A stretch of 64,000 nucleotides of DNA from Chlorokybus atmophyticus. Lineage: Eukaryota > Plantae > Mesostigma and Chlorokybus algae. A program made the position numbers and the translations under genes. Shown here piece after piece: positions 1-64,000 of the stretch. How positions within the stretch are numbered: the first letter of the stretch is position 1; each line of letters starts with the position of its first letter. The stretch lies in assembly GCA_009103225.1 (NCBI GenBank), contig RHPI01002699.1, forward strand, positions 224,578 through 288,577, in the 5' to 3' direction. The notes beneath the pieces are model-generated. The model made no database searches. It saw only the letters and a list, made by a program, of their open reading frames with translations, and was not told where the DNA came from.

Positions 1-1208
1 ATTGTTAAAGCAGGCGGCTCTGCGCAAGTACAGCTTATACTACCTGCTGTTCGAGCGTCCGCTATTGCTTCCCTTTCGTGCACAGCAGGAAGTAGACCGT
101 GTGGTGAGCAACCTCGACAATCCCGACTGGATGCACTACGACATTACCACACACGCCACGCAATTTAAGCACACCGTTCTGGTGGCCTTCAACAACCTGC
201 GCATCGCACAGCACCTTGACACCCTGCGCTACGAGCGCGTGCGGAGCGGCTTCTACAAAGAGCGCCAACGACGGTTTCAAGCAGGGGACTTCGCCTACCG
301 CATGGCAGCCACCAAGGACACGCTCGACACCTCCGTGGGCCGCACCGTCTACAAGGTACTCAACGTGTACCACACAGGAGTGCTGGACCTCCTCGGTAAA
401 AACGGCGAGAGGAAAAGACAACATGTAGAACTGCGCGCCATGTTACCTTCCTTACATAGCGGGCTTTGCGCGCATCCAGCACTCTCGCCCCGCCCGCAGC
501 ACATGCTGTGAACGCTACGGCAGCGCCGGCGACGACGCACTCATAATGCTTTGCGATGGCTGCAACAAGGGCCTGCATTGCTACTGTCACAGCGCACTCG
601 ACCACAAAGGACTTGGTGCTTTTATGGTCGATTTGTGGTGATTTAATGTACCTTCCCGGTACGTTCCCCCCACTTAACAACGCTGACGTCCTCGGCAGCT
701 GGCGCCCATCAGCTGAGGAATCATCCCAGGGGTCTGATTTAGGGTCGGTCACCGGCCCCACCACCCAAGGACCGGCCAATTTAGGCCCATACCGGTCAAC
801 GCGCGCACATCGCGCCGCTGCCGGCCCCACAGGTTGCGTCGCCGCGATAGGCAGGTCGCGCCCTACCGCGCCGACTGAACTGGTCAGTGCGGCTGACTGC
901 TATTAGGCAAGTCGCGACCCATCGATGATGGCACTTATAAAGTGACCATTTACGATGTTATTGGATCGAGATTCAACGACCGCGGAATTCGTGTGCAAGG
1001 CAAGAATCGAACTCAAGTCTCAAGCTCCGATGATCAATGTCACAGCCCACTCGACCACAAAAGACTTGGTGCTTTTATGGTCGATTTGTGGTAATTTTAT
1101 GTACCATCCCGTTACAGCTACTGTCTGGAGCCCCCATTGGACGCAATACCCATGGAGGAGTACTGGTGCGACGATTGCCGCACCAACGGTCCTTTTCACC
1201 TGCGTTAA
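1..1208 (+). mobile_element. Ty3/gypsy-like LTR retrotransposon remnant: integrase C-terminus followed by a PHD finger; frameshifted near 428 and interrupted by a TRIM at 585-1116
   Basis: ORF 2-428 reads ...LFERPLLLP...NLRIAQHLDTLRYERVRSG...RRFQAGDFAY...TLD...KVLNVYHTGVLDLLGKNG, resembling algal gypsy integrase C-termini as I recall them. A frame change gives NCAPCYLP. After removing the TRIM and one GCTAC copy the frame reads CERYGSAGDDALIMLCDGCNKGLHCY|CLEPPLDAIPMEEYWCDDC, a PHD pattern with one Cys changed to Tyr. Stop at 1206-1208. Confidence 0.85.
585..1116 (-). mobile_element. TRIM (terminal-repeat retrotransposon in miniature), copy A
   Basis: 79-bp LTRs at 585-663 and 1038-1116 with about 7 differences. 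PBS-like TTGATCATCGGAGC and PPT AAGTGGGGGGAA on the minus strand. 5-bp TSD GCTAC at 580-584 and 1117-1121. No coding capacity. Confidence 0.93.
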
Positions 1209-3574
1209 CAACTGAGCTCTAGAGCTGGAACCTTCCCACAAACTAATGGGGGGTGGCTTGTTGACTGTGTGCCCTACAGCACAGCCTGTACACTAAAGAG
1301 GTCACCGCCTCCACATGTCCGTGTGATTCAGCAACAGCGGAGCAGCTCCATCAAGCACTCCTCGCCATACGAGCGGAATGATCTTCTACTTCTGCTACAT
1401 GTTATAACATTTTGCAGCGACAGGGCTAGCAAGCATGTCTTTCCCTGCAGCGGCTCGAGACAGTGTGACCCTCGACTCTCCTCGACCCGACACATACAAC
1501 AGCAATTGTGTACATACCGTTTGCGGCAGGGTCAACAGTGTCATTTTCCGGGGAAGGCAATGCCCGAACACTCATCAAGATGTCTTCATTACTCTGGCTT
1601 GCTTCCGTAGGCAGGTGATCATCCACCTCAACGAACTCATCAACAGATAGCATATCAGCGCGGGGAATGGGCAAATGCTGCATCATTTCGCCCATGTCGC
1701 GTATTACGGCGTGAATGACGCGGTTGCAGTCGGCAGGACTAGTGGCGTACCACTCTGGTGGGGTGATGCTAGTCTTCCTCCAACAATTGGAGATGGTGGT
1801 GGCATTCAACTCATCTCATGCCTCGTAATTCGACACAATGGCATCGCGCATTTGGACCTTTACTTTACTCAAGTCGGGGGTGGGATCGACATCATATTGT
1901 TAAAAAAGGTGCTGCTCCAGCTTTCTTTTGTACCTGCCCATACAAAGCAACAACAGCAACATCAGCATTACAATTTTTACAAATGTGGGGGGCCAGAGGC
2001 GCCGGCCCCCTAGCTTAAAGAATATCATATTTATCAGGAAAGCACCGTTTGTTCAGAACAGGCATGTGCAACAACTCACCTGGCCTTAAACGCTGCGATG
2101 ATGCCAGCATCTGAGGGCTGCACCTTGGAAGTGGTGTTGGCCGGAAGGAACAGACACTTAATGTTGCTCATCTCCAATGTCCGGAAGGTTTCTTCCATGC
2201 CGTGCTCCGCATATGCACAGGCATGCGTTTAGAAGTTGTCCATTAACAACAAGATATGTCGGTTCTGCAGCCTCATGTCTAGGTTAAAGGCATACAACCA
2301 GCGACTGAAGACCTATTGTAAGCAACATCACACGGAATGTTTCCAGCGGACCAGCCCTGGTCCGCACGTCATCGTAGAAGTTCAATTGCCCGGGCGGCTT
2401 GGGGTCCGAACCAGGGTCCCCCGCCTTGGTCTGCACGCGGGGACCAAGGCTGGTCCAAACAGTACGTAATTAACCCACGGTCCCCCGAAATCCGGGCCAG
2501 CCCTGGTGCCGGTCGAACACCGAGAAATCTTAGACCAATGATGGTCTTTTTCAAGGACCAGCATTAACGTTACGAGATACCCTGCGCCCTGGTCCGCGAG
2601 TACGGACCATGGCTGGTGCGCGTTTCATAAGTAAGGCGCGTGACCACCAGTCACTGATCGGTCGTCATAATGCATTTTAGCCGGCTGCAATCGGACCAGC
2701 GCAAAGAAAAACTGGCAATGGTTAATGCGGCAATGATACTACGCTTTGGCGGCCAACTGCGATTAGCCGCAGCTGACCGCGGTTGGGCCGCCGCTGCTGG
2801 TGGCCGGGTGCTCCGTACCAAGAGCACCAGGGCACGCCGCTGGCCTGGTGATGCTGGTCACCTCCAGGCCAAGGTTGGTCGCCACAGCCAAGGGGGGGGG
2901 GGGGCTTTCTAGCAGCCGCCCTGCACACTTATGGCCTAGTGACGCTCACCACGCCATGACTAGATCTTGCATGCTCAGGCTAGAAAGTATGTCGGGCTTT
3001 ATGCTGAACCTGTTAACAATTAAGCATACATGCACACAAAGCAGACATACACCAATTTACATGAACATTGTAGTTTACATAAATGATGAATATAAATGAA
3101 AGAATTAATGAATAGCGTTACCGTAACTGAGTGACCCTTTAATACGCACCTACATCAACCAACAACAATGCTAACTACCTACGCAAGCCTAGCACAAGTT
3201 GAGTACCTCACCTATACACAAGCGTGATTACATGCACGCACACATGCACAGCAATTGAACATACAGTCACATGTGCACACATTACAAAAACGCGTACCTG
3301 TCACGGCCTAACATCCGCTCCTTCTGCTATATTAATTGCCACTTTGACCACTGTGCGGGGCCTGCGCGTGAATGTACTGGATAGGCTTGCCACTGTAGGT
3401 ATGCGTATGTGCATACTGTGCTTGAACACGCCAGGCATGTCCAGGCTTACCTAAGTATGTGCACGTGCGTGCCTATTCACGCATAAGCAAGCAATGCGCA
3501 GTGATTCATAACACGCACGCATGCATGCATGCATGCGTGCGTGCGTGCTCACTCATTCGCATGCGCACGTACAC

Positions 3575-6500
3575 ACTCATCGCACCTTAAACCAGTGGAG
3601 GGCACGGAGCAGCTGAGGTAGTGCTTGCGTGTGCAAAGCCACTACACTGGAACTTCGTTCTCTCTCTTTTCAGCAGTGGCTTGCTGCCAGCAGCGTGATG
3701 CGGCATGGTGGGCAGTCCACACACCTGCGTGCGTGTGTGCGTGAGCGCATATGCATGCACGTGCGTGCATGCTCTATGTGTGCGTGTTCGCATCTCTTTG
3801 AGAAAAGGGGAGGGTTGGGNNNNNNNNNNNNNNNNNNNNNNNNNNNNNNNNNNNNNNNNNNNNNNNNNNNNNNNNNNNNNNNNNNNNNNNNNNNNNNNNN
3901 NNNNNNNNNNNNNNNNNNNNNNNNNNNNNNNNNNNNNNNNNNNNNNNNNNNNNNNNNNNNNNNNNNNNNNNNNNNNNNNNNNNNNNNNNNNNNNNNNNNN
4001 NNNNNNNNNNNNNNNNNNNNNNNNNNNNNNNNNNNNNNNNNNNNNNNNNNNNNNNNNNNNNNNNNNNNNNNNNNNNNNNNNNNNNNNNNNNNNNNNNNNN
4101 NNNNNNNNNNNNNNNNNNNNNNNNNNNNNNNNNNNNNNNNNNNNNNNNNNNNNNNNNNNNNNNNNNNNNNNNNNNNNNNNNNNNNNNNNNNNNNNNNNNN
4201 NNNNNNNNNNNNNNNNNNNNNNNNNNNNNNNNNNNNNNNNNNNNNNNNNNNNNNNNNNNNNNNNNNNNNNNNNNNNNNNNNNNNNNNNNNNNNNNNNNNN
4301 NNNNNNNNNNNGGGGAAGGGCACACTTGTTGACACGCTCAGTGTACACGCAGCAACTGCCTCAGAGGTCGCACGGTTCGGTGCGGCCTATGAGGCAGCCC
4401 ATAAACACTGCCTCATAGGCCGCATTGGCCAGTGCGGTTTATGAGGCAGCCTAATAGGCTGTCCTGAGTAGTGCGAGCTATGTAGCCAAGCAAGTTTGTG
4501 TACGTGTGCACGTGTGTGCATGCATGTATGACAAGAAGCAGCACTTGCATGCTTGGCAGTGCCTGTGCGGTCTATGAGCTCAACTACAGGTGTTTGTATT
4601 CACACGTGTGCAATGCAACACACGCATGCACACCTTCACACACGCACGTGCGCACACTCATGCGCGAGCAAAGACACTCAGCGCATCTTGATGCAAGCTT
4701 GAAGATGGTGGAGCCGAGCAGCTGAGGCGAGGTAGTATAGGTAGTGTAGGCAGAGCCGTGCATCAAAAACTCATTGGCTCTTTCAGCAGCAGGATGCTGA
4801 TTGCTAGCTTGAGGCAGTCCGCAGACCTGCGTGTGCGCGTGCATATGAGCGCATGCACGTGCATGTTCACATGCGTGAGCGTGCATGCTGTATGTGCGCA
4901 TCTCCCTGAGAAAAGAAGGGGCGGGGGGGACACGTGTTCATATGCATAGTGTGCGTGCAGACTCTGTGACTAGCTGATAGGCCGCACTGAAAAGTGTGGT
5001 CTATGAGGCAGATGTTGATTGTCAATGGGTGCACGTGACTGTGTATGCACGTATATACGTGCGTGTGTCATGCAGAGCACATGTGTTGCACACGCGCGTG
5101 CATATGCGCACATGTTCCCTCCCCCCCCCACCCCCNNNAATTGCTTACCTTGCAATTCAGCAGATGCATTTGGTTGCAGCGCCCTCCAGTCCAGCGCCCT
5201 GTGAAGAGCAGCATCATCGCGCTCCCCAGCGACAGTGACGTCCCGAATCGCGTGCAATGCCTGTTTAAACACATGTGCAGTCATATATACGATTGTGTAC
5301 ATGCACAAGCAGTCATACATACGCACGTCTAAGCACAGGCGCATGCACGCACGAGTGTGTGAACGGGTGCCCGCACACACACGCGTGTCACGCACTCGGT
5401 GCATGTGTACTCGCGTGCGTATATGCATGTGTGCACATGTGCGCAGCCAGCCGCCCATGCCTTCTAGTCATCAGGTATCGCTGGCTCATAGACCACACTG
5501 ATCAGTGAGCCAGCCAATAGAACACGCCTCATAGGCACTGGTCAGTGCGGCTTATTGACCAGTGCCTATGAGCCAGCCTCATAGGCTGCACTATTAGTAG
5601 CCCAACAAATGTCTGCACTCTTGCACGCACAATTGCGCACTCATGCACCTGCACACTCTGATTGCACACTCATCGCACCTTGAAGATGGTGGAGGGCACG
5701 GAGCTGGGGCGAGTAGTGCCTGCGTACGCAGAGCTGTGCACTACAAACTTCTCTCTTGTACAGCAGCGGGTTGCTATTTGCAGCTTGGGCAGTCCGCATA
5801 CCTGCGCGTGTGCGACCGCGTGAGCGCATGCACATGAGTACGTTTGCATGCGCGTGCGCGAATGCTTGTATGTGTGTGTGTGCACGTCTTTTTGGGAGGG
5901 GGGGGGGGGGGGCCTGNGCCTCAGAACTGCCTGGACATCCAGTGCGGCCTATGAGGCAGTTGCTGTAGAGCCCGTTGCACAACCACAGGGTTACAACCTT
6001 TCAACATGCAACGACACACGCACATGTTATCGCATACAACGGCATACATACACGCAGCAATCAGAGCACACAAGTCACAGCGGATGTTTAAACATGACTG
6101 ACTTGTATCAAGCCTACATTGATAACAACAATGAAACCCCAACTACTAATACTACTGCTGCCAGACTGAGTAGTGCCTACTTTATATATTCGCACACGCG
6201 TGCACGCATGCATGCAAACTGTTGATTGACTTCGTGTGCGTGTGCAAATGGATGCACTTGCGAAGACATGCATGTATGCAGGCTTGCGCATGCAGCGGCG
6301 CTTAAAGCCGCGTATGACTCTTGTGTGCTGACCATCTATCTGGTCAGCGCGGCCTATGAGCTAGCCTCATAGGCTGCACAAAATAGTGCAGCCTATGAGG
6401 ATGCACTTAGATAGCTAGTAGCCCAAAAAGTATGCGTATGTGTGCATGCTTGTGTGGATAGTGCGGTCTATGAACCCAACTGCAATAGTGTTCGTGCATT

Positions 6501-6900
6501 CACACATGAGCAGTCTCACAACACGCACGCACACTTATGTGCGTGCACATACGCTCATCGCACCTCAGGGCCTTGACGATGGTGATGCGGAGTGGGCAGC
6601 TAGGGCAAGGTAGTGCTCGCGTACACAAGCTGCGGACTCCAAATGGGTTCTCGTTTCAGCAGCGGGTTGCTGATTGCCAGCTTACCGGGCAGTCCACATA
6701 CCTGCGCGTGCGCATGCCCGTAAGCGCATGCATGTGTTTGTGCGCGCATGCATGTGTGTGTGTGTGCGCATCCTCAACAAGGAAGAGGGGGGGGGGGGGA
6801 GGAAGGGACACCTGTTCACATGCATGCATAGTGTACATGTATGCATGCAGAACCGCTGGCTCATAGGCCGCACTATCCAGTGCGGCCTATGAGCCAGATT
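3575..6900 (-). repeat. Degenerate tandem array of an approximately 1-kb unit (exon-like cassette, CA/TG tract, poly-G, hairpins)
   Basis: Related cassettes at 3724-3586, 4826 to about 4697, 5801-5679 and 6701-6564, each starting cag|GT(A/C/G)TG(C/T)GGACTGCC. Three end in (A/G)AG|gtgcgatgag. Each is followed on the plus strand by CGCATC...GAGAAAAGGGG-type poly-G tracts. Confidence 0.75.
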
Positions 6901-7830
6901 CTGTAAGCCTGAGAACCCAGAGTCGACCGTGTGTGTACGACAGTATGTACGCTTGTCATGAAAGCACATGTGTACTTACACGCGTGCATATGTGCATGCC
7001 CATGCGTGTGTGCTTGTGCATGCATATGCGCAGTGCTCGCGTACACAAGCTGCGGACTCCAAATGGGTTCTCGTTTCAGCAGCGGGTTGCTGATTGCCAG
7101 CTTACCGGGCAGTCCACATACCTGCGCGTGCGCATGCCCGTAAGCGCATGCATGTGTTTGTGCGCGCATGCATGTGTGTGTGTGTGCGCATCCTCAACAA
7201 GGAAGAGGGGGGGGGGGGGGGGAAGGGACACCTGTTCACATGCATGCATAGTGTACATGTATGCATGCAGAACCGCTGGCTCATAGGCCGCACTATCCAG
7301 TGCGGCCTATGAGCCAGATTCTGTAAGCCTGAGAACCCAGAGTCGACCGTGTGTGTACGACAGTATGTACGCTTGTCATGAAAGCACATGTGTACTTACA
7401 CGCGTGCATATGTGCATGCCCATGCGTGTGTGCTTGTGCATGCATATGCGCAGTGCTCGCGTACACAAGCTGCGGACTCCAAATGGGTTCTCGTTTCAGC
7501 AGCGGGTTGCTGATTGCCAGCTTACCGGGCAGTCCACATACCTGCGCGTGCGCATGCCCGTAAGCGCATGCATGTGTTTGTGCGCGCATGCATGTGTGTG
7601 TGTGTGCGCATCCTCAACAAGGAAGAGGGGGGGGGGGGGGGGAAGGGACACCTGTTCACATGCATGCATAGTGTACATGTATGCATGCAGAACCGCTGGC
7701 TCATAGGCCGCACTATCCAGTGCGGCCTATGAGCCAGATTCTGTAAGCCTGAGAACCCAGAGTCGACCGTGTGTGTACGACAGTATGTACGCTTGTCATG
7801 AAAGCACATGTGTACTTACACGCGTGCATA
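6612..7830. repeat. Near-perfect 420-bp tandem repeat, about 2.9 units
   Basis: Units start at 6612, 7032 and 7452 and differ only around the poly-G tract. The array ends at a single N (7831), so copy number may be collapsed or mis-assembled. Confidence 0.95.
6856..6897. repeat. Perfect 42-bp palindromic hairpin; identical copies at 7276-7317 and 7696-7737, degenerate copies from 4350 to 8300
   Basis: CTGGCTCATAGGCCGCACT-ATCC-AGTGCGGCCTATGAGCCAG: 19-bp stem, 4-nt loop. Confidence 0.95.
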
Positions 7831-10384
7831 NAGCAGCAGCGTCAGGCCCCAATGGTGACACCCCGCATCACCACTCTGGTCCTCGCGCGGCGTAGGGGGC
7901 AGGCCCTCCGCGGGCTAGCAATGGTAGTGTTAAGGACATATTCGCATATGTATGTGAGAGCCATATACAAGCAAACATAAACACGCACACGTATGTGCGC
8001 ACCTGCAGGCCTCCAGCGCAGGCAGCGTTGTTCAACAGGCGGAGACATGTGCGCATGCTTGGCAAATACGCTTGCATGCGCGTGTGCTTAGATGCGAGAG
8101 AGACATGGAGACCACGTCGCTTGGCAGCAGCCCGCGGCACCCTGTGTTATACATACACCTGCTAGAGAAACACTGGAACTGTCATAGACTGTTGTGCGTC
8201 TATGGCGCTTTCAAACAGGCGCCTATGAGTTTTACGTTCTATTGGCCAGGCATTACTGCCTCAGAGGTTGCACTGTACAGTGCAGCCCATAAGGCAGTTG
8301 CTATCGGTATAGCCCAGTTTCAACAAGTTTGTACATGCGTGCCTACGTGATGAAGAGCACATGCATGCTTGCTTCATGCCCGTGCGTATGCAGTCAGTTG
8401 GGCAACTGGTTAGGTGAGTATGTACTATTTGACAAGTAGGCTCTGGAGACATAGTACTTGTGCGAGTGGGAGTACAAGTGCAAGCGAATAGACACATCTC
8501 TAAGCGCAACAGCCAGCTAAATGCATGCCCCCCCCTCCCCCGCTCACCTTGAGGTCCAGCAAGTGCACCTACTTGCAGCAGCCTCCGCCCTGAGCACCGC
8601 AGTGGGCTCCCCCCCGCGGTGACACCCTAAGTCACCTGTGCAGACTATCACTGTACATGTTTCATATGTGTCAAGTATTATACTTGAGTGCACGTGCCTG
8701 AGCAAACGCGCACACACACAGAAACTAACACGTGCACACATGTACATGTACACATGATTATGCGCATACGCTACAAGCTTTGGAAGTACCTCAAGCACAC
8801 ACACATACACATATTCTTACTCTCACGGCACTTTGGAGCATGCATTGTCTGTATATCTACGCTGTCAGCTGCTCGGTACCATCCATGCCTTCAGGCAAGC
8901 AATTGCTGGTTGGCAGCACTTGAGCATGCTCAGCCGCCAGCTCATCGACTGCAAGCTGACTGGCTAAGTCACTTTATCTAACGCAGAGGTTAACATGCGC
9001 AGCTGCACTGCAGCTGTTGACAAAAGCGAACACATGCATTTGCAACATCTTGTCATGCAGACATGACTAGATGCAGCAGTAATAAAAGTTGCTGCCGGCA
9101 GGCGAGAGGCTACGCCCATCATAAACTAGTAACGAAATAATAGTCACATCAACCGCAAGATAACAACCGCGGCAGCAGCAGCAGTCTGGCTGAGCAGCAG
9201 CCACTGTCATGCTACGCATGCTTGCACGAAGTCTGAACGAGCAGCCATGCTATGGTATATACACATGCTTTGGTGCTAGAACTCACCTTCAACACAACTA
9301 CTAACACTCACAAGCACTGCCCGCACCACCGACCGCCGCCGCCGCCAGCTTGGACCGCAACGACGGCATCCAGCAGCTTCCGCTGATGCTTCAGCATGCG
9401 CGGATAACTACATGCGCATTGCTGCTGACGTGTGCAAGCCCTTTCACAAACTCCGGTGAGTCAAAGCTTAAGCCGCGGGGCACGCGACCAGCAATGGTTT
9501 ATCGCCCGCACAGGACCGTGCGACCACCGTAGTACCGAACCAGCTGCTGATCTGATTCGCAGGCCGCGGGGGTTACAACCAACCATGGTTCTGCTGTACG
9601 AACCCCGTGCTGCACCAGTGGTTTAATGGTTCGCAGACTGAGTGGCGAGCGACCAGCCCTGATCCGGTCAAGCGGACCATGACGGCGGGCTCCGGGGCCG
9701 GACCACCGGTGGGTCACGCCGGACCAGTCGCGACACTGGTACGCAGACATGTACCAGAAGTGGTCCGCGGGCCGCGTACGACTGATCCGCGCGTAAAAGG
9801 CCCTGTGCATACACTGGTAAGTTAGGTGCAATGACCAATGCACATATGCGTGCACTTACCCCGGAATTCATCCGAGCCTTCTTGTTGTAGTCGTAGTCAT
9901 CGCCAATGCGGATTGGCGTCCATGTGCTCCCAACCGACTTGGGACGCTTGTATGTCCCAATGATGAGGACGGGGCGCTTCTTGGAGCCATCAGCATTGAC
10001 ACATAGAACTGCGGTAATCCTATCCTTCTCTTGCTTGCCCCCTCCAGCCTCTTCAGTCGCAACAATTAGCGTACGACGCAGACGTGCCTTAACAAACACT
10101 CCGCTTTCGTCCATGTTCCACACATCGATCATGCAACATCCAGCCAGAATGCGAGGCCATCTACTACGTGCATCCACACCCTCATCTGCATCGGCCGCTT
10201 CGCCATACAGAATTTTTGCAGCAACATTGTGGTCAGCTTCTGAAATGGCAAACCCAACCGTGTGAAGCATTGAAACCCTTTTATGCGTAGCTTAATGCTT
10301 TCTTCATTAAGAGTGCATCCATTATTGATGCATTGCGTGCTCTAGCCTGTACAAACCACGCATACAAGCCATCCTCAAGCGTGG

Positions 10385-10930
10385 TGTAACGGGAAGGTAC
10401 ATTCAATTACCACAAATCGACCATAAAAGCACTAAGTCTTTATAGTCGAGTGGGCTGTGACATTGGTCATCGGAGCTTGAGATACGGGTTCAATTCCTGC
10501 CTTGCACACGAACTCTGTGGTCGTTGTTTCTCGATCCAGTAACATCGTAAATGGTCACTTCATAAGTGCCATCATTGATAGGTCGCGGCTTGCCTAATGG
10601 CAATCGCGTCGGCCTGACCAGTTCGATCGGCGCGGCAGGACGCGACCTGCCTGTCGCGATGCGACCTGTGGGGCCGGCAGCGGTGCGCTATGCGCGCGTT
10701 GACCGGTATGGGCCTATATTGGCCGGTTCTTGGGAGACCGACCCTAATCGGACCCCTAGGATGATTCCCCAGCTTATAGGAGCCAGTTGCCGAGGACGTC
10801 AGCGTCATTAAGTGCGGGGGAATGTAACATGGAACCAAGCTCCGGTACCAATGTCACAGCCCATCCGACCATAAAAGACTTGGTGCTTGAATGGTCGATT
10901 TATGGTTATAAAATGTACCTTCCCGTTACA
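10385..10930 (+). mobile_element. TRIM copy B with an inverted right-hand LTR
   Basis: LTR 10385-10462, PBS TTGGTCATCGGAGC, internal region, PPT, only TGTAACA of a 3' LTR (10823-10829), then a reverse-oriented PBS-like sequence and LTR (10830-10930). 5-bp TSD CGTGG at 10380-10384 and 10931-10935. Removal restores the pogo HTH frame AAHP|TLEDGL. Confidence 0.9.
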
Positions 10931-11380
10931 CGTGGGATGAGCCGCAATCCGCATCCTCTTATGCTTGGCAACATGCTTACCACCCGCGCTTACAGCGCTA
11001 GCAATCTGCTCGGTGTTGTTGAAGAGTTTTAAAAGAGAACTTGGTGCAATGGTAATCTTTAACTCGGTCTGATGAGAGAGATCAACTCCGCTTGCTTGAG
11101 ACCTCCACTGGCGTCACACAATCCAAGGATGCGCTGCTTGTCTTTGATGGAAATGTTATCACGCTTGAGTTGTTGTGTGGCCACGTTGACCTACAACATC
11201 ACACACGCATTGTGATAGATTGTATACACAAGTCAAGATGCATTTGCCATATATGTGTATCATCCGCAAAACCCTAATCTGTTGATCGCTTGTGGGCCGC
11301 TCAGCTGCCTACGCAAGCAACCGCTAAAAGACTCCAAGCATACCCCTCCTGCTGCTGTCGCCGATGCCTCGGTGGCGGCG

Positions 11381-11912
11381 TGTCACAGCCCACTCGACCA
11401 CAAAAGACTTGGTGCTTTTATGGTCGATTTGTGGTAATTTAATGTACCTTCCCGTTACATTCCCCCCACTTAAGAACGCTGACGTCTTCGGCAGCTGCGC
11501 GGTCAGCTGGGGAATTACCCAAGGGGTTTGTTAGGGTCGGTCACCGGCCCCACAGCCAAGGACCGGCTAATTTTAGGCCCATACCGGTCAACGCGCGCAT
11601 AGCGCTCCGCTGCCGGCCCCACAGGTCGCGTCGCCGCGATAGGCAGGTCGCGCCCTGCCGCGCCGACTGAACTGGTCAGGTCACTTCGGCGCGACTGCCA
11701 TTAGGCAAGTCGCGACCCATCGATGATGGCACTCATAAAGTGACCATTTACGATTATTGGATCGAGAAACAGCGACCGCGGAATTCGTGTGCTAGGCAGG
11801 AATCGAACCCGGGTCTCAAGCTCCGATGACCAATGTCACAGCCCACTCGACCACAAAAGACTTGGTGCTTTTATGGTCGATTTGTGGTAATTTAATGTGC
11901 CTTCCCGTTACA
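11381..11912 (-). mobile_element. TRIM copy C (youngest)
   Basis: 79-bp TGT...ACA LTRs at 11381-11459 and 11834-11912 differing by 1 base. PBS TTGGTCATCGGAGC, PPT TAAGTGGGGGGAA. 5-bp TSD CGGCG at 11376-11380 and 11913-11917. Confidence 0.96.
11799..11853 (-). promoter_or_regulatory. Putative type-2 (tRNA-like) RNA polymerase III internal promoter straddling the TRIM LTR/PBS junction
   Basis: A box TGGTCGAGTGG (11853-11843) and B box GGTTCGATTCC (11809-11799), starts 44 nt apart as in tRNA positions 8 and 52. Same arrangement in copy B: TAGTCGAGTGG 10443-10453 and GGTTCAATTCC 10487-10497. B box degenerate in copy A. Confidence 0.7.
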
Positions 11913-13267
11913 CGGCGCATAGGAAGAACCCCTACCCGCCGTCGTTGCCCAACACACCTTCAACAGCAGCGGCAATGGCATGCTCGCCAGTGCCAAGCAT
12001 ACGGTCATCACGCTTGACCAATCACGCCTTGCTCGTCACGCACATCACGCAATGCGCCTGCTCATCACATCCCCTCCCCCGACATCAGGCATATCCTCAC
12101 TAATTTATGCTCTTCGCGGTTAAGCAGATTTTCTTAAGCACGAACACAGTTGCCTATAAAACGTTGGGTAATCTTATATTCTATGCTGTTAGCGGGGTGA
12201 TTCTCTTGAACGAAGTCTCTTAGCGGGGGTAGACTGAACAGTGTATCGATAGTCAATATCAGTGAGTATAATCACGACTTGACCTGAACTAGCATCTAAC
12301 AATGTCTTACATCAGTAACAAAGGGAGCATGTTAGGCTAACATACGTCATGTTTTAATAATGTAATATATGAGGCCTAGATATTGTATGGTACAAGGTAC
12401 CGTATTCCGTCGAATAAAACCCCCCTACAATTAAAGCCCAATTTCGCGNNNNNNNNNNNNNNNNNNNNNNNNNNNNNNNNNNNNNNNNNNNNNNNNNNNN
12501 NNNNNNNNNNNNNNNNNNNNNNNNNNNNNNNNNNNNNNNNNNNNNNNNNNNNNNNNNNNNNNNNNNNNNNNNNNNNNNGTGGGTGGGGGTATGCGAGAGG
12601 GAATACAGAAAATATCAGATGTGGCGCCACTCTGATAATTGTCAAGGCACACATGTAATTCACACATAAACTGGTTTCCATACCCGCAGTTTATAACATG
12701 AAATGCATTTTATGTTGAAATCGTGAATACTCAATATGTTCAATATCCAACATGATGGTTACATAGTTGCGTTTGTTTGAATATGGACGATGCATTTTGT
12801 AATACTATATGTCATGCGACACCACAAGCAATATCTGTATCATATATGGTACGTAATATACACATACATGTGCTTATTCACATTCAACCAAGACACACTT
12901 ACGCTCCATAAGATGGTAAGTAACATTTAGCACAATTGATAACATCTGAATCAATGATGCCTTAAAGTCGAATCTAATAATGCAACCGCATACTAGACAA
13001 CAATATTGATTGCGCAACAAATTGTCGGGCCGGGCGTCCATGAGGGCTGGTCCTTCTCAAGGATGTGGTTGTTGGCTGCGGATGGTGTGCGCGATGACGC
13101 TTGTTGTCGGTATAGCCAAGCTTGAGGCTGTTGTAGACATCCGTGTGCAGCTAAAGAGAGCTCCCACCCAGCATAACTAAGTGTAGAGGAAGCTATGTAG
13201 GCAACAAGCCACCTACGTGGGTGCGTTGCTCACAGGGCCTTCCCACGATAGCAAGATGCATGCGCGC

Positions 13268-13270
<3 letters not shown>

Positions 13271-13319
<49 letters not shown>
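13271..13319. repeat. (TG)n microsatellite
   Basis: About 24 uninterrupted TG units. Confidence 0.98.
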
Positions 13320-13323
<4 letters not shown>

Positions 13324-14955
13324 GTTAAGTAAGAGCTATAAGTGCTACTATCGAGAGTGATAGCAGACCTTGACTTATGCCTGTGTATGCACAACAATGC
13401 AAGCACGCGCAGCTAGTGTGTGCGGCAACTGCAATGTGTATGCGTGTGCTCCGCATCCATACACAACACAACAATCCACAAACACGCCCAGCTCACTTGT
13501 AGGCTTTGTATTGCAGAGGTTGGGGCGTTAATCAGTCCTTGCTTCGTACTCACAGTCTTGCTAAGTAACTATGGGGCTAAGTCTGCTACGTATAGTACAG
13601 CCGCATCTACTTACAACTGTGCAGTCCTAGAGCAACGGCTAGTTGTGAGATCAAGCAATAGAGCCGTTGGATCTCGATGCAGTTCGAGCTGAGCCAGAAC
13701 GGAACAGCTACGATGGTACCTGCGACGGTTACTACAATGGTACCCACGACTCACGACCGCCGTGGCAGTCGTACAACGCGCGGTCCTCATGCTAATAGCA
13801 GGCGCGGATGCCGAGCTATAGGCATGGTCGAGGAGACTTCGCGGACGTTGACGAATAGCATGACAGAATTGCGAAAAATAACAAAGCATGGTTATTCTAG
13901 TATCTAGTGTACAGCGAAATGTGATACATACAACTTGTTATCAACATAACAAAATAAGCCCAAAACTTATATAAACCAACAATCTATAGCAAAGAAGCCT
14001 ACTTAAGCATGCTATGTCGGGGTAAACTACAGCAAAATACACGCACTGTCACTCAAAACCCGATTTGAACAAAGCCTTCAACAACTCTTAAAAAAAGAAG
14101 GCATTGTTAGCTAAGTATACATAAAAGTTTTTATTACTCTATAAGCACAAACGTATTTGCGCTTATTAGATTATGCTCTTATAAACCTAGCATCTATATA
14201 ATGCAAAAAAGTAAGTATACAAATGATATAGGGCTATAGCAGAGCCAGATATAGCGCTATCACTGAATGGCACTTACAACCCTATTCAAAACATCAAAGT
14301 TTCTCATGCAGGCTGCAGCAAGCTATCGTGCTGCAGAAGGATAAGGACAACTTGCAGAGTGTGGGAGGCGCATGTAAGACTTGTATTTCATAACAAAAAC
14401 AATGACGGTTGATTATGCACATACTTGAACTCATATATGGGTGATGTACAAGGCAAAAAGGACCCCCCCCCNNNNNNNNNNNNNNNNNNNNNNNNNNNNN
14501 NNNNNNNNNNNNNNNNNNNNNNNNNNNNNNNNNNNNNNNNNNNNNNNNNNNNNNNNNNNNNNNNNNNNNNNNNNNNNNNNNNNNNNNNNNNNNNNNNNNN
14601 NNNNNNNNNNNNNNNNNNNNNNNNNNNNNNNNNNNNNNNNNNNNNNNNNNNNNNNNNNNNNNNNNNNNNNNNNNNNNNNNNNNNNNNNNNNNNNNNNNNN
14701 NNNNNNNNNNNNNNNNNNNNNNNNNNNNNNNNNNNNNNNNNNNNNNNNNNNNNNNNNNNNNNNNNNNNNNNNNNNNNNNNNNNNNNNNNNNNNNNNNNNN
14801 NNNNNNNNNNNNNNNNNNNNNNNNNNNNNNNNNNNNNNNNNNNNNNNNNNNNNNNNNNNNNNNNNNNNNNNNNNNNNNNNNNNNNNNNNNNNNNNNNNNN
14901 NNNNNNNNNNNNNNNNNNNNNNNNNNNNNNNNNNNNNNNNNNNNNNNNNNNNNNN

Positions 14956-15000
<45 letters not shown>
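14956..15000. repeat. (TG)n microsatellite bordering an N gap
   Basis: Directly visible; true length unknown because it abuts the gap. Confidence 0.95.
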
Positions 15001-15003
<3 letters not shown>

Positions 15004-16443
15004 GCGATAGCGCACACTCATTGCATTTCAACGATTACAATGAGTGCATGCCTACGTAACACAGTGGCATACGCTATGAGAGATGATGCACGGTAAAAAC
15101 CAATAGGCTAACATGCACAGCAAGATAGCAAAGCAAGACAAGCACAGATTCGGCCGGGGGGTATAGTTTTTAAGCCAACCAGCCAACTAACTCACTATAC
15201 CAAGTGCATGCGTGCATGCAAATGCGGTAGTGGGGCTGCATAGTAACAATGCATAGTATGCATAGTAACAATCAAGTATATAATGTGGAAACACATATGT
15301 TCGTGGGCTAATCATACCATAGCAACAACAGCACTGCTTTACTTGTAGAAGTAAACGCGATTGTAATACCCTTAAGGGGCTAGCCCAAATTCCATGCCGC
15401 TCCGACACAATCATATTTGAGCTTATTATAACCAACGTCACACTTCAGCGTCCCCATTCACCAGATTGCACACCGTCATAATTAGCAACTGGCAAAGAAT
15501 AAGCAGTCCGACAATGACCGATGCTACCTTTTTAACTCGCTTTCCCATCAATGGCACTTGCTTGCAACTTTTGAACACAAGTTTATTAGCGCATACATGT
15601 GCAATAGGTATAATGAATCCCTTTTGCTTGTAAGCTGTAAGCTTTTGTGCATGAGCTGCATAAAACGTACATAAGGCGTCAATAAATACCTTGCACAATG
15701 CTAGTAAATACACATGTCATCATAATGCTATGCGTGTGTGGTAGATATGATGCTCACATATAATCTGGCAAGATGCCAATGCAGAGTCTTATAGGGACAT
15801 GTGTGGCCAAGCAGACATAATTACATTATAAGATATAGTGGTCAGCATTTGTGAAGGAAAGATGTTGCTGGCTCCAAGGCGTGCGCACGCGCGTGTGGCA
15901 TCTTGCAGGCGGTGTTTAATCGAACGTCTCAAGTGTACACAAGCTGCAAGAGGGAATTCGAACACGCCAACATACATGCCCATGCATTGTAGTGCAATTG
16001 AAATTCGCTGGCAACTGATTCTGCTTGCGTGTGCCGCAATAGTCAGCTACTCTGCAAAAACCTACATTGTGTCTCTGGCCGTTTTTGCATCAAGTCGTGC
16101 TGCAAATCATTGGCCACGACATTGGCAGGCTTTGATCCAAGTACTTCACTATTGCCTCATTTCGCCAGTCAAGCATCACACAATCTAGTGCGTAGATGCT
16201 CGCACACAACGCACCTGACCAACCATGGTTGCGTCCCAGGCTGTTATGCATAATGAACTAGGCAACAAGTACGCTTTCAGTAACAGCTTCCCAAATGATC
16301 AATTCACACTATGTGCACAAAGGATCCATAACAATTGCAAGATGATCTACAGTTGTACAATACAAAAGCAACACAGCATCCACTAGATTTGCACGTCGAC
16401 AATCAGGAAATGCTGAGCCAGAGCAATACAAACGGCGCGCACT

Positions 16444-18206
<1,763 letters not shown>

Positions 18207-18295
18207 TCAGCCTGCCACAGCTGCAAGTCCCCCAAAACCCTAATGGCAGCTAGCTCGCTACGCCGTCCGCTTTAATGAAATGCCGCAATATCACG

Positions 18296-20092
18296 ATGGA
18301 ATGTAAGCAACCCAGCAAGACGGCACACGACGTGCACAACAGCAAGCTCGCCAGCCCTGCCAACGCGGACACCACCACCACCGCCGCCGCTAAATTTGCC
18401 AACGGCGTTGTAGCCCGGTTACTACTGTGCAAGTTGACCGCGCAGTTTGGTAGTTTGTAAACCGCGCAAGGGTTTGACCTGGCAGGCGCATGAGTTTAGT
18501 CTAACCAGCTTTCCCCCGCCGCAAGCAGCGCAGTTAAAACTGCCGCCGTTCTGTTCCACGCCCGGCTAAGGGTTAACCGCCCCAAGCCAGATTTGCAAAT
18601 TGATGTTTGCAACTGTTCTTCAGACACGCCAGCTGGCCGTAACTCAGTCACGCTGATATCTCGAGCTGAAATATCATTCAGCAAAAAGAATATCACACTC
18701 AGATCTGATATCAGTGTAACGTCGATCCGGTTCAGCTGGCTCTGACTCAGCAGCCTGCTGGCTGGAACTGGGTCTAGGCCTGGTGCTTTTAGCCTGGCCC
18801 AAACTGCGCCAGGCCGAGCGGGTCCTGGGCGCCGCCGCTGCGGCGGCGGCGGCGGTGGCGGTGGCAATGGCGACGGTTGTGGCGATCCTCACGTACGATG
18901 GCAACGTGCTGGACATGGCGTTGAACTACACCATGTTGGTGCTGGCGGTGGTGCCGCTGGTGGTTGCGGCGGAGTCGGATGCGGCGGCGACGGCGGCGGC
19001 GGCAGTGCCGTCCACCAGCATTAGGCTGCCGCAGACGGCGGCGGCGGGGCTTGCAAGACCGGCGACAACCACTCAGCGCAGCAGGCTGAGAGCGGAGCTG
19101 GCTGTGCTCCTGGCGGGCCTCTTTGCTCTGCAGGTAGGACAGCCACACCAGGCCAGGCCAGGAGTTGACAACATTCAATTTCAGAAGTTCTGTCGTCTGT
19201 GTGCAGCTATGGATCTGCTGGCTGGCGGACTGCGTGGGCATTTCCATTGTTTGGAGCGCTCTCATTGGATTCTGCGCAACCGAAACGGTAATGATCGCAC
19301 ATGCAAACTTGTTGGTTGCAACTATCAGTTATGCCATGTGCACAAACATGTGCTGTGCATACAAGCGGCGAGCATTTGAAGGTAGTGGCACGGACGTCTG
19401 TGTTCCAACACGCACAACACACTTGATGTGGCTTGCACGCACATGTGTGTATGCGCACACACGCATGCACGCGTGTGTACATGATTGTTGGAACAGAACA
19501 TCGTTCCGAGGTTTCGGTCACTATGCATTCCTGCGCTGAGGTGTTTTTGTCAGTGTGGCGATTGGCAAAACGTGTGTGAACCATGCGCATGCGTGCGTGA
19601 TGCGGACATGCGCTCTGTGTGTACCTTTCACCATCAGTTAAGAAGCAACTCCGTGCAAGTGCGCTTTGCATGCGCAACTGCTCTGCATTGCAAGTTGGAC
19701 GTGTGCGTGTCGGGGTGCGTGTCGGTATGTGTGGGTGAGCATGTGCGTGCCTGTTTGTGTGCGTGCCATGTGTACGCATTGTGACTGCTACTGAACTATT
19801 GTCTCATCAGGCGTGCGGCGCGGTGCCGCCGGGTTGGCCAATGCGGGCCTTCTTCGTGGCGTCATTGGCAGCGTCTGCGGTGTGGTTGTACTACGCCATT
19901 GCAGAGGAGCCTATCACCACGCTGGCGCATTTCCTCAGCGTCATGCTAGGATTCCTCATGGCCGCGGTGAAGCGGAGACCCAACGCGTGGAAGAGCGCAA
20001 CCTCGCGCTATGCTCAGTTTGTTGTCGGGGATGCGTCTCATGAACCAACAATGCAACAGCAGGGAGAGACGCAGCCGCTCATTCAACCGTAG
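18296..20092 (+). CDS. Uncharacterised multi-pass membrane protein, weakly PQ-loop/SWEET-like; probable exons about 18296-18450, 18754-19133, 19811-20092
   Basis: GC-rich open exons with hydrophobic segments (WLELGLGLVLLAW, VAMATVVAILTY, YTMLVLAVVPLVV, LAVLLAGLFALQ, FFVASLAASAVWLYYAI, LAHFLSVMLGFLMAAV). Phase-0 junction CAG|gtagga...catcag|GCG. First exon and start codon are uncertain. Confidence 0.6.
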
Positions 20093-20949
20093 AGTTTGTG
20101 CATAGTGAGATGGGATTGCTGTTTGAGTGTGTTCTAGCTGATTGGTATCACTGGACTGTAATTTACTTCGAAACCCTGATCGGGGCCTGCACAGACAGCT
20201 CACGTTTATGCAGTGTTCCTGGATGGACTCGTCAAGAAAGTCGTGTTGACAAGGCATTGTACACTACTGGTCCGGATGTTAGTTCATTTTCACACATCTT
20301 GTTGATCATCTCATGCAAACACGTATCGTGATCACAAGTTGTGATCACGCTGCGTGTTTGTCGCATGGGATGTTTCACGAGTCATGGACGCCATCATATT
20401 CGCTGATGACAGATGCAGCACGGTTCAACTCATTAATGGGGTAAAAACGCCGAACAGCTACTTCGATGAACTCAAAACGTAGCAAAGCCGTCTCAATCAA
20501 CAAGCTCGTGCTTGCTTTGCATCCTTTTCAAAGGGAAATGACACCGAAGCACCCACCCATATGCACAATGGCGCATGCATAGCACAGAAATCCTCAACAA
20601 GAAGGGAAGCACTTGGCAAAAAAAATGTAACCTTTGCCATCAAAGCTGTATGGCTTACTCATTTCTAATGTTGGTGATGTGCAGGTGGTTGCATGCATCC
20701 CGGTATACAACTGCGTGCTACATCAGTCGTGCAGGGTCGTTGTTGCCCAATGTATCATCTCAACTCCAGCTTATGAAAACCGTTCAAAACTGATACATCG
20801 ACCCATCGATGGACACTGTGCATGTACACGCGAGTCGTGCTGAGGTACCCGTGCGTGTGGCACCTTGCTTGCTGGAAGCCTTCATGTTGGACGGCCGGCA
20901 TTAGAGCACACTAGGTTTGCCTCAGAGCAACCAACCAAACCAACACTCC

Positions 20950-23330
20950 CTAGCCTACGTTCAATACTGATTTGAACAACTCGTAGAAATAGTAGCTCAG
21001 TGCTGCTGAAGGGAGCACCTGTTGGTACACACAGCACATGGGACATACGATGAGTGACTCATCCGCCCAATACCATCACAGAATGTCTAATTCTCGGCCC
21101 AAGAGCAAGTTGTCTGACCTGCAGTGCGGATGGCAAAACTCCTGCATACAACGACTGCACGCCTCCACTTTGGATGATGGAGCGCGCAGTCAACAATGCG
21201 CTCTGTTGTGCTACCCGCTTGCCACAAACCATTGTGCCCTGTTGAAGTAAGATGAGGTGAATCAGAGCAGAGCAAGCTGAAACCAGCAGCGTTCAGTGTG
21301 CAGTGGTTGTGTGGTACACTACCTGTAGTTGCAGCTGGCGGCGAACAACCTGCGCAACATTAAACCTCAAGTTCAGCTACAGACAATACGCATGCACACA
21401 CATATGACAAAGCATTGGAGCCTGCATACCAGGAGCAATATGGCCAATGTACCTCCATGGGGTAAGTCGCGAGCTCAGCACACAAGCCGGCAATGGCTCC
21501 ATAGAGCAATGTAGGCCCGGCTCCAATCTCTAAGGCGCCCTGACCATGTGTGACGTAAATGCCCTTGTTGTGCATCGCGCGCAAGTGCGACTGCTTCAAC
21601 ACATCGTACACGCCGTAGAAGACTGCGCCGGATGGTGCCATTGCTATGATGGCTGGCATGACCCCTCTATACAACGAACCGACACCTTCGTGCTGCACCA
21701 TGTGCGAGATGCAGCTGAAAACACTTGTATACGCTGATCCACTCTCGGCCAACATTCTTGTGCGCAACTGATGTTGGTAGCAAAGATATATGTAAGTATG
21801 CAACACTAAGGCAGCAAAAGAGAGGGATGGTAAGAAATGATGAACAGCATCAATACACGAACCGTGTCCAGCGGGAAGCACAGCAGCGTCGCGGATATAC
21901 CAGCCGCAGCCCCAGCACATGCACGCTCAGTGTTGGTCATCTCGGTGCGCCCTGATTGTTTACACAGGGCTCTATGAAAGGCATCGAAGCAATAAAAGTT
22001 GATTGCCTTGAACGGCGTTATTCTGCCATCCAGTGCAACGTTTGGTATCCTGACATCTTAACAAGTGCGACATAAAAGGCATTAGACAGGTACTTGTGCA
22101 TACCGCAGCAGGTTCAGTCCGTTTCCCTTCCAAAATCCACCAAAGCCTTCTTTGGTCAAAACTTCCGTGGCAACAACCATTGCCCTATCTTTCAACGCTG
22201 CATTTGCAGCCATGGTGCCTAACAGCAGTTCCAGCTTGACACGCTCCAAAGGAGCAATCATTGTGCGTGAGATAGCAGCAGACAATGCGCCTGCTAACAG
22301 CTGCCTGCGTAGTTTTGTAACCAGACCACATTGAGTCTGCATGTCAAATGCCGGTACAGCATAAACAACTCAACGTACTTGGCATTGTCAATAGCAGTGT
22401 GTCCCTGCCGTATCCGAGGGCGAGGCGCCTGCGCGCGCGGACGTGCTTTGTTCTGAAATGATCTTCCTATGTGCTGCAGGCAAGTTGTGACCTGTCTCAC
22501 GTGCTCGCTGACCTCCTGACTGGTCTTGCCCAGCTGCGCTTGGTGTTCTGCGCCCACTGGCACTGTGAGGCGCTTGTGAAACATCGCGAAGGCAGCCGCG
22601 GCAAACCTTCCCGAGCGATTCGTTTGTTGGATTGGCAAAGGATCCATTATAACAAAATTGCTTGCCCCGCGCAACAGCAAGGGTTTCTCAGCTGCCGCCA
22701 CTGCTAACAAACGAGCAGTGAGTGATAACGTCGCTCACACTTTGGCACCCTGTGATGTTTCTGCTGCTGTGTGTTTGATGTACAGCCAACACAGTACCCA
22801 GTGTGTGTGCACACAAGTGCAGTCACAATGACAGGCCACACACTTGAGGTTTCAACATTCACACACAGCATGGCAAGCTGTTCAGCTGCTCTGGAAGTAT
22901 GTGCACTGCACGCCTGTGCACCCCAGCAACAGACATCAATGGGTACTCGCGGCCGTTGAACACAGACCAAAACCCAATGCGTTGTGGTGCTCAAACCATG
23001 TTGCTGCAGCAAGCACCAGCAAGTACAAGGAGTACATGCGAAACGCTGCAACGTACCATAGTGGAGTAAATCAACGTGATCATAAAAATACATACTGTGT
23101 TGCCTGTCCAACAGCAGTATCCAGCACAGCACACACGCTGTGGCAACGTGGCAAAGTAGCACTTAGAAGTAACAACACCCACCAGGTAGCTTTAGGGTTG
23201 GAAGCACAGCAAACTGAACCGATTCGTCCCGACTGATCGCCATGGCTGCAACCAGTGGGAAACGCACGCGCAAAGGCGGGTGCGCAGGTCAGCTTCAAGG
23301 AGCTCGACTTAGGAGCCATGTTGGTCTTCA
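20950..23330 (-). CDS. Mitochondrial carrier family (SLC25) protein, Brittle1-like BTL2/BTL3 type; 5' end uncertain
   Basis: Three carrier repeats: LLAGALSAAISRTMIAPLERVKLE...FWKGNGLNLLR, PFKAINFY...AGAAAGISATLLCFPLDTVRTRM...SLYRGVMPAIIAMAPSGAVFYGVYDVLK, LLYGAIAGLCAELATYPMEV|VRRQLQLQ (27-nt microexon 21349-21323). Last exon 21018-20950 VLPSAALSYYFYELFKSVLNVG*. Confidence 0.9.
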
Positions 23331-23636
23331 ACAGGCCGACATGCGGCACTACTACTTGAACGAACGAGCGTCTTCATGTGCGAGCTTTGAAAAACCATCA
23401 TCAGCACGCCAACTGAGCTGGAGTCGGGTTTAAAACATTACTGCAAACTTCACACGCAGGCAAACAGCTGCCACGAGTGTGTCCAGTCCAGCAGCCTGTT
23501 GCCGCCGACCTGCTAGCTACCACTTCTAATCTAAATAGGCTCTGCAGCCTCGCTTTTCAATAGCAATATCTACAGGATTCAAACACCTCTCAACCACACG
23601 TAAGCCGCAAACCAAAGACGTGCCCGCCAACACCTA

Positions 23637-23676
<40 letters not shown>

Positions 23677-24162
23677 GTGCTGCAACGGAAGTTGTCGGCT
23701 CTACGCGGAATAGAATGGAAGATTGACGATTTGATCCAGTTCCGAAACTCAGTTCAAACTCCAGAATCCGGGACATGGATGCGTTGTCCTGACGTTACTT
23801 TTACTTTGCAGCAGGTCCAGATTGCCACATCAGCTTGCAGTCAGCTTTGGCGCGAAGGGCATCATCATCTTCCGCGATCGAACTGCGGGCAGGATAATCC
23901 GTGAATTGATCAGTGAACACAGGTTATCAAACCCGTGGGTTCAGTGAGCACTTGCGTGTATTTTGGTGGAGGCGGCGGCATGCATGCTGCGACACGTGGA
24001 GCTCTGGGCATGGCTGCACTAGCTGAGCTTCTGTTGTTTTTGGGCTCTCAGTTTTGAGCTGTTACATGAGCGTGAAGCTTCTGGTTGTGCAACGCTCTGA
24101 ACTTTGAGCTCAACTGCATGCTGTTGCAACCAGACTATTGTGTTCAATTGTGCGCTGAGCGA

Positions 24163-27100
24163 ATGCAAGCATGCAGTCCATGCAGCTGCTGCAGAGTGGA
24201 CTCGCTGCTCCATTGGCAACACGCCGCAGCGTCCTGTCTGCATGGTAAGTTGAGCTAAGCAGAAGGTTTGTGCTGCTGCTGCTGATTTACCCAATCACTT
24301 GACCACCGGTAGTGCTTTCAGTCAAGCTGCGCCAACCATATGCACAAGCAAGCGGAGATTGTTGCGACCCCTCCGCATACAAGCTTGTGTATATGTTCGC
24401 CAACAAGCGATTTTGACTGAAAGGCTGCTGAAGGTTTGGGTCTTAGATTGTCTTGCTCTCTGAGTGTCTCTCTCTCAGTGCTGGCATGCTTGTAGTTGTC
24501 CAGCAACATCAGTCATAGTTACATTTGCTGCTTTTCGACGACACGCACTACGCTAGGATGTCCCAAGCAACCCCTTGAAAGGATTGGAAAACGCTGATAA
24601 GGCGTGGAAGAAGCTGCAAGAGTTGGATCCGTCTTCTGCAACACCCCCTGCACAGGTGTCAGAATGTGCTGTTGATCTTCGTATGCTGTGTTGACTTTGA
24701 ATCNNNNNNNNNNNNNNNNNNNNNNNNNNNNNNNNNNNNNNNNNNNNNNNNNNNNNNNNNNNNNNNNNNNNNNNNNNNNNNNNNNNNNNNNNNNNNNNNN
24801 NNNNNNNNNNNNNNNNNNNNNNNNNNNNNNNNNNNNNNNNNNNNNNNNNNNNNNNNNNNNNNNNNNNNNNNNNNNNNNNNNNNNNNNNNNNNNNNNNNNN
24901 NTTTCCCGCCCCCGCCGCGCCCATCCACACACACGCGCGCACGCGCATATACATGTGTGAGGGCGCATGCATGCATGCATACACGCACCATCGCGTCGCC
25001 TTGCGTGCACACATGTGAGTTCCTCAACATGCATCCGGTTGTATTTTCCATAGCTGATTACATGGGAGTGCCAATGAAAATTTACCTGCTTCTGGCTGTG
25101 TACTACTGATGGCCAATAACTGGCCATCAAACACCGGATGCACAGGTTGTGCGCGAAGACTCTGGCCACATGCCATCCTCGGCAGCAGACACCAGTAGTG
25201 ACATTGCTGATGTAGTCATATGCGGCGGAACCCTTGGCGTAATTCTCGGCGCAGCATTGGCAACAAAAGGGCTGAAGGTTACCATCATTGAGCGTGGGCC
25301 ACTGATAGGTATGCTGCCGGCACAAAAATATACTATTAACATATCCGTTACATGCCTTGCAAACTTCTTGCAAACTGCGTGCAACATTTCGTCGCGTAAT
25401 ACTTCCTAAAATGTCACCATCTGTAGGCAGAGACCAAGAGTGGAATATCAGCAGGAGGGAGATGGCAGTATTTTCCGAGCTGGGCTTGTTGACTGAACAG
25501 GAGATTGAGCAAGCTATAGTCACAGAGTTCAATCCAGTGCGAGTGGGGTTCAGAGGCCTTGTGGACATCACAACTGAAGGCATACTGAACTGTGGAGTGG
25601 ATCCTTGTTACTTGATTGAGACTTTGAAAAATAAACTTTTGCAGCTGGGAGGAACGATTCTGGAGTATACAGCCTTCGCAGGTACGTTGGCTTCATGCAG
25701 GCAAAACGGATGAGTGCATGTAGATCCTTCAATTGCACGGAAAAACCCGTTGCCTGGCTGGTCATGTGCATCAAGTCGTTTACAATCTTTTGTCTTTTCA
25801 ATAACATACAGTGTCTGTGCACAAACAGTGCAAATGTTCAAAGATCATGGGTTGTTGCTGTTAAGCACTGCGCAATATATTTGTGAGATGCTACGCCTTC
25901 ATTAAACTCTACATGCAGGTGCAGTATCTTACTCTGATGGCGTAGTTGTAGATGTGCATAGCGTTGCCACGGGTAGCAAACCATCCGGTGCGGGTGGTGC
26001 CGGAGGCGCGTCCGCACAGTTTGCAGCAAACGACATGTCCTCTTCAGGCGGTACAATCAGTAGTTGCTAGACCAAAGACTAGCTTGTTGGTGTCAAGCAG
26101 GTGGCGTGACACGTGTGTAACATTGTCACAACCGACACTTGATGCAGGCACGGGAAAGACTCAGCTCAGGTGCCGACTGCTGTTGGACTGCCTCGGCAAC
26201 TTTTCCCCAGTCGCAGCGCAATCAAGAGGCGCCGCCAAACCTGAGAGCGTTGTCATGGTCGTCGGCACGTGTGCAACGGGACCTGTTAGTGCGTCCTCAC
26301 CGCTTGCATTGTGTGTTCGTTACTGACTTTGTGTGTATATGCTGGCGAGTGTGATGAGCACTTGCAAGTATGCTCTCAGCACAATTGAGCACAGAGCACA
26401 GACGCTGACTGCAACATGCTCGCAGGGCTTGTCTGAAGATAGGAGGGACAGCTGTGGTGATCTATTATACGCATTCACAGATTTGAATCAGGCTACTCGC
26501 GCACAGGTATATTGTCACACTCGCATGCCCAATCAATGAGCCAAAGCCATCGGCTTGCGCACGTGTTTGGAAGTGACTGCACTTTCTAAACACGCAAAGC
26601 GCCCCCCNNNNNNNNNNNNNNNNNNNNNNNNNNNNNNNNNNNNNNNNNNNNNNNNNNNNNNNNNNNNNNNNNNNNNNNNNNNNNNNNNNNNNNNNNNNNN
26701 NNNNNNNNNNNNNNNNNNNNNNNNNNNNNNNNNNNNNNNNNNNNNNNNNNNNNNNNNNNNNNNNNNNNNNNNNNNNNNNNNNNNNNNNNNNNNNNNNNNN
26801 NNNNNNNNNNNNNNNNNNNNNNNNNNNNNNNNNNNNNNNNNNNNNNNNNNNNNNNNNNNNNNNNNNNNNNNNNNNNNNNNNNNNNNNNNNNNNNNNNNNN
26901 NNNNNNNNNNNNNNNNNNNNNNNNNNNNNNNNNNNNNNNCCCCCCCCCCCCCCCCCCTCCAACACCGCCTCTTGTCTTCATTGTCACACATAGGCCAAGG
27001 GAGGTTTGGCTCACGAGTGACACTGCATGTTGACTTTCGCAGTATTTTTGGGAAGCATTTCCAGCAAGAGACGGTCTCACCACGTACATGTTTTGCTATG

Positions 27101-28762
27101 TGGATCCGGCTCCCGAGCGCTTCAGTCTAACTGACATGTTTGAAGACTACTTACGACTGCTGCCGGAGTATCAGGTGCGCAACCCCTGTTGCGGTACTGC
27201 GCAGTGTCATGTGTGCACAACACTTCTCATTTGTGCATAGCAGCACGATCCAGCTTCTAAACTAATAGCAGGTCTTGTGGACATATGAGGCAATAACTTT
27301 GATTGACTTGTATGATGCATGTAGTGCGTGTGCTGTGCACGGAGATTGCCAACTTTGCATGTCACTTCTCGAGGTGTTCTTCAATATCTGCTCTAACATC
27401 CCTAGCAGCTCCACATGCTCGGCACATGACAACGTTACGCTGTTGTGTGGGTTCCCTTGGCAGAGCCGAGCGTGTTGAGTTGCTAGGGACGTTAGCGCAG
27501 CTTCAAGAACAGATTGAACACCAGCTTTGAGAAGTAGCATGTAGGTTCTAACAAATTCATGCACATGACACGCGTGCGTGCATGATTTGTGTGATTGGAT
27601 TTGTCCCAACATGCACTGCATGCAAAATGTTACTTATCAGTGTTTGTGTGGGGAAAGGGACTGCATGGGCTGGAAGAAGTCACAGTCAAGCGTGCACTGT
27701 TTGGTTTCTTTCCTTGTTTTCGGGAACAGAGCCCACTGAGGGCCATTGTGCCCCGCTTGCTGCATGTGGGTGATGCCTCAGGTAAACAATTGCTCCCTCC
27801 GTGCCATCGTAAGTCTGTTTACCAGTCATGATACTGTATCCACACGTCCTCCAGGCTTACTGGTACTTGCCATTGATAGGGAACCGCTCTGCGCTGTCTT
27901 TCGGTGGCTTCATGGCCATGGTGCGCCATCTTCAAAGGTTGACTGAGGTACAGTGCACAAGTTTATTGTAGATGTCAGTGGTAGCATGGGGACATTGCCC
28001 CCACTTGGCGTGTATTCACTTGACCATGACAGGGCATCGACGAGGCGTTGCAAGCAGATGCGCTCTCTGTTGGGGATTTGGCGATGCTGCAGCCATACCA
28101 GGCAAGTAGACGGTATGAACTCAACACATGGACTGGCTGACCACGTGTACTTGCTGCTCATGCATGGGTGCTTGCAGCCCTGCATATCGGTGACAGGGAT
28201 GTTTCAACTGACAATGGGCACGCGAGTCAGCCAGAATTTTGACAAGCTCCCACCATCGCTAATCAAAGACTTCATTGGGACTTCATTCAAGGAGATGGCA
28301 GGAATGGGCGACTCGGTGCTGAAACCCTTTCTGTCCGATGTCATGCAGTGGGGCCCTCTCTCAAAGGTTGGTGCGGTGGTGTCTGTCTTGCCTATCAGCA
28401 ATATGGCCTTTTGTGCATACACATCAACAATACAATGCCTTGCAGGTTGTGTGGAGAACACTTGTGGCACATCCAAGGCTAACATTTGACATGAACACCA
28501 ACATGGGCGATCCATTGTCCGCAGCTTCTCTGGTACGTGCTGCTGATGTCACATGACATTAACGATGTAGCATTGATCGTCTCACAACCGTGACTGGCTA
28601 CTGCAGGCAAGGCATTTCTTTTTCTTAGCTGCTTACACTGCTTTGCACAAAATCCACGGAAACCTCAAGCCACCTTCTTTCCTGCCACCCCGCATGCGGT
28701 ATCGGTGGCATCGAAAGCTGGAGGAGTGGGAGTACGGATCCGGTTATGACTACAAAGGGTGA
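24163..28762 (+). CDS. cruP: CruA/CruP-family FAD-dependent protein (lycopene-cyclase-like, CruP type); start uncertain; two introns contain N gaps
   Basis: DVVICGGTLG...TIIERGPLIG|RDQEWNISRRE...TEFNPVRVGF...GILNCGVDP, LLDCLGNFSP, GDASG...GGFGSL, SVLKPFLSDVMQWGPL and C-terminal WHRKLEEWEYGSGYDYKG*. These match the plant and cyanobacterial CruP motif series as I recall it. Confidence 0.88.
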
Positions 28763-29177
28763 AGGCTTGCTTGTGAGGTGACCTGCATAGAGTTGAACAG
28801 CATCATTGCTGCCAGTCTGCGAGCCACTTAAAGAGCGATGGCCAGCACGCAGCAGGAGTTGTTTCAGACCGGTGTTCCAAGTCTGAGTTCATGTCGTGAC
28901 TAGCAGCCTGTCAAATGCAGTTTTTGTGCAGTTGTCGCAGCGGTTCTCTGCAGGCATCTTGTGAGATTGAAATGATAATGCACAGTGTGTACACTCGCCA
29001 GGACACGCTGCTTGGCTGAGTGCGCTGAGAGGAAGATATGCGGTCCCCCTGTACTTGCGTGCTATTGATGTTGTGCTTGTGCGAGTTAGCATGTACACAT
29101 AGAGCTCTGACAATGTCTCCCCAATCTAGGGCCTCTACAGAACTGCCAAAGCTACAATAAAGCCTGCGTGTGGGTGC

Positions 29178-32100
29178 TCAGTAAAACCTGTTCTGTTGCT
29201 GCTGATACTGCCGTTGTCCTCTGCTACTAGTTGGCCCCATGTGAGGCTGCAACATTGCAAGTGCAGCTGTATGCAGCCGCCTTCGCACCCCCGTATTTCG
29301 TATGCCAATGGCGGCCAAGTCCTCCTCGTGAATAAACGGGAGGGTATCCAATGTCACCTCTTCCTGCACGGATGGAAACAAGCCATTACTTGCATTATTT
29401 CAACATGCACATGCAAGGGTTGGCACAACGGCGTTGGGGCTTTTGACTTGGATGATGTCTGGTGTTTGAACCTCTTCATGCACTCTTCAGGCATACCAGG
29501 GCAATTGCAGGCAGGGGTCAGTGCGCATGCAGGCTTGTACCTCGAGAAGCAACGCTGTGTACTGCTCAAGTCCAATGCTGCGCATGAACCCAGCCAGCCT
29601 ATCTGCGCCCTTGTGCAGCGGGTGACTGGGCGCTGAGTCGTACCGATCAGCAACTCGTTGCGCAGGTTGCCACTGTGAACCAAAGTTGTAGCCATTGAGC
29701 GTTGCTGGCATAGTCCGTGCCAGATACTGATCATCACTCCTTCCAGTACTCAACTGCAGCACACAATCACCCTTTACCAACGCTCTTTCAAAGTGAAGCG
29801 AGCAGAAGCATGACTCAATGGACATACCGGTGTCCTTGGCTGCAGAGATGACTCTTGCAAGGGTTGGTTGTGATTGCCGTTTTGCCAGCCGGGCGGCAAG
29901 TCCAAACTATGCCGCATGTGCGAGTGCAAGTGCGAGCCACGCCCTGCATTGTTAGACAAACAGCATGAACAGGAGATGGTCGCCGGCTGTTTGTCATCTG
30001 CATGCATACAAGCAGCCAGCTACATCAGCTGCTTATATGAGACTTATCAACCAGCTGCACCAACCTGATGCCAACGAGCCAAGGTGTCCAGCGTGCATTT
30101 CGTGGGGTTGAGCATTGGCAGAGTGTGCCATGGCCAACCACGGGAAAGACGTTGCGTTCTGACCGGCAACTGCCTCTGCCGCCCTTGATACTGAGACAAT
30201 GTCTTCTGAACTGGAAGAAGTTCTGAGCCTTGGGCGAACTGGCCCGCTATCAGAGAAACTACGCTGCCGCGACACCCTGGTCTTCATATTCGGAATGCCG
30301 TTAGTGTGGTGGAGTTGTGCATTGTGCGTCTCTGCATCAGGTAGTGGGTCCGCATGTGCTGCCCCCCACGCCCTTTCCTTGTCGTCTTGAGGCCTCGAAC
30401 CTGATATCTGTGCAGAACTATCCCTACCCTCGACATCCCTCGATTCACTATGCCTAGCCTCCGGTGCGCTTGCGTCGCGCACGACATTATTGTGAACTCC
30501 TAGTACATCAGCCTCACCGTTGAGCTCCTCCTGCCTGTATGGACACAAGCCACATTACGTTTTTATTATGATTGCCAAGTGAGATGAAAACCAAGCAGTG
30601 ACTTGCCACACACCTGTCATGGCTCCATGGGTTGCTGGTCAGATCTTGCAGCTGCCCCACCACATCTTGCAGGTGCAAGAAGTCGTTCTCCATAACCAGT
30701 TTGCACTGAAAAAAGGCAATCAGGAATAAATGCTGTACAACCACAACTCTACAGCAAGGTGCTCAGGGATTGCTTCTGTTGCGCACATGCAATGTGTTGT
30801 TACCTCCAAGAATGCACCCTTTGTATCGGCCAATGTCATGCGGACATCAGCGAAATCATCATTGATAATCTGCGTAGGACACTTGAGCATACGAAACCTG
30901 TGATGCCGTACAAATGCAGGGACCAGAGGTGTCATTGATTACCCTCAGCTGTGATGATGTTGGCGAGTGCAGGCCGTCAATGTCGCCATCAGCAACTGAA
31001 ACCCTCGCGCCCGCAGACAGTGCCGCAGCCTTATGCCTCGTTAGAGCTAAGGGCAGACCAGAAGAGACAAACCCCATCTGCCCGTCCGCCGTCCTGCATG
31101 ACATTGATAAGAATAAGAAAGTCAATGTTGAGGTTTCATCCGTCATCTATCATCCGTCATCTGTGTGTCCACAACACAACTGGCTGTTACAGTCATTGCA
31201 TTGACAACTCACATTGACGAGCTCCTTGGTGAACACCCGAGCGCGCTGTTGCGACGCCTTGGCGCCCGCATGGGCTCTGCATGTGTAGTCATCCAGTACG
31301 ACTGCACCGGACGTTCGAGTGAGTAAGCTGCAGTGACTGACAGCTATCACGAGCATGACTGGTGTGCAAACATGCATAAAACCCAATAACCCACAAAAGC
31401 CATATATTGAGTGCCAGACACGGTGTAATAGCCATGCTTACCTGTGCTGTTTCAGCTTGCTGCACCATCAGATGTTGTCGCGAGTGCTTGGAAGAAAGAG
31501 ACGCATCATCTGTCTGTGAAGGCACCGCCTGCAACATGCAGCGTAGCCACATTGAGCAACTTTACTCAACGGCTATAAAGCTTGAACGAGTGCGGTGAAG
31601 CACGCCATCAGCTTGCCTTGGCTGCCAACGCGGCTTCGTAATTCCCATATGCCAGGAAGTATGTTTGCTTGCGTCCAGCCTCAGATCTCTCACAAGTCCC
31701 AGTTGCAAAGAACTCGTACCTGCTCAGATGGCAACTGTGAAAACAGCTGACAGCATTGAGTACTACCAGCACTGAACAAGTTTGCATGCCCTTGCTCACT
31801 TGTCTTTCAATTGGGACTGCACGGCCTCGCTAACATGAACAGTCTGGGCGAAGCCACTACTTTGCAAGTGGCTGCAGGACAGCTTGAGTTCAGTGCGAGT
31901 TCAAAGTTCAATGTGATGTTGCAAATGGATACAATGCAGAAGCGTGTACTGTCTTACGTCGCACAGTCAATGGATGCACCAAAGAAACTGCGCCGCCGTT
32001 CTGCGCTACGTATCACGCCAGCATGTACTGGGCCGTAGTGCACGCCAATGCGAAGCTGGAAGACACGCAGTATATCAGCAACATCACAAGGAAGCAAAGC

Positions 32101-35100
32101 GGAACACACCATGAGTCTGCATGCTGCGCTCAGATGCTTTGAGGGTTCGTCAGGAGTTCACGTGCAGGCTGTGCGAGCACCTGCACGGTGGTATGCGAAA
32201 GAGGCGGGCGCACTGTGCCAATTTTGTCCAACATAGACTTTGCAACTTCCATGGCATCAGCAAGGTGGTTGGGATTTGCCTCCGGATTCAGTCCACCAAC
32301 TGCGGCGTAAGGGTCGCCATTAACCTCCATCTGCACACCAGAGTCACATATAAGCCTGATGCACCCTAAGAAAGGCAGGGTGCCTGCCGACAGGGAGCGA
32401 TGGTGCTGACCGCGACGAAGTGATGGTCTTCAATAAGGCTGTCGAAGATGTGGTACACTTCATTCAACCAGGCCACGACTTCCGCAGTGTTGGCAGAAGA
32501 GACCAACCTGGCAGCATGTCATTGTAATGTAGCTTAGCTCTGTGTAAGCTTGCCATGCCCGTCAAAATCTGTATGGACATATACCTCGAAAATCCAACAA
32601 TGCCAACAACGATAACCGTAACATCCTTGTGAAAACTCGCCGTCACTGGGGTCCTCCGATTGGTAGGCTGCTCCTGCACTGCTGAGCGGCGCATGACCTA
32701 CAGTGTGCGCAAGCCACACTTAGTGGCAGGCCAGTAAGCAAAGGTCCAACCTTTGTGCATAACCATTTATGAAACTGGATGGTGAAACGAGACTTTTTGT
32801 TGCAAACCTCTTGAAGTTGACGAGCAGCAAGCCTGCCAACCAGTACCTCTCTGCCCTGTAGCTTCTTGCGGCGCAGTGTTGCTTGTAACCGGGCCACAAC
32901 CTCTTTTTTGTTGACAGGCTGGCACAAGACTTCATCAGCTCCGGCCTCCATGCCTCGTATGATGTCGTTATACTGCAGCAACGCAGAGTCAGATCTGACC
33001 ATTTTGACGAACAACATGTGCGACTCGTGCAGTGGCTACCTTGCCGGCTGGGGTGATCATGAACACCGGCATCAGTGTGGCACGGAACATCTGCCTCAAT
33101 ACCTCGCAACACTTTAAAAAACAACATTGTGAGGGAGTTTCATACGCGCACAATTGGTCATGGCTACTGCCACTTCAGTGGCTTGCAGCTGTGGTATGCA
33201 CACTGACCTCGAAGCTGTCCTGCAAGGTGGAGTCCAGCACTGTTATGTCTGGAGCAGGCGTACTCTCCTTAAGTACAGTGAATGCTTGCTGCAGGTCTGA
33301 TGCATTCAACATCTGCAGTGCACGCCAACAGAGTGAGTAATACAGGGAGACCACACGCAGGGAGGGAGAAGCCCCCAACTTGCCTGATAGTTGGTTGGGA
33401 GCAGAGCGTGGAATGAAGCTTCAAGAACTGCGTCGTTCGTAACCAGTAGAATCTGCACTTGCTGCTGATCTTCATCCATTGCAGCAAGCACCGCCAGCAG
33501 ACTTTTGTCCTTGTCCCCGACATCGGTCGCTTCCTGCATACCAGGCAAGGTTGTTGTAAATGCTCGAGGCAAGGGAGTTGCATGGTTGTGCGCATGTACT
33601 GTAGTTGCTGTTGGGCACGTTTGCAAATGGCTGACCTGGAAAGAGGCGCGCTTTATGAGCGAAGCATGAAGATCGGAAGTAGTTTTTCCACCCACAAGCT
33701 GCTCGACTGATAGACAGTTGGTTGGCGTTCCAGAGCGGCGCGACTGCAAGCCTTGCGCTGACATGGACCTTTGTACCGCAACTTGACTCGACAGGCTTGT
33801 CTGGGACCAACATCATGTTGGTGTTTGTTGACAACTGCTGCTGGCTATAGCTACCACGCATTCGATGCCCGTGTGCATCAGGGGTGCTCTCACCTCGTCT
33901 ATAGAGGCCACCGGCAGCGTCAATGAAAAAGTCGTTCCCTCCCCAATTTTGGACTCGACGGAAATCGCGCCGCCATGAGCAAGCACCAGTTGCTCAACTA
34001 AGTTCAAGCTGCCATCAACACAAATATTGCATAAACATGCAAAGGTAAAGTACACCACATGGACAGCCCAGCACGTTTAAACCCTTTTGTGTCACAAACT
34101 ATGTGCCAAGTACATACCCGAGACCGATACCGCCATAGTTTCGAGTTACGCTCATGTCCACCTGCACACATCCCACAGCTGCATCAAATAACCTGTACGC
34201 AACTGAAGTATCATTGACGTGGTATAGAGCGTCATATGGAGCCACAGACCTGCTTAAAAGCCTCAAAAACTGTTGTGATGTTCTCATCAGGGATGCCAAT
34301 ACCAGTGTCGGAAACTCTGTGAGCACAAGGTACAAGGGACTCATGGGTTACTGCAAGCAAGCTGGCAGAGATACGGCTCAAAAGAGGTGCTCACTGTGTT
34401 TGTACCGGAAGGAGACGAAGTTTGCATCAGCGGCCAGTTCGGCGGCGACAGTGATTTGTCCCCGATCAGTGAACTTTGCGGAGTTGCTGAGCAGATTGTA
34501 GAAAATCTGCACAATGCGCCCTGCGTCACCCCTGACGGGAGGCAAGTTGTCGGGGAAGTTGATGACCAATGTGACTTCCGGCTTTAACAGCGGCCGTGTC
34601 AGATTGCGAATGTCTTCAAACACAGCTGTCAACCGGACTTCCTCCTGCTGGACAACAGTGAGCATGCAAGACACCTGCCAATGTCATGCACAGATACAGA
34701 GTGTTGTCTTTGTTGACCTGCTTCAGGTCAAGACAATGGTCACGCAGTGATGCCGTGTCCAGGATGTCATTCACCAGAGTCTGTAGCCTGGCACCGCTCA
34801 AACGGATGGTAGAGACGGCTTTCTGCAAATGGTGGTTGATCACCCCGCAAGTGCCATCAAGGATTGAGTCGGACAGGCCGATAATACCATGCAGCGGCGT
34901 GCGCAGCTCGTGTGACATCTGGCATTGTAGATAGGTCACCAAGTCAGCGATTGCACCAGGTCATGGCAACATGTGAGAGGAGTGACCAGAGCTGAGCGCA
35001 AGCTCATACCGAAGCAAGGAACCGATCCTTTTGTGTCAGGGCATGCTTCAGCTCCGATATGGCCTTCATGCGTGTGGCACCCTCCAAACCAAGAAGAGCC

Positions 35101-37985
35101 TTCATCTTGGTAGTCTCCAAGGTTAAGATGTTGCCCTGTTCACGCGTGGAGCACACTTTACTAACATGTTGACAATACTGCCCCGCAACGAGCATGGCAT
35201 TGTGCGTACCTGCAAAAGGAATGTAGCAAACACCACTTTGGCAAAGAAGTCACAGCAAATGTACACAGTCTCCTCCACCCTTACACTGTACATCTGCGCG
35301 AAGTACACAGGTTGTGAGTGGGCATGTGTAAAGTGGCAGCATGCGTTTGCCCTGCAAGAGAGTTCTTACGTTCAATGCAGCCAGCACCCAATTGATACCA
35401 AACAAACACCAAAGAGTCAGAGTAAACACGCGAAAAATGCGCCTGGTTCCGAAGTTGGACTGCGCATGCAATCCATGGTCATCGAGAATGAACAAAGCGT
35501 TCAAGCGCAGTCTGTACGGATGCACACCGTAGCGCACCTCTGCATCGCTAACTTCAAACAACTTATAAAGCTTCTTCAACACGACTGCAAAGGCCGCCAT
35601 GCTGATCGCCAAGAACACCATGTTGAACGGCAGCGGAAGGTACGATGCCAAGAAGCCGGAGATGACCATAACCTCATCACAAAGCAATGCAACCCAGACC
35701 TGCATGGCAACATGAGTTCTCTCTTAACTGTTGCACAAAGCTGCTGTGGTGCATTACATATCATGCAAACAGCCGCCTTCAACACCTGGTGACCAAGCCA
35801 AAGTGGTTAAGCATTGGTGTTCACCTTGCGTTCAGGGTACTTGGCAATCCTTCCAGCCAAAAACAGCAGGCAGGGTGTCGTGTGCATCCACTGCAGATAT
35901 CGCACGGCAACCAAAGGCCTGCCAGTAAAGTCTAACAACACGGGAACTACACCTGCGCAGACAAGTTTTCAAAAAGTTGGCTACCTGGCAGCCTTTACCA
36001 CCACGCATAACAAGCCGCATCTTTGAGAAGGATGCAACGGGCAGGAAGTACCAGGAACTAGCATGCAGATGTTTGTCATCATGGCCATTGAGACAGCTGC
36101 AAGGATAATAACCTCCTGCGATGAACAAAAACAGAAATGGAAAGGTTTTGAGTATGTTTTGCGCACTGGTTTTAGGCGCTGCTTTTCCAGTACAACTATG
36201 AAGCAAGCTTTGTGGTGGAGGAACTGCTCTGCCACAGCACTTACTAAGCTGCGCTTCTTTTCGTCACGCTCAAGCAGCAACTGGCACAGAGATACCACAA
36301 CGCTGGAGGTGAATGTCGCTACCGCAATCTGTAGAAAGGGAACGCAAATGTAAAATTAACTATGGGTTGAGAACAACATAATTGCACAAGAACACGTAAA
36401 CACAAGTAGCTTGCGGCTTTTTTGCTATAGTCGTGCGTTCTGAGCTTGCAACTGAGTGCATGACGTTGCTACTTTGCCACTGTGTGTTGCGCAGCAAAAG
36501 CCAGTGGCACTGGCTAAACAGCTAGGACACATGAATGTAGGGACCATGAAGGTTTGGAAAGCAGTGGTATCAGCAGGCAGATGTCAACTCATGTCAAGTT
36601 ATGTATGTCCACCGAGTGTAAAAAGAGGGCAACCAATGGTGATCCATGCGTCAATCGCAACAGTATGGGCAACGTTACCAAGTACGTGTCAGTGCCCCAG
36701 GGGTGCAGTTGCGCCAGTGCTTCAGGTGACGTGGGGAAAGTCCAACGCAGCAAACCCACCCAAAACCCAAATGAAGCGCACATCAGCACAATTAGCTTGA
36801 GGGGTTCTCGTATGGGCGCCCCGTATCCAACTTGCAGGCTGACGAAGGACTTGCTTGTGAGCAGTGCAGCAGGGTCTGTGGAAAGCAGGTTATAAAAAAG
36901 AACGCGCGCATACACAGCAAAACTGCGGTGCTCCAGCAAACCCAACCAACCACACCACAGCAGTGCGAAAGGTACCGAAAGTAGTGTTGGTCAGCAAAGC
37001 TGTACAGCAATGCTTGCAACGCACTCACACCACAGTTGACTCTACTGGCACGCTGTATGTCGATCACAAGCATCCCAAAGCTGTAAGTGATGTACACCAG
37101 CACTCGGCTGGTCAATTTGAGGTCTTGTGCGCAGACTGCCTTCTCAACAAGCTTACATCACAGTATGCTTGCTTGCTACACTGACTACTGCAGCTTGCTG
37201 CTGCTTGCGCATGGCTGCATTGCGTGTGGTATGGAGTATAATGACCACAATCTACTTCTACATGTTACTTAGCTGCTTGCGCACAGACAGCCTTCTCAAC
37301 AAGCTGGAACCAATGTGTGCGCTGTTGGTTACCCAATTACAGCGCGCTGCAGCTTGTGCATAATTGCATTCGCTTGTGACATAAACCCTATTGACTGCAA
37401 GCTGCTTTCAAGAACTACTCTGCTGCGCGCGCGCAGCTGAGTGACTACACCTGTAGGAACACCACTTCTACCAAGCTTATACCTAGAGCTTCACCATTTT
37501 ACTCACTGGTTGGCATTGTGAACTCAGTTCCGCAACCGTGTGGCGCAGCACTTGCTTTCAGTAGCCAGCATGAACAAACTAGCTGGTGAATTTGCTTACA
37601 CTCTGGGGCAATGCGGAAATAGCAGTGCTAACCAGGCTTACAATTCAAGTGATCTCTCTTTATTCTCACAGCCGCCCAAAAGTAGCAGCTGATTGTACTC
37701 GCGATAGCCACACATCTGCCCTACAAGTGCAAAGGATGAGTTACCTGCTGACAAGAGCGTTTGTAGCTCCGCTGACATGGAGGGGCTCCTTGGCCCTGTC
37801 GCCATCCCTGACCCTGAAGTGCTCCTGCTGGAGACCAAGCTGATGGCCTCCGGCGTCTTGTGGTGCTTGAAGGGGCCGGCGGCGGCCGCCGCCACCGCCT
37901 TGACCGCCTTCTGCAGGCTAGCCATGCCCGCAAACATCCCACCACTATCGCCCGCGAGCTTGCCTGCTGCTTCCTCCATACCCAT
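29178..37985 (-). CDS. Histidine-kinase rhodopsin (HKR/COP5-12-like): rhodopsin, HisKA, HATPase_c, receiver, cyclase-homology domain, long linker, SAM; more than 20 exons
   Basis: Rhodopsin helix C RYLQWMHTTP and helix G CDFFAKVVF (retinal Lys). H box SHELRTPLHGIIG, N box QIFYNLLSNSAKFT, G1 VSDTGIGI, G2 YGGIGLG. Receiver PDITVLD...GADEVLCQP. Cyclase VTVIVVGIVGFS...EVNGDPY...RIGVHYGPV. SAM FMRSIGLEQY...EEVTLDTL...EDLAAIGI...GVRRRL. Confidence 0.93.
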
Positions 37986-39364
37986 CAGAACTCCCAAAGC
38001 TGACGTGCTTGTTGCTTACTCAACAGCAGCACCAAGGCCATTGAGGAGCACAAGCTGCAACCAGTTCTGCTGCTGCAGCTGCCCCTTTTCCTGGTTGGCT
38101 CCCCGTGGCTTTCAGCAGCCCGCCCGTCGTTCGCGTCGCGGTTGATCACATCCTCCAGCGTATTCAAGAACTCCTCCTTCCTCCCCCGCCTCCGCCTGCT
38201 TGTCCTGACCTGACCAGACCAGGCCAAGTGCTTGCTTGCAGCGGCATAGCAGGTATTTTTATCGTTATTGATCCGCACACGAGCATAGTCGACATCGAGC
38301 ACGGTTGATATTGGGTTGCTCTGGTCGAAATCGTGCTGCTGGTGTGTCGAGATAAGATATCGACGATGGCTAACCACTGCCGTGACAGTATGAGGTCCGT
38401 AACTACTGCGTTGACGTATCAACCCTTATGGTACGTCAAAGCGGTACCTTGTAAGTCACATGTTGTAACGTGTTCAATGTGAACGTATTGTGAGTGAGCA
38501 CTTATGACATAGCTTGTACTCAGTACAATGACAGAGTTGAACGTGGTACGGTGATCCTTCCAACCAATCTCACTTTGTCGCTCTGTCAGACCATGAGCAT
38601 GACAGTCCGCTCAGCAATCTTCACATTGTCGGGGTAACGGTGTCAGCACCGGTACTACCCACTGCACCGTGACCACCGTCCACGTTAGTTGACATCGTCA
38701 GACACATATTGCACCTGTAACCTTCCGTTGCCCTACCTCCGAGGTTTGTCAGATTCTCCGTTACCTACCCTTCCGCTGCACTACGTACCTAAACCTATAC
38801 CTATAGCTACCTCTACATCCCATGTTCAGGATGCAAAACATCACGTACTCCCAACCCCAGCTGCTTCCGTCGCTAGCTGTGGAGGGCTGAAGGCAGCGAC
38901 GCCTTCAGCCCTCCACTATTGAGCCATATTTCAGCTGTGCATGCATTATACATATAGATACATATATATATGTATACATGTATGCTGTAAGGAATGGTAT
39001 CATTTTTGCTGCTCACACACTGATGTGCTCTATATATAAGAGCTCAGGCCAAGTCGTTTCTACTTTGGGGGGTGTATAAGTTTGTGAGTTTGAAGCATGC
39101 AAGCAAGTGCACACGACAAAACATATATTTGTATAAGGTAAATTAATCAATTGATCAATGCGCTTTCCGAGTTGAGCCCAAATTCAAAGTTGTTAGCATA
39201 ATATTCTACATCATGAGGTGTATTCAACAAGTATACATCAAGTGCTGAAGCATTGAATGTAATTATCATCTTCGCGGTTGAATAACAGGCAACTTGCGGG
39301 ATTCACATAATTATAAGTTAAAATATCACATACAATCCTATACTACACGTGAGCAGCTCTTTCA

Positions 39365-39640
39365 ACACATGAAATCCAACCTGGCAGGCAGTGGACAGAT
39401 AACTTTTTTTGCAGCATGCACTTTCTTCAAGCAGCTTTCAATGGAAAAACGAGGGGAAACACGCGGGGCGGCCAAATAAGCAAGGTAATGGTACCATTAA
39501 CAATTGAAATTGTGGTTTGCATATCATTCTTACTTTTCACCTCGACGTTTGTCAAGCCCCACCCTTCACTTTTGCCCCATGGTTGGAACCTTAAGTGTCC
39601 TCAAACTGCCTTTTGTTCTTCATGTGAAGAGTTGTCGCAC
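39365..39640 (+). repeat. Dispersed degenerate repeat of about 250-280 bp, copy 1
   Basis: Shares AGTGGACA.ATAACTTT...GCAGCATGCA, GGCGGC.AA.TAAG, CAAGCCCCA.C.TTCACTTT and AAACT.....TCTTCATGTG blocks with 41380-41610 (+) and 57395-57655 (-). Confidence 0.75.
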
Positions 39641-41379
39641 ATATGAAACATTTACACAACATAGTTTACAATAGTCAAAGTCAATTAACAATAGGTCACG
39701 TTATTATCTTATGCATTTACATAATTTTAATATAATAAAAGCACAATATTATCGCATATGTTATAATTATGGGGTAATTGTAAGTACGAAACATAGCAAA
39801 AACGTTTATCTAGCTTGCATGTAGCATGCCGTCCAACCATTAGGCCATGGCACCGAATGTCGATGCCATCATAGTATGCGGAACAAGCATGTCCTATGTA
39901 GCACATTGAATTTGAATATTGCCTTCTTATACCTAGCGTAGCGATCAGGCCCCACGTTTCAAACAAAGCATCACACAACAAGTTGTTGACTGATGCTTTG
40001 CAACTTGCTGGCGGTATGCGTGGGTGCGATTGCGACAACATATATGTGCATGTATATTAATAAAAAGGTTATTTGGTGCTCTTATTAATCGGCTTGCACA
40101 AGCACGCCAATAAGTATGTGGCACCTTTCTCAGTTGCATCAATATCTCTCTCAATTTTGCGTGCCATAACTTTACACATGCACTTGTTCATCCCCTCAGC
40201 ATAGATTTGCTCGCATGACTCTTTCTGATTTGTTGCTGCGCCATGAATTGATGCAATCATTTGCGACGCGTTGATGTCCATGCTGCAAGCCGCTTGGCAC
40301 AGTCGAGATGATTGGGAGATCCTGTTATTTATGAATCCCATTGTGTAGTCGACTAAGTCAACTTCGACTATAAGGAGAAATTATGATAGGATTTCCACAC
40401 ATTAGCGACAAGTTCAAGTTTGCTTCAGTATACCCTTATTAAATAGTTACAAGCAATAGCAACAAGTGAAAACAGTAGTAGAAAAACTCTTTGATAAAAT
40501 TCACAGGTTGCCACGTTTTCACGTGCACCGCCATGGCCTAACTCCAATGCCGTTGCTGCCTCAGGCTCCCATAACTGGGTTTTAAACCAAGTTACTTTGG
40601 CCATGCCAGCTACTTCATAAATAAACAACACAGCAACAAAGCATCAATCATTAAACGACACTGAAGTCAACAACCATCTGCAGCGCCTGCAGGCAGGCAC
40701 AGACCTGCGGCCGGCCCCATGACCCGCTCTGGTTACTGGCCTGGCCCAAATTGGCCTAACTAACTACCTAGTCAGCAAGAAGAGGGTGAGGGGCGATCCG
40801 CAAAAACACGCAAAGTACAAAAACTGTCTGTCTATGTCTGCAAATGTATACATATAATATAGTGTTATTTACACACCACTCGAGTTAAGGTTGGATGCAC
40901 CCAACCTAATGCATTGCTGCGGCCGCGGGCGCCATGTCCCGCTCTAAGTCGCCGGCCTGCTCTGGCTGGCTATTTGGCAAGGAAGGGAGGGTGCATGAGC
41001 TTTGGTGGCGACAGAATGAATAACAAAATCAAATCAAATCAAACTTTAATTATCTCGCAATATACGTAGTGGAACCTTGACAACGCCCTAATTGCCTGCC
41101 GCCCTTTACTGTAAGCAATGGGGAGCAATATTTATTGATGGCAGATCATGTCACAACGTACCTCAATAAACGATATGCGCCCCAATTGTTATCGCCACCG
41201 CTGCGGCATCGATTTGTCTTGACCTGCGGGTGTCTGGCCAGGCGCAAGGGGTGGGGCTCATGTATCTGATTGTATAAATAAAAGTAAGATGACACCATAA
41301 CTTTGCCTCTCCTGCTGCTGCTCCTCCGCCGCCGCCGCAAGACCTCACACGAATCGGTAACACGTACACCAACTGTATG

Positions 41380-41610
41380 GATTGGCCATTGCAGCTGGTG
41401 CACATACAACTTTCTCTACAGTATACATTTTCAGCGCAGTGAAACCATGTACGGCGGCCAAATAAGTATGGCAGTGATTTCAATAAAAATGGAAATATTA
41501 ATTATCCTGTTATTATATAACTTGTCACCTCGCCATGTTACAAGCCCCAACTTTCACTTTTGCCGCAAATGAAACTCTATATGTTTTAAACTAGCTTTTA
41601 ATCTTCATGT
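41380..41610 (+). repeat. Dispersed degenerate repeat, copy 2
   Basis: Same motif series: GGCGGCCAAATAAG, CAAGCCCCAACTTTCACTTTT, TCTTCATGTG. Confidence 0.72.
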
Positions 41611-42558
41611 GCAACACGATGAATGCTATCAACCTCGCCGCCCTTTCCGCCGCGTTAGCTATGGCGAGCGTCTTGCATGTGTCTAAGTTAAAACGACTTC
41701 AATCGCAATGTTAAAGTTAAAAGGAGCCATTTTCCTCCTCGTTTAAGGTCGCCCCAAGCCTATCATTACCATCATTGGGCTCATAAGAATGTTGGTATTA
41801 ATGTCCAGGTGTTGCTTGCCGCGCTTGTGTAAATGAATTAAGCTTTTTGTGAGAGAGGGCGTTTCTCCTCATAGTGCACTCGGCAGTGATGTTACCTGAT
41901 AGACCAATGAAATGGGCATGACACTTGGCTAGCTTTGCCTTTGGCTGAAGTGCTTGAGTAAATACAACATGTAGGGCTTGCGTTGCGTGTTGCATACTTC
42001 AAGCATAGTAAAGGGTCTTTCAGAACGAAAGATGCAAATTGAATTGTAAGTAGCATGCATCTGCACAGACGCTTCACGCAAACTTTGTGCATAACTTTGT
42101 ACTGCGAATGGCATTTGCGCATGCTTGCAGAGTGTGGTTACTGTAAATGAGTGACACTTATCAATATGTTAAGCGTCTTTCAGGGTGCCAGTTGCACTCT
42201 CTTGGTGCATTCAACAATCTCTACTGCAAGTTGGTTTATACCCTGTTCACGTCTAGGCCTATGGGGTTGCCACAAGGAACGAATCCGTAAGCCTTTTAAC
42301 CCATGACTGGCACAGACCACCAGAATTGTCGCTTGCACGCCCACATTTCTGGTGGGTGGTGGAGAGGCGTTGCAGAGAATTCAAAAGATTCCCTCCACTG
42401 CGCCAGTGACGTCTCTCATGATGAAAATTGGCAATGCGCAATTTAAAACAAGGCACGGCACGGCTTTAAACAGACAGAGAGGCAGCGCCACAGGAATCCG
42501 TGACGGGAGTGGAGCAGGAGCACAAGGCGCCGGCGGCGGCGGAGCAGGAGCAGGAGCA

Positions 42559-42590
42559 GGAGGAGGAGGAGGAGGAGGAGGAGGAGGAGG
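42559..42590 (+). repeat. (GGA)n trinucleotide run upstream of the ABCG start
   Basis: About 10 GGA units preceded by GGAGCA units. Confidence 0.9.
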
Positions 42591-42632
42591 GGCAGGGTTG
42601 CTGTTCACAGAGACGGGCCTGCGGACGACACG

Positions 42633-45600
42633 ATGAACGGCGGCGGCAGCAATCAAGCTGCCGCCGCCCCTGCCTCCGGCTTGCCGCAAGTAACTGAGCA
42701 GTGTGCATGAATGTGCTGCGTAATACTGCATGCTGGAAGGCCAGGCCGCTTAACCAGGCCAGGTCATACGGGTGGAAAGTTCTTACTGTGCCACGTGTAC
42801 AGATGGCTCGTGACCCCGCCGACACCGCGGCGGCCGTCGCCGACGCCCATCACTTCAGTGAGGGGCTGCGTGCCCTCCATGAAGGCCGCACCATCTCCAC
42901 CCGCTCTGCCAGCCTCCGCCGCCGGTACACACGCACACATAAACCCTAACTGCCCAGACTCACCAGTATTATATCCATCCATCCAGCCACCCACGCACAT
43001 ATACACATACATGCACCTCACCTTCATCCAACCATACCCATGGCCGTGCCCCTGTCCAGGTCGAGCTCAACGGCCTCATCTTTTGGAGAGGGAGGGTTGG
43101 AGCTGCGTCCCTTCAGCACCTTGCCTACCATTGCCAGCGAGCGCGCCGCTGCCCTTGCTGTTGCCAATGTGCAGCTAAAGCAGGAGGGTGTCATCAATGG
43201 CAATGTCAGTGGTGGTAGCGCCTGGCAGGTGAGCAAGAACCTGAGCAATGCCGGCTTGCTGCATATCACATTGTTGTTGCAAGCATGCAATCTGCATTGT
43301 TATTATGGTTGTATGTGGTGTAGCACATGTGTGCTTCATCGCAATTCACTATATGACTATGAACCAATGCAACATATGATGTGCAAGCTGTTGGGTGCCA
43401 GCATGCCAGTTGCACACAATGTGGACTCACTGCACTGCAGCATGCAACAGTTGGGTGCACAATATGAGTTTCGTTCTTGGTGCCAGAATGCCAGTAAGAC
43501 ACAATGTGGTCACTGCACTGCCATGCAGCAATGCCTATCCATGGCAGGGCATTGTGCATGGAGCTGCCTGGTGCCTCAACTGACGCAATGCGATTGTCTT
43601 CTGACATGCATGTTGTGTGACGCAACGTGCATGTCATTAGTCACCAACCTCTGTGACACCATATGCACGTCAACAGTTGGAGAAGCCCGCAGAGCTGCAA
43701 AGCTCGCTGGAAGTGTACGGCGAAGAAGTGGATAGCGACATCCTGGCCAATATTGTCCAACGCTACTACGCTTTGCTTCTTGAGCTTCAGCGGTGCAAAT
43801 TGAGATTCTCTGCCTATGCCACAATGACCGTTGCATGCACACAACATCAAACTCAACGTTAACATTGCTGGCCAGGTACCGCGAAGCACAGGAGTTGGCG
43901 AGTACTTTGGAGCAAGCCAGGCATGGTGCGAAGGACGGGAAGGATTACAAGGAGGAGCTTACGGGCATCGAAACGCTGCTGAAGGATGGATTGATGGCCT
44001 TCCTGTCGAGAATAGCTGCAGCCATACCACCAAGGCCCACGCAGGTGGTGCGCTTCAAAGGTGTGACTTATACGGGCAGCGTGGCTGTGGCAGGATCCCT
44101 TGGGTACGAAACTGTGGGCAGTCGGTTGGGAAAATGCCTCCTGCCTTGCGGTGAGTGCACAGAGTGGTTGCATCAGTGCCTTAGATTTGCTATAGTATGG
44201 TTGTGTGTTGTTGGTGTAGTGTGCATGCATGAACACATTGCCACACGCGCATACGACCGGACACAGGCACGCAGGCTTGCTTGCAGGCATGGGTCGGGTC
44301 TGTGCCGTGCCGCATGCATGTGTTCCTTGAAGTAAAGTGTTCTGACAACTCAGTTGTTTACTTCCAATGGATGGCAGTTGCAGCTGCCAAAGCACGCTCC
44401 ACAAGTGTCTCTTATCCCATCCTCAATGATGCCTCTGGTTACCTCATGCCCGGCACTCTCACCATTGTCCTTGGTCCTCCTGGGTGTGGAAAGACATCCG
44501 TTCATAAGGTGCGTGTCTTGATAATGAGGAATATGTGTGTGTCACCATTGGTGTATGATTGCTTGCTGGCTCAGATGGTATAATGTGAGAAATCATACGT
44601 TCAAGCAAGGACACTCTGTTAATCTGCGATATCAGCACTCGCTTTCATTTCAAGGAAACTGACTGATTGCATGTGCAGACAACTGACTTATTTGATTGCG
44701 CGTCGAGCAAGAATGTTCACGTCACATCTGGCATGCATGCAGGCGTTGGCGGGGAGGTTGGCATCAATGAAGTCAGTGAAGTTGACGGGAGAGGTGAAGT
44801 ACAATGATCAGGACATACGCGGGATAGTGGCGAGGAGGCTGGCGGCGTACATACAGCAAACGGACGCGCACATACCCGTGCTGACGGTGAGAGAGACGTG
44901 CACCTTTGCACGTGACTGCACCATTGCGGGGGCGAGCCGCAAGATGGAGAAGGACAAGAACGTCACACCAGAGCTAGCGGCCCTGCTCGGCCCCGTGTAC
45001 GAAGAGGGCGGGGACCCGCGCGTGGACATTGTGCTGAAGCTCATGGGCCTGGATGTGTGCGCAGACACGATTGTTGGCAACCAACTCCTGCGTGGCGTGT
45101 CCGGCGGGGAGAGGCATCGTGTGACAACGGCGGAGATGATGTGCGGCATATACTCGGTGTACTGCTTCGACGAGATATCGACGGGGCTGGACTCCTCCGC
45201 AACGTACGACATCACCTTCATGATCAAGACCATCGCACGTCTCATGCGCACGACCAACATCTTCTCTCTCCTCCAGCCACCTCCCGAGGTCTTTGACCTC
45301 TTCGACCGCATCATCCAGCTCGATCATGGCGAGATCGTGTACCAGGGCCCCAAAGATGACGTGCTCGCGTACTACCACGACCTCGGCTACACCAAACCGC
45401 CTCATGTGGACGTGGCGGATTTCTTGCAGGAGGTGACCACATCATCAGGACAAGAGTTCCTCCGCCGTGGCGCCGTCCCACTTGACCATGACGGCTTCGT
45501 TGCCGCCTATAAGGCCAGCAAGCACTATCAGGACGTCATGCGGGTGGTGGAAGGGAATGGTGATGGCGCTTCGGTCCCAAATGAAGTGTGGGTGAGAGGC

Positions 45601-48600
45601 TCTGAGGACCCCACTCGCCCATTGGGTTGCAGTTTTGTGGACACGCCTGCCGGACCTGCCCTCGCACACGTCCACCCTGACAGCCCCCTTGCCGACCACG
45701 ACAACCAGCACAACACTGACTTGGCTCGTGTTGGCGACATTGTACGCGCCGTTAGCGGTAAGGACAGCATGTTGTAACCAAAAGTAGTAACTGCGTCAAT
45801 CAACACTGGCTGCATGCAGGGCCGGCTGACCCTACTGCAGCGGGCATCCCGCCACCGCTAACGTACCTCACGCCAGACATTACAGCTGCGAAGCTGGAAC
45901 GCTATGTCCAAGCCGCCGCCCAACCGGTAAGACAACAACCGCTTGGTCTACGCACTGTTGCATGTTGATCATCGTGTGCAATTACAATTGTTGGTGCAAG
46001 GTGTTACTTTTTAGCTTTGGTACGCTCTGGTATCAAGTCTACTCAGTATTGTATCCGAGCTGTGGCTCACAGCAGAGCACACCAGGGATGCATGCACGTG
46101 TCCCAGCACCCACTCTTGAGCTGTTGTCAATGTAGGTGAGGTTACAGTTGGAGAGGCCGTTTGAGGAGGTGTCAGGGTACAAGAAGGAGCAGTTTGAGGT
46201 GGAGTTTGTGCAGGCGCCATGGCCGAGCACGAAGACGCTGTTCAGGAGACAGTTTGCGGTGGCGTGGCGCAACATAGCGTTTACGCTGGCCCGCCTCGCG
46301 CAGGTCCTCATCCTTGGCATTGTCACGGGGACCCTCTTCTGGAGGATCAGTGATGATAGTCAGCAGGGCAACATGCGTCTTAAGACCTCCGTTGTCTTCA
46401 TGGGCGTCCTCACCCTCAGCGTGGGCGCTATTGCACAGATTCCAACACAAATCGACGAACGCAGCGTCTTTTACAAACACTTCAATGCGCGCTTCTTCCG
46501 CCCCTCGTCATTCGTCCTCGCCAATGCCATCACGGGCATCCCCTTTTCCACCATGGAGGTGAGAGAAACACCGCCACATTGCTTGTCGCACACATGCATA
46601 GACACAGACACAAATTCACGCACGCACGTATGGATACACGTTGTTATGTGCATTTGTGCACGCATGTGTGCGCACAAGTATGCATACAAGCGTACCTAAC
46701 ATGTGTGTGATGGGGTGGATCCAGGTGTTTGTATATGGTCCCATTGTGTACTTCATGTCTGGACTGTCGCTGAGCCCCCGCGGCGCGCCCTTCTTTATCT
46801 ACATGCTCATCCTGGCGCTCGCGGCGTTGTTCGGCTCAGCTCTCGTGCGGCTCTTGACTTCTGTGGCGCCCACAAGGGATGCTGCAGCCTCGTTTGCAGG
46901 ACTGCTGATTGTGTTCTTTACAATATTCGCCGGCTTCCTGATCACCAAGGTCAGTGGAGATGCAATGGTTGTTGATATGCCACTTGAATGTTTCAACAGG
47001 TCCAAGGGCTTGCGTTCCAATTGTATGCCAACATGCATTATGTTCATATCAGAGCGCGTCGTATGCGCTTAGTGTAAGTGCAATTTACAGTGTGCAAGTG
47101 GTTGCACTTGTATGCAGTAGTATCATGATATGCATATGCATACCACAAACAGGGCACAATCCCAAGCTGGTGGATATGGATGTACTGGGCCAGTCCCATG
47201 CAATGGACGTACACAGGGCTCGTTCTGAACGAGTTCATGTCTCCCAAATATGACACCCCCTGCGATCAGCTCTCACCCCTACCCAACTACTGCGTCGGCC
47301 GCGGCTCCATGCGATTCGGCTCGGCCTTCCTTGAACTCTACCAACTTCCCGCCACAAAGGTGTTAATAGTACCAACACACTTGCCACGCGTCTACACATG
47401 TCACATGCTTGTACTAAGTGGACTGCCTTTCCTCACAACAGTTTCGTATCTGGACTGCCGTGATTGCGTTGCTAGCGTACTACGCGATCTTCACGTGCCT
47501 CACCTTCGTGACGATGGGCAAGACATCTCTGGACAACTCCTCGGCGCCATCCATCGCGAACAAAGAGGAGAAGCAGCAGCAGCTGCAGCAGCTCGCGAGC
47601 AAGGAGACGCGCTCAAAGACGTCTCAACAAGCAACGATGTCAACAGGAACACAACTAGCAACCTTGCAGGTACATTCTCATCAAGCTGCTCACATGCGCA
47701 AATTATGCATAGATCAGTATGAGTCTACCTGTCAATCTGAGTCACTGAGCAATGACAGCTTGGTTTAGTAACTCACTGACTGGTACACTTGTATGATGCA
47801 ATGCAATGACAGGATGCCGAGGAAGGTGTCGCTGTGTCAGCGGTGCCGGCAAAAAGGGTTGGGAAGGGGAGTGGCCTTGACTTCACCCCAGCAACACTAT
47901 CGTTTCATGACCTCTCATATGAGGTGCAGCTCCCCGGAGGAAGCGAGTGGAAGACGCTCCTGCATGGCATATCAGGGTACGTTGTGGCCTGTTGAAGTAT
48001 GGTTGCATTGTGTTGGATGTCAACTGAGTGTGTTGATTTCCTTACAGTCTTGCAAAGCCGGGGACGATGACTGCACTGATGGGCAGCAGCGGTGCCGGCA
48101 AGACCACATTGTTGGACGTGTTGTTCGGCCGCAAGACAGGAGGCCGTATCTCTGGAGAAGTTCTTGTCAACGGGTATGTTAATGTAATTAATGCCTGTCT
48201 GTGTGCGTGTACACGCTTGCATACGGGCATGTGTGCATGCGCGTGGTTGTGTCTGCACGTGTGTGCTTATGTGTACATGTGCAAGCGTGTCAAACCTCTC
48301 ATATTGCAGATATCCCAAGGAGCAGCAGTCATTTGGGAGGATATCTGGCTACTGCGAACAAAATGACATCCATGCGCCGTTTGCGACCGTGCGCGAGGCT
48401 CTTCAATTCAGTGCTGATCTCCGGCTGGACAGAAAGTTTACCGCAGCCCAGCGTGCTGCCTTTGTTGTCGAAGTCATGGACCTGCTTGACCTCGCTGCCC
48501 TGGCCGATGCGCTCATAGGGGAGTCCGCAGAGAACGGCCTGTCTGTTGAACAGGTGCACGTCGTGGTCAAACAGAAACGTGCACGAACATATGCGCACGC

Positions 48601-51392
48601 ACGTATGCATGTAACCATGCGTGCTAAGTGAAGCAATACAGACTGGTCCCAGTCTTGCATTGGTTATCGCAGCGAGCGTTGGTGGACAACGCTCGCAGTG
48701 GCAGTACCCTGCTGCTGCGTTGATAGCAGTTGTTCATGATAGAACACTTGTCTGTGATGCCACCATGTGATGGGCCAGATCAACCGCCACATCAGTGCCA
48801 CCACCACCAACAACACCAACAACAACATTCGTGGTTGATTGTGCACAGAGGAAGAGGCTGACCATTGGTGTGGAGCTTGTGGCGAACCCGAGCATTCTCT
48901 TCCTGGACGAGCCGACATCAGGACTGGACTCCCGCGCTGCGCAGCGCGTGATGCGGGGCATCCAGAACATTGCCGCAACGGGCCGCAGCGTGATCTGCAC
49001 CATCCACCAGCCGTCCCACCGCCTCTTCCGTGTCTTCGACAACCTCCTGCTCCTGCGCCGCGGAGGCGAGACCGTGTTCTTTGGGCCTCTCGGGCACGAA
49101 TGCAAGAACCTACTCGACTACTTTGCGGCCATCCCTGGCACCAAGGCCTGCGGCCCCGATCAAGTATGCGCGCATGCATGTATATACGCACGCACGCATG
49201 CAACACTTGCAGCAACAGCAATGGCATGCGCGCGCTAGCACACACACAACACATGTACATGAACCCAACAGTGACAAATTCGGCGACGTGATACGACAAA
49301 ACTCATGTCAACATCGTTTGTCTTGTCCTCCAGAACCCTGCATCATACATGCTGGAGGTGATTGGGGCGGGCATTGGTCACAAGAGCGCCCGTGATTACG
49401 CCCTGGATTACCGCAAGAGCGCCCTTGCGCGCCGCAACGAACAGGACCTGGAGCATGCCAGGGTCCCAACTGTCAGAGTATGTGATATGCGTTGCTGCAC
49501 AATCGCCATTCATGTATTGATGTTCATCGCTGTGCCACAAGTCCTTGTATCGAAGTACTAAACACCTGTGGCAGGTTGGTGAGGGTCTGGAGAAGCAGAA
49601 GTATGTTGCGCCCTTGACACGTCAGGTAAGGTCTTGATTGGACAGTTATGATGCTGTCTGAGTGCAGTTGCAATGTATATATATATATCGACAGGCTCAT
49701 GAGCCAATGCACGCATGTTGGAACTCACACCTCACATGCATGCAAGTAGTGTGTAAGCACGCGTGTGTACGCCCACGTTGGCCATGTTGGTGATCAACAT
49801 GGCCGACTTGTGCGTCTACACAAGCTGAAGTTGTCGTGTCATGACAGTTTCAAGTGGTGGTACTGAGAGCACTGAGAACGTATTGGCGCAACGTGAGCTA
49901 CTCTTTCGGTCGGATAGCATTCGCGATTGTGCTCTCTCTGCTCCTCGGCACGGCGTTTTTCCAGCTGAACCAAACGACATTTCGCGAGGTCACGTCCCGC
50001 AGCGGTCTCATTTTCATCGCGTCGGTGTTTTACGCCATTGTGAACGCCAACAACATCATCCCGCAGCTCAACTACGAACGCGCGGTGTTCTACCGCGAGC
50101 GCTCCACGCGCATGTACTCGGAGGCCGTGTACAATGTGTCGTGGTCTTGTGCGGAGCTGCCCTACCTCGTTGTGTCCACGCTCGTGTTCGTGTCCATATG
50201 CTTCTCGCTTGGTGGCGTTGCCACGGGAGACGCACGCACGTTTTTCCTATTCTGGCTGCTATTTTTCCTCTTCTGCTCCATGACAGGTGACACACTCACA
50301 CCCACACTTTCATACCCACACGCACGCACGCACGCACACTCAGCTTGTCACTCACAAGCCGCAACGTTTTTGGTAATCCCACAACAAGTTGAACAATCCC
50401 TCAACAAGTTGAACAATGTTATCTGCTGTCACAGACAACTTCACAGTTTTGTAGCTAGCGCCCTACCCATTAACAGTTATTTGGTGTGAGTTCTTACTTG
50501 TGTGTCGGCCGTTCGCAGCCAACTTGTGATGCCAGTAGCAATGGTTGTTGTGTTGCTTGTAATGTGCTTGCATGAGTGTGCAGTTGCTGAATGCCAACTT
50601 CTGTCGACACGCAGCGTGAACACCTATCCCCCCAACACTCAGTCCCCAACACTTGTGTGTCACCTTTGCAGTGTCTCTCGGCCTGATGCTTGCGATTCTC
50701 ACTCCCAACGCAATGACCGCGGCGGTGCTCGTGCCCGTCGTCGTGAACGTGTGGAACCTCACGTCGGGCTTCCTCATCCCCAAGGCAAACTTCCCCAACT
50801 TCTACCTCTTCATCTACTGGATCAACCCGTCGCAGTACACATTCAACGGGCTCACGTCGCTGGCTTTCCGATGCGAGCGCGACGGATGCGACACCGATAT
50901 CAACTCCGCGTGCTATTCGGATCCATCGGCGTGCCCGGATTGTACCTGCCCGCGCATAAGCGACCTCGGGAACGTACTCACGTGGCCGTATGTGCGACAG
51001 GTACGATGTTGGTGTGATGCTGTGTTTGTGTTAGTGACAGCAATCTCCTTGGTGTTTGTTGCTATTGTTATTGTCGTTGTGGTTGTCGTGGCGGTGGTCA
51101 TACCTGTCTGTAATATGTGGTGGTTGTTCTTGTTGTTGTGGTGTGGTGTTGTTGTGCTGGTTCTGTATGTTGTTGTTGAAGAGTGTGTCCGCTCAGAATG
51201 CATTGTTGTTGTGTTGGCTTTGTGTGTTGTGCCAAAGTTTGCCTCAGATTGCTCATTGCGGGTGTAATGCAGTCCCAATCGCTGGACTACGGGAGGCTTG
51301 GCTGGGACATCGGCTTCATATGCCTCATGATTGTGCTTTTCCGCTCTATGGCCTTCATCGGTCTCAAGTTCTTGCGCTATGACAAGCGGTGA
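42633..51392 (+). CDS. Full-size ABCG / pleiotropic drug resistance (PDR)-type ABC transporter (NBD-TMD-NBD-TMD)
   Basis: NBD1 [53 protein letters not shown]2 [15 protein letters not shown]|[33 protein letters not shown]. Two ABC2 membrane domains ([15 protein letters not shown]). Stop ...LRYDKR* at 51390-51392. First exon MNGGGSNQ...LPQ is tentative. Confidence 0.95.
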
Positions 51393-52229
51393 AGACAGTG
51401 GGGGCACTACAGGTTGTAACTGTATCGGACAGGCTTAATGCTTGCGCACATGCACAGAAAACTTTCCTTACAATATGATGTGCTGTAGCTTTGTTATTGG
51501 AACTTATGCCGTTGTATATACACCTCGACATAAAGCGTTTGCTGTGGAATGGTGTGTGGTTCAGAATGTACAGGTTTAGATCAATCACAAACGAGGTGTG
51601 CACAAACTGCCACCCATCGTGCGACATGACATGACTGTAATTGCCCACTTTTTGCAATGGTTGCGGCGTGTGTGGTTTTGGTTTGGAGTTCTGAACCTGT
51701 GGTTCAGAACTCCCAGGTTTCAAGTACAACAGAGGCAGAGACTACTGACCATTTGTGCGTGCATGACAACTGTCACTGATTGCCAACCTGAGACAGCTGC
51801 TCACTGGCGCTGTATTGCTCGACACGCTGCAATGTTAGCTTCCATTTTGCCACAACACAACTATCTATACCTTGTGAGCAGATAAGCATTCATACACTGG
51901 TGTGCAGTAGGCAAAGCACCAGTTTAACCGGAAGTGTGCTGATGCAACGCAATACAAGCAGCACAGGCTGGCGCAAGCGAGGAGGATGGAGACTGCGACG
52001 ACTTTACACGTGTGGAAGACGGCTTACCCACCGACTGTTCAGCCACAAGTTCCTGTACACTGCACGTGAGCTAACCACGTTTATTCCATTACCGGCCTTG
52101 ATATTGATAAACACGACATCCACGAACTATGATCACGTTAGTAGCTATTGTACTTAATGTACATACCAATCCACACATTACATACAACACACCTAAAACG
52201 AGAGTCACACACCGACATGTAACTCCAAC

Positions 52230-55200
52230 CTAGTACCCTCCCCTACAGCTCAATGCTTTTGGTGATGTCCTCAACCCGCTTGTAGTGCCGCCGCCTGAAT
52301 GACGCCCTCAACCGCAGGCAGCACGAGCGCACGCCCCACGCAACCAACAACACCGCCAAGGCCACCAACAACCATTTGAACGCCGGCGATTGCGTCCTGC
52401 ATAGACAGGCACTGTCACACACATACGCTTACAGACACATATGCACATGCACATGTAGTAGCAAGAAAGAGACTGGATGCAACTGCATCATGCTGGGAAG
52501 AGCCAACAACCAGGTTGGCTTACTGCTCAGCGAGCTTCGCGGCTTGCTTCTGAACCGCATCTGCGCATGAGAGTTGTCAAGCATGAGCATACGACCTTAT
52601 CAGCACTGCACACCAGGCCACGCACACATGCGCGCATGCACACACGTGCACTCGCACTCGCACTCACACACGCGCGCTTGCATTGTCACTTACCCAATGC
52701 GCTCAAAGGCGGCGGAGCCGAAGCAGGCGTAGAGATGATGCCACCGCTCTCAGCCTCATGCTCGGGCCCTGGTGCAGGTGCCAGTGACTGGTCTGGCAGC
52801 ACGTACTCGGATCCTGAAGCAGGTGCGGGCGCGGGCGGCGTCATGTCACCTGCCAGAGGAAAGAGACTCTCTGGATCCAACGCGGGTTCGGGGGCGGGTA
52901 CGGGAGCAAAGACGGGAGCGGGGGCAGGGGCAGAGGCGGGAACAGTAGTGTAATTGTCTAGTCGGACACACACACACACACACGCGTGAGTGCTAGTGCA
53001 ATTACTGTCACTTGGCCACCACCAAAACCACCAACACACTCACACGTGTGTGCGCGCACACACGTACTTGCACACGGAAACAGCGCTCGCGCGTGCATGT
53101 GGGCGCATACACATGCACACATGCGCATCCACATGCATAGATGCTTGCAAATCATGCTTGCGCATACGTGCCCGCGCACGCACAGGCACAAACGGACACA
53201 TTCAAACACACGCGCACGCCCACCTTGTGAGAGTTGTGCGTTCATGTTGAAAAGGGTGTCATTCAAGGCATCCCGTCCAGGTGCGGGCGCAGGGGAGAGG
53301 TTGTCATAAGCAGGCGCAGTTGCATTGACGTCAACCCCTGCGAAGTTGTACACCGCGGCGTCGCCAATGACGTCGGCAGCCACGCGGGTGCAGTTGGCGC
53401 GCGCGAAGCCCACCTCGCTGTTGTCCACGTCGATGCGCACAAACACGCCGCGCAACAACTCAACTGCACAAAGTACATAGAGACGCATACAGAATATAAG
53501 GGTGATAAACAGATACAAGATGAAGACTACTCAAAGCACACACTATGCATGCGTGCCCATGAGTCACATTTTAGTTGTGCGTGTTGCGACAAAATGCAGA
53601 CAGTATATACGTCGCGCACGCACATTGCACATTCACACATTGACTCTCACCTCCGATGCGTATGCTTTGCACCCCGTTGTTGAACATTCCGACGCATCGC
53701 GCGTCCTCTCTCGTCGAGTGCATATAGAGATAGTTGCGTGGGGGCACGGTGAGTGCGGCCTCGTCGTCACCGACGAAACCCAACACGATGGTGGGCAGCT
53801 TGCGCCACGAGGACGGGTCTGGTGTAGAGAAACACACCTCCATCACGTGGCTCGCGGCACCGCCGTCAACGGGAGAGAAGCCACCAACCCTCTCGACAAC
53901 CTTCCGAACCTGTTGAGAGATGAATTTGTTGACATACGCACGCACGCACGCACGCACTCACCCTTGCACTTAAGTGCACACATGTGCACACGTGCACACA
54001 CCCGTGCAACCCCACGCACACCCACACCCACATACACACGCACAAACACGCATGCGCGTGCCCGTGTACACACGCACGCACATAAACCGCGCCACGGTTG
54101 GGTGTCGTTGGCGTGGCACCCTTACAACATCAAGCAACATCTCTCGGTCACTTACTTTGTCGAGCACGAAAGAGTATGCGGGCGACGGCAGCCGCAGCCC
54201 TTCCGGCATGGACGAAAGCACGGCAGTGTAGGTATGACGTGCAGCGTGGACGTTGTCCTCATCATCACCATTAGTATCGCTGTCATCAACATCATCGACG
54301 ACGTCGGTGTCCTTGTCATCGTCGTCGTCGCTGTCATTGTAGGAGATGGATATCTCCGAGACCTGCACCGCGTATGAACCTGGAGACCTGGCCAAGACGA
54401 CAAGAAGAGCGTGAGGTGCGTGTACACATGGGGCACGTACGTATATACACGTGCTGATGTGTGCTGATGGATGTACAGTCAAGCGCGACCGTGCGTGTGC
54501 ATGCATGTGTGGATGCGTGTGTGCGGTTGGATGCATTGGTGCAACTCGTACATGTCGGGATACACCACTATGTAAGAAATGCACAAGCACGTGAGCATGC
54601 TTATGCATAGTAACTATGCTCGTGCAGTCAACTCTGATGCTATGCGCATACATGTATCGTGTACCTTACACGCTGTGCACACAACCATACGCACACGGAC
54701 GCAACCGCTTACAACCGCCCGACATAGGTGCCCGCACACAACATGCATGGCAAGCACACACGCACACACCAAACACTCACTGCGTGATGTCGACGAGCCG
54801 CGTGTGCGCCATCCCCTCCACCACCTCTTTGGGTATGGTCCAATCTTTCCCCACCACCGCCACACCCTTTTCCACCCCGACACACAACGACAACTCCCCG
54901 CCCTCTATCGCCCCTTCTCTCACGCCTTGCGCGCCCACACCCAACTCACCCGCACCCAACGCAAGCACGCCCGAACCCAACATTCTAGCAGGCTTACACG
55001 CCAACAACATGTTGTTGAGCGATGAGGAGGAGAAGGTGGATATTGTCTCTGTGAACGGTTGCGTGTTGGGTTGCGGGTCGGTGATGGAATTGGAGAATAG
55101 GGCGCAGGAGCGAGAGCATGTTGGGTCGGATTGACAGGATAATGTGTTGCATGACAATGGAGAGTAGGTTGATGAGTTTGCTGGGCGGAAAATGCGGCTC

Positions 55201-56000
55201 GGATCACCCTGCATGCATACGCACATGTGAAAAGCTGTATGTGATTTTGGTGTATTGGGTTTGATTGTTTGCAGAACAATTCATACAGTATGTGCAATCA
55301 AGACAGGTTGGGACACAGAGTACAATGCGGCCAACCAAATGCATAAAACTGGCAGAGCTGACAATGAAAGCAAAGTGGTTGTCTGTGTTCTCTACAGACA
55401 GGCATTCAATCGCGTGCGCGTGCGCACGCATGTGTGTGTGTTGTTGTGTGTATGCGCACGCTCACACAATTTCATGCGTATTCCTTCATGTGTGTGCGCG
55501 CGTGCACATGCACACAGGCGCCCACGCACACACAGATTGAGTCAGTCAATCAACCACCCAATGAACCATTCAACCAAACAAACGATCAGTCTCACCTCGA
55601 AGTTCAGTTGTCTGAGTAGGCACGGTATGTAGCTGACTTCCGCGGTAATGTCGACGTCTAAAAGAACAGTCTGGGGCGGGGTGCCCAGGGTGACGGCCGT
55701 CTGCAGCCTCCTGACGCCGCTGTCGTCGCCCCTGTCAAAAACGATGTATGGATTCAATACCATTCTACATGCAAACAGCACAATGGGGAAGAAGATTGCA
55801 GTAAGGTAGACCCGACCGGACCGGACCGGACCGGACCAGACTGGCTGGCCTGGTAGCCCCCCTACTACTGACCAGGCCAGGGGCAAGACAGCTGCTGAGC
55901 CTCCAGCGGCGTCGGCGGTGCTGCACAAGACGGCGCTGGCTGCCAGGAAGAAGACCAGTAGCACCACCGGAGCTCCCATCCTGGCAGATGACGACGACAT
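52230..56000 (-). CDS. Secreted, membrane-anchored aspartic-protease-fold (A1 / TAXi_N + TAXi_C) protein, probably catalytically inactive, with an Ala-Pro-rich stalk
   Basis: Signal peptide (VVLLVFFLAASAVLC), TLGTPPQ...YIPC, FRPANSSTYSPLSC, LPTIVLGF...TVPPRNYLY...CVGMFNNG, RIDVDNSEVGFARANC. APAP repeats, then TM FKWLLVALAVLLVAWGV and basic tail. Catalytic motifs read DITA and LSSM. Confidence 0.88.
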
Positions 56001-56309
56001 CCCGACTCTCAGGGAACTCGCCTACGCCGCCGCCGAGGCTAAGGCCGCGCAGTGGCAAGCCAGCCAGCAGGCGTGCGCACACGCCAAGTGTCCAGTCTTG
56101 TCGCAGTACAGTACGAGCAAGCACGCGTGTTGCGTTGGAAAACGCCAGTCTGGCTTGCCAAGCCATGCCATGTGGACATGTTGTCAATTGTCAACATCAT
56201 ACTAAAAAAGAGAGGGGGGGGGGGGACGTGACCAGTGGGTTGCTGGCCATGTTGCCGCATTGCCCATTAACATGTGGTAATGATGTTGCTGAATTGATGT
56301 TCAACGGCG

Positions 56310-56370
56310 ACACACACACACACACACACACACACAAATGTATATATATAAATAAATATATATATATATA
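56310..56370. repeat. (CA)n followed by (TA)n microsatellites
   Basis: Directly visible upstream of the protease-like gene. Confidence 0.93.
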
Positions 56371-57394
56371 AAAATAAGTATTAACGATCTGTTATGCAAA
56401 ATCACACATACCAACACACGCATCATTGGCAAAAGGCGGCATAAAGATGACACGATAAACAGCCAGAAACTTGGCGAACCATTGCCCGCTTACAATGCAG
56501 CATCACACCTTGCACGAGCATGTTGTCACAAATACAGGTACCACAACCGCATCAAGAATTCGTTACCAATCATAAATATTTTAACTGTTGATCGAGTGAA
56601 CAGCGTCATCAGCTGCTATAAGAGCGATGATGTCATTTATATGCAATATAACGCTTCTTACTTTACGCGCATAGTACGCATGGTTGTAATGGTGGCTTAT
56701 TGCATTCTCAAATAGGGTTGGGTACAAAGATTATGTTTGTTGAAAATATTGTTAAATGGAACCGAATTGGATCCCTACTCATCATGAGGGCGTATATCTG
56801 GATTGTATATATTGTTACTTGCAAAATTACCACTGGTATTGCAATAATTAGCGCCGTGCTGTTAGCCATGTTGAGGGTGTGTGATATTTGTGGACTTTTT
56901 GACATTGCAATGTGTAACTCATATTTAAATTGATGTAGGCCAAAGCTACATCAAGCAGTGGACTGACAATTCAGACATGGATCATCGTACATCCCACCTC
57001 ACCTTGCTAAGCAGCATTCATATGGCTTGGCTTTGTGCCCCGACCCATTTAACCTGTTGTTTGCTTGTGCTAGCGACTGTGGTTGAGTGTGCTTGCTGTG
57101 TGTGTGCACGCCTTTGCATCTATTTTACGGTACAATATTTACCAACATGCCTATGTATAACTTATTTAAAAGGATGCATTATGAAACACCTTTTGTACGA
57201 CAAGCTCTGAAGGGCAAACCAAGCCAACCCGATTATGTGGCTTAGATTAGCTTCTGTTGTGTGTACCGCCACTCAACCACTTTTAAGCTTACATTGTGTC
57301 GTATACTAACGTTGAAAATAGTTTTACGCACAAGTGTGATAAATTTATTCAGCTGGCAACCTTGTACCCCTTTTCAAACCAGTTACAAGTTGGC

Positions 57395-57655
57395 TTACAC
57401 ATGAAGACCTAAAGGCAGTTTAGAAACATATATAGTTCCAGGTTGGGGGCAAAGTGAAGGCTGGGGCTTGAGAAACGGCGTGGAGAGAAGTTAGATAATC
57501 ACATGTAAACTACGATTCCAATTTTGATGATACACTACAATGCTTACTTAGCCGCCCAGCGAATTTTCCCTCAACTTCACACTGGGAAACACTTGAAAAA
57601 TGCATGCTGCAGGGAAAGTTATATGTCCACTATCTACCTGTTGGTCTTCATGCAC
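57395..57655 (-). repeat. Dispersed degenerate repeat, copy 3 (inverted)
   Basis: Reverse complement matches copies 1 and 2, for example CAAGCCCCAGCCTTCACTTTGCCCCC and AAACTGCCTTTAGGTCTTCATGTG. Confidence 0.75.
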
Positions 57656-58163
57656 GAGGCACGAGACACGTACGAGGGTGCAAGCAATCACGCTTAAACA
57701 AGGGTCGTGATGAGGTATACGCATGTGCAACTTCTTGTGTGCCACATTACGTGTGCGAGTGCCTCCGTGTATGTGCGCAAATGAGCGTCGAGTCGCTGAG
57801 CATGGTAGGGTGTGTACATGTTGTATATGACGTGCTGTGTCACAGTTGCATTGATGATGCACCGCACGGGGCTGTCCTAACTTGTACCCGAAGTGAAGTG
57901 CAACATTGGTTTGTGTATAAGGTTACATTAATCTATTTCAATCTTATACCACAACTTTACCTCCTCATGGCAATACCTTCTTGTTATAATACAAAGTTGT
58001 TCTCGTGATTACATTCTATTACCATCTTCATTCAGCATCATCATGCCATTCCATTCAACGCATGGAGATGGACTTGCTTAAGTAATTGTTGTGGTAAACA
58101 AGCTGAACACAAAGTTAAAGCATGCACAAGTTGTGCAATTACAATTACAGATAGCGTAATTCA

Positions 58164-58991
58164 TCAGTAGCACTCGCCAAAGCGCTGCGCAAGCCCAAAA
58201 TGCGCGAGCGTGCCTCCCGTGTGCACCATGACAACAACACTATCATCACGACCCTCAACACCAATATTATGAACTAACTTCTCCGCCCACTCGTACCCTG
58301 CAAGCGTGTATATCGGGTCCAACAGCATGCCTGTGGCTCGCGCCACCTCACGACACCGCTCTATCTCCCCACCCAACACCTTCCCAAACCTGTGGGTGTT
58401 GAGAGCTTGTTGCATGGATGCTACGCACACAATGCACATATAAACGCACAGGCATATGTGTGCACGCCTGCGCGCGTGTGCACATACATATGTAACTGTG
58501 TGCAGTTGTGACTGTACGAATACACGCGTATGCACATATGTATGCATCAACAAGTATTTGTACACAGCAAACACTTGCATGCGTGCGCATGCGTGTGCAA
58601 GTTGATACACTTTGCATGGTGTGGTTTGTTCTATTGTGTCATACCGTCGGGGGTGCAAGCGGTCGACCCACGTCAAGGGTAACGTTGCCAATATCGGTCT
58701 CGACTGCAAAGGATACTCCCTGTGGAAAGCCTCCACAAGCCGCTGCTGGCGAGCAATGTGGACATTGCGCGTGTCTGCCAGCATGACGCCCAACACGGAC
58801 CAACCACTTAACCTGCCATAGGCGATGATATACTTGATGAATGCATTTGCATAGAGACAGCACATGCATTTGCGTGTATACGCAAGCAGGCGCGCGCACG
58901 CACGCACATACACATACATACGTGTACATGCATATGCACACACATACCTTGAGTGTGTTCCAAAAAGAGACACACTCACGCACGCGCGCGA

Positions 58992-59074
<83 letters not shown>

Positions 59075-59208
59075 NNNNNNNNNNNNNNNNNNNNNNNNNN
59101 NNNNNNNNNNNNNNNNNNNNNNNNNNNNNNNNNNNNNNNNNNNNNNNNNNNNNNNNNNNNNNNNNNNNNNNNNNNNNNNNNNNNNNNNNNNNNNNNNNNN
59201 NNNNNNNN

Positions 59209-59258
<50 letters not shown>

Positions 59259-61036
59259 TCTCTCGTCATTCTCACCCTAACAATGAGATGCCAAGCGAGA
59301 AGGCCACCGCAGTTGTCCCTGTGCCCGAGTCAATCACAAACACATAACGTTGGGCTGGAGGCAACACGCCAGGCCGCGAGAGGTACTCCACCAGCCTGAT
59401 CACACCTGAGCACACGCACTTATTGTTACATAAAAACTAGTCACATGCTACTACGAAACATTCATGCACACGCACGCACCCCCACAGCCACAAACCCACC
59501 TAAGCACGCTTCCGGTTCATCCGCCCCTTCATTAATCCTCCCAACAACAATCCCTCCCCTCTCCTCCCTCAACTCCCGCGCATATCTCTCCATCATCCCC
59601 GCCCGGTCGGCGTACTCGTCTCTCTTAACGTACACCACTCTCGTCCCGTAGATGTGACAGAGGAGCGTGTAACCCGTGAGTTGAGGTGGACGCTCGCCGC
59701 GGAGGAGGAGGTGGGAGGACATGTTGGACTCGGAGCAGGCGCAAGCTGCGGTGATGAAGGAGGAGTGAGTGAATGAGTGAGTGAGTGTGCGGAGTGGTGA
59801 GTCGTTTGTCTATGAGAGTCAATTGCACTCACTCTCTTCATGTGTGTGCATGCGCGTGCGCATCTCTGCGCATGTGTGCGTGTGCGTGAGCAGGTGTGCG
59901 TGTGTGTGCGTGTATTTCTGCGCAGGAACGTGTACGCGCGCACGCGAGTGTGTGCATGTGTACTTGTACATGTGCATGTGTGCGCGTGTGCATGTGTCCT
60001 TCACATTGCAAGAAGGCAACTTTACCGACAGCGGCAGTGTGCGCACTCTGAACGCCACCACAAGTGACCTGATCAAGCAAATCATCCAGTAGTCAGTGCA
60101 GTACTGCTGATGACCGTGTTGTTGTTGTTGTTGTTGTTATTGTTACCACGTCGGTGACGCCTTCAGCGCGCAGGGCAGGTATAAGGGCGTCGAGCTTGCG
60201 TGCTTTGTTGCCTCCGAGCAGCGGGTGCAGCAAGTCATCCCTTACAACCCAAAACCCACCTTGCTTATCACAACAATAACCCCCAGTCAATCAATCAATT
60301 TATCACTCAACCACTCAATCACCAAAGAGATGAGTAGTAGCTCCCAACCAGTGGTTCAGTATTTGGTTTGTTATGAGCTTACTGTTGGGTTTGTGAGGTG
60401 ATGATGTTGTTGTTGTCGGGATGTGGTCGATGCGGGTGTCGGGGGAGCGAAGGAGCCACGCGCGGTCTTGGAGGAGCTGTTTGATGGGATGTGATTGTGA
60501 CTGTGGTTGTGGAGGGGAAGGAGGGGGGGAAGAACTGGTTGTGGCTGAGGAGTGGCTATGAGCCTGTGGGCAACGAGTCACGGGTTCAATTATCCAATAA
60601 GTGAATGGATATATGACTGAATGCGTCTTTGCTTCAGATTATGAGCGGCTGACATGACGCTAACATGATTGACATGTTGAAGGATTGGATGCATGCACGA
60701 GTAAATGACTCGAGTGATGTAAGAGTGAGTACAATGATGGATGGGATGAGCGGACAAGTGGTCAAGTTTAGGTTCGTAAGTTATGAACCACACAGCTGAT
60801 GCATGCATGAATGTTTGAGGGTGAGTAACATCAAACAATGAGTCTATCAACCCCAAAGTAACCAAGCACGGCCTTGCCTGGTAGCAACAATGTAGAGGAG
60901 GTGGTCGTCGTCGTCGGCTTTGCCGCCGCCTCCATCGCCGTGTTGCAGCTCGGCCGCCGCCTCCAACGATGAGTGCAGGAGAGATCTCAGCCGGACCCAA
61001 CACCCGCGCCGCCGCCGCCGCCGCCGCTGTAAGCAT
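58164..61036 (-). CDS. PLP-dependent D-cysteine desulfhydrase 2-like protein (ACC deaminase family), organelle-targeted
   Basis: [20 protein letters not shown] (PLP Lys), [22 protein letters not shown]...[46 protein letters not shown]. Arg/Ala-rich N-terminal presequence. Intron 1 has a GC donor. Confidence 0.9.
58995..59256. repeat. Intronic (GA)n microsatellite spanning an N gap
   Basis: AG runs on both sides of the gap. Confidence 0.95.
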
Positions 61037-62107
61037 AGCAGCAAGGGCCGAGACACTACTACTCTCCCTCTCTCTCGCTGCCCTGACCTATGATGATGAT
61101 GTTGTGTAGGTTTTTAGTGAGTTTTACGGATGTTAGTAGTTGTGCAAAATATTGACAGCTCAGGACCTCACTGCTCCCAGGTAATTCAGTTGTTGCTCTC
61201 TCTCTCTGTCGCTCTCTCTCTCTCTCTCTCTGCTAAGCTTACCTTCATTGCCTGTGTGCTCTGTACACGGCATGCATTGTCCTCCATGTCGTCGCTGGCC
61301 TGACCTCTACTTGTACCTGTGCGTCTGCCCTGCCTGCCTGCTCTGCCCTTGCATGCACATAGCGACCACGTGCCCTAGGCTAGGTTGTTGGTTGGTGAGA
61401 GTTGTTGTTGTGTGGTGTTTGGATGTGAGTGTACAGGATAAGCGTGAGGCTATTATAAGCATGCATTTCAACGCCATGCATCACATGCAGCAAGCCATAC
61501 CCACCTCAATGCTGCGTATACGACCACCGGGCTCGGAACTCTACCCTGTACTCTGTCTCTGTGCTGTGCTATGTCTGCTTGCATTCGAGGGCTACTCTGT
61601 TATACCTATGCATTGTGTACGGTGTATAACATAGTATGCAAGGATTGTGGCATGCATGAGAATGTAGCAAACATGCATGCAGTGGTGTGTGTACATCATC
61701 AAGTACAGACTGCATACTTACCTTTGCGGTTCTCAAAGCCACATGTCACACCAAACGTGTTGCGAGCTTGCGACAACAGAAACCAGTTGTACAAGTTGGC
61801 ACCGACCTTACGCCTGTGGGTCGCAAGCAAATGCAGACACGTGGTACATATACCAGCCAGCTGCCATTACATGTCGTGTCCATCCACATGTTACTAAACA
61901 ACTGTACCATGTTCTGCATCAGAGTATTCAATCTGTGCGGACATGCGCAACACACACATGTCTAACTCGCGTGGAATAGTATATAGCTGCATTACTCATA
62001 AACTAGTACTAGACAATCTAGCCTAATGACAGCAGTAAATACCTCCAATAACAATATACCCAAAATTGCAGTTCACAACATGCGGCACTGAAACATACAC
62101 AACTCGT

Positions 62108-63935
62108 CTACGCCCAAAACTTTTGCTTCTTTTTCTTGATGAGGTCACTCACATCCAGAGCCTCAATCTTCGCAGCCAGAATGAAATCATTCTCCGTCAA
62201 CCCTCCTGCGTAGTATTGCAGAGCGTAGCATGAGCCCATCAATTGACACAACATGTGCCCGACAATATGCACGAGATTGTTGCCTTAGTGTTCAGAAATC
62301 CTTGCCCCATACCTGCTGAGTGCGTGCTGGTTTCTACTACAACATTGTTGTAGCCTTCCAGATGCAAGTCAGGATGATGGCCTGAAGGACAAAGGAAAGG
62401 TTTCCAACTGATTAACATGCCGATCCATCAATGTCAATAAAGGACAGCCACAACTAGCAACAATCATTTTCAGCAGCATCCACAGGACATGCACACAAGC
62501 ACGCACGCGCACACACATACACATACGGTACAGTTGTAAGTGTAGCTAAGTTGAACCTTCTTTCTCTGCCATTGCTCCCACGCGCGCAAACAACTCGAGC
62601 CCCTTCTTGAACGAGCCCACAGTGTAGCGCCTTGTCAACAGGACAGGCGTGCCGGCATCGTCCTGCTTGAGATCCCACAAGTCCACCTGCAGGTGCAGTT
62701 AACAACCACACATTGATCAAACCAAGTACTCATATACGGATACATGTGTCTACGCACGTGTACTTGCATGCGTATCTGCCCGTTTGCATGTGTACTCGTG
62801 CATGCGGGCGTGCGAGTGCTCCTGTGTGCATGTGCATGTGCCCGTGTCCGGCCGTACGCAATCTTCTGCACGTGTATGCGCACATGTGTGTACATGCAGG
62901 TGCTTGTGTACACATATATGCATGTATGCTAGACATAGCAGTGCACACTATGCCTCGTATAAGCCAATATGTGTACACATGTTCAGAATGCACATATATG
63001 TACTTGTACATGTAAATGTCTTCATGCGTATGCACATGAAGACAAGTACGCATAGAGACACACTTACGCAAGAGCATGAAGCATATGTATGCAAATATGA
63101 AACCAATGCCTGCTTACCTGTCTCAGCAGTTTTCTGGCCTGGACAGAGTCCAGCACCGTCGTCGCAAGCTGCTCGCTGCATGTAAGTTCATTCAGTTGCT
63201 GCTGTCCGAGCGTCGCCAGCCGCAATGGAATGAGCTTGCGGTGTTCGGTGTCGGCGTTGCCCAAAGTCCTAACAGAGCATTACCGGATGTGTGCAAGAAC
63301 AGTAGCGGCTTTCTTGCGATTTTGAATGGATGGAACTCGAGCTGATGGTTGTCATGTATCGAGTGAATTGACACTCTTCAAGCAATGCAGTCGCAGCGGC
63401 CATTTAGCAACCAAGCTCATCAGAAGTCATGCTGCATGTACTGTATTGCTGATTCACGTTGTTGTGTTTGGCTGTTATCTACCTCGAACACTGGTAGCAT
63501 TAACAGTTTGATACGCATGCGTACGACATACAAACCTTCACAACTATGACTTCAACTTGTAAAGTACCGTAATGCCATGTTACATGGCAATGCTACTAGT
63601 GCAGTCAAAGCAGCAATCTCATTGACAATCAACTACTGCCAAGTCGATGCATGCACACGACCATGTCTGTGTAATCCTAGTTTCAGCCATGCAATGCATA
63701 CAGTACTGGCTTACTTGGAACCGAAGTTGCTCTCAATCTCCCCTGGATACGGGTCCCTTGCGCCAATGTCCCCCACCTGGTTGCCATCCGAGGCGGTGCA
63801 CCTCACCGGCCGCCACCTGACACACCGCCTGCCCCCAACAGCCGGCAAAGAAGAAAGAGACCACGAGGAGGAGGAGGAGGCTAATGAAAGCCTCGCAGGC
63901 GCCGACAAGGCGGCGGCGGCGACGACGCCAGCCAT
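62108..63935 (-). CDS. Pterin-4a-carbinolamine dehydratase family protein with plastid transit peptide (PCD/RAF2-like), 5 exons
   Basis: GDIGARDPYPGEIESNFGSK|TLGNADTEHRKLIP, GLELFARVGAMAEKEG|HHPDLHLEGYNNVVVETSTHSAG|GLTENDFILAAKI...KFWA*. Ser/Arg-rich transit peptide. Confidence 0.92.
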
Positions 63936-64000
63936 GACGACTACGAGCAATGCACTGCGATGGAAGCACCCAGTTGAAACCCTAATTGCTCCAAGCCCTA

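Follow-up and report, generated by a model that had tools for sequence, protein, structure and literature searches.

A putative Cop5-type histidine-kinase rhodopsin gene in Chlorokybus atmophyticus with a cyclase domain predicted to be inactive

What use would an alga have for a light-sensing histidine kinase that carries a cyclase domain without several of its catalytic residues? The question is raised by a minus-strand gene of Chlorokybus atmophyticus, lying in a window of 64,000 nucleotides (the whole stretch of DNA analysed, whose numbering is used here), that encodes in order a rhodopsin, a histidine kinase, a receiver and a cyclase-like domain, with a proposed SAM end. The first-pass annotation of this DNA had described an apparently dead cyclase domain in an otherwise intact histidine-kinase rhodopsin (HKR). 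We rebuilt the gene exon by exon, compared its key residues with those of characterised proteins, and weighed the readings that the result allows.

Gene model and sensory half

Junctions were modelled from the DNA, with an explicit junction check in place of a splice-path dynamic programme, which over-split exons. The model has 32 exons with ~4.8 kb of coding sequence, free of stops and frameshifts and with all splice sites usable by that check, and gives a protein of ~1611 amino acids if the SAM tail is counted in. Pfam profiles (PF00211, PF01036, HisKA, HATPase_c, PF00072 and SAM_2) were matched exon by exon. The parts of the gene are these:

37745-37985, minus strand: exon N1, which holds the proposed start ATG (37985-37983) and encodes the cytosolic N-terminus; an in-frame stop lies upstream, and a GT donor closes the exon in phase 1.
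36679-36875, minus strand: exon N2, with a hydrophobic stretch that is a candidate extra helix (TM0), joined in frame to N1 and X1.
35210-36328, minus strand: rhodopsin exons X1-X5, with PF01036 colinear on three exons and junctions in frame.
33894-35135, minus strand: histidine kinase exons X6-X11, with HisKA (PF00512) and colinear HATPase_c.
32808-33800, minus strand: linker and divergent receiver, exons X12-X15, from the alignment of X15 to receivers and spacing to CheY landmarks by eye.
31617-32697, minus strand: class III cyclase homology domain, exons C1-C6, from PF00211 matches, alignments and codon bias.
31529-31616, minus strand: proposed 88-nt GC-AG intron (AAG/GCAAGC), which would hold TGA 31610-31608.
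29828-31528, minus strand: proposed low-complexity linker exons D1-D7, ~350 amino acids, junctions in frame.
29178-29753, minus strand: proposed SAM domain exons D8-D9, from D9 against SAM_2 (PF07647), with stop TGA 29180-29178.

The rhodopsin profile PF01036 is colinear over three exons at profile positions 61-90, 105-156 and 194-218. The Schiff-base Lys is present in the last helix (codon 35239-35237, motif DFFAK), and helix 3 reads RYLQWMHTTP. The hydrophobic stretch of N2 was set by eye beside Fig S3 of PMC6284317 as the candidate TM0, a feature of eight-helix, type Ib rhodopsins. In the kinase, HisKA is matched at E 6.7e-14, and HATPase_c (PF02518) is colinear over three exons (1-33, 42-63 and 78-110); the H-box is SHELRTPL, with its His codon at 34912-34910, and the N, G1, F and G2 boxes are all there. 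By these motifs, rhodopsin and kinase both seem to be functional.

At the other end, TGA 31610-31608 is an apparent stop, and here our model departs from the first-pass annotation, since the codon is probably intronic and the gene probably continues beyond 31610. From a GC donor at 31616, nine further exons follow in frame and lead to a SAM domain. This donor resembles the GC donor needed at the end of X12 (33383-33382), and 88 nt is a typical intron length for this gene. The exon after the proposed GC-AG intron follows in phase 0, and D1-D7 have AG acceptors, GT donors, introns of 67-140 nt and in-frame junctions. D9, in frame with the chain, matches SAM_2 over profile positions 30-65; the match (E 1.3e-3) falls just short of the gathering score. 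The SAM tail may belong to the same polypeptide.

Searches with exon X4 (110 amino acids, TM4-6 of the rhodopsin) against ~15 billion proteins found no protein containing X4, and a word search with linker exon D6 found zero homologues; neither search gave an orthologue or annotated protein of the gene. X4 had a single match, to P0001, a stand-alone rhodopsin of 427 amino acids that comes from two Logan transcript contigs; it is 42% identical over 62 amino acids and uninformative on the cyclase domain. The motif GKRKL of the published Chlorokybus HKR (PMC10865886) occurs in none of the six reading frames of the window, and the published protein is probably the product of another paralogue.

Receiver and cyclase domains

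In the receiver, the acceptor Asp (codon 33234-33232) and the Thr are kept. The conserved Lys is Gln (32921-32919) in the alignment of X15 to PleD, PhoB and other receivers (E 5.7e-06), where LCQPV stands opposite LTKPI, and the acidic pair is Thr-Asn, as placed by eye from alignment and CheY spacing. No single exon matched PF00072. The full catalytic quintet is thus incomplete, with Gln for Lys and, by eye, Thr-Asn for the acidic pair. The PleD D2 pseudo-receiver, which is the best-scoring stretch for X15, has its conserved Lys replaced as well (by Arg), although the Chlorokybus receiver, unlike such pseudo-receivers, still has both acceptor Asp and Thr. Judged by these residues, the receiver is degraded alongside the cyclase domain; with acceptor Asp and Thr kept, its phosphorylation may still be possible. 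The view of an otherwise intact HKR is supported for the 32 modelled in-frame exons and the canonical kinase, but not for the receiver, with its change of Lys to Gln.

The cyclase domain is built from six exons:

C1, 32697-32585, minus strand: AG acceptor, GT donor, in frame.
C2, 32507-32411, minus strand: AG acceptor, GT donor, in frame.
C3, 32330-32181, minus strand: AG acceptor, GT donor, in frame.
C4, 32055-31958, minus strand: AG acceptor, GT donor, in frame.
C5, 31871-31800, minus strand: AG acceptor, GT donor, in frame.
C6, 31719-31617, minus strand: AG acceptor, in frame, with the proposed GC donor downstream at 31616.

PF00211 is colinear over C2-C4 (profile positions 24-50, 56-93 and 102-133), each single-exon score being below the gathering score, and when codon usage is learnt from the remaining exons, the model frame gives the highest score for each of the six cyclase exons. 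The roles of the catalytic residues, and the Cr2c-Cyclop1 and Cop5 rows used for comparison, are those of Fig S4 of PMC6284317. For C1, C3 and C5, and likewise for receiver exons 1 and 2, phmmer against the PDB at E 10 gave no match, so their positions were placed by eye beside Figs S4 and S6 of that paper.

The translation of C1 reads ..VTVIVVGIVGFS, and the first metal-binding Asp is Gly (codon GGC, 32604-32602) where Cr2c-Cyclop1 has ILFSDIVGFT; no acidic residue lies nearby as a substitute. In C3, MEVNGDPY against VETIGDAY keeps the specificity Glu (32327-32325) and the second metal Asp (32315-32313). C4, aligned to Chlamydomonas sGC-beta (3ET6) and the C2 domain of AC2 (1AZS), keeps the phosphate Arg, while the specificity Cys is Ser (31989-31987) and the ribose-orienting Asn is Asp (31968-31966). 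C5 opens T-H-L-Q-S-S-G against S-R-M-E-S-T-G, so that the transition-state Arg is His (31870-31868). The first-pass annotation had listed these same replacements and the retained Glu and second Asp; we recovered all of them from the DNA and the alignments, the change of the first Asp to Gly also against Cr2c-Cyclop1. Alternative exons that would restore the canonical residues were looked for as well, and six-frame translation of the whole 64-kb window has no exon with a canonical DIxGF or NxxxR motif.

The cyclase domain is thus without residues needed for cGMP synthesis, from which we infer a loss of activity. A homodimer would be expected to make no cGMP or cAMP because one metal Asp, the ribose Asn, transition-state Arg and receiver hallmarks are lost. 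Ser at the specificity-Cys position may be tolerated. The steps from Asn to Asp and from Arg to His are small in chemical terms, and we count them against the reading of the cyclase as dead.

Known relatives and rival readings

By analogy the gene appears to be a Cop5/HKR1-type histidine-kinase rhodopsin, a kind already published. Chlamydomonas Cop5/HKR1 (and Volvox Vop5) likewise has rhodopsin, histidine kinase, receiver and cyclase-like domain in this order, with a C-terminal SAM that in Chlorokybus is proposed, and the Cop5/HKR1 cyclase domain, too, lacks the first metal Asp along with the residues for ribose orientation and the transition state. Both Cop5 and the Chlorokybus protein have Gln where active guanylyl cyclases have the Glu of RMES, and they are close in size (1501 against ~1611 modelled amino acids). 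Cop5 is the more degraded, its phosphate Arg also gone and Phe at the Cys position, and its helix 3 has RTVMW where Chlorokybus has RYLQW, like Cop6. Chlorokybus is a streptophyte and Cop5 comes from a chlorophyte; the likeness is known from architecture and residue pattern. Cop5, with key residues missing, has neither GC nor AC activity; it ends in a SAM domain, as carried by Cop5-8, and has a ciliary-steering phenotype. Cop5 and Vop5 have been described as inactive cyclases, and the idea of a heterodimer partner is already published (PMC6284317, PMC8006352, PMC7693036). The degraded receiver, the probable SAM end and the Cop5/Vop5 precedent had all been missed in the first-pass annotation.

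Cr2c-Cyclop1 (Cop6) and Vc2c-Cyclop1, which are light-inhibited, ATP-dependent guanylyl cyclases, share the domain order of the Chlorokybus protein. The H-box of Cr2c-Cyclop1 is identical, its G-box and the context of its receiver acceptor Asp are very similar, and the helix 3 motif RY(V/L)QW is common to the 2c-Cyclops and the Chlorokybus protein. The 2c-Cyclops, however, retain the full catalytic cyclase set, and neither Cr2c-Cyclop1 nor Vc2c-Cyclop1 has the Gln found at the receiver Lys of Chlorokybus; the linker between kinase and receiver is ~500 amino acids in Cr2c-Cyclop1 and ~100 in Chlorokybus.

We consider it probable, with real room for doubt, that this is a Cop5/HKR1-type HKR in which kinase and rhodopsin look functional, while the receiver-cyclase output branch is without catalytic hallmarks and has a scaffold role. 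In 2c-Cyclops the phosphorylated receiver turns on the guanylyl cyclase, and in Chlorokybus both modules of that branch would have lost their hallmarks. The receiver, cyclase-like and SAM half, kept in frame, would then most likely be a dimerising and docking module, with light output passing through the kinase by phosphotransfer in trans. Alternatively, output could run via hetero-oligomers with catalytically competent relatives, which the Chlorokybus subunit could only attenuate.

The first-pass annotation had suggested the regulatory half of a heterodimer. As a complementing half, the protein would pair with an active paralogue into one light-tuned working site, as in sGC alpha/beta, and we hold this to be unlikely. 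The active sites of class III cyclases are shared between the two halves of a dimer, and for a heterodimer to be productive one subunit must supply both Asp and its partner the Asn and Arg. The retained Glu, second Asp and phosphate Arg fit such pairing, which has been proposed likewise for Cop5; the Gly at the first Asp speaks against it, as do the Asp in place of Asn and the His in place of Arg. The subunits of sGC alpha/beta and the C1/C2 domains of mammalian AC are likewise cyclase folds with a partial catalytic set that work only through dimerisation, but there each partner brings one complete half-set, whereas in Chlorokybus both half-sets are incomplete. Because both composite sites of any heterodimer would be impaired, pairing could inhibit the partner and not complement it. 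What is left of the suggestion is a subunit that would at most titrate or inhibit its partner.

It is improbable that the gene is a duplicate in decay, a recent unitary pseudogene derived from an active HKR. Such a duplicate would account for two consecutive modules without catalytic residues and for a TM4-6 exon found in no protein of the ~15 billion searched. Yet the ~4.8 kb of coding sequence over 32 exons is clean, with usable splice sites, the kinase motifs are canonical and the cyclase exons score best in frame; many otherwise invariant GC positions are changed, and by a rough estimate neutral drift that deep should have left many stops.

We give little credence to a non-canonical cyclase that is still active, whose catalysis would rest on the remaining Asp together with the Asp and His that stand in for Asn and Arg. 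Glu, second Asp and phosphate Arg are indeed kept, and Asp, His and Ser are conservative replacements. Against this, as established for mammalian AC and sGC, no class III cyclase characterised so far is known to do without either of the metal Asp; the first Asp has no acidic replacement nearby, and Cop5, with a comparable pattern, showed neither GC nor AC activity. A gene-model artefact, with other exons or a corrected assembly error restoring the canonical residues, is scarcely credible: all junctions are inferred and each key change is one base from a canonical codon, but four independent positions differ along with many conserved neighbours, the canonical motif occurs in no frame of the window, and the exon phases fit only the given model.

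Meaning for the green lineage

On the favoured reading of a Cop5-type HKR with a scaffolding output half, the known range of HKRs with a dead cyclase reaches beyond the chlorophytes to a streptophyte alga among the earliest to branch off, in a case where the receiver would be degraded as well and the kinase is still canonical. For optogenetics, the Chlorokybus gene as it stands would be no cGMP tool among the rhodopsin-cyclases. More speculatively, and in our opinion doubtfully, SAM-tailed HKRs with a non-catalytic receiver and cyclase might form an old class conserved between streptophytes (Chlorokybus) and chlorophytes (Cop5/Vop5). They would be histidine kinases gated by light and signalling in trans, with the dead receiver-cyclase-SAM half as a docking scaffold. 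If orthology with Cop5 is true, retention of the non-catalytic output half would go back beyond the divergence of the two green lineages, which would point to a real non-enzymatic role.

Gene model and its 3′ end

Exon-by-exon rebuilding of the minus-strand histidine-kinase rhodopsin (HKR) gene joined 21 exons without a stop, spanning TM1 through the cyclase homology domain (36328 to 31617). Their acceptors are all AG, their introns span 67-129 nt, and the internal donors are GT bar one GC (CAG/GCAAGT, 33383-33382, minus), assigned to X12, an exon of the linker and receiver, because X12 is in frame only with that donor. Two N-terminal exons carry the proposed start ATG (37985) and a hydrophobic segment, possibly an additional helix, TM0; an 869-nt intron lies between them and a 350-nt one after them. 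The first intron (36876-37744, minus) is long against the 67-177 nt of most other introns. The full predicted model has ~1611 aa, compared with 1607 aa for the active light-inhibited guanylyl cyclase Cr2c-Cyclop1 (Cop6) and 1501 aa for the inactive-cyclase HKR Cop5.

The first-pass annotation ended the gene at a TGA (31610-31608), but continuation to a SAM domain is likely. A candidate donor, AAG/GCAAGC, lies at 31615-31616 (minus), 7 nt before that TGA, and resembles the X12 GC donor. Its use would remove an 88-nt intron and open nine in-frame exons, closed by a TGA at 29180-29178; in this chain acceptors are AG, donors are GT and introns are 67-177 nt long. The last exon matches SAM_2 (profile positions 30-65, E 1.3e-3, just under the gathering score) and the penultimate one ends with a typical SAM first half. 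A word search with the linker exon D6 returned no match.

Outside the gene, a trinucleotide-repeat stretch lies upstream (about 42450-42610, minus), reading poly-Pro, poly-Leu or poly-Ser by frame, and positions 14001-16000 form an AT-rich island (GC 0.32 versus about 0.5 in the remaining window).

Domain residues

Every cyclase residue called in the first-pass annotation is present in the DNA. Exon C1 ends with ..VTVIVVGIVGFS, carrying Gly (GGC, 32604-32602) where Cr2c-Cyclop1 has ILFSDIVGFT. Exon C3 starts MEVNGDPY, the counterpart of VETIGDAY, so the base-recognition Glu and second metal Asp are kept. Exon C4 aligns with the solved Chlamydomonas sGC-beta domain (3ET6) and AC2 C2 (1AZS), retaining the phosphate Arg; the Cys/Asp specificity position is Ser and the ribose Asn is Asp. 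T-H-L-Q-S-S-G replaces S-R-M-E-S-T-G across the C4/C5 junction, and the transition-state Arg position is therefore His, four residues past the Asn position, as is the family spacing. PF00211 is matched colinearly by C2, C3 and C4 (profile positions 24-50, 56-93 and 102-133), every single-exon score being under the gathering score. Scanning all six frames of the window for motifs revealed no further DIxGF-type or NxxxR-type exon, and the G-variant matched C1 alone. With a codon table trained on non-cyclase exons, the model frame scored best for all six cyclase exons.

The receiver is not canonical, and no single exon matches PF00072. In an alignment with solved receivers, PleD and PhoB among them, its last exon has LCQPV facing LTKPI, so that the conserved Lys is Gln (codon 32921-32919, minus). 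Landmarks placed by eye, at the CheY-like spacing of 44, 28 and 22 residues, put Thr-Asn at the acidic pair (about 33440-33450, minus) and retain the acceptor Asp (33234-33232) and Thr. Because of the Gln and the Thr-Asn pair, this may be a pseudo-receiver despite its acceptor Asp.

The kinase looks fully canonical (HisKA E 6.7e-14, colinear HATPase_c matches), with an H-box identical to that of Cr2c-Cyclop1 and a close G-box. In the rhodopsin, three exons match PF01036 colinearly, the Lys of DFFAK is present, and helix 3 (RYLQW) is similar to that of Cop6 (RYVQW) and dissimilar to that of Cop5 (RTVMW). A protein search with exon X4 (TM4-6) gave a single match among 1.84 billion representatives, P0001, a 427-aa stand-alone rhodopsin of HKR type whose helix 3 reads RYLQWAFTTP; it is encoded on short transcript contigs:

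L001:234-1517, Logan SRR11178183, P0001
L002:226-1509, Logan SRR11178171, P0001

Activity, precedent and proposed role

No cyclase activity is expected of a homodimer, because a metal ligand would be missing from every active site, as would Asn and Arg. In sGC and mammalian adenylyl cyclases one partner gives both Asp and the other gives Asn, Arg and the specificity pair. The suggestion that this protein is the regulatory half of a heterodimer is thus weaker than first proposed: neither residue set is complete in it, so complementing a partner would be impossible and only attenuation would be left. The frame is long, open and correctly spliceable, which speaks against neutral decay: divergence so deep should, as a rough expectation, have made many stops.

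The cyclase of Cr2c-Cyclop1 is activated when its kinase phosphorylates the receiver Asp, a process that light inhibits (Tian et al. 2018); here both modules of that receiver-to-cyclase branch lack hallmark residues, while the kinase keeps its own. Cop5, which is more degraded than the present protein, showed neither GC nor AC activity; almost none of the key residues remain in its cyclase domain, and dimerization with an unknown partner was proposed (Tian et al. 2018; repeated in Tian et al. 2021). Cop5 and Volvox Vop5 were likewise classed as inactive cyclases, open to possible complementation by an active partner, and SAM domains were noted in Cop5-8 and Klebsormidium HKRs (Awasthi et al. 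2020). A 2024 paper reports a ciliary-steering phenotype and a C-terminal SAM for Cop5. The pseudo-cyclase interpretation has thus been published before for a relative (PMC6284317, PMC8006352, PMC7693036). The single Chlorokybus HKR in a published survey (PMC10865886), ChlatRh, bears the nuclear-targeting motif GKRKL; the present gene is probably a different one, since GKRKL is absent from all six frames of the window.

As the best reading, we infer a light-controlled kinase whose receiver-cyclase-SAM half would be structural, serving dimerization and docking, with output by phosphotransfer in trans or via hetero-oligomers. What is new is a further member of this group in a basal streptophyte, with a degraded receiver.
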